The notes beneath the pieces are model-generated. The model did not search any database, had not been told where the DNA came from, and worked only from the letters and a program-made list of their open reading frames with translations. 64,000 nt of DNA from NCBI GenBank assembly GCA_964057225.1, contig OZ059895.1, positions 12,276,001 through 12,340,000 on the forward strand, read 5' to 3'. Position 1 is the first letter of the stretch. Each line of letters opens with the position of its first letter. Below, one piece after another: positions 1-64,000 of this stretch. The position numbers and the translations under genes were made by a program. Origin of the DNA: Auanema rhodensis (lineage: Eukaryota > Animalia > Nematoda).

Positions 1-14
1 TATCAGATATTTTC

Positions 15-133
15 GCTTACGACCATACCACGTTGAAAGTACGCCATCCCGTCCGATCTGGCAAGTCAAGCAACGTTGGGCCCGGTTAGTACTTGGATCG
101 GAGACGGCTTGGGAATCCCGGGTGCCGTAAGCT
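15..133 (+). rRNA. 5S rRNA
   Basis: 119-nt GCTTACGACCATACCACG...GTGCCGTAAGCT, close to nematode 5S, followed by a TTTT Pol III terminator. Confidence 0.97.
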
Positions 134-543
134 TTTCAAATTTTTTTAACGATCATGCCACGTTGAAAGTACGCCATGCAGCTGATTTTCAATTTTATCT
201 CTTCCGTAACAAATGTTTTCAATTCTCCAGCAGTTTTACTTAGATAGCTAAACCCAAGGCATCAAAATATCTTCAATCTTATTTCTATATTACATTTATA
301 AACCAGTAGTTCATGAACCTTCATCTTAACTTTATTGTTTCTATCTATTTCCTATTGAAACAAACAATGTTTTAACACTATACAACTGTGAAACCTTTTT
401 TAATTTATTGTATTTGGAGCTCATAAGATTCAATATCATCGAGGGATTTAGATGTAGTGTGGAAAATTACATAACTAACATGAAATTGGAAAATAAGCAA
501 TAACGAGGATAAATATGTAAATCATTGAATAACAGATATTTTC

Positions 544-576
544 GCTTACGACCATACCACATTGAAAATACGCCAT
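544..576 (+). pseudogene. 3'-truncated 5S fragment (+1..+33); representative of about 32 gene-less units
   Basis: GCTTACGACCATACCACATTGAAAATACGCCAT runs straight into spacer and lacks box A, IE and box C. Confidence 0.9.
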
Positions 577-942
577 GCACCTGATTTTCAATTTTATCTC
601 TTCCGTAACAAATGTTTTCAATTTTCCAGCAGTTTTACTTAGATAGCTCAACCCAAGCCATCAAAATATCTTCAATCTTATTTCTATATTACATTTATAA
701 ACCAGTAGTTCATGAACCTTCATCTTAACTTTATTGTTTCTATCTATTTCCTATTGAAACAAACATTGTTTAAACACTATACAACTGTGAAACCTTTTTT
801 AATTTATTGTATTTGGAGCTCATAAGATTTGATATCATCGAGGGATTTAGATGTAACGTAGAAAATTACATAACTAACATGAAATTGGAAAAAAAACAAT
901 AACGAGGATAAGTATGTAAAACATTGAATATCAGATATTTTC

Positions 943-1061
943 GCTTACGACCATACCACGTTGAAAGTACGCCATCCCGTCCGATCTGGCAAGTCAAGCA
1001 ACGTTGGGCCCGGTTAGTACTTGGATCGGAGACCGCTTGGGAATCCCGGGTGCCGTAAGCT
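943..1061 (+). rRNA. 5S rRNA
   Basis: Full 119-nt copy (GAGACCGC variant). Confidence 0.95.
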
Positions 1062-2269
1062 TTTCAAATTTTTTTAACGATCATGCCACGTTGAAAGTAC
1101 GCCATGCAGCTGATTTTCAATTTCATCTCTTTTGTAACAAATGTTTTCAATTTTCCAGCAGTTTTACTTAGATAGCTAAACCCAAGGCATCAAAATATCT
1201 TCAATCTTATTTCTTTATTACAGTTATAAACCAGTAGTTTATGAACCTTCATCTTAACTTTACTGTTTCTATCTATTTCCTATTGAAACAAACGTTGTTT
1301 AAACACTATACAACTGTGAAACCTTTTTTAATTTATTGTATTTGGAGCTCATAAGATTCAATATCATCGAGGGATTTAGATGTAACGTGGAAAATTACAT
1401 AACTAACATGAAATTGGAAAATAAGCAATAACGAGGATAAATATGTAAATCATTGAATAACAGATATTTTCGCTTACGACCATACCACGTTGAAAATACG
1501 CCATGCAGCTGATTTTCAATTTTATCTCTTCCGTAACAAATGTTTTCAATTCTCCAGCAGTTTTACTTAGATAGCTAAACCCAAGGCATCAAAATATCTT
1601 CAATCTTATTTCTATATTACATTTATAAACCAGTAGTTCATGAACCTTCATCTTAACTTTATTGTTTCTATCTATTTCCTATTGAAACAAACAATGTTTT
1701 AACACTATACAACTGTGAAACCTTTTTTAATTTATTGTATTTGGAGCTCATAAGATTCAATATCATCGAGGGATTTAGATGTAGTGTGGAAAATTACATA
1801 ACTAACATGAAATTGGAAAATAAGCAATAACGAGGATAAATATGTAAATCATTGAATAACAGATATTTTCGCTTACGACCATACCACATTGAAAATACGC
1901 CATGCACCTGATTTTCAATTTTATCTCTTCCGTAACAAATGTTTTCAATTTTCCAGCAGTTTTACTTAGATAGCTCAACCCAAGGCATCAAAATATCTTC
2001 AATCTTATTTCTATATTACATTTATAAACCAGTAGTTCATGAACCTTCATCTTAACTTTATTGTTTCTATCTATTTCCTATTGAAACAAACATTGTTTAA
2101 ACACTATACAACTGTGAAACCTTTTTTAATTTATTGTATTTGGAGCTCATAAGATTTGATATCATCGAGGGATTTAGATGTAACGTAGAAAATTACATAA
2201 CTAACATGAAATTGGGAAAAAAACAATAACGAGGATAAGTATGTAAATCATTGAATATCAGATATTTTC

Positions 2270-2388
2270 GCTTACGACCATACCACGTTGAAAGTACGCC
2301 ATCCCGTCCGATCTGGCAAGTCAAGCAACGTTGGGCCCGGTTAGTACTTGGATCGGAGACGGCTTGGGAATCCCGGGTGCCGTAAGCT
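2270..2388 (+). rRNA. 5S rRNA
   Basis: Full 119-nt copy. Confidence 0.95.
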
Positions 2389-3197
2389 TTTCAAATTTTT
2401 TTAACGATCATGCCACGTTGAAAGTACGCCATGCAGCTGATTTTCAATTTTATCTCTTCCGTAACAAATGTTTTCAATTCTCCAGCAGTTTTACTTAGAT
2501 AGCTAAACCCAAGGCATCAAAATATCTTCAATCTTATTTCTATATTACATTTATAAACCAGTAGTTCATGAACCTTCATCTTAACTTTATTGTTTCTATC
2601 TATTTCCTATTGAAACAAACAATGTTTTAACACTATACAACTGTGAAACCTTTTTTAATTTATTGTATTTGGAGCTCATAAGATTCAATATCATCGAGGG
2701 ATTTAGATGTAGTGTGGAAAATTACATAACTAACATGAAATTGGAAAATAAGCAATAACGAGGATAAATATGTAAATCATTGAATAACAGATATTTTCGC
2801 TTACGACCATACCACATTGAAAATACGCCATGCACCTGATTTTCAATTTTATCTCTTCCGTAACAAATGTTTTCAATTTTCCAGCAGTTTTACTTAGATA
2901 GCTCAACCCAAGCCATCAAAATATCTTCAATCTTATTTCTATATTACATTTATAAACCAGTAGTTCATGAACCTTCATCTTAACTTTATTGTTTCTATCT
3001 ATTTCCTATTGAAACAAACATTGTTTAAACACTATACAACTGTGAAACCTTTTTTAATTTATTGTATTTGGAGCTCATAAGATTTGATATCATCGAGGGA
3101 TTTAGATGTAACGTAGAAAATTACATAACTAACATGAAATTGGAAAAAAAACAATAACGAGGATAAGTATGTAAAACATTGAATATCAGATATTTTC

Positions 3198-3316
3198 GCT
3201 TACGACCATACCACGTTGAAAGTACGCCATCCCGTCCGATCTGGCAAGTCAAGCAACGTTGGGCCCGGTTAGTACTTGGATCGGAGACCGCTTGGGAATC
3301 CCGGGTGCCGTAAGCT
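3198..3316 (+). rRNA. 5S rRNA
   Basis: Full 119-nt copy (GAGACCGC variant). Confidence 0.95.
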
Positions 3317-4524
3317 TTTCAAATTTTTTTAACGATCATGCCACGTTGAAAGTACGCCATGCAGCTGATTTTCAATTTCATCTCTTTTGTAACAAATGTT
3401 TTCAATTTTCCAGCAGTTTTACTTAGATAGCTAAACCCAAGGCATCAAAATATCTTCAATCTTATTTCTTTATTACAGTTATAAACCAGTAGTTTATGAA
3501 CCTTCATCTTAACTTTACTGTTTCTATCTATTTCCTATTGAAACAAACGTTGTTTAAACACTATACAACTGTGAAACCTTTTTTAATTTATTGTATTTGG
3601 AGCTCATAAGATTCAATATCATCGAGGGATTTAGATGTAACGTGGAAAATTACATAACTAACATGAAATTGGAAAATAAGCAATAACGAGGATAAATATG
3701 TAAATCATTGAATAACAGATATTTTCGCTTACGACCATACCACGTTGAAAATACGCCATGCAGCTGATTTTCAATTTTATCTCTTCCGTAACAAATGTTT
3801 TCAATTCTCCAGCAGTTTTACTTAGATAGCTAAACCCAAGGCATCAAAATATCTTCAATCTTATTTCTATATTACATTTATAAACCAGTAGTTCATGAAC
3901 CTTCATCTTAACTTTATTGTTTCTATCTATTTCCTATTGAAACAAACAATGTTTTAACACTATACAACTGTGAAACCTTTTTTAATTTATTGTATTTGGA
4001 GCTCATAAGATTCAATATCATCGAGGGATTTAGATGTAGTGTGGAAAATTACATAACTAACATGAAATTGGAAAATAAGCAATAACGAGGATAAATATGT
4101 AAATCATTGAATAACAGATATTTTCGCTTACGACCATACCACATTGAAAATACGCCATGCACCTGATTTTCAATTTTATCTCTTCCGTAACAAATGTTTT
4201 CAATTTTCCAGCAGTTTTACTTAGATAGCTCAACCCAAGGCATCAAAATATCTTCAATCTTATTTCTATATTACATTTATAAACCAGTAGTTCATGAACC
4301 TTCATCTTAACTTTATTGTTTCTATCTATTTCCTATTGAAACAAACATTGTTTAAACACTATACAACTGTGAAACCTTTTTTAATTTATTGTATTTGGAG
4401 CTCATAAGATTTGATATCATCGAGGGATTTAGATGTAACGTAGAAAATTACATAACTAACATGAAATTGGGAAAAAAACAATAACGAGGATAAGTATGTA
4501 AATCATTGAATATCAGATATTTTC

Positions 4525-4643
4525 GCTTACGACCATACCACGTTGAAAGTACGCCATCCCGTCCGATCTGGCAAGTCAAGCAACGTTGGGCCCGGTTAGT
4601 ACTTGGATCGGAGACGGCTTGGGAATCCCGGGTGCCGTAAGCT
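4525..4643 (+). rRNA. 5S rRNA
   Basis: Full 119-nt copy. Confidence 0.95.
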
Positions 4644-5053
4644 TTTCAAATTTTTTTAACGATCATGCCACGTTGAAAGTACGCCATGCAGCTGATTTTC
4701 AATTTTATCTCTTCCGTAACAAATGTTTTCAATTCTCCAGCAGTTTTTCTTAGATAGCTAAACCCAAGGCATCAAAATATCTTCAATCTTATTTCTATAT
4801 TACATTTATAAACCAGTAGTTCATGAACCTTCATCTTAACTTTATTGTTTCTATCTATTTCCTATTGAAACAAACATTGTTTAAACACTATACAACTGTG
4901 AAACCTTTTTTAATTTATTGTATTTGGAGCTCATAAGATTTGATATCATCGAGGGATTTAGATGTAACGTAGAAAATTACATAACTAACATGAAATTGGG
5001 AAAAAAACAATAACGAGGATAAGTATGTAAATCATTGAATATCAGATATTTTC

Positions 5054-5172
5054 GCTTACGACCATACCACGTTGAAAGTACGCCATCCCGTCCGATCTGG
5101 CAAGTCAAGCAACGTTGGGCCCGGTTAGTACTTGGATCGGAGACGGCTTGGGAATCCCGGGTGCCGTAAGCT
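5054..5172 (+). rRNA. 5S rRNA
   Basis: Full 119-nt copy. Confidence 0.95.
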
Positions 5173-5981
5173 TTTCAAATTTTTTTAACGATCATGCCAC
5201 GTTGAAAGTACGCCATGCAGCTGATTTTCAATTTTATCTCTTCCGTAACAAATGTTTTCAATTCTCCAGCAGTTTTTCTTAGATAGCTAAACCCAAGGCA
5301 TCGAAATATCTTCAATCTTATTTCTATATTACATTTATAAACCAGTAGTTCATGAACCTTCATCTTAACTTTATTGTTTCTATCTATTTCCTATTGAAAC
5401 AAACAATGTTTTAACACTATACAACTGTGAAACCTTTTTTAATTTATTGTATTTGGAGCTCATAAGATTCAATATCATCGAGGGATTTAGATGTAGTGTG
5501 GAAAATTACATAACTAACATGAAATTGGAAAATAAGCAATAACGAGGATAAATATGTAAATCATTGAATAACAGATATTTTCGCTTACGACCATACCACG
5601 TTGAAAATACGCCATGCAGCTGATTTTCAATTTTATCTCTTCCGTAACAAATGTTTTCAATTTTCCAGCAGTTTTACTTAGATAGCTCAACCCAAGGCAT
5701 CAAAATATCTTCAATCTTATTTCTATATTACAGTTATAAACCAGTAGTTTATGAACCTTAATCTTAACTTTACTGTTTCTATCTATTTCCTATTGAATTA
5801 AACATTGTTTCAACACTATACAACTGTGAAACCTTTTTTAATTTATTGTATTTGGAGCTCATAAGATTTGATATCATCGAGTGATTTAGATGTAACGTAG
5901 AAAATTACATAACTAACATGAAATTGGAAAAAAAACAATAACGAGGATAAGTATGTAAAACATTGAATATCAGATATTTTC

Positions 5982-6100
5982 GCTTACGACCATACCACGT
6001 TGAAAGTACGCCATCCCGTCCGATCTGGTAAGTCAAGCAACGTTGGGCCCGGTTAGTACTTGGATCGGAGACGGCTTGGGAATCCCGGGTGCCGTAAGCT
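5982..6100 (+). rRNA. 5S rRNA
   Basis: Full 119-nt copy, one substitution. Confidence 0.93.
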
Positions 6101-6910
6101 TTTCAAATTTTTTTAACGATCATGCCACGTTGAAAGTACGCCATGCAGCTGATTTTCAATTTTATCTCTTCCGTAACAAATGTTTTCAATTCTCCAGCAG
6201 TTTTACTTAGATAGCTAAACCCAAGGCATCAAAATATCTTCAATCTTATTTCTATATTACATTTATAAACCAGTAGTTCATGAACCTTCATCTTAACTTT
6301 ATTGTTTCTATCTATTTCCTATTGAAACAAACAATGTTTTAACACTATACAACTGTGAAACCTTTTTTAATTTATTGTATTTGGAGCTCATAAGATTCAA
6401 TATCATCGAGGGATTTAGATGTAGTGTGGAAAATTACATAACTAACATGAAATTGGAAAATAAGCAATAACGAGGATAAATATGTAAATCATTGAATAAC
6501 AGATATTTTCGCTTACGACCATACCACGTTGAAAATACGCCATGCAGCTGATTTTCAATTTTATCTCTTCCGTAACAAATGTTTTCAATTTTCCAGCAGT
6601 TTTACTTAGATAGCTCAACCCAAGGCATCAAAATATCTTCAATCTTATTTCTATATTACAGTTATAAACCAGTAGTTTATGAACCTTAATCTTAACTTTA
6701 CTGTTTCTATCTATTTCCTATTGAATTAAACATTGTTTTAACACTATACAACTGTGAAACCTTTTTTAATTTATTGTATTTGGAGCTCATAAGATTTGAT
6801 ATCATCGAGTGATTTAGATGTAACGTAGAAAATTACATAACTAACATGAAATTGGAAAAAAAAACAATAACGAGGATAAGTATGTAAATCATTGAATATC
6901 AGATATTTTC

Positions 6911-7029
6911 GCTTACGACCATACCACGTTGAAAGTACGCCATCCCGTCCGATCTGGCAAGTCAAGCAACGTTGGGCCCGGTTAGTACTTGGATCGGAGA
7001 CGGCTTGGGAATCCCGGGTGCCGTAAGCT
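6911..7029 (+). rRNA. 5S rRNA
   Basis: Full 119-nt copy. Confidence 0.95.
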
Positions 7030-7838
7030 TTTCAAATTTTTTTAACGATCATGCCACGTTGAAAGTACGCCATGCAGCTGATTTTCAATTTTATCTCTTC
7101 CGTAAAAAATGTTTTTAATTTTCCAGCAGTTTTACTTAGATAGCTCAACCCAAGGCATCAAAATATCTTCCATCTTATTTCTATATTACAGTTATAAACC
7201 AGTAGTTTATGAACCTTAATCTTAACTTTACTGTTTCTATCTATTTCCTATTGAAACAAACAATGTTTTAACACTATACAACTGTGAAACCTTTTTTAAT
7301 TTATTGTATTTGGAGCTCATAAGATTCAATATCATCGAGGGATTTAGATGTAACGTGGAAAATTACATAACTAACATGAAATTGGAAAATAAGCAATAAC
7401 GAGGATAAATATGTAAATCATTGAATAACAGATATTTTCGCTTACGACCATACCACATTGAAAATACGCCATGCAGCTGATTTTCAATTTTATCTCTTCC
7501 GTAACAAATGTTTTCAATTTTCCAGCAGTTTTACTTAGATAGCTCAACCCAAGGCATCAAAATATCTTCAATCTTATTTCTATATTGCATTTATAAACCA
7601 GTAGTTCATGAACCTTCATCTTAACTTTATTGTTTCTATCTATTTCCTATTGAAACAAACATTGTTTAAACACTATACAACTGTGAAACCTTTTTTAATT
7701 TATTGTATTTGGAGCTCATAAGATTTGATATCATCGAGGGATTTAGATGTAACGTCTAAAATTACATAACTAACATGAAATTGGAAAAAAAACAATAACG
7801 AGGATAAGTATGTAAAACATTGAATATCAGATATTTTC

Positions 7839-7957
7839 GCTTACGACCATACCACGTTGAAAGTACGCCATCCCGTCCGATCTGGCAAGTCAAGCAACGT
7901 TGGGCCCGGTTAGTACTTGGATCGGAGACCGCTTGGGAATCCCGGGTGCCGTAAGCT
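7839..7957 (+). rRNA. 5S rRNA
   Basis: Full 119-nt copy. Confidence 0.95.
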
Positions 7958-10900
7958 TTTCAAATTTTTTTAACGATCATGCCACGTTGAAAGTACGCCA
8001 TGCAGCTGATTTTCAATTTTATCTCTTTCGTAACAAATGTTTTCAATTTTCCAGCAGTTTTACTTAGATAGCTAAACCCAAGGCATCAAAATATCTTCAA
8101 TCTTATTTCTTTATTACAGTTATAAACCAGTAGTTTATGAACCTTCATCTTAACTTTACTGTTTCTATCTATTTCCTATTGAAACAAACGTTGTTTAAAC
8201 ACTATACAACTGTGAAACCTTTTTTAATTTATTGTATTTGGAGCTCATAAGATTCAATATCATCGAGGGATTTAGATGTAACGTGGAAAATTACATAACT
8301 AACATGAAATTGGAAAATAAGCAATAACGAGGATAAATATGTAAATCATTGAATAACAGATATTTTCGCTTACGACCATACCACGTTGAAAATACGCCAT
8401 GCAGCTGATTTTCAATTTTTTCTCTTCCGTAACAAATGTTTTCAATTTTCCAGCAGTTTTACTTAGATAGCTCAACCCAAGGCATCAAAATATCTTCAAT
8501 CTTATTTCTATATTACATTTATAAACCAGTAGTTCATGAACCTTCATCTTAACTTTATTGTTTCTATCTATTTCCTATTGAAACACACATTGTTTAAACA
8601 CTATACAACTGTGAAACCTTTTTTAATTTATTGTATTTGGATCTCATACGATTTGATATCATCGAGGGATTTAGATGTTACGTAGAAAATTACATAACTA
8701 ACATGAAATTGGAAAAAAAACAATAACGAGGATAAGTATGTAAATCATTGAATATCAGATATTTCCGCTTACGACCATACCACGTTGAAAGTACGCCATG
8801 CAGCTGATTTTCAATTTTATCTCTTCCGTAACAAATGTTTTCAATTTTCCAGCAGTTTTACTTAGATAGCTCAACCCAAGGCATCAAAATATCTTCAATC
8901 TTATTTCTATATTACATTTATAAACCAGTAGTTCATGAACCTTCATCTTAACTTTATTGTTTCTATCTATTTCCTATTGAAACAAACATTGTTTAAACAC
9001 TATACAACTGTGAAACCTTTTTTAATTTATTGTATTTGGAGCTCATAAGATTTGATATCATCGAGGGATTTAGATGTAACGTAGAAAATTACATAACTAA
9101 CATGAAATTGGAAAAAAAACAATAACGAGGATAAGTATGTAAATCATTGAATATCAGATATTTTCGCTTACGACCATACCACGTTGAAAGTACGCCATGC
9201 AGCTGATTTTCAATTTTATCTCTTCCGTAACAAATGTTTTCAATTTTCCAGCAGTTTTACTTAGATAGCTCAACCCAAGGCATCAAAATATCTTCAATCT
9301 TATTTCTATATTACAGTTATAAACCAGTAGTTTATGAACCTTAATCTTAACTTTACTGTTTCTATCTATTTCCTATTGAAACAAACATTGTTTTAACACT
9401 ATACAACTGTGAAACCTTTTTTAATTTATTGTATTTGGAGCTCATAAGATTCAATATCATCGAGGGATTTAGATGTAACGTGGAAAATTACATAACTAAC
9501 ATGAAATTGGAAAATAAGCAATAACGAGGATAAATATGTAAATCATTGAATAACAGATATTTTCGCTTACGACCATACCACGTTGAAAATACGCCATGCA
9601 GCTGATTTTCAATTTTTTCTCTTCCGTAACAAATGTTTTCAATTTTCCAGCAGTTTTACTTAGATAGCTCAACCCAAGGCATCAAAATATCTTCAATCTT
9701 ATTTCTATATTACATTTATAAACCAGTAGTTCATGAACCTTCATCTTAACTTTATTGTTTCTATCTATTTCCTATTGAAACACACATTGTTTAAACACTA
9801 TACAACTGTGAAACCTTTTTTAATTTATTGTATTTGGATCTCATACGATTTGATATCATCGAGGGATTTAGATGTTACGTAGAAAATTACATAACTAACA
9901 TGAAATTGGAAAAAAAACAATAACGAGGATAAGTATGTAAATCATTGAATATCAGATATTTCCGCTTACGACCATACCACGTTGAAAGTACGCCATGCAG
10001 CTGATTTTCAATTTTATCTCTTCCGTAACAAATGTTTTCAATTTTCCAGCAGTTTTACTTAGATAGCTCAACCCAAGGCATCAAAATATCTTCAATCTTA
10101 TTTCTATATTACATTTATAAACCAGTAGTTCATGAACCTTCATCTTAACTTTATTGTTTCTATCTATTTCCTATTGAAACAAACATTGTTTAAACACTAT
10201 ACAACTGTGAAACCTTTTTTAATTTATTGTATTTGGAGCTCATAAGATTTGATATCATCGAGGGATTTAGATGTAACGTAGAAAATTACATAACTAACAT
10301 GAAATTGGAAAAAAAACAATAACGAGGATAAGTATGTAAATCATTGAATATCAGATATTTTCGCTTACGACCATACCACGTTGAAAGTACGCCATGCAGC
10401 TGATTTTCAATTTTATCTCTTCCGTAACAAATGTTTTCAATTTTCCAGCAGTTTTACTTAGATAGCTCAACCCAAGGCATCAAAATATCTTCAATCTTAT
10501 TTCTATGTTACATTTATAAACCAGTAGTTCATGAACCTTCATCTTAACTTTATTGTTTCTATCTATTTCCTATTGAAACAAACATTGTTTAAACACTATA
10601 CAACTGTGAAACCTTTTTTAATTTATTGTATTTGGAGCTCATAAGATTCAATATCATCGAGGGATTTAGATGTAACGTGGAAAATTACATAACTAACATG
10701 AAATTGGAAAATAAGCAATAACGAGGATAAATATGTAAATCATTGAATAACAGATATTTTCGCTTACGACCATACCACGTTGAAAATACGCCATGCAGCT
10801 GATTTTCAATTTTATCTCTTCCGTAACAAATGTTTTCAATTTTCCAGCAGTTTTACTTAGATAGCTCAACCCAAGGCATCAAAATATCTTCAATCTTATT

Positions 10901-11160
10901 TCTATATTACAGTTATAAACCAGTAGTTTATGAACCTTAATCTTAACTTTACTGTTTCTATCTATTTCCTATTGAAACAAACATTGTTTTAACACTATAC
11001 AACTGTGAAACCTTTTTTAATTTATTGTATTTGGAGCTCATAAGATTTGATATCATCGAGGGATTTAGATGTAACGTAGAAAATTACATAACTAACATGA
11101 AATTGGAAAAAAAACAATAACGAGGATAAGTATGTAAATCATTGAATATCAGATATTTTC

Positions 11161-11279
11161 GCTTACGACCATACCACGTTGAAAGTACGCCATCCCGTCC
11201 GATCTGGCAAGTCAAGCAACGTTGGGCCCGGTTAGTACTTGGATCGGAGACGGCTTGGGAATCCCGGGTGCCGTAAGCT
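11161..11279 (+). rRNA. 5S rRNA
   Basis: Full 119-nt copy. Confidence 0.95.
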
Positions 11280-12487
11280 TTTCAAATTTTTTTAACGATC
11301 ATGCCACGTTGAAAGTACGCCATGCAGCTGATTTTCAATTTTATCTCTTCCGTAACAAATGTTTTCAATTCTCCAGCAGTTTTACTTAGATAGCTAAACC
11401 CAAGGCATCAAAATATCTTCAATCTTATTTCTATATTACATTTATAAACCAGTAGTTCATGAACCTTCATCTTAACTTTATTGTTTCTATCTATTTCCTA
11501 TTGAAACACACATTGTTTAAACACTATACAACTGTGAAACCTTTTTTAATTTATTGTATTTGGATCTCATACGATTTGATATCATCGAGGGATTTAGATG
11601 TTGCGTAGAAAATTACATAACTAACATGAAATTGGAAAAAAAACAATAACGAGGATAAGTATGTAAATCATTGAATATCAGATATTTCCGCTTACGACCA
11701 TACCACGTTGAAAGTACGCCATGCAGCTGATTTTCAATTTTATCTCTTCCGTAACAAATGTTTTCAATTTTCCAGCAGTTTTACTTAGATAGCTCAACCC
11801 AAGGCATCAAAATATCTTCAATCTTATTTCTATATTACATTTATAAACCAGTAGTTCATGAATCTTCATCTTAACTTTATTGTTTCTATCTATTTCCTAT
11901 TGAAACACACATTGTTTAAACACTATACAACTGTGAAACCTTTTTTAATTTATTGTATTTGGAGCTCATAAGATTCAATATCATCGAGGGATTTAGATGT
12001 AACGTAGAAAATTACATAACTAACATGAAATTGGAAAATAAGCAATAACGAGGATAAATATGTAAATCATTGAATAACAGATATTTTCGCTTACGACCAT
12101 ACCACGTTGAAAATACGCCATGCAGCTGATTTTCAATTTTATCTCTTCCGTAACAAATGTTTTCAATTTTCCAGCAGTTTTACTTAGATAGCTCAACCCA
12201 AGGCATCAAAATATCTTCAATCTTATTTCTATATTACAGTTATAAACCAGTAGTTTATGAACCTTAATCTTAACTTTACTGTTTCTATCTATTTCCTATT
12301 GAAACAAACATTGTTTTAACACTATACAACTGTGAAACCTTTTTTAATTTATTGTATTTGGAGCTCATAAGATTTGATATCATCGAGGGATTTAGATGTA
12401 ACGTAGAAAATTACATAACTAACATGAAATTGGAAAAAAAACAATAACGAGGATAAGTATGTAAATCATTGAATATCAGATATTTTC

Positions 12488-12606
12488 GCTTACGACCATA
12501 CCACGTTGAAAGTACGCCATCCCGTCCGATCTGGCAAGTCAAGCAACGTTGGGCCCGGTTAGTACTTGGATCGGAGACGGCTTGGGAATCCCGGGTGCCG
12601 TAAGCT
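12488..12606 (+). rRNA. 5S rRNA
   Basis: Full 119-nt copy. Confidence 0.95.
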
Positions 12607-13415
12607 TTTCAAATTTTTTTAACGATCATGCCACGTTGAAAATACGCCATGCAGCTGATTTTCAATTTTATCTCTTCCGTAACAAATGTTTTCAATTCTC
12701 CAGCAGTTTTACTTAGATAGCTAAACCCAAGGCATCAAAATATCTTCAATCTTATTTCTATATTACATTTATAAACCAGTAGTTCATGAACCTTCATCTT
12801 AACTTTATTGTTTCTATCTATTTCCTATTGAAACACACATTGTTTAAACACTATACAACTGTGAAACCTTTTTTAATTTATTGTATTTGGATCTCATACG
12901 ATTTGATATCATCGAGGGATTTAGATGTTACGTAGAAAATTACATAACTAACATGAAATTGGAAAAAAAACAATAACGAGGATAAGTATGTAAATCATTG
13001 AATATCAGATATTTCCGCTTACGACCATACCACGTTGAAAGTACGCCATGCAGCTGATTTTCAATTTTATCTCTTCCGTAACAAATGTTTTCAATTTTCC
13101 AGCAGTTTTACTTAGATAGCTCAACCCAAGGCATCAAAATATCTTCAATCTTATTTCTATATTACAGTTATAATCCAGTAGTTTATGAACCTTAATCTTA
13201 ACTTTACTGTTTCTATCTATTTCCTATTGAAACAAACAATGTTTTAACACTATACAACTGTGAAACCTTTTTTAATTTATTGTATTTGGAGCTCATAAGA
13301 TTTGATATCATCGAGGGATTTAGATGTAACGTAGAAAATTACATAACTAACATGAAATTGGAAAAAAAACAATAACGAGGATAAGTATGTAAAACATTGA
13401 ATATCAGATATTTTC

Positions 13416-13534
13416 GCTTACGACCATACCACGTTGAAAGTACGCCATCCCGTCCGATCTGGCAAGTCAAGCAACGTTGGGCCCGGTTAGTACTTGGATC
13501 GGAGACGGCTTGGGAATCCCGGGTGCCGTAAGCT
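13416..13534 (+). rRNA. 5S rRNA
   Basis: Full 119-nt copy. Confidence 0.95.
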
Positions 13535-14742
13535 TTTCAAATTTTTTTAACGATCATGCCACGTTGAAAGTACGCCATGCAGCTGATTTTCAATTTTATC
13601 TCTTCCGTAACAAATGTTTTCAATTCTCCAGCAGTTTTACTTAGATAGCTAAACCCAAGGCATCAAAATATCTTCAATCTTATTTCTATATTACATTTAT
13701 AAACCAGTAGTTCATGAACCTTCATCTTAACTTTATTGTTTCTATCTATTTCCTATTGAAACACACATTGTTTAAACACTATACAACTGTGAAACCTTTT
13801 TTAATTTATTGTATTTGGATCTCATACGATTTGATATCATCGAGGGATTTAGATGTTGCGTAGAAAATTACATAACTAACATGAAATTGGAAAAAAAACA
13901 ATAACGAGGATAAGTATGTAAATCATTGAATATCAGATATTTCCGCTTACGACCATACCACGTTGAAAGTACGCCATGCAGCTGATTTTCAATTTTATCT
14001 CTTCCGTAACAAATGTTTTCAATTTTCCAGCAGTTTTACTTAGATAGCTCAACCCAAGGCATCAAAATATCTTCAATCTTATTTCTATATTACATTTATA
14101 AACCAGTAGTTCATGAATCTTCATCTTAACTTTATTGTTTCTATCTATTTCCTATTGAAACACACATTGTTTAAACACTATACAACTGTGAAACCTTTTT
14201 TAATTTATTGTATTTGGAGCTCATAAGATTCAATATCATCGAGGGATTTAGATGTAACGTAGAAAATTACATAACTAACATGAAATTGGAAAATAAGCAA
14301 TAACGAGGATAAATATGTAAATCATTGAATAACAGATATTTTCGCTTACGACCATACCACGTTGAAAATACGCCATGCAGCTGATTTTCAATTTTATCTC
14401 TTCCGTAACAAATGTTTTCAATTTTCCAGCAGTTTTACTTAGATAGCTCAACCCAAGGCATCAAAATATCTTCAATCTTATTTCTATATTACAGTTATAA
14501 ACCAGTAGTTTATGAACCTTAATCTTAACTTTACTGTTTCTATCTATTTCCTATTGAAACAAACATTGTTTTAACACTATACAACTGTGAAACCTTTTTT
14601 AATTTATTGTATTTGGAGCTCATAAGATTTGATATCATCGAGGGATTTAGATGTAACGTAGAAAATTACATAACTAACATGAAATTGGAAAAAAAACAAT
14701 AACGAGGATAAGTATGTAAATCATTGAATATCAGATATTTTC

Positions 14743-14861
14743 GCTTACGACCATACCACGTTGAAAGTACGCCATCCCGTCCGATCTGGCAAGTCAAGCA
14801 ACGTTGGGCCCGGTTAGTACTTGGATCGGAGACGGCTTGGGAATCCCGGGTGCCGTAAGCT
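14743..14861 (+). rRNA. 5S rRNA
   Basis: Full 119-nt copy. Confidence 0.95.
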
Positions 14862-15670
14862 TTTCAAATTTTTTTAACGATCATGCCACGTTGAAAATAC
14901 GCCATGCAGCTGATTTTCAATTTTATCTCTTCCGTAACAAATGTTTTCAATTCTCCAGCAGTTTTACTTAGATAGCTAAACCCAAGGCATCAAAATATCT
15001 TCAATCTTATTTCTATATTACATTTATAAACCAGTAGTTCATGAACCTTCATCTTAACTTTATTGTTTCTATCTATTTCCTATTGAAACACACATTGTTT
15101 AAACACTATACAACTGTGAAACCTTTTTTAATTTATTGTATTTGGATCTCATACGATTTGATATCATCGAGGGATTTAGATGTTACGTAGAAAATTACAT
15201 AACTAACATGAAATTGGAAAAAAAACAATAACGAGGATAAGTATGTAAATCATTGAATATCAGATATTTCCGCTTACGACCATACCACGTTGAAAGTACG
15301 CCATGCAGCTGATTTTCAATTTTATCTCTTCCGTAACAAATGTTTTCAATTTTCCAGCAGTTTTACTTAGATAGCTCAACCCAAGGCATCAAAATATCTT
15401 CAATCTTATTTCTATATTACAGTTATAATCCAGTACTTTATGAACCTTAATCTTAACTTTACTGTTTCTATCTATTTCCTATTGAAACAAACAATGTTTT
15501 AACACTATACAACTGTGAAACCTTTTTTAATTTATTGTATTTGGAGCTCATAAGATTTGATATCATCGAGGGATTTAGATGTAACGTAGAAAATTACATA
15601 ACTAACATGAAATTGGAAAAAAAACAATAACGAGGATAAGTATGTAAAACATTGAATATCAGATATTTTC

Positions 15671-15789
15671 GCTTACGACCATACCACGTTGAAAGTACGC
15701 CATCCCGTCCGATCTGGCAAGTCAAGCAAAGTTGGGCCCGGTTAGTACTTGGATCGGAGACGGCTTGGGAATCCCGGGTGCCGTAAGCT
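15671..15789 (+). rRNA. 5S rRNA
   Basis: Full 119-nt copy, one substitution. Confidence 0.93.
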
Positions 15790-16597
15790 TTTCAAATTTT
15801 TTTAACGATCATGCCACGTTGAAAGTACGCCATGCAGCTGATTTTCAATTTTATCTCTTCCGTAAAAAATGTTTTTATTTTCCAGCAGTTTTACTTAGAT
15901 AGCTCAACCCAAGGCATCAAAATATCTTCAATCTTATTTCTATATTACAGTTATAAACCAGTAGTTTATGAACCTTAATCTTAACTTTACTGTTTCTATC
16001 TATTTCCTATTGAAACAAACAATGTTTTAACACTATACAACTGTGAAACCTTTTTTAATTTATTGTATTTGGAGCTCATAAGATTCAATATCATCGAGGG
16101 ATTTAGATGTAACGTGGAAAATTACATAACTAACATGAAATTGGAAAATAAGCAATAACGAGGATAAATATGTAAATCATTGAATAACAGATATTTTCGC
16201 TTACGACCATACCACATTGAAAATACGCCATGCAGCTGATTTTCAATTTTATCTCTTCCGTAACAAATGTTTTCAATTTTCCAGCAGTTTTACTTAGATA
16301 GCTTAACCCAAGGCATCAAAATATCTTCAATCTTATTTCTATATTACATTTATAAACCAGTAGTTCATGAACCTTCATCTTAACTTTATTGTTTCTATCT
16401 ATTTCCTATTGAAACAAACATTGTTTAAACACTATACAACTGTGAAACCTTTTTTAATTTATTGTATTTGGAGCTCATAAGATTTGATATCATCGAGGGA
16501 TTTAGATGTAACGTAGAAAATTACATAACTAACATGAAATTGGAAAAAAAACAATAACGAGGATAAGTATGTAAAACATTGAATATCAGATATTTTC

Positions 16598-16716
16598 GCT
16601 TACGACCATACCACGTTGAAAGTACGCCATCCCGTCCGATCTGGCAAGTCAAGCAACGTTGGGCCCGGTTAGTACTTGGATCGGAGACGGCTTGGGAATC
16701 CCGGGTGCCGTAAGCT
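16598..16716 (+). rRNA. 5S rRNA
   Basis: Full 119-nt copy. Confidence 0.95.
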
Positions 16717-17525
16717 TTTCAAATTTTTTTAACGATCATGCCACGTTGAAAGTACGCCATGCAGCTGATTTTCAATTTTATCTCTTCCGTAACAAATGTT
16801 TTCAATTCTCCAGCAGTTTTACTTAGATAGCTAAACCCAAGGCATCAAAATATCTTCAATCTTATTTCTATATTACATTTATAAACCAGTAGTTCATGAA
16901 CCTTCATCTTAACTTTATCGTTTCTATCTATTTCCTATTGAAACAAACAATGTTTTAACACTATACAACTGTGAAACCTTTTTTAATTTATTGTATTTGG
17001 AGCTCATAAGATTCAATATCATCGAGGGATTTAGATGTAGTGTGGAAAATTACATAACTAACATGAAATTGGAAAATAAGCAATAACGAGGATAAATATG
17101 TAAATCATTGAATAACAGATATTTTCGCTTACGACCATACCACGTTGAAAATACGCCATGCAGCTGATTTTCAATTTTATCTCTTCCGTAACAAATGTTT
17201 TCAATTTTCCAGCAGTTTTACTTAGATAGCTCAACCCAAGGCATCAAAATATCTTCAATCTTATTTCTATATTACATTTATAAACCAGTAGTTCATGAAC
17301 CTTCATCTTAACTTTATCGTTTCTATCTATTTCCTATTGAAACAAACAATGTTTTAACACTATACAACTGTGAAACCTTTTTTAATTTATTGTATTTGGA
17401 GCTCATAAGATTTGATATCATCGAGGGATTTAGATGTAACGTAGAAAATTACATAACTAACATGAAATTGGAAAAAAAACAATAACGAGGATAAGTATGT
17501 AAAACATTGAATATCAGATATTTTC

Positions 17526-17644
17526 GCTTACGACCATACCACGTTGAAAGTACGCCATCCCGTCCGATCTGGCAAGTCAAGCAACGTTGGGCCCGGTTAG
17601 TACTTGGATCGGAGACGGCTTGGGAATCCCGGGTGCCGTAAGCT
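17526..17644 (+). rRNA. 5S rRNA
   Basis: Full 119-nt copy. Confidence 0.95.
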
Positions 17645-18453
17645 TTTCAAATTTTTTTAACGATCATGCCACGTTGAAAGTACGCCATGCAGCTGATTTT
17701 CAATTTTATCTCTTCCGTAACAAATGTTTTCAATTCTCCAGCAGTTTTACTTAGATAGCTAAACCCAAGGCATCAAAATATCTTCAATCTTATTTCTATA
17801 TTACATTTATAAACCAGTAGTTCATGAACCTTCATCTTAACTTTATTGTTTCTATCTATTTCCTATTGAAACAAACAATGTTTTAACACTATACAACTGT
17901 GAAACCTTTTTTAATTTATTGTATTTGGAGCTCATAAGATTCAATATCATCGAGGGATTTAGATGTAGTGTGGAAAATTACATAACTAACATGAAATTGG
18001 AAAATAAGCAATAACGAGGATAAATATGTAAATCATTGAATAACAGATATTTTCGCTCACGACCATACCACGTTGAAAATACGCCATGCAGCTGATTTTC
18101 AATTTTATCTCTTCCGTAACAAATGTTTTCAATTTTCCAGCAGTTTTACTTAGATAGCTCAACCCAAGGCATCAAAATATCTTCAATCTTATTTCTATAT
18201 TACAGTTATAAACCAGTAGTTTATGAACCTTAATCTTAACTTTACTGTTTCTATCTATTTCCTATTGAATTAAACATTGTTTTAACACTATACAACTGTG
18301 AAACCTTTTTTAATTTATTGTATTTAGAGCTCATAAGATTTGATATCATCGAGTGATTTAGATGTAACGTAGAAAATTACATAACTAACATGAAATTGGA
18401 AAAAAAACAATAACGAGGATAAGTATGTAAATCATTGAATATCAGATATTTTC

Positions 18454-18572
18454 GCTTACGACCATACCACGTTGAAAGTACGCCATCCCGTCCGATCTGG
18501 CAAGTCAAGCAACGTTGGGCCCGGTTAGTACTTGGATCGGAGACGGCTTGGGAATCCCGGGTGCCGTAAGCT
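18454..18572 (+). rRNA. 5S rRNA
   Basis: Full 119-nt copy. Confidence 0.95.
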
Positions 18573-19381
18573 TTTCAAATTTTTTTAACGATCATGCCAC
18601 GTTGAAAGTACGCCATGCAGCTGATTTTCAATTTTATCTCTTCCGTAAAAAATGTTTTTAATTTTCCAGCAGTTTTACTTAGATAGCTAAACCCAAGGCA
18701 TCAAAATATCTTCAATCTTATTTCTTTATTACAGTTATAAACCAGTAGTTTATGAACCTTCATCTTAACTTTACTGTTTCTATCTATTTCCTATTGAAAC
18801 AAACGTTGTTTAAACACTATACAACTGTGAAACCTTTTTTAATTTATTGTATTTGGAGCTCATAAGATTCAATATCATCGAGGGATTTAGATGTAACGTG
18901 GAAAATTACATAACTAACATGAAATTGGAAAATAAGCAATAACGAGGATAAATATGTAAATCATTGAATAACAGATATTTTCGCTTACGACCATACCACG
19001 TTGAAAATACGCCATGCAGCTGATTTTCAATTTTATCTCTTCCGTAACAAATGTTTTCAATTTTCCAGCAGTTTTACTTAGATAGCTCAACCCAAGGCAT
19101 CAAAATATCTTCAATCTTATTTCTATATTACATTTATAAACCAGTAGTTCATGAACCTTCATCTTAACTTTATTGTTTCTATCTATTTCCTATTGAAACA
19201 CACATTGTTTAAACACTATACAACTGTGAAACCTTTTTTAATTTATTGTATTTGGATCTCATACGATTTGATATCATCGAGGGATTTAGATGTTACGTAG
19301 AAAATTACATAACTAACATGAAATTGGAAAAAAAACAATAACGAGGATAAGTATGTAAATCATTGAATATCAGATATTTTC

Positions 19382-19500
19382 GCTTACGACCATACCACGT
19401 TGAAAGTACGCCATCCCGTCCGATCTGGCAAGTCAAGCAACGTTGGGCCCGGTTAGTACTTGGATCGGAGACCGCTTGGGAATCCCGGGTGCCGTAAGCT
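19382..19500 (+). rRNA. 5S rRNA
   Basis: Full 119-nt copy. Confidence 0.95.
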
Positions 19501-20309
19501 TTTCAAATTTTTTTAACGATCATGCCACGTTGAAAGTACGCCATGCAGCTGATTTTCAATTTTATCTCTTCCGTAAAAAATGTTTTTAATTTTCCAGCAG
19601 TTTTACTTAGATAGCTCAACCCAAGGCATCAAAATATCTTCCATCTTATTTCTATATTACAGTTATAAACCAGTAGTTTATGAACCTTAATCTTAACTTT
19701 ACTGTTTCTATCTATTTCCTATTGAAACAAACAATGTTTTAACACTATACAACTGTGAAACCTTTTTTAATTTATTGTATTTGGAGCTCATAAGATTCAA
19801 TATCATCGAGGGATTTAGATGTAACGTGGAAAATTACATAACTAACATGAAATTGGAAAATAAGCAATAACGAGGATAAATATGTAAATCATTGAATAAC
19901 AGATATTTTCGCTTACGACCATACCACATTGAAAATACGCCATGCAGCTGATTTTCAATTTTATCTCTTCCGTAACAAATGTTTTCAATTTTCCAGCAGT
20001 TTTACTTAGATAGCTCAACCCAAGGCATCAAAATATCTTCAATCTTATTTCTATATTACATTTATAAACCAGTAGTTCATGAACCTTCATCTTAACTTTA
20101 TTGTTTCTATCTATTTCCTATTGAAACAAACATTGTTTAAACACTATACAACTGTGAAACCTTTTTTAATTTATTGTATTTGGAGCTCATAAGATTTGAT
20201 ATCATCGAGGGATTTAGATGTAACGTCTAAAATTACATAACTAACATGAAATTGGAAAAAAAACAATAACGAGGATAAGTATGTAAAACATTGAATATCA
20301 GATATTTTC

Positions 20310-20428
20310 GCTTACGACCATACCACGTTGAAAGTACGCCATCCCGTCCGATCTGGCAAGTCAAGCAACGTTGGGCCCGGTTAGTACTTGGATCGGAGAC
20401 CGCTTGGGAATCCCGGGTGCCGTAAGCT
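20310..20428 (+). rRNA. 5S rRNA
   Basis: Full 119-nt copy. Confidence 0.95.
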
Positions 20429-21237
20429 TTTCAAATTTTTTTAACGATCATGCCACGATGAAAGTACGCCATGCAGCTGATTTTCAATTTTATCTCTTTC
20501 GTAACAAATGTTTTCAATTTTCCAGCAGTTTTACTTAGATAGCTAAACCCAAGGCATCAAAATATCTTCAATCTTATTTCTTTATTACAGTTATAAACCA
20601 GTAGTTTATGAACCTTCATCTTAACTTTACTGTTTCTATCTATTTCCTATTGAAACAAACGTTGTTTAAACACTATACAACTGTGAAACCTTTTTTAATT
20701 TATTGTATTTGGAGCTCATAAGATTCAATATCATCGAGGGATTTAGATGTAACGTGGAAAATTACATAACTAACATGAAATTGGAAAATAAGCAATAACG
20801 AGGATAAATATGTAAATCATTGAATAACAGATATTTTCGCTTACGACCATACCACGTTGAAAATACGCCATGCAGCTGATTTTCAATTTTATCTCTTCCG
20901 TAACAAATGTTTTCAATTTTCCAGCAGTTTTACTTAGATAGCTCAACCCAAGGCATCAAAATATCTTCAATCTTATTTCTATATTACATTTATAAACCAG
21001 TAGTTCATGAACCTTCATCTTAACTTTATTGTTTCTATCTATTTCCTATTGAAACACACATTGTTTAAACACTATACAACTGTGAAACCTTTTTTAATTT
21101 ATTGTATTTGGATCTCATACGATTTGATATCATCGAGGGATTTAGATGTTACGTAGAAAATTACATAACTAACATGAAATTGGAAAAAAAACAATAACGA
21201 GGATAAGTATGTAAATCATTGAATATCAGATATTTTC

Positions 21238-21356
21238 GCTTACGACCATACCACGTTGAAAGTACGCCATCCCGTCCGATCTGGCAAGTCAAGCAACGTT
21301 GGGCCCGGTTAGTACTTGGATCGGAGACGGCTTGGGAATCCCGGGTGCCGTAAGCT
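21238..21356 (+). rRNA. 5S rRNA
   Basis: Full 119-nt copy. Confidence 0.95.
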
Positions 21357-22165
21357 TTTCAAATTTTTTTAACGATCATGCCACGTTGAAAGTACGCCAT
21401 GCAGCTGATTTTCAATTTTATCTCTTCCGTAACAAATGTTTTTAATTTTCCAGCAGTTTTACTTAGATAGCTAAACCCAAGGCATCAAAATATCTTCAAT
21501 CTTATTTCTTTATTACAGTTATAAACCAGTAGTTTATGAACCTTCATCTTAACTTTACTGTTTCTATCTATTTCCTATTGAAACAAACACTGTTTAAACA
21601 CTATACAACTGTGAAACCTTTTTTAATTTATTGTATTTGGAGCTCATAAGATTCAATTTCATCGAGGGATTTAGATGTAACGTGGAAAATTACATAACTA
21701 ACATGAAATTGGAAAATAAGCAATAACGAGGATAAATATGTAAATCATTGAATAACAGATATTTTCGCTTACGACCATACCACGTTGAAAATACGCCATG
21801 CAGCTGATTTTCAATTTTATCTCTTCCGTAACAAATGTTTTCAATTTTCCAGCAGTTTTACTTAGATAGCTCAACCCAAGGCATCAAAATATCTTCAATC
21901 TTATTTCTATATTACAGTTATAAACCAGTAGTTTATGAACCTTAATCTTAACTTTACTGTTTCTATCTATTTCCTATTGAAACAAACATTGTTTTAACAC
22001 TATACAACTGTGAAACCTTTTTTAATTTATTGTATTTGGAGCTCATAAGATTTGATATCATCGAGGGATTTAGATGTAACGTAGAAAATTACATAACTAA
22101 CATGAAATTGGAAAAAAAACAATAACGAGGATAAGTATGTAAATCATTGAATATCAGATATTTTC

Positions 22166-22284
22166 GCTTACGACCATACCACGTTGAAAGTACGCCATCC
22201 CGTCCGATCTGGCAAGTCAAGCAACGTTGGGCCCGGTTAGTACTTGGATCGGAGACGGCTTGGGAATCCCGGGTGCCGTAAGCT
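22166..22284 (+). rRNA. 5S rRNA
   Basis: Full 119-nt copy. Confidence 0.95.
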
Positions 22285-23492
22285 TTTCAAATTTTTTTAA
22301 CGATCATGCCACGTTGAAAGTACGCCATGCAGCTGATTTTCAATTTTATCTCTTCCGTAACAAATGTTTTCAATTCTCCAGCAGTTTTACTTAGATAGCT
22401 AAACCCAAGGCATCAAAATATCTTCAATCTTATTTCTATATTACATTTATAAACCAGTAGTTCATGAACCTTCATCTTAACTTTATTGTTTCTATCTATT
22501 TCCTATTGAAACACACATTGTTTAAACACTATACAACTGTGAAACCTTTTTTAATTTATTGTATTTGGATCTCATACGATTTGATATCATCGAGGGATTT
22601 AGATGTTACGTAGAAAATTACATAACTAACATGAAATTGGAAAAAAAACAATAACGAGGATAAGTATGTAAATAATTGAATATCAGATATTTCCGCTTAC
22701 GACCATACCACGTTGAAAGTACGCCATGCAGCTGATTTTCAATTTTATCTCTTCCGTAACAAATGTTTTCAATTTTCCAGCAGTTTTACTTAGATAGCTC
22801 AACCCAAGGCATCAAAATATCTTCAATCTTATTTCTATATTACATTTATAAACCAGTAGTTCATGAATCTTCATCTTGACTTTATTGTTTCTATCTATTT
22901 CCTATTGAAACAAACATTGTTTAAACACTATACAACTGTGAAACCTTTTTTAATTTATTGTATTTGGAGCTCATAAGATTCAATATCATCGAGGGATTTA
23001 GATGTAACGTGGAAAATTACATAACTAACATGAAATTGGAAAATAAGCAATAACGAGGATAAATATGTAAATCATTGAATAACAGATATTTTCGCTTACG
23101 ACCATACCACGTTGAAAATGCGCCATGCAGCTGATTTTCAATTTTATCTCTTCCGTAACAAATGTTTTCAATTTTCCAGCAGTTTTACTTAGATAGCTCA
23201 ACCCAAGGCATCAAAATATCTTCAATCTCATTTCTATATTACAGTTATAAACCAGTAGTTTATGAACCTTAATCTTAACTTTACTGTTTCTATCTATTTC
23301 CTATTGAAACAAACATTGTTTTAACACTATACAATTGTGAAACCTTTTTTAATTTATTGTATTTGGAGCTCATAAGATTTGATATCATCGAGGGATTTAG
23401 ATGTAACGTAGAAAATTACATAACTAACATGAAATTGGAAAAAAAACAATAACGAGGATAAGTATGTAAATCATTGAATATCAGATATTTTC

Positions 23493-23611
23493 GCTTACGA
23501 CCATACCACGTTCAAAGTACGCCATCCCGTCCGATCTGGCAAGTCAAGCAACGTTGGGCCCGGTTAGTACTTGGATCGGAGACGGCTTGGGAATCCCGGG
23601 TGCCGTAAGCT
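23493..23611 (+). rRNA. 5S rRNA
   Basis: Full 119-nt copy, one substitution. Confidence 0.93.
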
Positions 23612-24437
23612 TTTCAAATTTTTTTAACGATCATGCCACGTTGAAAGTACGCCATGCAGCTGATTTTCAATTTTATCTCTTCCATAACAAATGTTTTCAA
23701 TTCTCCAGCAGTTTTACTTAGATAGCTAAACCCAAGGCATCAAAATATCTTCAATCTTATTTCTATATTACATTTATAAACCAGTAGTTCATGAACCTTC
23801 ATCTTAACTTTATTGTTTCTATCTATTTCCTATTGAAACACACATTGTTTAAACACTATACAACTGTGAAACCTTTTTTAATTTATTGTATTTGGATCTC
23901 ATACGATTTGATATCATCGAGGGATTTAGATGTTACGTAGAAAATTACATAACTAACATGAAATTGGAAAAAAAACAATAACGAGGATAAGTATGTAAAT
24001 CATTGAATATCAGATATTTCCGCTTACGACCATACCACGTTGAAAGTACGCCATGCAGCTGATTTTCAATTTTATCTCTTCCGTAACAAATGTTTTCAAT
24101 TTTCCAGCAGTTTTACTTAGATAGCTCAACCCAAGGCATCAAAATATCTTCAATCTTATTTCTATATTACATTTATAAACCAGTAGTTCATGAATCTTCA
24201 TCTTAACTTTATTGTTTCTATCTATTTCCTATTGAAACAAACATTGTTTAAACACTATACAACTGTGAAACCTTTCTTAATTTATTGTATTTGGAGCTCA
24301 TAAGATTTGATATCATCGAGGGATTTAGATGTAAGGTAGAAAATTACATAACTAACATGAAATTGGAAAAAAAACAATAACGAGGATAAGTATGTAAATC
24401 ATTGAATATCAGATATTTTCGCTTACGACCATACCAC

Positions 24438-27400
24438 GGCCAAACTAAATTGACATGTGTGAAAATGACTCGATATGTAATTGACATAGTGAAATATATT
24501 GGTTTAATTGACATGTAAGATCAATACCGTATTGAATGTTAATGACATTGTAATAATGACATCAATTGCGTTTGACTAAAATGTGCAAATTTGAATATTG
24601 CGTAGCAATTTAGGTAATTCTTTCACAAAAAAATTTTGGGATTTTCCGATATCGATTCATTTTTTCCCAATAGAAGAAAGGAAATGAAGCCGGTTTCGAA
24701 AAAAACGATGTTGCAATTTTTCAATGACAGGTAGATCAGATGGTTTTGTTTGTTTTGTTTACACATTCTCACATTCAAAGAAATTATAATGTAATGGAAG
24801 AGCTTCCGCGTTTGAAATATTTTCCTGCTGGTGATACAGTTTATTTGGTAGCTTCGAGCAGCTTCAGAGATTTGAAAGATGTGACAACTGATTCGGCATC
24901 TCCATGGACGGGAAAACTAAGTTCGAATTGTTATATGTTTTATTTTTTTAATTGTTACGTAGTTTATGACGAAAAATCGCACCGTGATTTGAAAACTAAT
25001 ATTGAGTACTTATATGTGGATAAAACGGATGAGCAATGGATACCTGTTAAGAAGTCTTATTTAACTTTCAAATTATTCCTTAATACTAACCGCAGATACC
25101 CTTCTTTACAACGCCGTGTTAGTTATTTTTGTCAATAAAATGTTTTTATATTCTATCTTTACACAGGTGGGAGTAATTCTGGACATGAATAAAAACGCTG
25201 TCTCTCCAATTTTATACTACTACTTTGCTGAAGTAAGGTTTTCATTATTTTTATGTTCACATGATTACTTGGATCTCTATTATTTGTATTTCATAATATT
25301 CAGGAGAACCTCACAATATCCCCATCAAACTCGATTCGAATCAAACCATCTGAATCAGCTGCTGCTAAAAAAGCGTTATCTCATCGAACTACCGTGGGAG
25401 CAAAAAGATTTCTTGATGAACAGGGATTAAATATTAATACAAAAAAAGTCATTACAGTTCACTAATCAAAATTATGTATTATTTTTCAGTTAACAAATTT
25501 AGCCCGTTCCGTCGATTATCATATAAAAAGTAGAGTAGGAAAAAAAAGTGCATCGAATGTTGCAAAACTGTTTGATCGGTTTGTTTGCAAACCCAATTCA
25601 TTAGAAGCTATGCTTTCTCCACATGTTGAAAAAACAGGTTTATGTAAATTAGTAGTATTCATGACCTTAATCAGTCTTTTAGAAGATGGAAAAATATTAA
25701 TACGTCAGATATTTTTTTACCCGTGTGCCTTAGAACATTTTTGTAAAACTTTGCCTGACAAAAACGATGTTATCGAACATAGAAATAGAGTTGATAAACT
25801 GCTACTAACAACTAAAGAAGATGCAGAACTGGAGCTGAGTGAGCATGAAGATGTTTTTTAGGTTTAATGAGTTTATTGTAGACAGAATTATTTCAACAAC
25901 TAATAAATCAGGAACAATTCCCAAGCTGGGTTCGATGTTGCAAATTGATACTACTTTTAACGTTTGTAGCAGTGAATATTTAACAATGGCCGTAGGAATA
26001 CACGATACTTTTTTGTGAGATTTCACAAACTATTTTGAAATGTAATATATTTAGAAATAATGTATCTGGAAAATGCGCAAGTGTATTAATTGGAGCTATG
26101 ATACATACAAGTAAGGCTGCCAAAGAACATGAAGCATTCTCAATAGCGTTGAATAGTCAGTTTGAGAAATTCGGATCAAATAAAACTATTCCTTGCGTAA
26201 TCACTGATGGAGAGGAGTCGTTCAAGTTGTACACTACAGTAAGTACTGTTGAACTTGTGGAATCATTAAAGTTAGTTTAGGGTTCGTTTCTAAGTAGATC
26301 AGTACCTTTGCGATGTGACGTACACAAGTTTGACAACTTGAAGATGAACATGCACAAATCGGATAGAGAAAATACAGAAATTATCAAAAAAAAATTATTT
26401 GGATCAAAAGAAAATGTAGGCACGTAAAGTTTTAATTGAGTTGAAAAGTATATTTTAAGAGTATCAGTGGAACTATATGGCACCGCGGTATATTAGGAAC
26501 TCTTCAGAAATCTGAATTTGAAAAAAAAATGATGAAATTTAGTGATGCTGTACATGCTGACACAGCAAAATGGTGGGTTAATATTCAACATTTTTTCCTT
26601 GTGTTTGAATAAAAACAAAGCATGATATTTGTAAGCATACTAATATAGATATTATAAATTGTGCTGAGAGAAAAATAGAATTGTTGTTTAGGTTACTTCG
26701 AAATATGGATGATATGTACAACACATGTTCACTTATCAAGAAGCTCTACGCTGGCTGTCCTTTGCAATGGGCCACAACAAATATCATCGAGTTGAGAAAT
26801 AACCAACTCAAAAAAATAGTACAATATCCTCAACCGGCGGAAATACTAATGAAAAGTTTATTAATTATACATCATGGTACTTTTTTCAAATCACATTTAG
26901 ATGATACCACAGCACTGTGTTCTAATAAGTTAAATATTTACAGATGATATGAAAGAACGCATATTTGCTATTCAGAACAAAAGCCAAAATTTAAAAACTG
27001 CAATTCCGTTGAACATGAATTTTGAAGATCTTTCTTGTTCGGAGCAGAGAACTTTAGTAGAGAAATTTGGATTATATAGCTATTATATTTCTTTATCTTA
27101 TTTTAAGTTTCCGAAATGGACATTAGACGGTAAGAAAAAGTTAATAACTATTCATTATACTAAATAATAATAGGAGATGGCAAAAATAAATCAAACTTTT
27201 TGTCAGCTGTAGAGAAACTCTCTGTTGATAGCTGCAGAAATGATGAGAATTTATATATAGTTCTAGATGAAATCGATCTGAGAAGGTATTCGATTTTTCA
27301 GTGAATAATGAATTATTTTTTAAGACCCGTTTGCGTGAAAAAAACGGAGAACCAACTCAAATGTTTTCATTACGAATGTTTAAATAACATTAATTATGGA

Positions 27401-28187
27401 TATTATTTCTGTATACATATGTGAGGTTTCAAAAGATATTTTGAAAGACAATTTTATTTTTAGGTTCGCTATTCTTAAAAAACTTGAAGATTCAGTTGCA
27501 GATCACTATATAAAAGAGATGGAAGATAAAAAAAATAATAGAACAGCGCAGAACTGTTTGAGTAAACAAATACGACCCACAGATGGTTCAAAGTTCCAAA
27601 ACCGTAAAGGGAGACAATATTCAAAAAATAATTATAGTAGGCAAATTGCAGAAACTAAGTTAAGTTGTATATAAAACAGTTGTCTTAACATTTTTTTCAG
27701 TATATCCTTTCTTGAAGACACAAGTGAACTGCATGAGATTATTTTTAGTGACAGATCCAATTACTCCGATGATAGCTCAGAGAATTTAATCACGAACACT
27801 TTTACAGAAGACAGAATAGTTTCGCCTCCACTAGAATATACGTCTTTGAACAACTCTCAACCATATCAAGATAATGAATCAATTTTCTGGTTTCCACCTA
27901 GTTTTGAATAATTTTCATGGCTAATAAAATTTAATTTTAAAGTACAATCCTATTATTCTGTGAAATGAATCGATATCGGAAAATCCCAAAATTTTTTTGT
28001 GAAAAAATTACCTAAATTAGTACGCAATATTCAAATTTGCACATTTTAGTCAAACGCATTTGATGTCATTATTACAATGTCATTAACATTCAATACGGTA
28101 TTGATCTTACATGTCAATTAAACCAATATATTTCACTATGTCAATTACATATCGAGTCATTTTCACACATGTCATTCTGACTTTACC
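24438..28187 (+). mobile_element. Mutator-like (MULE) DNA transposon, about 3.75 kb
   Basis: Inverted repeats of about 225 bp (24438-24662 and 27963-28187), GG...CC ends, target duplication CCATACCAC (9 bp; 8-10 bp depending on end register), internal DDE transposase. Confidence 0.92.
24684..27920 (+). CDS. MULE-type DDE transposase, multi-exon (ends approximate)
   Basis: Exon peptides QIDTTFNV (~25941), VITDGEE (~26197), LRCDVH (CxxH, ~26307), TTNIIELRNNQLK (~26773) and YFCIH (SWIM-like, ~27404), separated by short GT-AG introns. Confidence 0.8.
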
Positions 28188-28708
28188 CCATACCACGTTG
28201 AAAGTACGCCATCCCGTCCGATCTGGCAAGTCAAGCAACGTTGGGCCCGGTTAGTACTTGGATCGGAGACGGCTTGGGAATCCCGGGTGCCGTAAGCTTT
28301 TCAAATTTTTTTAACGATCACGCCACGTTGAAAGTACGCCATGCAGCTGATTTTCAATTTTATCTCTTCCGTAACAAATGTTTTTAATTTTCCAGCAGTT
28401 TTACTTAGATAGCTAAACCCAAGGCATCAAAATATCTTCAATCTTATTTCTTTATTACAGTTATAAACCAGTAGTTTATGAACCTTCATCTTAACTTTAC
28501 TGTTTCTATCTATTTCCTATTGAAACAAACGTTGTTTAAACACTATACAACTGTGAAACCTTTTTTAATTTATTGTATTTGGAGCTCATAAGATTCAATA
28601 TCATCGAGGGATTTAGATGTAACGTGGAAAATTACATAACTAACATGAAATTGGAAAAAAAACAATAACGAGGATAAATATGTAAATCATTGAATATCAG
28701 ATATTTTC

Positions 28709-28827
28709 GCTTACGACCATACCACGTTGAAAGTACGCCATCCCGTCCGATCTGGCAAGTCAAGCAACGTTGGGCCCGGTTAGTACTTGGATCGGAGACG
28801 GCTTGGGAATCCCGGGTGCCGTAAGCT
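28709..28827 (+). rRNA. 5S rRNA
   Basis: Full 119-nt copy. Confidence 0.95.
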
Positions 28828-29564
28828 TTTCAAATTTTTTTAACGATCATGCCACGTTGAAAGTACGCCATGCAGCTGATTTTCAATTTTATCTCTTCCG
28901 TAACAAATGTTTTTAATTTTCCAGCAGTTTTACTTGGATAGCTCAACCCAAGGCATCAAAATATCTTCAATCTTATTTCTATATTACAGTTATAAACCAG
29001 TAGTTTATGAACCTTAATCTTAACTTTACTGTTTCTATCTATTTCCTATTGAAACAAACATTGTTTTAACACTATACAACTGTGAAACCTTTTTTAATTT
29101 ATTGTATTTGGAGCTCATAAGATTTGATATCATCGAGGGATTTAGATGTAACGTAGAAAATTACATAACTAACATGAAATTGGAAAAAAAACAATAACGA
29201 GGATAAGTATGTAAATCATTGAATATCAGATATTTTCGCTTACGACCATACTACGTTGAAAGTACGCCATGCAGCTGATTTTCAATTTTATCTCTTCCGT
29301 AACAAATGTTTTCAATTTTCCAGCAGTTTTACTCAGATAGCTCAACCCAAGGCATCAAAATATCATCAATCTTATTTCTTTATTACAGTTATAAACCAGT
29401 AGTTTAAGAACCTTCATCTTAACTTTACTGTTTCTATCTATTTCCTATTGAAACAAACATTGTTTAAACACTATACAACTGTGAAACCTTTTTTAATTTA
29501 TTGTATTTGGAGCTCATAAGATTCAATATCATCGAGGGATTTAGATGTAACGTAGAAAATTACA

Positions 29565-30008
29565 TGTTCCATACGTGTCTTATAAAGAAGGCGGTTGACG
29601 TTGTCAACCGACTTTTGGTTAATAGAATTCAATAAGAAACTAGACCTGAACTACTTTTTGTATAAATTCAATTATATTTGTAATTAATATTTTGCTATAT
29701 AAACCCCTGAGAAAGCAACTAGGTTGGCTTTCTCATACTTTTTGTATAAGTTTATATAGCAAAATATTAATTACAAATATAATTGAATTTATACAAAAAG
29801 TAGTTCAGGTCTAGTTTCTTATTGAATAAGGCTTTCTCATAACATGTAGTTTCATTTATTTGATTATTGTATTTTTGCTTTTATAATAGTATTTCCATAT
29901 TCTGAATAAACTTCTTTTTTTCTACTCTCTGTTACTTTTACAATGGCATTCACACTATTAAAGTGCATATGGTTACCTAGCCGGAACCCTAGGAACCAAT
30001 ATGGAACG
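29565..30008 (+). repeat. 5' LTR (TGTTCCATA...TATGGAACG) with an internal inverted duplication
   Basis: Near-identical to the LTRs at 54049 and 61013 except for 105 extra bp. Confidence 0.9.
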
Positions 30009-30027
30009 TGGAGGTTCCACCGAGATT
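30009..30027 (+). promoter_or_regulatory. Primer-binding site, tRNA-Gln
   Basis: TGGAGGTTCCACCGAGATT is complementary to the 3' end of eukaryotic tRNA-Gln (…AATCTCGGTGGAACCT-CCA); also present at 52073 and 54394. Confidence 0.88.
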
Positions 30028-31134
30028 CGTCTATAAGGGACGAATCTCTATGGACCGCTACTTTTCTCACCTTTAAATTACTTTCTCTTTCTTTGAAATC
30101 CTTTTTACTCTAAAAATTTATCTTGATTTCATATCCAAAAATTCTAATTAAATTTTATATTTCAAACTTTCAAGTCAATTTTGTATCTAAAACAAAAACT
30201 CCAATTTAATCTAGTAATTCGAATTTATCTCTAAATATCATTCTTCTAACATCATTTCTGATATATCTATTTGAAAAAAAAAATGTCTTATACATATTAT
30301 CTATTACAATCTATATTCCTACTTCATTCTTCTACTTTCCTGTATGTTTAAAGCATATAATGCATAAAAACTCTTTTTGGAACAAGCATATCAAAATATT
30401 TAACCACGAATAATATTAAAAACTATCAATTCATGAAATATCTTAAAGACATTTATTCATATTGCAACACTTACCCATAAGTCATCTTGAAAACATCTTA
30501 TCACAAGCTAAATTTTGAAAATATCTATTCATAAATCATTCTGAAAACATTGATTCATAAACAAAACCACTATTCTTGATATCTAACGCATTTTTATGAG
30601 AAAGCCCCGTAAGAAACAATACCAGACATTCTCGGGACATCGCGCGGAGGCGTACACTTCTTGATATAAGACGCGCAATCATTTGAAATTAACCCTTTTT
30701 GATCCCATATGTGAATTAAAGAATATTTTGAAGTTGAGTGGTCCCACCTAGCAAGACCCAGGGGAACAGAAGTAACGTTAAAAGGGAACGTCTTTTGGGG
30801 GTTTGTTTAGGTAAGAGAAGTCTGGAAAAGTGAATATGAGAAGCCTGTGTACCTGATCTTGTCCATGACTGAAAAGGAGCAATATACAGACCACTGTCTC
30901 ATATCTCATGCCTCTTCGAGAGATAAGAACTTGGTCTTTTGCTAAAGGTCTCACGTAGTTGCGGACTCGTGTATGAACCTGACCAGGCTATTCTCCGACT
31001 AGAGACCCGCTGCAGGCTGGCCTCCTGACAGGAACAGGAGTCGCGCATACCAACCCCATATTGTCTTATACGTTTTGTATAATATAAGCTCAGTCTTCGT
31101 TGGTTAATAATTTCCTTCCAGGAAACCAACAAAA

Positions 31135-34100
31135 ATGGCTGACGCAGCGAATCAAAACCCTCCGCCGGGAAATATTGCCCAAAATGCTACGAATAGCGCA
31201 GAGAAAACTCAGACAGTGGAAGCAGCACTGCATAGAAACCAAAGAAAAAGAGGACCACCGGATGCATTCCGACCAGATGCGAAATATCCGAAAACGAACA
31301 CGAAATCAAAGAAATTACCCCCTATTCCGGGTACACCGCTAACTGCTAAGAAACTTTATACTACTGCTATTAAAACTACTAGGCATGCAATTAGCTTGAA
31401 TAAGAATAAAGCATCATCCAGTAAATCCACGCCCAAACGCTCTTCTCACTCTCCAAAAACAGTTGTTAATACCGGCACTAACACTTGTCCTCCGAATCAC
31501 ACTTCTCCTCAACGCCTTGTTCAAACCGCAAATGCGGAAATCCTCATCTCTCCTATTCCTAGAAACTCTCCCTCTTCCACTGATCAATCTTTGCACGGGC
31601 ACTCTCTGTCTCCTGTCTCTTCTTCGTCAGACAATTACGTAAATTTGACTTCGATAGTTACAGAGCAGAGAAGTCGCCCTCAAATGGCAGAGCAGATGGA
31701 GCAAGACAATTCTCCTATTGCAAGAGCCCACAACGTTTCTATTCGCCATCACAAACCTACGCTTTATGATGGATCGGTTCCATTCAACCTCTACATGCAA
31801 AGACTAGAAGGATATTTCGATGCCCTTCAAGTCCCTATTGCCGAGAGACTTTCCCATCTCCATCTACTTCTCGGAACGGATAGAGCCGCTGAAGCTCTTC
31901 GAACTATACCAGCAGAAGACTTACGCCAGGGATGGAACCATGTCAAACGCATACTATCGGAGAAAATACAACCTCCAGAAAAGAGAGATGCAGCATTCAC
32001 AAAACTCACTCATTTGAAACAAGGAGAGCACGAAACGGTACAAAATTTCGCTCAACGCTGCAGAAACCTTGCCTATAAATTATGCAACATGGACTCGACA
32101 GCCGATGAAAGAATACTACAAGAAAAAGAGTTTCATTCTTAGGAGGACTACGAAAGACTTTAAGAACACATGTCAATAACCGCAGCCCTATCACCTTTGA
32201 TGCAGCCGTGACTATTGCCGAAACTGTGGAAGCTGACGAGGATCCTTCGCTCTTGGTCAACAACTTGATTAAAGACGTGGAGCAACTAGAGATTAATAAC
32301 GGTCTTATAAACCACATGAGAGCATCACAACAGGAGAAAATCTATGACGGACCACAAATACACCAATCAAGAACATTCTATGGAAATCAATCAAGACCAC
32401 AACACCCACAAGAGCAATGGAATCAAAGAAGAGGAGGATACCGCTCACCAAGATACCAAGAGGATCGACAAAATAACCGTCACAACTTCAGACAGGATAA
32501 CAGAAACAATGGATATCAACGAGGATACAACAATTATCGTAGCCCCCAACGGTACGATAGATACAATAATCGATACAACAGCAGAGGAAACGATCGATAT
32601 GATAGCAGAAGGAATGATCGGCAGGAGCACAGAGAAAACGACCGATACAACCGCGGAAACTGTCCTGATCGCGGATTTCAACAACGAAATCGCAGCACTT
32701 CATATGGACCACATAACAGGCACAGAGATCGCACAAGAAGCCCCAGCGTCCGTTTTCACGTTAACAAAGTAGAAAAGGAAACAATCAAAACAAAGAAGAC
32801 ACTTCCGTTCATACCGCTATTCTTATCCGTCATCGCCCTATCTATGATACCTTGCCAGGCAGACAACACCTATCAACTCTGCATTGGCAAACGAGGAGGT
32901 ATTTTCCTCGAACCACCTCGCCCAACCACCTGCTCAGACTATGCACACAAGGACGGAGTCGAGATAAAAACAGTGGAACTATTCGCAGAAAATATGAATT
33001 ACAAGGAATGGGAAGCATGGAAATGCGCCAAGGAAATCTATAAAACGTGCGCCCACGACTTATTCTTCATCAGGGAAAATAACGTTACATTACTCCGAAT
33101 AGAACCAGCCACTCCACAAGAATGCCAAACAGCCATTCAAGAAAGACGACACATGGATAACGACCTCAATCGCGAAGCACCAGGACTGTTCAAAGCCCCT
33201 ATGCCATCTAATACACAATCAAAATCGTTTTGGGCATCCTCTTGCACAACCAAGTCAAGATTCACCTTAGAAAGAGGAATGATGACTAGCCTACACGATG
33301 ACACTATAATCTCCGACTTATTTATCAACACTGAAGGATGCACTAAGCAACAAGGAGTATGCAACACCACCAACGCAGTTATCACATGGATCCACCCAAT
33401 GATCATCGAAATTGCGACTACACGACATTAGGGAAATTCGAAGCACTAATCAACAATGATACTGTATTAATCTCGGAAATACAAGGAGCACTCATTCTCA
33501 AAAACAACACGCCAGACCCTACAGCTACAAGATGTATGAATACAAGCATCTACTCAACTGATAGTGGTACGTACATTTCCATCAAGGACTTAAAAACACA
33601 CCGACGTCAAAAGAGGATGGCACCCCAAGAATACCCTACGAGATTCTTCAATATCACTATCTACAAATCACTTCGCCTCACAGACAGTTCTACAGGTGTA
33701 GTACCTATGTACCAGACATATCGAAATAGGAAAAGACTGGACAACGCTTATAACCTTATGGAATATCTCAAGACATCTAGCGTACACATAGGTTTCATCA
33801 AATTCCTACAACTAGATTCATCAAAACTGAAGAACCGACTCTTATGGCACAACTACACTGACATCAACATGGTTATCCTGCACACACTTGCAGAAGCTGA
33901 GATTCGACTTTCTACGAAAATTGCCATCGAACACCTACTGCCATCAGAGATCACGGCAAAACTCAGCAAGCAAATCACTATCAGCGACTTTGCCACACGT
34001 CTACTCAACTACGAAGGCGATTATCTCGACCGAGCAAGACAAATAGCAATTGAAATAGCTCACACACCTACCACTCTGGCAACAGGAGAGACTATTCCAT

Positions 34101-34600
34101 CATGGAGGACTATCTGTACCAACTGTACCCACCCAGGATGACAAAACTGCCTAGATCACGCACTGACACACAGTTCTACACCCAGATGGATCAAATACAG
34201 GAGTTTCTTGATTATCTAGAGCAAAACAATCGTCTAACTCGGATATCAAAAGAACAAAGAGAGACAGAAAATAAGAAATGGGCAGATCTCACAAAACAGG
34301 CAAATTCGTCAGCAATCGTCTTTCCCAACTATACCCTCATCTTCAACGGACACGCACAAAATTATGGGTTGCCCAAAAATCAACCTACAATCAGACCTAT
34401 CACGGATGAAGACAGCAAATTATTTCAACAAGCATATCTTCAGCTCATTGAGTCACCTGGTGCTAGCCCCACAAGCACCACTACTACAACCACCACAACC
34501 ACTACATCGACTACCACATCAACTGCTTCGACAACTACTACTCATCGGACGTCTCCACCTCAACCTACAACTACACCAAGGAGATATTACTATTACCAGT
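31135..34600 (+). pseudogene. Copy A gag-env polyprotein, frameshifted and truncated
   Basis: Capsid-like motifs (KPTLYDG…F, LKQGEHETVQNFAQR), R/N/Y-rich basic region, signal-peptide-like LPFIPLFLSVIALSMIPCQA, Cys-rich ectodomain, furin-like RRQKR, Thr-rich stalk; spans ORFs 31135, 32208, 33359 and 34102. Confidence 0.8.
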
Positions 34601-35382
34601 ATATTTATGTACAAAACTTTTCTATACTAGTACTATATTCCTACTATATTCCTACTATATTCCTATTTTCTTTTTCTTTTATCTTCTTTTAAATTTCATC
34701 TTTTTCCCTCTCTTATTACTATTATTTTTTCTCTTCTTCCTAATATAACCCAGAAAACAGCCAAATAATTTTGAAATTTTTTATCTGAATCCCGAAACTA
34801 AGATTTACAATTTTGCATTTTGATCCTAGAAGTAGCCCGTGAGAAGCAATACCAGACTGTCTCGAGAAGTGAGCGGAGGCAACCACTATTTTTGATATAA
34901 GACGTACGCATTCCTGATTTTGAAGATCCCTTTTTGGTCCTATTTTTGCAAATTTGAAAATTACGACAAAATTAGTCGAGAATGAAAGTGTTAGAGTAGT
35001 CTCACCATGAAAAATCAGGGGAGCAGAATTTCGTTAAGGGAGCGATTTCTGTGATTTTTCATAGGCAAGAGAAGTCTGGGAAAGTGAATGTACGAGGCCT
35101 GAGCACCTAATCTTGTCGAAAGACTGAAAGGGAATACTGCTTAGATCACCGTCGTATATTTCACGCCTATTCGAGAGATGGGAACTTGATCCTAGAAAGG
35201 GCGCACCGGTCACAGGCCCGTGTATGTACCCGATTGAGCAATTCTCCGTTAGAAGATTCGCTGGACTGGCCCCCTAGCAAGCGTCACGCATACAACCCCA
35301 TATTGCCTCTCACGTTGTATATATATATTTATAAGATTCGCATCGTTGGTATAATAATTTCCTTTCCAGGAAAACCAACAAG

Positions 35383-38300
35383 ATGACGGACTCGAAGAGT
35401 AAAAATCCTGCGCAGGATAAAACAAATCCACAGAGCGCAGCCCCCGGTAATGATACGCACGTCGAGCCAGTACTCGAGCGGAATCAAAAAAAAGAGGACC
35501 TCCAAATGTTTATGAGCCGGACACGAAGCGCCGACCTACTGCTGCAAAGAAACCACCCGCTATACCGGGTACCCCCGCGAAGAAAATAGGCACAACAGCT
35601 ATTAAAACTTCTCGCCACGCTATTACTCTAAGTAAAATTGAAGCGTCTATTAGCAAACAAACTCCAAAACGCACTTCTAATGTTATCAAAAGCTCTAATA
35701 ATGTTAGCACAAATACTTCCCCTCGTAGAGATTATTCTAAAATATTATCTTCATACCCAAATACTGCTATTCTTTCTTCTCCTCTTCCTCGAAATTCTCC
35801 CTCTTCATCCGATCAATCATTACATGGGCAATCTTCTTCTCCTGTATCTTCTCCGTCGGAAGTAACCACCAATTTCAATTTGAATGTTGCAGAGAAGAAA
35901 AAATCGCTCAGATGACTGACCGGATGGATGACCACCCAAACTCCAATGATCAAACCCAAAACAACTCTAATTTCCGCATGCTACCCACGAACACTGTTTC
36001 TATTCGCCACCATAAACCCACCTTGTATGATGGAGCAGCACCTTTTCCGGACGAAATACGTCAAGGATGGAATAACGTAAAGCTCTTTTTGTCTCTCAAA
36101 CTTCAACCTCAAGAGAAACGAGATGCCGCGTTCACCAGACTCACTCACATGAAGCAAGGAGAGAGTGAAACTGTCAACCATTTTGCACAACGCTGTCGAA
36201 ATCTGGCTTATGAAGCAAGCGATATGAACACCGATGCTGATGAACGTATATTACGTGTAGCTTTCCTCGGTGGATTACGGAAACAACTACGTACGCACGT
36301 CAATAATCGAAGCCCAACCACCTTTGAATCATCCGTCACTATCGCTGAAACCGTTGAAGCAGATGAGGACCCCTCTTCCTTCATCAACAACTTAACCGAT
36401 GGACTAGATGATTTGAATATCAATAATGAACACATCAATCACATGAGAGCTCCACAGCGTGATAAAATTCATAGAGGACCGGCACCACATCTATCATCCA
36501 GGCCACACGACAATTCCTCACATCCACAAAGACCTCAAGAACCATGGCACCAAAGACGAGGAGGATACCGTCATTATGATGAAAGAAGAACAGGAAGATA
36601 CCATCAATACAACGACAGGAACAGGAATAACAGACCACGCTCAAGAGGACCAAACAACTACCGTAGCCCACATAGAAATAATAGGTATAACGACCGTTAT
36701 GATAACAGATACAACAACAACTATCATCGCGGAAACCAGTACGATCGAAGATACCAGAACAGAGATCACCATGAATCATATGGACCTAATTCGCGCTACA
36801 GAAATCGCACAAGAAGCCCATCAGTACGATTCCATGTTAACCAAGTTAACAATGAAACACCCCGCACGAGCAACAAGAAACTTCCATTCACACCTCTCTT
36901 CCTTTCCATCATGGCACTGACAATACTTCCTTGTCACGCAGACAACACCTACCATCTATGCACCGGAACACGAGGAGGCATCTTTCTCGAACCCCCTCGG
37001 CCAACTTTATGCTCAGAAAACATACACAAGGATGGAGTTCAAATTACTAACGTCGAATTATTCGCAGAAAACATGCATTACAAGGAATGGGAGGCTTGGA
37101 AATGCTCCAAAGAAATCTACAGAACATGTGCTCACGATAGACTGTTCATTAGAGAAAACAATAACACTCTACTTTACGTCGAAGCCGCAACTCTTAAGGA
37201 ATGTAAGGAAGCCATACAAGAAAGAAGACATATGGATACGAATCTTGTACGTACAGCTCCAGGACTATTTAAGGCACCTTTACCTTTAAACAATCAGTCT
37301 TACTCATTTTGGTCTACATCTTGCACCACAACTCCAAGATTAACGTTAGAAAGAGGAATGATGACTTGTTTACATGACGATATCATCATATCAGACCTTT
37401 TTCTCAACACGGAAGGATGTGCGAAGAAAGCAGGAACTTGTACAACGCACAATGCCATAATCGTTTGGACACCACCTCACGACCATCACAAATGCGACTT
37501 CAGCTCCTTAGGAAACTTCTCAGCACTTGTCAACAACGACACAGTCCTAATCTCGGAGATACAGAGCGCATTTATCCTCCAAGACCAGAAACCGGATAAC
37601 ATAGCAACTCGATGTTTAGGAAAGGATATACATGCAACGAATAGTGGTACATACATTCATATACCACCTAAAGAGACTCCAAGACGACAGAAAAGGAAAG
37701 CGCCACAAGAATACCCTACACGCTTTTTCAATATCACCATATATCCATCATTACGTCTTACGGACAGCTCTACAGGAATTATTCCAATGTATCAGAAGTA
37801 TCGCAACCGGAAAAGATTGGATAATTCTTAGAGTCTCATAGACTATCTGAAAACTTCCAGTATTCACGTAGGACTTACAAAATTCCTCAAGTTAGACGCA
37901 ATCGCGATCAAGGAAACACTATTATGGTACAACTACAACGACACTAATATCGCCATTCTACATGCGCTGGCAAAAGCAAAAATTCTCCTAGCAACAGAAA
38001 TTGCTATCGCGCATCTCCTACCATCTGAGCTCACAGAAAAACTGAGTAAACAAATCACGATTAAGGAGTTCGCCGATAAGTTGGAAAAACGCACAGGAGA
38101 CTACTTAGAGCGAGCGAGAGACATTGCATTTGAAATCGCACAAACTCCCGCAGTATTAGCAACAGGAGAAACGATTCCTTCATTAGAAGAATATTTATTT
38201 CAACTATACCCACCTAGGATGTCGAGAAGAACAACTCCTAGAATGGACACTTCGTTTTACACACAAATCGACGAAGTATCAAACTTTATTGACTATATAG

Positions 38301-41025
38301 CATCACATAATCGTTTGCTACATATATCAACAGAAGAACGCGAAAAAGAGAGCAGAAAGTGGAATAAATTGGAAGAGGAATCAACTAGTCCAAGGATTAT
38401 TTTTCCTAATTATGCAATCATATTTAAAGGACTAGCTCAGAACTTTGGACTGCCACGTGGTACACCAACGACTAAAACTATTTCACAGGAAGAAAGCGAG
38501 AGATTTCAACGAACATATCTTGAATTAATCGACTCCCTCACGTATTCAACAACAACGACTACGACTACCACGACTTCCGCAAGCACTACAAGCTCTACTA
38601 CGCACGCGACTACAACAACAACTTTTCGAACTACTCCCAAACCTTTCCACACTCTCAGAACATTATCACCAAGCTCTACAACTACTCCAAGAAGATATCA
38701 CTACTATCAAGCTACGACAACGCCATTCTCATTACCAAAACAGCTTGTAACGCGAACAGAAATTCCGCAAATCTCTTCAACAGTGATAGAGCCAAGGACA
38801 ACAACCAAACGAGCCGCCACAACACCTCAACAAGCAAGAGAAGTCCAATCTCACATAGGACAGCAAGCACACGCTAATTTTCTTCGTACAAGACATGATA
38901 TCATCCAGAAATATGTTGAACAATTACGTCGACTGGATACACAATCGCATCTACAATATTCAACCTCGCAACTAGAAGAAGAAATTTTGAAGGCGTTTCA
39001 AAAAACGAAAAAGGACATCTGTAGGATGCAAAACAAACAACTCCTTACGTGGTGGGCCATTCTACAAATTAACCCAACTATTGGTATCCGCACAATGCTT
39101 AGACGTCAGGATATATCAGCTAAATTCGTTGCTGAACACCTTATCTACGTAATGCCTTGCACACCTATCCACGTAACAAAAATCTACTCGGATCACAAAA
39201 GAAACGGAACATGTTACATGGAAACACCAGTAGATACAGAACATCATGGAGAACTGTTTTTAATACCTGGAACACGTGATATTTCACCAATGGGCAGACG
39301 AATCGACTGCATGATGGCTACAACGGATCCATATAAATTAAACGACCAATGGATGAAGGAAAACACAACATTAAATGTGACGAACCTATCATTTGCGGAC
39401 GAACTCACTTCGATCAAAATCGATCACATAAAATTCAATAACTCCAACATATATGCTAACCTCACGGAATCTTCATTCCCGTTTGAACTCGCTATTTCAT
39501 ACGGATCCAGTCTAGCCTCTCTACAAGCCACGAAGATTGAAACCTATATTTAACAACAAGAAAGCCAGGAAGATTGAAACCTATATTTAACAACAAGAAA
39601 GGAATCAGTCTGAATCCACTCAACATCCTTGAAAATGCCATAACAATTCCTATCGTAGTGGGAGACATCGTCGGAAACACGGCAAACGAAGGAATTTCCA
39701 GCTTCTTCGCTTTTATTGGAGAAACTTTCAAGGCCTGGCTATTAAGAACACTTGCCACAATCGGCGCAATCATCGCCATAATAGGACTCATCACCGCGCT
39801 GATTTACGGAATCAAAATATACGCACGTGTCACAAGAATTCCCATCAATTATATCAAAGAAGATGACGAAGAAAGAAGAGAACATCCAGCCCAAGAGACC
39901 GAACTTCAGCCGTTAAGAAGAGCGACACAAGACAACTACCATGCTCCACTTTCACGCTATGATCCCGATGCACCATTAACAGATAGCGATCTGCTAACCT
40001 ATCTGCCCAGGTACGCTATTAATGAATCAAAGATAAACTACATTGGGGGATCCCGATTACCATTCGTACCCATATCAATTTACAACCAAGTTTTTACTGC
40101 ATTATGGGATACAGTTGCATCAATTTCATATATGAAAGAGAGCACTTTCAATCAATTACCGGCAGCAAAAATGGTCGCTGAGAAAACTACAGCTGTTGTA
40201 GCAAACAAGTCTCGATTTTCCTTCCTAGGATATACAATACTGCCAATAATAATTGGAAAGACCGAAATTGACCACAAAATATTGATATCTTTTGACAATC
40301 ATTGCCCAGCACCAATATTGCTTGGAATAGATTTTATTGAAGCACTCAACAGAGAAGGAATCCTCACATCCTTACGCCCTCTGCAAAATTCATTGCTGAT
40401 TGGAGATACCACGGTACCTCTAGCGCAAAACTACAATGCATGGACAGAAAAACACACAATTACACACGTTGTTAGTCTGGAAACTAAACAATTTTACCCC
40501 GGAGAAACCAGATCTCTAACTTTGGAAGTAAATGATCCCGCCTCATTCGAACAAGCTTTCATTAGAAGCTCACAACGAGTAGGAAAAATGAGTTTTGCGC
40601 CTACAACTTTCACCCCAACAGGATATGGAGTCCAGATATTTGCTACAAATATCTCTTCGGATACAATCGAAGTCCAGACAAACCAAGGCATTGGAACAGC
40701 TTATGCTATCCCCAAAAACACGGAGGAGCAAAAAGGACAATATGTACCACCAGAAGCAAAATGGGAAGATCAACTACCATTCTTCCCAGATGATTTCATA
40801 AAAGATCTAGATGTCTCAAATTCCATCTTCACTCAATTAGAAAGACAACAATTAAAGAAAATAGTACTTAGAAATAAGGAAGCTTTCTTGAACGAGGATC
40901 GAAATATCGGACTTTTCAAAGGACCAGTGGAACATAGCATCCCGATCATCGAAGGAAAAGTTCCATCTTTCAAGATCACGTACAGAATACCTCTATCACA
41001 ACAAGAATATAATAAATTACAATAA
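35383..41025 (+). pseudogene. Copy B gag-env(gB-like)-protease-RT(N-term) polyprotein with stops and frameshifts
   Basis: Paralogous to copy A. gB-like INPTIGIRTMLRRQDISAKFVAEHLIYVMPC…TCYMETPV; TM helix LATIGAIIAIIGLITALIYGI; aspartic protease ALWDTVASISY; gypsy RT leader GLFKGPVEHSIPI…YRIPLS. Confidence 0.82.
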
Positions 41026-41352
41026 ATTAAAAAAGGTTTCACAGTTGTATAGTGTTTAAACAATGTTTGTTTCAATAGGAAATAGATAGAAACAGTAAAG
41101 TTAAGATGAAGGTTCATAAACTACTGGTTTATAAATGTAATATAGAAATAAGATTGAAGATATTTTGATGCCTTGGGTTGAGCTATCTAAGTAAAACTGC
41201 TGGAAAATTGAAAACATTTGTTACGGAAGAGATAAAATTGAAAATCAGCTTCATGGTGTACTTTCAACGTGGTATGATCGTTAAAAAAATTTGAAAAGCT
41301 TACGGCACCCGGGATTCCCAAGCCGTCTCCGATCCAAGTACTAACCGGGCCC

Positions 41353-41689
41353 TGTCGCTTGACAACTGGACTTTTACCTCCAAGTATCAGTCCAAGTATA
41401 GAGTTGGTTCGTATGAGTGCGGTATTATGCGTTAAGACAAGTTAAATGAAGAAAGGTTTATTCAATAAATGCAACAACAGTAAAGTGAACAAGTGGATTG
41501 ATTTTAGAATTTCCAAGAAATCCTAAAATCAATACAAAATTGGTGAGACATGAGTTTTAACCATCTGGTTCTCCCTTTTATAGGGAGGCACCAGATGGAT
41601 CAAGGGGAGGAGAATGTTTTTGCAAAACAAAGTAAGAATGAGTGAAAATCAGTATGAAACTTACATATTCTTTCACGTCGACCGTGACA
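41353..41689 (-). repeat. BEL element 3' LTR
   Basis: Direct repeat of 51195-51531. Confidence 0.95.
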
Positions 41690-41697
41690 GTCCGCGC

Positions 41698-42183
41698 TTA
41701 AAGTCTTCTTTTTTTGTTTGCTGAGCAGAGAGCAGAATGATGATCTGTTCCTTGACAGCGACTGCAGGTTATGTTGCAGTCGTCCATGTGCGCGGGGGCC
41801 AAGCATTTCACACAGATTCTTAGATGGTTACATCTAAGTGATCTGTGGTGGGCAGTTGGATATACTGGACAGTTGAACGAGCGATGGCCGTCGGCAGGAG
41901 TTGATTCACAGAATACGCATGAGTTAGGGTTCTTTAGGTCGGCTAGATTGTTGGTATTGTTGAGGAGAAGCTGCGATTGCAAATAGAGTTGATCAATCTT
42001 TGCGTTTAGTTGCTCCAGAGCAGCTTCAATGTTGGACGCACGAAGACGACTCTTTTCTTCAAGAATAATAATATGCTTCAGTTTTAGCGGTTCGCTTGGA
42101 AGCTGCTCCATATTTGAAAGCTTCAAAGCATCGATGATTGATAGGAGGTTATCGTTCATTCTGACCGAAGTAGGTTCGGTCAT
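41698..42183 (-). CDS. Accessory ORF (161 aa): coiled coil + three CCHC-like zinc knuckles
   Basis: CVFC…H…C, CVKC…H…C, CSRC…HH…C; TTCAG acceptor and TATAAATA just upstream; intact. Confidence 0.75.
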   Translation of the reverse strand: MTEPTSVRMNDNLLSIIDALKLSNMEQLPSEPLKLKHIIILEEKSRLRASNIEAALEQLNAKIDQLYLQSQLLLNNTNNLADLKNPNSCVFCESTPADGHRSFNCPVYPTAHHRSLRCNHLRICVKCLAPAHMDDCNITCSRCQGTDHHSALCSANKKRRL

Positions 42184-42320
42184 AATGATCGTCCGCAACT
42201 GAAGTATTTGTAAAATTTATCTTTATTTATACTAGATTTTTGTACCTCCCCCTTGAATTTTTCTTTTGTTTTCTTTAGATTCAAAAAAAATTTTTTTTTT
42301 TATAGTTGTAGTTGTTGCAG

Positions 42321-42998
<678 letters not shown>

Positions 42999-43123
42999 CT
43001 TGTAACTTCAAATATATAGTGTTTTTTTTTTTTTTTTTTTTAAGTGTTTTTAAATTGTTCTTATAGCTAATTAATAAAGTTTTTTTTATTTTTTTTTATT
43101 ATTACTACAGTAAGATTACTGTT

Positions 43124-46036
43124 TTAATTTTTATTTGTGCTAGACTCAGCTCTGTGTCTAGGATTTCTGAGCATTTTTCTCATTAATGATGTAATTATCA
43201 TCACAATTTTTATTATCTGAATGATTAGTTTTTGTATGCTTATGATTATTATAATGATTGTTTGTACCCCTATTATATAAGATAATACTGGTATAAAAAC
43301 AGTCATCAGGAGTAAGCATATTGATAATGCCCAGTTTGTTTTAACTACATTTAGAATGTTTCTCCAGGTGTTAGCATTTGTCACAATGTTCATGATTGTT
43401 TTTTCAACGTCTGGAATTTCACTATCCCATTGTAAGGTTCCTTGTATGATCATGCGGTGTTTTTCATTAGCACATGTTACAAAGCATTCTTCATAGATTT
43501 CAGAATTCTCTGAGTAATATTCCACAGCTGTAAGTGGCATGTGTGGAGCGCATTCAATCATGTATATGTTCTCACTACATTGCATTGTGATCCAAGACTC
43601 CTTTTGTGATATACACATGAACTCGGCAACAGCCGTTCTTCTGCAGCTGTGACACCCGGAAAGTTTTTTAAATTCCGGTCGACAAGGAAAGTCGTACAGG
43701 AAGGTACGAGACGACACATTCCCTTGTAGTTGAAGAACAACAGTTGATTCATCAGTTTGAGGAATAAGTGTTAATTTGTTTTCTTTCATGGTAATTAGGG
43801 TGTTCTTGGTGTTCATGGGTAATAAGTTTGCCTGATTGAAAATATTATCAGATGGACAGGTACATGTTAGCTCTTCCCTTTTTGAAATTTTGCAGTTACA
43901 CAACCTCAGTATTTTACAAGAGTTAAATTCATTTGTAGTTTGATATTTGGTTTTGCATGCTACTTCACTCATAGTATGAGGTTCCATGTAATAACTGTTT
44001 ATGGTTGACAATGCATATTTGGTGTTCAAATATCGGGTTGGTGGCACAATATGGGAGATTGAGCTTATATTAAAGTTTGGAAAATTAACAGTGTCGTATG
44101 GTTTTAAAAGAATATTAATATTGGCTTTGTGTTTAAATAGATCATATTTTACCTCTAATGGTATATTTATTTCCCAAGAATCACATTCTACTATTTCATA
44201 AACTATTTCATTGATTGGTTTAAACTCAGTTTGATAGAATGAGCAACCGTCTTCAAGAGACCAACATCCGCAGAAAAGAGAGCCACATCGCCTAGCACAA
44301 CCAACTTGTGTTGGTCCTTCTTTTTCATCAAATTCTTGTAATTGTCCAATAGGATTTATAGCTTCACAAGTGTGATTACAAGGACCTGATCCATAACAGG
44401 AATATTGAGTTTTGTCTTGAATTGTGCTTTCTCGAGTATAATATAGCGTACTTTTCTGGCAAATGTTTTCTGTTGGTTTTTTCGTTATTTCTATTTTGCC
44501 GATAGATTTATTTTGATAAATGAATTCTAAGCAAGCGTCTCTTATGCCTTTATTGAAAATGATTTCATTATCGTATTCTTGATAACAATTTGTTCGATTA
44601 ATGCAAATTATATTTATTGAATGCTTAATATGAGAGTTTGAACAAGATTCCACTGTTATTAATAATACCATGAGTGCTATCGATAATTGTAATGAAGTGA
44701 ATGATGATGTTCTCATGTAATTTGGAATTTTAATAGTTTCTGGAATATCATTTTTCCATTTTGGAGTTACATTGTCAAACTTCGTGGTTACTGTGTTTTC
44801 CTTTTGTACGACTACATCGTCTGAACTTGTTATTATTTTTGAATCAGGTTTTCCACTTCTAACTTCGGTTAGTATCGTTTGCCAATTATCATTTAAAAAT
44901 TTATACCAATATTGGTCATTTTTATGAGCTTTCAATACTCTTTTACAAATTGCTAATATAGTAAATAATAGTATAATTGGTATGAAAAATGTTATCAAAG
45001 TCGTTAATGGATTACATTGAGGGAAATATAATGCTTCCGCTGTTAGCAATTCAGACGATTGGCATGTAGCCTCAACCGTTGGAATTATTCCAAGAAGAGC
45101 TACTTTTGGAACAATCGTTTTCATTTTATTTTTCTTAAAATAACTTCTTACAGCTGCTTGACTACTTTGTGTTTTTGTTTTGAACCATCTATTCAGATTT
45201 GATGGTGTGGATTCGTTTTCGGTTTGCAGAGTTATCTCATTTGTTTGATCTTCCGCTTGCTCTAAGTTCGTATCATTAGAATCATTTTCGTTTCCTGCTT
45301 CGTTCATGATATTCATGTTGGGTGTATAGATGTCGAGTGGTATTACATCGTTATTTCGTTCACTTTCTTCAGTATTTTCAACATTTTCAACCCGAATTCC
45401 TTTTTGTTTTACCGTTCCGGTGATTGAAAAAGGATTCACTTGATATTTTTTATTGTATCTCATTGAGTGAGGTTCTGACGCAAACGGTGCTGCTTCTGCG
45501 TTTCTCACTTCTAGTGGATATATGTGGTTTAATGAACGAGTTGTTATAAGACCAGTGCCAGTTATTAGTTTTGCAGATCTAACTTCCCCATCTGCACTTT
45601 TTATCAGTTCTATTATGCGTCCTAATTTCCATTTACCTCTACTTGAATCATCATTTTGTATTATAATAACTTCTCCTTCTTGTGGTTTCTTAGCGTTCGT
45701 TGCAGGTTGTTTTCTGTTGTGTTTGTAAATATCTCTAAGATACAGTAAATACTCTGAATAGAATTTTTTCCAGAATAATTGAGTTACATCGTTAGATAAC
45801 TCTATTGCTTCAATGGCTTGCTCTATAGTTTGTATTGTCCTGCTATTGATAGTTTTATCATAAATTCGGGTATTCGATACGTTTGAAGAAAGTGTAAACC
45901 TGATGGAACGGTTTAAAAAATCACAAGGTCTGATAGGCAAAATGTTCAGGTTGGATGGGTTCGGATGTGTAAGCGGGCGAGTATTCAAAATTGTTTCGAT
46001 TTTTACAATTACTGTATGTATATCATCAATTGACAT
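43124..46036 (-). CDS. Integrase C-terminus fused to env with a phlebovirus Gc-like class II fusion domain
   Basis: LNTRPLT and RGKWKLGRI…ADGEVRSA…LEV (BEL integrase C-term); hydrophobic segments; fusion-loop-like CARRCGSLFCGCWSLEDGCSFY; LSGCHSCRRTA; C-terminal TM. Confidence 0.85.
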   Translation of the reverse strand: MSIDDIHTVIVKIETILNTRPLTHPNPSNLNILPIRPCDFLNRSIRFTLSSNVSNTRIYDKTINSRTIQTIEQAIEAIELSNDVTQLFWKKFYSEYLLYLRDIYKHNRKQPATNAKKPQEGEVIIIQNDDSSRGKWKLGRIIELIKSADGEVRSAKLITGTGLITTRSLNHIYPLEVRNAEAAPFASEPHSMRYNKKYQVNPFSITGTVKQKGIRVENVENTEESERNNDVIPLDIYTPNMNIMNEAGNENDSNDTNLEQAEDQTNEITLQTENESTPSNLNRWFKTKTQSSQAAVRSYFKKNKMKTIVPKVALLGIIPTVEATCQSSELLTAEALYFPQCNPLTTLITFFIPIILLFTILAICKRVLKAHKNDQYWYKFLNDNWQTILTEVRSGKPDSKIITSSDDVVVQKENTVTTKFDNVTPKWKNDIPETIKIPNYMRTSSFTSLQLSIALMVLLITVESCSNSHIKHSINIICINRTNCYQEYDNEIIFNKGIRDACLEFIYQNKSIGKIEITKKPTENICQKSTLYYTRESTIQDKTQYSCYGSGPCNHTCEAINPIGQLQEFDEKEGPTQVGCARRCGSLFCGCWSLEDGCSFYQTEFKPINEIVYEIVECDSWEINIPLEVKYDLFKHKANINILLKPYDTVNFPNFNISSISHIVPPTRYLNTKYALSTINSYYMEPHTMSEVACKTKYQTTNEFNSCKILRLCNCKISKREELTCTCPSDNIFNQANLLPMNTKNTLITMKENKLTLIPQTDESTVVLQLQGNVSSRTFLYDFPCRPEFKKLSGCHSCRRTAVAEFMCISQKESWITMQCSENIYMIECAPHMPLTAVEYYSENSEIYEECFVTCANEKHRMIIQGTLQWDSEIPDVEKTIMNIVTNANTWRNILNVVKTNWALSICLLLMTVFIPVLSYIIGVQTIIIIIISIQKLIIQIIKIVMIITSLMRKMLRNPRHRAESSTNKN

Positions 46037-49000
46037 TAATCTATTTCCAATTGTTTTGTATAGTGCTAACTTTGTTAGTCCTACTAGTCTTTCCCATGTT
46101 CCACCTTTCCATGGAGCCTGTGGTGTGTTGAAGTACCATTTAATATTCTTTTCGGCAAGATAATTGGTTAATGTTTTTTCATTATTAGATTCATGCTTTT
46201 CTGTGTAAAACTCTATTACTTTAGCACTTAATAAGAAATTTCCTCCATTATCGCTTCGTATTATTTCTGGAATACCTCTTCTTCCAATGAACCTTTCAAA
46301 AGCGTTTAAGAATGCCTTTGTTGATTGGTCAAAAACTATCTAGGTGTATAGCTCTTATAGCTAAACAAGTAAACAGACATATAAATATCTTTTTACCATC
46401 CTTTATGGTTATTGGACCTAATAACTCACAACCTGTACTCATGAATGGTTTTGTTAGAATTACTCTATCCTTAGGCAATGCTGGCATTAAGGACGTTCCA
46501 AACGGCAAAGCGTTGTATCTATTGCAGATTGTGCATGTTTTGAGAACTGATCTGACTATGCTTGATGGTTTACTTAAAAAGTATTTTTGACGCAAGAGTG
46601 TTAGAACAAAATCTCTCCCTTGGTGCATGCATTCTCTGTGTAAATGCATAATTATGTGTTCTGTGTACGGAGAATCCCTTGGAAGATATATGGGATTTTG
46701 AGTTTCAAACGGTAATTCCGAGTTGTTCAATCTACTACGAACTCTGATTATTTCTTCATCGAGAAAAAATACAAAACCTTCATGTTTTTTCGTGAGAAGA
46801 TCTATTGTTACATGCTGTTGTGGTTTACTTATTAGTAGTTTGGTTATAATCTCAATATCATTAGCTGTAGTTTGCCAGTTTTCATCTAATTGCATTACCT
46901 TATTTAACCTTGTTATAGCTGTGGGATGTACTTTTATGATCCAATGTATCAAGAATTTACTTAATTTAACTATAGTTTTCAGTAAGGTATAGTTGTTGCT
47001 ACGTAATTCAAATAAATCTTCAACTGGTATTTGTGTTATTTGTTGTTGTTCAACGGTATCGATCAAGGTTGTTATATTCCAAATAGGCTCATATTCAATT
47101 TCTTCAATGTGTGACTTTGTTTGGGTTAACCATTGTGGTCCTTTAATCCACATAGAATCACTTAGTTCTTGGAGACAAGCTCCTCGAGAACCAATATCGG
47201 CTGGGTTATAATCACCATTCACATGAAAAAGTTTGATTTTAATGTTATTTTCCTTCAATTTATCTATATACTTCCTTACATTGTCGACGCGACAGCCTAC
47301 ATATGGTGGTAAAGTTTTCTGATGGTTAGCTATCCAATGTAAGGCTACCTTACTGTCACTGGCTACGTGTACAGTTTTAAGATGATTGGTTGTAGATGTG
47401 ATATTATCAGCTAACATAATACCTAATAGTATGGCAATGAGTTCTAGTCTTGGGATAGTTAGATTTCCCTTTTTTGCAATTTTCGACTTTCCGCTTACAA
47501 GTTGGCTTATTTTACCATTGGTTTCAATGTATGTGCAGGCAGCAATGGCTAGTTTACTAGCATCAGTAAATACCCATAATATAGAGTCATTCAGGTTTAA
47601 CTTTCTTTCAAGTCTCAATTCCTTTTCATTTAATAATTCATTTATGGCTAAATTCCATTTATGTGTTATTTCTTTGGGTAATTCAACATCCCAACCCTTG
47701 AATTGATCACTTGATTCTCTTAATAATAATTTTAATGGTAAAATCAATGGGCTTGCCATACCTAATGGATCAAATATTGAATGTATTTGACTTAACATGT
47801 TCCTGTGCGTATTGATTTCAAATTTCTTTAATTTAAGTATAAGAACGAATAAATCTAATTTTGTATCATAATTTAAACCCAAAATTTTGGTAGTATTATG
47901 TGGGTATTTGTCTTCATTGTTCATATCTTCAGTAACTTTTGGATTGTTGCTCATAAATTCTCTTAAATTCATAGAAATGCCTTGTAAGATTTTCTTGGCT
48001 TTTTCGCTTTTTATCTTAGCTTCTTCAACATTGTTTGCATATAAAATTATATTGTCAACATATAAGGAATCGAGCAAGTGACTAGCGTAAGGGTCGGTAT
48101 GATTATTGAGGTACCAAGCTAAGCTCATGCTTAATATACCCGGGGACGCTGTTATACCAAATGGTAGCCGTTTGAATTGGTATGTCATGACGTTATACTT
48201 ATTTACCGATTCATTTTCGTTTCTAATCCAGAAAAATTTACAATATTTTCTGTGCTCTTCTTTAATACTTATTTGTAAAATTGCTGACTCAATGTCGCAG
48301 GTTATTATTATTGGACTTTTTCTACATTTTATTAATATATCATGAATTTTGTGAATAAATGTTTGGCCTGAATGCATAACTTGGTTCAACGATGGACTAT
48401 TTTTTTGTTTTGCTGAAGCATCAAACACGATTCTTAAAGGTCGAGCTTTTTCTTTTCTCCACACTCCATGATGTGGTAAGAAAAATCCATCTTCGGCTGA
48501 TTCATCAACAATTGGCTCGATAATTCCCTTTTGAATGTATTCATTTATTAATTTTTTATACCATTCTAGTTGTTCTTTATTAGAGTGTAGATTTTTCCAT
48601 AATGTCATGAATCTATGAAAAGCTGGCCAATTATTATTCTTCAATTTATTCAAATAATTTTTAAATGGAAACGGAGCTTCAATTCTCCCGGCTTTAATGG
48701 ATAGTTCTTTACTATATTCTTTAAGATAATTCTCTGCTTCTGCATTGTTATCTACTATGGTGCTTATTCCAATAGTATCGATAAGGAAAAGTTCTTTCAG
48801 TTTTGTTTCTGGAGGTGGTTCATGACTTTGTTACTCTTCAATGCTACACAGAGTTACAATTTTTTCAAGTTTAGTTTCTCCATTTATAAGAGTTCCAAAT
48901 ACAGATCCTTTACATAAAAGATCAGAGGGAAGTCTGAATTCTTCATTGTCTTTTACAAACAATTTTAATCTATCTTGTCCAATCAAAACATCCGGTTCAA

Positions 49001-51030
49001 AAACTTCCCCATTGGTATCGGTATTGGCTAATATAATATTGTTTTCTTTAATGAAACTCAAATCCTTTCTTGAAAGATAAGGACTATATATGTGGGAACT
49101 GATTTTTGGTTTCGTGAGCATTTCGGTTACAATTAAATTTTTCTCTTTAGTATAGAAAATTGTGTTAACTATACTTGAAACATGAGAATGTTTCATTCCT
49201 CCAATACCATGAAATGTTTTTCTTTGTTTGGATTTAACTGGTAGTTTCATCCTTTTTGCTAGATCTTCTCTGATAAAAGATCGTTGAGAACAATCATCAA
49301 AAATAATGTTAACTTTCTCATAACTATCGCTATTGTAATTGAACAAATTTGCTTTTGCTGTTCGTAAAATTATTTGGCCTTTTTCTACGTCATGATTACC
49401 AACAATTGTGGTTAAACTTGTGGGTTCTTCATGTGCTTTCTTTGGAATAATTGTTTGATTATTTCTGGTCTTTTCTTCATCATTACCCCTTTGTAAAGAA
49501 ATGTTGGTGATGACTCCATTTCTATTCTGATTTCTTTTATTTTGGTAACAAACTGAAATGTTGTGATCATCATGACAGCTGTTGCATTTAAACTTTGGCC
49601 ATGTGCAGTTTTTGCTTTGATGATTGTCTGCAAAGCATACATAACATAGCCTTTTTTCTCTTAAAATTTTCCTTTTTTCCGTTGTTTCAATAGGACACAT
49701 ATGGCTATTGTGTGAATTGTTCGCGCAAAAAAACGCAATTCCTTCTTTGTTTCAAATCCTTAACTTCATTCAATCGAAATTGTTTTTTAGTTTGATCACC
49801 ATCTGGATTTTTACTTTTTTCATTGTTACTGAGATACAATGATTCAGTGTTTTCAGTCATCTGTAGTAGTTTTACTTGCGCCGAAATATGTTCAATGATT
49901 TTCTCGTGGGACCATTCAAAATTTTGTTTGATGTGAATATCTTTGATTATTTCAAATGGGAATTTATTGAGTACGGTAGCAACATAAAGCTCTTTGGTTA
50001 AAGATCCTCCCGCCGCTTGAATCTGTCGCAGCAGAGCTTTTATCTCTTTTAGCGTTTGAGCACAACTATCGGCTCGTCTTGAAGCTTTTGGCACCTTATT
50101 CAACTTGTTGATCAGCGTTGCTGTATCAACAGCGTATGAGGAATATTCTTCCTTCAAACAATTTTTCATAAACTCATAGTTTTCTTCGGTACCGGGAATT
50201 CCCCTAAGAAGATATTCGGCTTCACCTAATAAGGACTCACATAGGAAGTTCACTTTTTCACTTATAGAGAAAGATTCATTGTTATCAATCATTCTCATGA
50301 ATCTATCCCAGAATAAAGGGAATTTTTCCGGAGTACCGTCAAAGGTTGGAGTTTTTAATATGGGTCTTTGCAGTATTTGGTTAATCAGTCTTACTTCATT
50401 AACATGCTGATCATGCACTACCTGATCGGGTAAACTGTTTTGTTTTTCTTGTACCTCGTTTGTACAATTTTCATATTCTTTTTCTTCTGTATATTCAACT
50501 CTTTCCCGAAATTGTTGTAATTCAAGTTGTATTTCCATATCTTTGATTTTTTCTTTATTTTTATCAATAAGATTTTTTAAGAATATCAACTTGTCATTCA
50601 ATTCCAGTATTATTAACGTGGCATTGCCACGGATGTCTCCTTTTTCACCTTCTTCGAATTTTGTAAATTTTTTGTTTAATTCTTTTTGGTGCTCTTCTTC
50701 TAAAAGCTCACAAACTCTTTGAAAATTAATTTCAATGGTTTCAATTGATTGGAGTTTATTCTCCAAAATATTCAAGTAATTTTTAACTCTTGCACATTCA
50801 TTCTCTTGCGCAATAATTTGATTTACCGGCTCAGACAATTCTGAGTAATCGGTCATTTTCTTATAGTTTTCAACTTTAGAATTCAGTTTATTCAAAAATT
50901 CTGATTCTCTCCCCATTTGAAGAATATATCTTTGAGCGGAGGACATTATTTTAGCCTTCCTCAATGGATATTTCAGATTCAGCGATATTTTTATCGTCTT
51001 ATTGTTTCTTGACAAGTGATTTCTTGTCAA
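46037..51030 (-). pseudogene. BEL/Pao gag-pol (gag, Zn knuckles, protease, RT, RNase H, integrase) with one frameshift and in-frame stops
   Basis: PTFDG…FWDRF gag; CYVC…H…C knuckles; IFDDCSQRSFI protease; LRIVFDAS, LPFG and LYVDN RT; FTDAS and TIPRLEL RNase H; HHCC and SDNG integrase; breaks at ~49730, 48831 and 46329. Confidence 0.92.
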
Positions 51031-51175
51031 CTCGGATTTTCTACGAGTTCTTCGGAATTTTATTTCTCCGGCGGTTCTATATAACCTTTAACACAGTGTT
51101 CTTCGGAATTTATTTCTCCGGCGGTTCTATATAACCTTTGTTTTAAACTTTCCTTATCAGTAAGCAACTGAAATA

Positions 51176-51192
51176 TCCTGCCGTAGTCGCCA
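51176..51192 (-). promoter_or_regulatory. Primer-binding site, probably tRNA-Arg
   Basis: TGGCGACTACGGCAGGA, 2 nt from the 5' LTR; resembles the complement of a nematode tRNA-Arg 3' end. Confidence 0.7.
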
Positions 51193-51194
51193 AA

Positions 51195-51531
51195 TGTCGC
51201 TTGACAACTGGACTTTTACCTCCAAGTATCAGTCCAAGTATGGAGTTGGTTCGTATGAGTGCGGTATTATGCGTTAAGACAAGTTAAATGAAGAAAGGTT
51301 TATTCAATAAATGCAACAACAGTAAAGTGAACAAGTGGATTGATTTTAGAATTTCCAAGAAATCCTAAAATCAATACAAAATTGGTGAGACATGAGTTTT
51401 AACCATCTGGTTCTCCCTTTTATAGGGAGGCACCAGATGGATCAAGGGGAGGAGAATGTTTTTGCGAAACAAAGTAAGAATGAGTGAAAATCAGTATGAA
51501 ACTTACATATTCTTTCACGTCGACCGTGACA
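51195..51531 (-). repeat. BEL element 5' LTR
   Basis: Direct repeat of 41353-41689; TATAAAA and AATAAA on the element strand. Confidence 0.95.
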
Positions 51532-51659
51532 GGCCCAACGTTGCTTGACTTGCCAGATCGGACGGGATGGCGTACTTTCAACGTGGTATGGTCGTAAGCG
51601 AAAATACCTGATATTCAATGATTTACATACTTATCCTCGTTATTGTTTTTTTTCCAATT

Positions 51660-52345
51660 TGTTCCATACGTGTCCTATAAGTAGAGCGATTGACAACGTC
51701 AATCGCTTATAAAACGGAACATTATAAAAACAAATAGCTGACGCTACATTTGAGAAACAGGAATTCAATGCAAGAATGAATGAACACTTTTTCATATTGA
51801 GTGTAATTAAAGAAAGCCCAATTCAAGCGGATTCAAGTTCCGCGGACCTGATATAACCACTTTTTATGCTCGTAAGGAAAACTATATAAGGTTTTCTTTC
51901 GAGTCCTTTAGGCTGCGACTAGAAATCATGATGTAACTTTTATTATTGTAATTTGTATACTTTATCATGAATAAAGCTTTCTCTCTATACTCTTTATCAT
52001 TTATATTTGGAAGAAAACTAAATAAATCCATGTGGTTACCCAGCCGGAACCCTGGGGAACCACCATGGAACGTGGAGGTTCCACCGAGATTCGTCTATAA
52101 CCGACGAATCTCTAAGAACCATATTTCGCTTCATAAATTTAATTTTGAAATCTTTTATACATCTAATTAAAGAATTATATTTCGATTATACTATATGAAT
52201 TTAATCTGAAATCTTTCTCTTCTTTATTTCATTCATTCAAAGAACTTTATTTTGATTTTGATTCATAAATTAATACTGAAATCTTACATACATTTATTTA
52301 AGAAAATATATTTTGAAACAACTTAATTTTCTTTAAATTAAATAA
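51660..52345 (+). mobile_element. Divergent TGTTCCATA-family LTR (51660-52072) + tRNA-Gln PBS + leader remnant
   Basis: Same termini, hairpins and PBS as the 29565 LTR but a different interior; truncated and fused to a 5S start. Confidence 0.85.
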
Positions 52346-52464
52346 GCTTACGACCATACCACGTTGAAAGTACGCCATCCCGTCCGATCTGGCAAGTCAA
52401 GCAACGTTGGGCCCGGTTAGTACTTGGATCGAAGACGGCTTGGGAATCCCGGGTGCCGTAAGCT
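52346..52464 (+). rRNA. 5S rRNA (variant, upstream flank replaced)
   Basis: 119 nt, substitution in the box C region (GATCGAAG). Confidence 0.8.
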
Positions 52465-53273
52465 TTTCAAATTTTTTTAACGATCATGCCACGTTGAAAG
52501 TACGCCATGCAGCTGATTTTCAATTTTATCTCTTCCGTAACAAATGTTTTTAATTTTCCAGCAGTTTTACTTAGATAGCTCAACCCAAAGCATCAAAAAA
52601 TCTTCAATCTTATTTCTATATTACAGTTATAAACCAGTAGTTTATGAACCTTCATCTTAACTTTACTGTTTCTTTCTATTTCCTATTGAAACAAACGTTG
52701 TTTAAACACTATACAACTGTGAAACTTTTTTAAATTTATTGTATTTGGAGCTCATAAGATTCAATATCATCGAGGGATTTAGATGTAACGTGGAAAATTA
52801 CATAACTAACATGAAATTGGAAAATAAGCAATAACGAGGATAAATATGTAAATCATTGAATAACAGATATTTTCGCTTACGACCATACCACGTTGAAAAT
52901 ACGCCATGCAGCTGATTTTCAATTTTATCTCTTCCGTAACAAATGTTTTTAATTTTCCAGCAGTTTTACTTAGATAGCTCAACCCAAGGCATTAAAATAT
53001 CTTCAATCTTATTTCTATATTACAGTTATAAACCAGTAGTTTATGAACCTTCATCTTAACTTTACTGTTTCTTTCTATTTCCTATTGAAACAAACGTTGT
53101 TTAAACACTATACAACTGTGAAACTTTTTTAAATTTATTGTATTTGGAGCTCATAAGATTTGATATCATCGAGGGATTTAGATGTAACGTGGAAAATTAC
53201 ATAACTAACATGAAATTGGAAAAAAAACAAAAACGAGGATAAGTATGTAAATCATTGAATATCAGATATTTTC

Positions 53274-53392
53274 GCTTACGACCATACCACGTTGAAAGTA
53301 CGCCATCCCGTCCGAACTGGCAAGTCAAGCAACGTTGGGCCCGGTTAGTACTTGGATCGGAGACGGCTTGGGAATCCCGCGTGCCGTAAGCT
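53274..53392 (+). rRNA. 5S rRNA (variant)
   Basis: 119 nt, two substitutions. Confidence 0.8.
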
Positions 53393-53803
53393 TTTCAAAT
53401 TTTTTTAACGATCATACCACGTTGAAAGTACGCCATGAAGCTGATTTTCAATTTTATCTCTTCCCCAACAAATGTTTTCAATTTTCCAGCAGATTTACTT
53501 AGATAGCTCAACCCAAGGCATCAAAGTATCTTCAATCTTATTTCTATATTACATTTATAAACCAGTAGTTTATGAACCTTCATCTTAACTTTACTGTTTC
53601 TATCTATTTCCTATTGAAACAAACATTGTTTAAACACTATACAACTGTGAAACCTTTTTTAATTTATTGTATTTGGAGCTCATAAGATTTGATATCATCG
53701 AGGGATTCAGATGTAACGTAGAAAATTACATAACTAACATGAAATTGGAAAAAAAAACAATAACGAGGATAAGTATGTAAATCATTGAATATCAGATATT
53801 TTT

Positions 53804-53911
53804 GCTTACGCCCATACCACGTTGAAAGTACGCCATCCCATCCGATCTGGCAAGTCAAGCAACGTTGGGCCCGGATAGTACTTGGATCGAAGACGGCTTG
53901 GGAATCCCGCG
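53804..53911 (+). pseudogene. Degenerate 3'-deleted 5S copy
   Basis: Several substitutions; lacks the 3' end and terminator. Confidence 0.85.
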
Positions 53912-55193
53912 AATTTTATCTCTTCCGTAACAAATGTTTTTAATTTTCCAGCAGTTTTACTCAGATAGCTCAACCCAAGGCATCAAAATATCTTCAATCT
54001 TATTTCTATATTACAGTTATAAACCAGTAGTTTATGAACCTTCATCTTTGTTCCATACGTGTCTTATAAAGAAGGCGGTTGACAACGTCAACCGACTTTT
54101 GGTTAATAGAATTCAATAAGAAACTAGACCTGAACTACTTTTTGTATAAATTCAAATATATTTGTAATTAATATTTTGCTATATAAACTTCTGAGAAAGC
54201 AACTAGGTTGGCTTTCTCATAACATGTAGTTTCATTTATTTGATTATTGTATTATGCTTTTATAATTGTATTTCCATATTCTGAATAAACTTTTTTTTCG
54301 CTACTCTCTGTTATTTTTACAATGGCATTCACACTATTAAAGTCCATATGGTTACCTAGCCGGAACCCTAGGAACCAATATGGAACGTGAACGTGGAGGT
54401 TCCACCGAGATTCGTCTATAAGGGACGAAACTCTATGGACCATTGCCGCTACTTTTCTCACCTTTATATTACTTTCTCTTTCTTTGAAATTTTTTTTTTT
54501 ACTCTAAAAATTTATCTTGATTTCATATCCAAAATTCTAATTTAATTTTATATTTCAAACTTTCAAGTCAATTTTGTATCTAAAAAAACTTCAATTTAAT
54601 CTAGTAATTCGAATTTATCTCTAAATATCATTCTTTTAACATCATTTCTGATATATCTATTTGAAAAAATGTCTTATACGTATTATCTATTACAATCTAT
54701 ATTCCTACTTTATTCCTCTACTTTCCTGTATGTTAAAAGCATATAATGCATAAAAACTCTTTTTGGAACAAGCATATCCAAATATTTAACCAGATAAGAA
54801 CTTGGTCCTTTGCTAAAAGTCACACGTAGTTGCGGACTCGTGTATGAACCTGACCAGGCTATTCTCCGACTAGAGACCCGCTGCAGGCTGGCCCCCTGAC
54901 AGGAACAGGAGTCGCGCATACCAACCCCATATTGTCTCTTACGTTTTGTATAATATAAGCTCAGTCTTCGTTGGTTAATAATTTCCTTCCAGGAAACCAA
55001 CAAAGATGGCTGACGCAGCGAATCAAAACCCTCCGCCGGGAAATATTGCCCAAATGTGTGACTATTGTATATGTGACTATTGTATGTGTGTGACTAACAC
55101 TAACATACTATAACATATACCTTTTTTCTTGTGTGTTACCTTTTCTTGTGTTACTTTTTCTTGTGTTATGTTATGTTGTGTTATGTTATGTTG

Positions 55194-56667
55194 AACTTCG
55201 AATGAGATAATAAAGCTGAAATAAGAGGCTTTGTTAGGCAAATACAAACATTAAAATCTACCCTTATCATTGAGAGTAAGGCCATAACACTTCGGCTCTA
55301 TGGCTCGGGCCACCCCTATACATCCATCTATAATTAATATTATTATGTAATATGAACGAAACACTATAACACGAATAAGAGTATAATCAAAAGCTAATAA
55401 TGACAACTATTAGAATAATATAATAAGAATAAGATAGAATAAGAATAATATTAATTGATATATTGATCTGACGTCAAGTCACGTAATGCGTACATGTTTA
55501 TTGAACTTTATACCATGTACGGGACGCATCTATACAATAGTCAGGAAGATGCATCTTTTCCAAATTACGTGACTATTGTATATGTGACTATTGTATATAC
55601 CTGATTATTATATGTGTGACTATTGCCTATGTGACTATATGACTAACATAACATAATACCTATTTTGTGTTACCTTTTCTTGTGTTACTTTTTTTGTGTA
55701 ATTAAACATATTTAAATAAAACGTTAGTTACATATACAATTTTTATTAAACAAAAAGACAAAAAAAAACAAAAAAAAATCACTTAGTTTTCAAATATTTA
55801 ATGAAGTAATTATCCAGTTTACTATTTTTTGTCACCATTTCTTCGTGCTGTTTCTCGTAGCCCAATAATGTACATTGCCTCAACTTCGAATGAGATAATA
55901 AAGCTGAAATAAGAGGCTTTGTTAGGCAAATACAAACATTAAAATCTACCCTTATCATTGAGAGTAAGGCCATAACACTTCGGCTCTATGGCTCGGGCCA
56001 CCCCTATACATCCATCTATAATTAATATTATTATGTAATATGAACGAAACACTATAACACGAATAAGAGTATAATCAAAAGCTAATAATGACAACTATTA
56101 GAATAATATAATAAGAATAAGATAGAATAAGAATAATATTAATTGATATATTGATCTGACGTCAAGTCACGTAATGCGTACATGTTTATTGAACTTCATA
56201 CCATGTACGGGACGCATCTATACAATAGTCAGGAAGATGCATCTTTTCCAAATTACGTGACTATTGTATATGTGACTATTGTATATACCTGATTATTATA
56301 TGTGTGACTATTGCCTATGTGACTATATGACTAACATAACATAATACCTATTTTGTGTTACCTTTTCTTGTGTTACTTTTTTTGTGTAATTAAACATATT
56401 TAAATAAAACGTTAGTTACATATACAATTTTTATTAAACAAAAAGACAAAAAAAAACAAAAAAAAATCACTTAGTTTTCAAATATTTAATGAAGTAATTA
56501 TCCAGTTTACTATTTTTTGTCACCATTTCTTCGTGCTGTTTCTCGTAGCCCAATAACGTACATTGCCTCAACTTCGAATGAGATAATAAAGCTGAAATAA
56601 GAGGCTTTGTTAGGCAAATACAAACATTAAAATCTACCCTTATCATTGAGAGTAAGGCCATAACACT
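55194..56667. repeat. 688-bp-period tandem duplication covering the 3' end and downstream flank of the SET-YR gene
   Basis: 55194-55979 matches 55882-56667; a degenerate further part-copy lies at 55054-55190. Confidence 0.9.
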
Positions 56668-59388
56668 CCTGCTTGGTTGTGACTGAGTGCCCTTCGGCTT
56701 CAGCTTGATCGAGACTTTTCCGTTCTTCTTCAACATTAGCGAAGCAGTCAATGGCTCGGGTGGCTGCCTGCCGGATCTTGGCGAAGCCTGACTGTAGGGG
56801 GAAGGGTAAATCAAAAAAAACCTTCTTCATGTCCGTAACTATAATGTAATTTAAAAATTAGATGTAAAGTTCAGTAGGTACCTAAACTTTTTTTCGATGT
56901 CGAAAACGGAAATAGCATGGTAGGGTTCCTGTACGTTTTAAAAAAACGTTTTTTACCCTCGTCTAGGTATTTAAAAAAAAAGGCTCAAATTCAATCGGGA
57001 GAAAAAGGATCATTGGTTCCCCATTTTTGGAAACTTCCACTGTCATGCGGAGATAGCGTCCACCACCTATGTCTGCCTAAATAAATCTGTTAAATTAATA
57101 ATAAATTAACCTTACTATGCTCAACCCGTCGGTTGTGGTCTTATAATAGTGTTCGGTCCTACTAACATTAAAAGCATTCACTGCTATTGCTAGTAATATT
57201 CCTAACTTTTTCCAGTCCAACTGGCTCATCACGAAATCTTCATTTTCGTTTTTTTCGATCCTCTCCACCTCCCTCACAAAAAATAGTTGATACGAACTGA
57301 ATGATCTTATCTTATTGATTAATAGAATATTTTACATACCTGTAGAACTCATAGTAGGTGAAAGTCTTCATCCAATTTTTTTTTCTATAGATTTTAATAT
57401 TCTGAAATGATTTAGTACATACATTAAAGTATAGTTCTTACCTGCCGGTAAACATTGCGTATATTGTAGATCTCATTCTTCAGTACCGCATCTTCATTAA
57501 AAAAAACTCTTCAAAAAAGGTAATATATATTCAATTAAAATGCATACCTGCACACTATAGCAATCAGTTCTAAAAATTTTTTTTTGGATACTCGGTCTTC
57601 GTCTTCAGTATATTTCAAAAATTGCAGACTCATCCTCACAGCACCGTCCAGACCATCAGATAGCAAAAACAGAGTTCTCAAAACCTTAAGGGTTTCATTT
57701 TTTTTGGCATTCCACGACACTTTCGGTTTGCAGGATTTAATCATCCTCTCCTTCAAGTTCTTATTGTCGAAATACGAGATCATTCTCGATATCAGCTCTT
57801 CTTCCTTTTTGGAGAAACATTCGACTTTCTTAAAAAGGTTGAACGGCCTCTGTAACCTGAACAGGCAATTACGTTTCGAAACATGGCTCTAATAAATAAA
57901 ATGATTACAACAATGCACAAAAAAACAGAAAAACTTCATCGATATGTATAGCTTCCAAAGCACGTTTAAAAATTTTTTCATCATCGGATACTAAAACTTT
58001 ATTAAATTATTAAAAGAATGCATATAGTCACCTTCACAGTTATTGTTATTATCATTCAAAAAATTTTTTAGTAGTACATTGAGGGAGTTTTTCCCCTTTA
58101 TGGTTTCAAATTCTTAATAATTAATATACGTGTTATTACGCAAAAGGCAGTGTACCACATTTTTCAGAGGCAATCTTCTTTTCATTTTCATGGGCTAAAT
58201 TAAAGTTATTGGAGATATCTTGTTATATCGCTTACCAATAAGATTAAAAAAATCATCAGCGTCCCCGACAGCTTCTTCCTCCTCCTGTTCTTCCTCCAAA
58301 TCCCCCTGATCTTCATTCTCCAAATCCCCCTGATCTTCCTTCTCCAAATTCCCCTGATCTTCCTCCTCCTCCACCTGATCTCCCTCCATCAATCTAGGTT
58401 TTTTTAAAAAACCTTGAAGGCGTGTCTGCTTTTGATATGGAGCATCACAATCTTTATTGGAAAATTTCCTCTTGAGCGAGGAGAGAACTCCATAATTTTT
58501 TATCGAGTTTGATCCATGGACAACGAGTGCGCTGGCCTTCTTAAATATATTTTATGAAAATTAAAAAACTTTATAAATTTCTGATTTTACCAAACAGTTG
58601 CAACAATCATGGAATGGATACTCCGACCCCTTCGAATACCCCGTATAATTCCATAACAATTGTTCTTCCTTCAAGATCTTCCTCGAACTGCGAAATACCA
58701 AAACAGGCATGTTCAGTTTTTTAAATTTCCCGACTTGGGACAAATACATATTTTTGTGTGTTACACAATGGTTGGCAGCGAATCCCAGAATAGTCGTCTA
58801 TATAATAGTCATATATATAATAGTCATAAATATACTTTTTCGTAAAGCTTCTTGAACTTCTCAGCATCCCAGGTTCCTCCTTTATTAACTATATAACACC
58901 CCTCTTTTTTTTTGTTGGCAACACCTCGTATCCGCATATGTAACTTCCAGCCTGAATATGTAATATTTATTAAGCTTCTTAACCCCCTGACCTCTATATC
59001 ACTTGCAGCAAAAAGTCCTAGTCCTGATGCCCCAGCGGGGCCAATTTTTACCTTGTTCCATTTTCCAATGAGGTAGCTGTAAAAGGATTGTATAATTTGT
59101 AAATTAATTAAGCTAACCTGATCTTTAAATCTTTACAATCCAAGTAACGATCATCTATGTCATACAAATTTCTTAATTTATTAAGATCTTCATGGCCATT
59201 CAATGACCAAATATTTTCTAAATATAACCGTTTAAATGTTTTAATGTTTAAAAAAAAAATCTAATGCGGGAATGTCGAAGGGTTCCATTTTGTGTTTAGG
59301 AATTATCGTTTTTCGTCTTCCGTTTATTGGTCGTACCAATAAATGGTCCTGCCGAGATATTATTGTTATTATAAAGCTGTTTTTTCAT
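56467..59388 (-). CDS. Multi-exon SET-domain / tyrosine-recombinase fusion gene (Crypton-like), ~780 aa; three homopolymer frameshifts in this copy
   Basis: Hand-spliced over about 14 short GT-AG introns. SET: GLGLFAASDIE…WDA…LGFAANHC…N…PVLVFRSSRKILKEEQLLWNY. Then QTRLQGFLKKPR and an E/D tract. Recombinase: AFNVSRTE…VEVSKNGEPMILFLP…KIRQAAT…GHSVTTKQECY. Confidence 0.72.
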
Positions 59389-59407
59389 TTCAAATTTTTT
59401 TTTATAG

Positions 59408-59890
59408 ATGGATCGGTTTATTCTTTTAATAAATCGGCACAGGTCAAAGGGGCTCCTGTCCAACAGGGAGTTCGCGCTCTTGGTAAAGGATCATGGTGAG
59501 GATCCATCAGATTTGATGGTCATGCAGACCAAGATTCGATTTTTGGCAAGGTTAGCCAAACCAGTAAGTTATTTGATCTAATTTAAGTAGTTCTTATCTT
59601 ATTGCAGGAATTTGTGCAAGCACTCTACCTCCTACAGAAATTTATTCCCTTTGATCTGACTGGCTACCGATGTACGACTTTCAGACCTTCGGCACCTGTA
59701 GTGACAGCGGATCTTCCGAAATTATCAGGATACTTTAATTTTTTGAAGTGCCGGGTCGGATGGGGAAAGGAGACTGTTTTTGAGGTAAATTTCAGGTTAA
59801 GATATAACTGTATAATTATTTTAGTACATAGATATTGATGAAAAAGGCTCCCTATCGTTGAGTTGTGGATCAATGTATATTTCCGTTTAA
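59408..59890 (+). CDS. Unknown 3-exon gene (132 aa)
   Basis: Exons 59408-59563, 59608-59784 and 59825-59890; phase-0 introns of 44 and 40 nt; open frame through to TAA. Confidence 0.65.
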
Positions 59891-60142
59891 GAAATCATGG
59901 ACCAGCTGAAAACGTTTCAGTAAGTTCTTCTTTTTTGGAAAATTTTATTTACTTTATTCATTAATTTTTTTTTATTAATTTATAATAATTCATTCTATCT
60001 GCTACCCAAACAACAAAAACAATGTTTTCCCCAATCATCAATCTTAATATCTATGTATCACAAAATATATACTTACCTATTTTTTTCACTCTATATAAGC
60101 TCAAAATTCACCTCAAGCAGAAAAACTCCCAGCACCACAAGA

Positions 60143-60778
60143 ATGGCACTCGTCTTCCCTCCACCAGCCTGCGAGACACCTACCGCGATGATCAAGGAAA
60201 AATGGATCAAGATACATTCGCTCCAGATAGAACTACAACAACTGGAGACAACAAACAACCGGACTAAAAAGATAAGAATTCTCCAATCATTTTCGGAGAA
60301 TTTAGCCAGAGTTACTCTATTAATAGAGACTCTGGAAAGGTTACAATGTTCATGTAACAATGATGAAGAAGAGATGGCCAAAATGGCGCAAAACTGGTCC
60401 GAAGCCACTGCCAGCACCAAGGCCACCATCAACAAACTACGCGAAGATCTAGGCTATCCAGCCTCCGAAAATGTAGCTAGCGCGGATCTTATCCCAAGAT
60501 AGGCCGCGGAAGAGATCCACAAGAGCTGGACAGAAAAAAGTATGATGGAATCGACCAACCAGTCGATTAGGAAGGCGGGAGACCTGATCAGCCAGGTCTT
60601 AAGGATACTAATGGCGACGCGCGCCACCACTCCGGACCAGAAAAGAAAGAAAATGATGATAGCAGGCCAGGCGACGGAACTGCTGACAGACGTCAGCCTG
60701 TTCCACATATGGACGGTCGCCGACCGGCAACCCGCGACCGACTTCCAGCTGGGACAAATCGAGGAGGAAGTAGGATAA
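60143..60778 (+). CDS. 3' accessory ORF of the LTR element (helical/coiled-coil), interrupted by one in-frame TAG at 60500
   Basis: ORFs 60053-60502 and 60542-60778 share a frame; TATATAA at ~60093; composition resembles the retroelement. Confidence 0.5.
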
Positions 60779-61572
60779 CAGCTGCACGAGGTGAATTCAT
60801 AGTTTTTCTTTTCTTCTCTTTTCATTTCTTTTTCTTTTCTTTTTCTTTTTATATTGTTTTCATTTTTTTTTCATATTATTCCTATAACACTATTATTCCT
60901 ATTAGTATTCTAATTCTAATTCATTTATATATATATTTTTCTCATTTGTTTCTTTTTCTTAAAAGGTCTAATTTCTTATAGCTGAGGTCAGCTACTTTTT
61001 CAATATAAGGCATGTTCCATACGTGTCTTATAAAGAAGGCGGTTGACAACGTCAACCGACTTTTGGTTAATAGAATTCAATGAGAAACTAGACCTGAACT
61101 ACTTTTTGTATAAATTCAATTATATTTGTAATTAATATTTTGCTATATAAACCCCTGAGAAAGCAACTAGGTTGGCTTTCTCATAACATGTAGTTTCATT
61201 TATTTGATTATTGTATTATGCTTTTATAATTGTATTTCCATATTCTGAATAAACTTCTTTTTCGCTACTCTCTGTTATTTTTACAATGACATTCACACTA
61301 TTAAAGTCCATATGGTTACCTAGCCGGAACCCTAGGAACCAATATGGAACGTCTTAACTTTACTGTTTCTATCTATTTCCTATTGAAACAAACATTGTTT
61401 TAACACTATACAACTGTGAAACCTTTTTTAATTTATTGTATTTGGAGCTCATAAGATTTGATATCTTCGAGGGATTTAGATGTAACGTAGAAAATTACAT
61501 AACTAACATGAAATTGGAAAAAAAAACAATAACGAGGATAAGTATGTAAATCATTGAATATCAGATATTTTT

Positions 61573-61691
61573 GCTTACGACCATACCACGTTGAAAGTAC
61601 GCCATCCCGTCCGATCTGGCAAGTCAAGCAACGTTGGGCCCGGTTAGTACTTGGATCGGAGACGGCTTGGGAATCCCGGGTGCCGTAAGCT
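61573..61691 (+). rRNA. 5S rRNA
   Basis: Full 119-nt consensus copy. Confidence 0.93.
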
Positions 61692-62101
61692 TTTCAAATT
61701 TTTTTAACGATCATACCACGTTGAAAGTACGCCATGCAGCTGATTTTCAATTTTATCTCTTCCGTAACAAATGTTTTCAATTTTCCAGCAGTTTTACTTA
61801 GATAGCTCAACCCAAGGCATCAAAATATCTTCAATCTTATTTCTATATTACAGTTATAAACCAGTAGTTTATGAACCTTAATCTTAACTTTACTGTTTCT
61901 ATCTATTTCCTATTGAAACAAACGTTGTTTAAACACTATACAACTGTGAAACCTTTTTTAATTTATTGTATTTGGAGCTCATAAGATTTGATATCATCGA
62001 GGGATTTAGATGTAACGTGGAAAATTACATAACTAACATGAAATTGGAAAAAAAACAATAACGAGGATAAGTATGTAAATCATTGAATATCAGGTATTTT
62101 T

Positions 62102-62555
62102 GCTTACGACCATACCACGTTGAAAGTACGCCATCCCGTCCGATCTGGCAATTCAAGCAACGTTGGGCCTGTCACGGTCAACGTGAAAATACGAACTTTA
62201 TTGTGTTAACGTTTTGTTCGTATTTTTTGTATTAACTCCACCCCCTTTAACCATCTGGTGCCTCCCTATAAAAGGGAGAACCAAATGGTTAAAATTTTTA
62301 TGTCTCACTAATTTTGTATTGATTTTAGGAATTTCTTGGAAATTCTTAAATCAATCCACTTGTTCAATTTACTGTTGTTGCATTTGTTGAATAAACCTTT
62401 CTTCATTTAACTTGTCTTAACGCATAATACCGCACTCATACGAACCGACTCCATACTTGGACTGATACTTGGAGGTAATAGTCCAGTTGTCAAGCGACAG
62501 GGCCCGGTTAGTACTTGGATCGGAGACGGCTTGAAAATCCCGGGTGCCGTAAGCT
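62102..62555 (+). pseudogene. 5S gene split by a solo LTR
   Basis: +1..+68, LTR, then +64..+119. Confidence 0.92.
62170..62499 (+). mobile_element. BEL-family solo LTR (330 bp)
   Basis: TGTCAC…GCGACA, TSD GGGCC; homologous to the 41353/51195 LTRs with a different U3 segment. Confidence 0.94.
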
Positions 62556-62993
62556 TTTCAAATTTTTTTAACGATCGTACCACGTTGAAAGTACGCCATG
62601 CAGCTGATTTTCAATTTTATCTCTTTCGTAACAAATGTTTTTAATTTTCCAGCAGTTTTACTTAGATAGCTCAACCCAAGGCATCAAAATATCTTCAATC
62701 TTATTCCTATATCACAGTTATAAACCAGTAGTTTATGAACCTTCATCTTAACTTTACTGTTTCTATCTATTTCCTATTGAAACAAACATTGTTTAAACAC
62801 TATACAACTGTATAACCTTTTCTAATTTATTGTTATTAGATCTCATAAGATTTGATATCATCGAGGGATTTAGATGTAACGTAGAAAATTACATAACTAA
62901 CATGAAATTGGAAAAAAAACAATAACGAGGATAAGTATGTAAATCATTGAATATCAGATATTTTCGCTTACGACCATATCACGTTGAAAGTAC

Positions 62994-64000
62994 GGCCTTT
63001 TGACTTTGGCACAGAAATACGTTGACACAATCAAGGCACAGCACTTTGGCACAAGTTATATACTTTGACACAGAAGAAATTTTAAATTAATACTTTGGCA
63101 CAGCTATTATATTTTATTTTTTTTGGGACTTTTCTTTTTAATTTCCAAATTAATATATTTTATCTTATTTTCGAGTTTTTCTATATATTTTTCCGAGTTT
63201 TTCAAAATTTTTATAATTCTTCCTGAAACCAAATATTTATTCATGATTCTCTTAAACAAAGCTCTAAAACTTTTTGAATAATTCTGAAATTTTTAAAAGA
63301 CAAATGAAATTTTCAAAAATTAAGATGATTTGGTTTATTTTGAATTTTTTTGAAACAGTCAATTCAAATGACAAATCACAAGAAGAAATTGTGGAACTGA
63401 AAATTTAATGATGAATAAAAATTCATTAAAAAAAATTAAAATTCAACCAACTTAGCAAGTGCTTGTATTTTTCTCGATTTGTTCTGCTTGCTGAAAATAT
63501 GACCTTTTCTTTTACTCAGTTTGCATCCTTGTTGAGGTTCCATCTGATCCGCTATAATCTGTCTCACGGTTATGCTTTCACTTGCATCCGAGAGAGAATT
63601 GATTATTTCGGATTGCATCTCGTTCTCCAAAGAATTCAAAACAGCAATACTGAAAACTATAAGCATTAGTGAAAGTCCTGTAGTTGTGATTCACCTGTGG
63701 ATACAAAGTCTTAAGTTTGTCTTTTTTTAACGCATAGCAGGGATTGACAACTTAATGTTTTTTTCTGAGAATCGAAAAAAATATGACAACAACTGAAACA
63801 AGCCTTCCGTCAATATTTATGAAAAAAACGCACAAATGTTTGTTATCTGAATCTAAAAGGAAAAAATTGTCTACTGATTTGAACACAGTCATCCTAGACA
63901 CAGCTTTAGCGAAGGCTTCACGGTTTGTTTTATGAACTAAAACATATTTCTGAATATTTTTGTCTTACCGAGAAAAACTTACGATCCATGACCCAGTCGG
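62994..64000 (-). mobile_element. Second MULE-like element (one end plus transposase C-terminal exons); runs off the window
   Basis: Begins GGCC directly after 5S +28; subterminal ACTTTG(G/A)CACA repeats; minus-strand peptide LCIH|SIAVLNSLE…QMEPQQGCKLSKRKGHIFSKQNKSRKI aligns without gaps to the MULE-1 C-terminus. Confidence 0.75.

Follow-up and report, generated by a model that had tools for sequence, protein, structure and literature searches.

SETMAR (Metnase) is a primate protein that joins a SET domain to a mariner transposase, and PR-Set7, the H4K20 monomethyltransferase, has a PIP degron. Crypton DNA transposons were reportedly described by Goodwin et al. in 2003. In animals, Cryptons lack terminal repeats, the R-H-R-Y tetrad of the recombinase includes the His of HxxR, and the DUF3504 genes (KCTD1, ZMYM2-4, QRICH1 and WOC) are domesticated Crypton recombinases in which most of the catalytic residues are lost (PMC3212892). 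A survey published in 2014 found no Crypton in nematodes (PMC4157794).

Here we describe a gene that touches on all of these systems, located in a 64,000-nucleotide stretch of Auanema rhodensis DNA, hereafter the window. Our analyses revealed that positions 56467-59217 form a real, intron-rich gene, predicted from the DNA to be spliced as a single unit. Its predicted product comprises a SET head, a conserved PIP-like motif and an acidic linker, and ends in a module some 390 residues long that is likewise conserved. The exon chain runs from 59217 to the stop at 56467 through 14 minus-strand exons, all with AG/GT borders and compatible phases (Table 1). An earlier note on this DNA had proposed a gene of about 14 introns and about 780 amino acids; the chain, with its sound borders and phases, agrees with that proposal, and the length is revised to about 707 codons plus a putative first exon upstream. 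The introns of the predicted SET-fusion gene are 38-51 nt long, save one of 123 nt.

Table 1. Positions in the window of the LTR element, the foreign segment and the exons of the predicted gene
Feature	Positions	Strand	Remarks
5' LTR	54049-54388	+	starts TGTTCCATA; TCTT just upstream at 54045-54048
Leader of LTR element	54389-55054	+	same sequence after the LTR of the copy at 29563-31183 (self-blast)
Foreign segment, left part	55055-56673		688-bp tandem repeats: 55194-55881, 55882-56569, partial 56570-56673
E15, last exon	56467-56591	-	includes stop 56467-56469
E14	56638-56838	-	GFAKIRQAAT, AEGHS, ECYGL: candidate second Arg, His, Tyr
E13	56882-57076	-	VEVSKNG (candidate Lys), LFPFS; 1-nt deficit in T9 run 56973-56981
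E12	57116-57296	-	best-conserved block NAFNVSRTEHYYK, with candidate first Arg; 51-54% identity to paralog
E9, E10, E11	57340-57888	-	E9 57888-57548, E10 57508-57442, E11 57401-57340; helical region before the recombinase-like core
E7, E8	57935-58112	-	E7 58112-58032, E8 57990-57935; frames and borders read
E6	58236-58539	-	PIP-like QTRLQGFL 58428-58405, basic residues next, acidic tract about 58392-58260
E5	58591-58797	-	C-terminal SET half: LGFAANHC, EQLLWNY, HDCCNC
E2, E3, E4	58836-59217	-	E2 59217-59118, E3 59076-58992, E4 58951-58836; N-terminal SET half; frames and borders read
Upstream region with putative first exon	59218-59932	-	candidate ATGs 59388 and 59288; contains T10 run 59250-59259
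3' internal part of LTR element	59951-61012	+	at least 20 genomic copies, 95-97% identity, matches all start here
3' LTR	61013-61352	+	followed by TCTT, then 5S rDNA

The gene model is corroborated by a collinear paralog on another contig (L020), which is 40-55% identical to the window gene and matches it in the SET exons, in the acidic tract and in the C-terminal exons. At three places an intron is present in only one of the two genes, which confirms the splice joins, and the E11/E12 join is backed by an intron-less ORF in the paralog. E9 was recognized in the paralog (phmmer E 3e-4), and E15, in which no RING finger was found, has a homolog in an inverted fragment of a further locus, C8 (phmmer E 5.4e-6). 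The least certain portion of the model is E7-E8, which hinges on the 123-nt intron upstream. The weakness of these linker exons would suit two neighbouring genes, one encoding the SET part and the other the recombinase-like part, instead of one fusion, but this division is highly improbable: the phases are compatible throughout the linker, no stop closes the SET half, and order and spacing are preserved in the paralog.

The N-terminal domain is, as judged from its signatures and profile matches, a SET lysine methyltransferase, perhaps of the KMT5A/SETD8-like kind. The motifs on which the earlier note had based its SET assignment were all recovered, namely GLGLFAASDIE (59024-58992), EGCY, WDA, LGFAANHC, SRKILKEEQLLWNY and the HDCCNC tail. 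The signatures GLGLFA, ANHCVTHKN (with NHC kept and PN changed to KN) and EQLLWNY lie in frame, and their counterparts in the paralog include INHCKMHSN and DQLCWDY. E5 alone matched Pfam SET (PF00856) at profile positions 66-104 with an E-value of 0.023 and 15.5 bits, against a Pfam cut-off of 22.4 bits, and the SET exon of the paralog matched with an E-value of 0.12. A family SET profile, built from the window gene, the paralog and two related genomic exons, matched 45 PDB sequences, of which 43 were SET-domain proteins (42 named methyltransferases, and 4ldg, an unnamed "protein with a SET domain"), in agreement with the assignment. SETD8/KMT5A chains ranked first among these matches (E 7.5e-4), lending some, albeit weak, support to a resemblance to PR-Set7/SET8 that had been proposed by eye; the aligned stretch comprises only about 35 C-terminal SET residues, over which KMT5A scored 22.4 bits, 4ldg 22.4 and SUV39H2 21.3. 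Other SET-like loci were observed in the genome at C42, C3:10.897 Mb and C8:4.437 Mb.

Between the SET head and the C-terminal module, both features expected from the earlier reading are present. The acidic tract lies where it had been placed, and the PIP-like motif is conserved, with QTQVSSYF plus KKKK at the matching place of the paralog (L020:4701-4724), which has an acidic tract too.

A genome search for copies returned a single one of full length, a paralog that is diverged and rearranged, and truncated fragments. The fragment at C8 is 89% identical to the window, and its homology stops at window position 59934; this locus is rearranged, with the 3' fragment inverted. C104 holds three near-identical copies as truncated tandem fragments. 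Among the copies outside the window, some lie within a satellite or a tandem array of 4.4 kb. The C8 5' fragment was considered as an internal-deletion derivative retaining both element ends, and this idea was rejected because its 3' side has no homology to the 3' flank in the window. Comparison with the C8 fragment revealed that the N-terminal exons evolved under purifying selection: pN is 0.02 and pS 0.117 (pN/pS of about 0.17), the protein is nearly identical, and the introns and upstream sequence differ by 15-25%.

The reading frame of the window copy is broken. There are two coding deficits of 1 nt each, in an A9 run at 58905-58913 (E4) and in a T9 run at 56973-56981 (E13). These two belong to the three homopolymer breaks counted in the earlier note; the third, the T10 run at 59250-59259, was dropped, since it lies in unconserved sequence upstream of position ~59217, where conservation with C8 starts, and C8 has an in-frame stop shortly ahead of that position. 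The T10 run is probably part of an intron or UTR and not a coding break, judging from this comparison. The whole region 59218-59932 shows no conservation with the C8 fragment, which has lost the ATG at 59388.

Each of the breaks is the shortfall of one base in a run of 9-10 nt, an error typical of long-read assembly, which would suit an intact gene that was assembled wrongly. We consider this improbable, since the T9 run proved to be as assembled when checked against contigs of two DNA runs (X1 and X2): these contigs span 56638-58353 without a difference and are identical at the T9 site and its flanks, although the runs may include the source sample, and the check is therefore not fully independent. 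Contigs without the extra base at the A run also exist, with the same reservation about their source. This run has ten A residues in the three C104 copies, nine in the window and eight, after ACC, in C8.

The copy could also be alive if the A9 and T9 deficits were bridged by -1 ribosomal frameshifting or transcriptional slippage. The zero frame reads A AAA AAG and U UUU UUA at the two runs, and each break requires exactly -1 on a slippery heptamer in the correct phase. Moreover, about 1.9 kb of exons past the A run are without a stop save for the second -1 site, and the 89% identical C8 fragment shares the length deficit in the A run, yet its flanking exons are under purifying selection. However, a 1-nt deletion in any long homopolymer yields such a heptamer automatically, and homopolymers commonly suffer deletions repeatedly. 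The run is an in-frame A10 in the near-identical C104 copies, and the distant paralog passes both places without a shift, its ORF L020:6036-6314 crossing the E13 stretch with no frame break. We therefore regard recoding as improbable, and treat the window copy as frame-broken.

For the C-terminal module, the likeliest identity judged from motifs and genomic context is a very diverged domain of the tyrosine-recombinase type, which would break and join DNA. The series FNVSR, VEVSKNG, IRQAAT, GHS and ECY was found on the minus strand in the order given by the earlier note, and the five residues named there (Arg, Lys, Arg, His and Tyr) are all conserved in the paralog, an outcome with a chance of about 0.01 given the identities of the two copies. 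The R, AEGHS and YGL of E14 are invariant in L020:6460-6636(-), a fragment of the paralog. On the exon model, the spacings R-K, K-R, R-H and H-Y are 32, 68, 28 and 9 residues, compared with 24, 75, 23 and 9 in XerD (reference alignment), and the His-Tyr distance of 9 also holds in the paralog. At the motif level, the proposed catalytic series is thus present with family-like spacing.

Beyond the motif level, the proposed recombinase identity was not confirmed. The His of HxxR, found in 38 of the 40 reference recombinases of our alignment, is absent: the sequence is GFAKIR in the window and GFAAIR in the paralog, so that position -3 is occupied by Ala and position -2 by Lys or Ala. Exon-by-exon searches of Pfam, PHROGs, NCBIfam and the PDB, an approach of low power, produced no recombinase or integrase match, and no matching PDB sequence, for any C-terminal exon of the window gene or the paralog. 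An HMMER search with the E12 profile (exon J/E) found 0 homologs among 1.84 billion proteins, a word-indexed search with exon G gave no candidate, and the ESM Atlas yielded nothing usable for exons G and D. Scanning the genome with the Pfam Phage_integrase profile identified 31 loci of the DIRS/PAT type, with the SET-fusion gene not among them, and the DUF3504 profile gave nothing relevant. When four DIRS recombinases of the same genome were compared by hhalign and hmmsearch, only exon E fell near the expected position, and not significantly. AlphaFold models of two natural ORF fragments were uninformative (93 residues with pLDDT 50.7; 75 residues with pLDDT 66.5 and two helices).

The positive signal is concentrated around the candidate lysine. 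The alignment of the paralog ORF L020:6036-6314 with XerD covers residues 170-241 of the latter, which extend from the catalytic Lys nearly to HxxR, and its score is reached by 36 of 20000 shuffles. The region of the paralog from the lysine hairpin to LFP matched our own 40-sequence recombinase profile with p 0.001-0.002 (hhalign P 0.015). The window exon pieces F and H fell at the expected profile positions with p 0.011-0.06; for E13 the values were 0.011 and 0.048. Neither of the flanking boxes reached significance against this profile: for box I, the window exon gave p 0.76 and the paralog ORF p 0.11, and for box II, the window exon gave p 0.50 and the paralog fragment p 0.65. The "GKGG" behind the sole positive score is replaced by SKNG both in the window and in L050, a distant third member, and three-member profiles including L050 aligned poorly and gave no recombinase signal.

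These blanks in the libraries and the PDB, the failure of boxes I and II, and the lack of homologs among 1.84 billion proteins would all be expected if the locus were a fast-evolving host chromatin gene, in which a SET head is joined to an orphan C-terminal domain unrelated to recombinases, and in which R-K-R-H-Y is a chance pattern within conserved blocks. Its copies would then have been scattered passively, through both segmental duplication and illegitimate recombination within DNA rich in repeats. The conservation of all five named residues with proper spacing and the score of the lysine-hairpin region at the expected place speak against chance, and searches with single exons are of low power. 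The genomic context bears on both readings.

The earlier note placed the gene within an LTR element in 5S rDNA, and this is correct: the window has 30 matches to 5S, and the paired LTRs, each of 340 bp and 98.2% identical, are flanked by TCTT on both sides. Between 55055 and ~59932 the interior of the element is replaced by a 4.9-kb foreign segment. Thus, the gene arrived recently, as intron-containing DNA carried on this segment, in a young LTR element of the 5S array. At the left junction, the canonical element continues from TTGCCCAAA into ATGCTACG, whereas the window continues from TTGCCCAAA into TGTGTGAC. Because both junctions between segment and LTR element show microhomology, illegitimate recombination or template switching fits better than site-specific integration. 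We found no terminal repeats of the segment, and its 5' end agrees to ~15 bp with the point at which homology to the C8 fragment ceases, which is the sole shared boundary. Each 688-bp unit in its left part repeats the end of E14, the final intron, E15 and the 3' flank, and carries short GACTATTGTATA-type repeats as well.

Passive scattering of a host gene is consistent with the microhomology, with the 14 spliceosomal introns and single full copy, and with rearranged copies such as the inverted 3' fragment at C8 and the truncated tandem fragments at C104. The recent relocation into a young LTR element and the recurrence of copies in tandem arrays are harder to reconcile with it. On balance, we regard a host gene with an orphan domain as a serious possibility, one that we are nevertheless inclined not to adopt. 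The reading that we prefer, to which we give a probability of about 0.4 as a whole, is that the gene is a frame-broken member of a small, lineage-restricted family, that its tail is a diverged tyrosine recombinase, and that this family is Crypton-like and marks chromatin through its SET domain.

Under our preferred reading, the family would consist of Crypton-like elements or derive from one; the recombinase would move the gene into tandem arrays, and the SET domain would mark the chromatin at the insertion site, perhaps recruited through PCNA. That the family mobilizes itself is inferred from motifs and context. For a Crypton, several copies with shared, defined ends would be expected, and we found one full-length copy and one shared 5' boundary. 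The designation "Crypton-like" in the earlier note is accordingly not sustained by the single full-length copy, the undefined termini and the microhomology junctions. Nor did we find in the literature the association of SET genes with Cryptons that it mentioned; PMC3212892 never mentions a methyltransferase. A scan of ten exon pieces from the gene detected no reverse transcriptase (RT) or other Pfam domain, and the remaining ORFs in 55055-59932 are short. The most specific form of the proposal is a family of Crypton-like DNA elements in a nematode-type genome, with a tyrosine recombinase that bears a KMT5A-like SET histone methyltransferase of its own and a PCNA-binding motif. Its members would home to repeated sequences in tandem, namely rDNA (5S and 28S), tRNA arrays and satellites, and this copy would perhaps be expressed by -1 recoding at the two homopolymers; in this form we consider the proposal rather unlikely.

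Should the tail be a recombinase, the locus would represent a mobile element with its own histone writer. It would be a parallel to SETMAR with another transposition chemistry, still attached to mobile DNA, and the first reported Crypton-type element in a nematode-type genome. Whether such an element sets the chromatin state of its own insertion site, and why such genes reside in rDNA, tRNA and satellite arrays, would then become testable. Should the tail not be a recombinase, the gene would still provide a conserved orphan domain of about 390 residues fused to SET, in a family missing from the protein databases searched.

To conclude, the gene shares features with several known systems and coincides with none of them. 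Like KMT5A/SETD8/PR-Set7, whose structures are the top PDB matches of the family SET profile, it has a PIP-like motif close to the SET domain; unlike PR-Set7, the motif in the window is without TD residues, and the SET alignment to KMT5A is short, with SUV39H2 and 4ldg scoring nearly equally. The SETMAR structure 3bo5 is also among the PDB matches of the profile. As in SETMAR, a SET lysine methyltransferase and a DNA enzyme of a mobile element, here a candidate, would be united in one protein. In SETMAR, a host gene with a fixed locus has captured a DDE transposase as the partner, whereas the partner in the window would be a tyrosine recombinase, and there the gene itself seems to move from one tandem array to another. 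The DIRS/PAT elements of the same genome encode bona fide tyrosine recombinases at no fewer than 31 loci (Pfam E down to 3e-12), in uninterrupted ORFs beside RT and RNase H, and have no detectable similarity to the window gene. The DUF3504 genes are host genes that combine a domain of recombinase origin with chromatin or zinc-finger modules, an arrangement for which the window tail is a candidate; unlike them, the window gene keeps Arg, Arg, His and Tyr. With Cryptons, finally, the locus has in common a low copy number, an intron-containing gene, the lack of terminal repeats seen in animal Cryptons and a candidate tyrosine recombinase as the only movement enzyme on the segment, with no RT seen in the exon pieces scanned. 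It differs from them in the putative identity of this recombinase, in the missing His of the tetrad and in the SET domain fused within the same gene.

The gene can be read on the minus strand as a chain of exons, E2 to E15, which was assembled from minus-strand frames and a scan for GT–AG introns, with borders and lengths also checked. AG and GT stand at every border and the phases are compatible. The introns measure 38–51 nt, apart from one of 123 nt before E7, and the E7 join is the least certain of the chain. The spliced gene of the earlier note therefore holds in its exon structure, although its proposed ~780 aa come down to ~707 codons (E2–E15); one extra base is needed in E4, one in E13, and no others.

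Coordinates of the exons and of the parts of the host element
Feature	Position	Strand	Remark
E2	59217-59118	minus	
E3	59076-58992	minus	
E4	58951-58836	minus	
E5	58797-58591	minus	
E6	58539-58236	minus	
E7	58112-58032	minus	
E8	57990-57935	minus	
E9	57888-57548	minus	
E10	57508-57442	minus	
E11	57401-57340	minus	
E12	57296-57116	minus	
E13	57076-56882	minus	
E14	56838-56638	minus	
E15	56591-56467	minus	
Leader of LTR element	54389-55054		same leader after LTR of copy at 29563-31183
Segment foreign to LTR family	~55055-59932 (4.9 kb)		normal family interior replaced
3' internal part of LTR family	59951-61012		at least 20 copies, 95-97% identity

A DNA search of the genome found no further full-length copy, the window copy being the sole one. 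Searches with protein exons, and tblastx, revealed a collinear paralog, L020 (contig C8, 26.732–26.734 Mb), whose identity to the window gene is 40–55% in the acidic tract and in the exons of the SET domain and the C-terminus. This paralog lacks two of the window introns and has one additional intron, differences that provide protein-level confirmation of two joins, E11/E12 and E13/E14. A 42-bp satellite truncates it upstream, and an inverted fragment downstream holds its missing homologs of E14 and the last exon. At the same locus (L020:3302–4120, 6313–6823 and 6733–6873; C8:26.73 Mb), the inverted 3'-end duplicate is fused to a (GL/SL)n microsatellite. A second C8 fragment corresponds to window 59934–58791 (89% identity over the 5' 680 nt, 82% overall), and contig C104 carries three fragments, 99% identical to the window, in a 4.4-kb tandem array. 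Between the window and the 89% C8 fragment, 4 of 94 residues encoded by the exons are changed, against a divergence of 15–25% in the introns and the upstream sequence (pN 0.02, pS 0.117); purifying selection was acting on the gene family. A third member, distant and dead (L050:1400–3931; C3, 10.655–10.658 Mb), contains the motifs SKNG and AIDSF...GHS together with a RING-finger exon, which is absent from the window gene, and is split by a Tc1/mariner-like transposase ORF of 311 residues (L050:2230–3162).

All protein and profile searches were run exon by exon. The Pfam SET model gave weak matches in its C-terminal motifs, with E 0.023 for the window exon and E 0.12 for its counterpart in the paralog, and two further genomic exons of the same subfamily reached E 4–5e-4. 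A family profile combining these exons matched 45 PDB sequences, 43 of them SET-domain proteins, and GLGLFA, NHC and EQLLWNY are all in place in the window gene. The proposed SET domain is right. The suggested resemblance to PR-Set7/SET8 is weakly supported by SETD8/KMT5A, the top PDB match (E 7.5e-4). A putative PIP-like motif occupies the same place in both copies (window QTRLQGFL, paralog QTQVSSYF), and in each of them basic residues come after it. Weak SET-like exons of the subfamily also occur at C42:49001, 68029 and 95112 (~19–27 kb apart), C20:131970, C8:4437420 and C3:10897192.

For the C-terminal tail, the results point both ways. The five residues that the earlier note had picked from the window only, as a tyrosine-recombinase catalytic series, are invariant in the paralog, where the best-conserved blocks are NAFNxSRTEHYYK and AEGHS, and the His-to-Tyr spacing of 9 residues, found in window and paralog alike, is that of XerD. 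A 93-residue ORF of L020 aligns to XerD 170–241, a stretch that begins at the catalytic Lys and ends immediately ahead of HxxR, with a score reached by 36 of 20000 shuffles. Against a 40-sequence catalytic-domain alignment (XerC, XerD, lambda Int, Cre, FimB, FimE, 30 further bacterial recombinases and 4 DIRS recombinases) it gave p 0.001–0.002 (hhalign P 0.015), and the two matching window exons fell at the expected profile positions (p 0.011–0.06). On the other side, the window and paralog exons found no match among Pfam, PHROGs and NCBIfam integrase models or PDB sequences, and a profile of the most conserved exon found zero homologs among 1.84 billion proteins. Neither the first-Arg exon, E12 (p 0.76 window, 0.11 paralog), nor the Arg-His-Tyr exon, E14 (p 0.50 and 0.65), scored against the recombinase profile, and the His of HxxR is absent from the tail. 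The GKGG that drives the L020 score reads SKNG in the window and in L050. A genome-wide Phage_integrase scan returned 31 DIRS/PAT-type loci, the window gene not among them, and no similarity was detected between their recombinases and the window gene. Judged from its sequence, the tail might be a tyrosine recombinase, a reading to which we assign a probability of about 0.4. The DIRS/PAT-type loci of the genome, at least 31 in number (e.g. L033, L041, L042, L043), are retrotransposons of several subfamilies; they encode bona fide tyrosine recombinases whose ORFs, 413–438 residues long, are uninterrupted and each overlap an ORF of RT/RNase H-like type.

Three homopolymer frame breaks had been proposed, with the suggestion that the gene may be intact or broken only recently. 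Two lie in coding exons, an A9 run at 58905–58913 and a T9 run at 56973–56981. The T10 run (59250–59259) lies upstream of the start of conservation at ~59217; in the C8 fragment, a stop stands shortly before the equivalent position and the ATG of 59388 is gone. The T10 "break" is probably non-coding, and the first exon only a candidate region. Contigs from two DNA runs equal the window without difference over 56300–58818 and 59167–59600, and T9 and T10 are therefore as assembled. For A9, the C104 copies have A10 and are in frame, and the C8 fragment shares the window's length deficit. In relatives, the corresponding stretches are L021:5925–5962 and, in L003–L005, the sequence near 1692. To restore the frame, each coding break would require a −1 shift, and each falls on a slippery heptamer of the classic kind (A AAA AAG and U UUU UUA); yet any homopolymer deletion creates such a heptamer automatically, and recoding is therefore just a minor alternative.

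Retroelements interrupt the 5S rDNA array (30 5S matches) that makes up the window. Direct repeats of 340 bp (54049–54388 and 61013–61352, 98.2% identical) bracket the gene; each begins with TGTTCCATA and has the inverted copy of it at the other end, and TCTT flanks the pair on both sides. They are the LTR pair of a single insertion, which bears out the placement of the gene inside an LTR element in 5S rDNA. The TCTT duplication occupies 54045–54048 and 61352–61355. Another copy of the family (L029, C3:12.5687 Mb) likewise abuts 5S sequence, and the two copies suggest 5S-directed insertion. An inverted partial 5S copy lies at 51512–51599, and inverted repeats of 150–176 nt (51195–51660 versus 62041–62499, 95–98% complementary) bracket 51.2–62.5 kb.

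The window gene retains its introns and sits within a young LTR element; its move there was therefore recent, and it travelled either as DNA or as a passenger of that element in antisense orientation. Self-mobilisation is counted against by the single full copy, which has no defined termini, and by the short imperfect microhomology to the canonical element at both junctions. At its 5' end, the limit of the foreign segment is also the limit of homology to the C8 fragment, and gene copies are located in tandem arrays. A GACTATT(A/G)TATA-type repeat in intron 4 (58836–58798) is the exact end point (58789–58791) of the C8 and C104 fragments, and recurs in opposite orientation in each 688-bp unit (55557–55654, 56245–56342) and at the segment's left junction (55046–55096); this repeat might act as a hot spot for recombination.

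The statement that SET genes accompany some Crypton groups found no support: in the literature searched, no paper connects Cryptons, or tyrosine recombinases of any kind, with a SET domain. Kojima and Jurka 2011 (PMC3212892) mention neither methyltransferase nor nematodes, and a 2014 survey (PMC4157794) did not find Cryptons in nematodes. For a SET domain joined to a mobile-element enzyme, as the window gene may be, the nearest analogy would be SETMAR.
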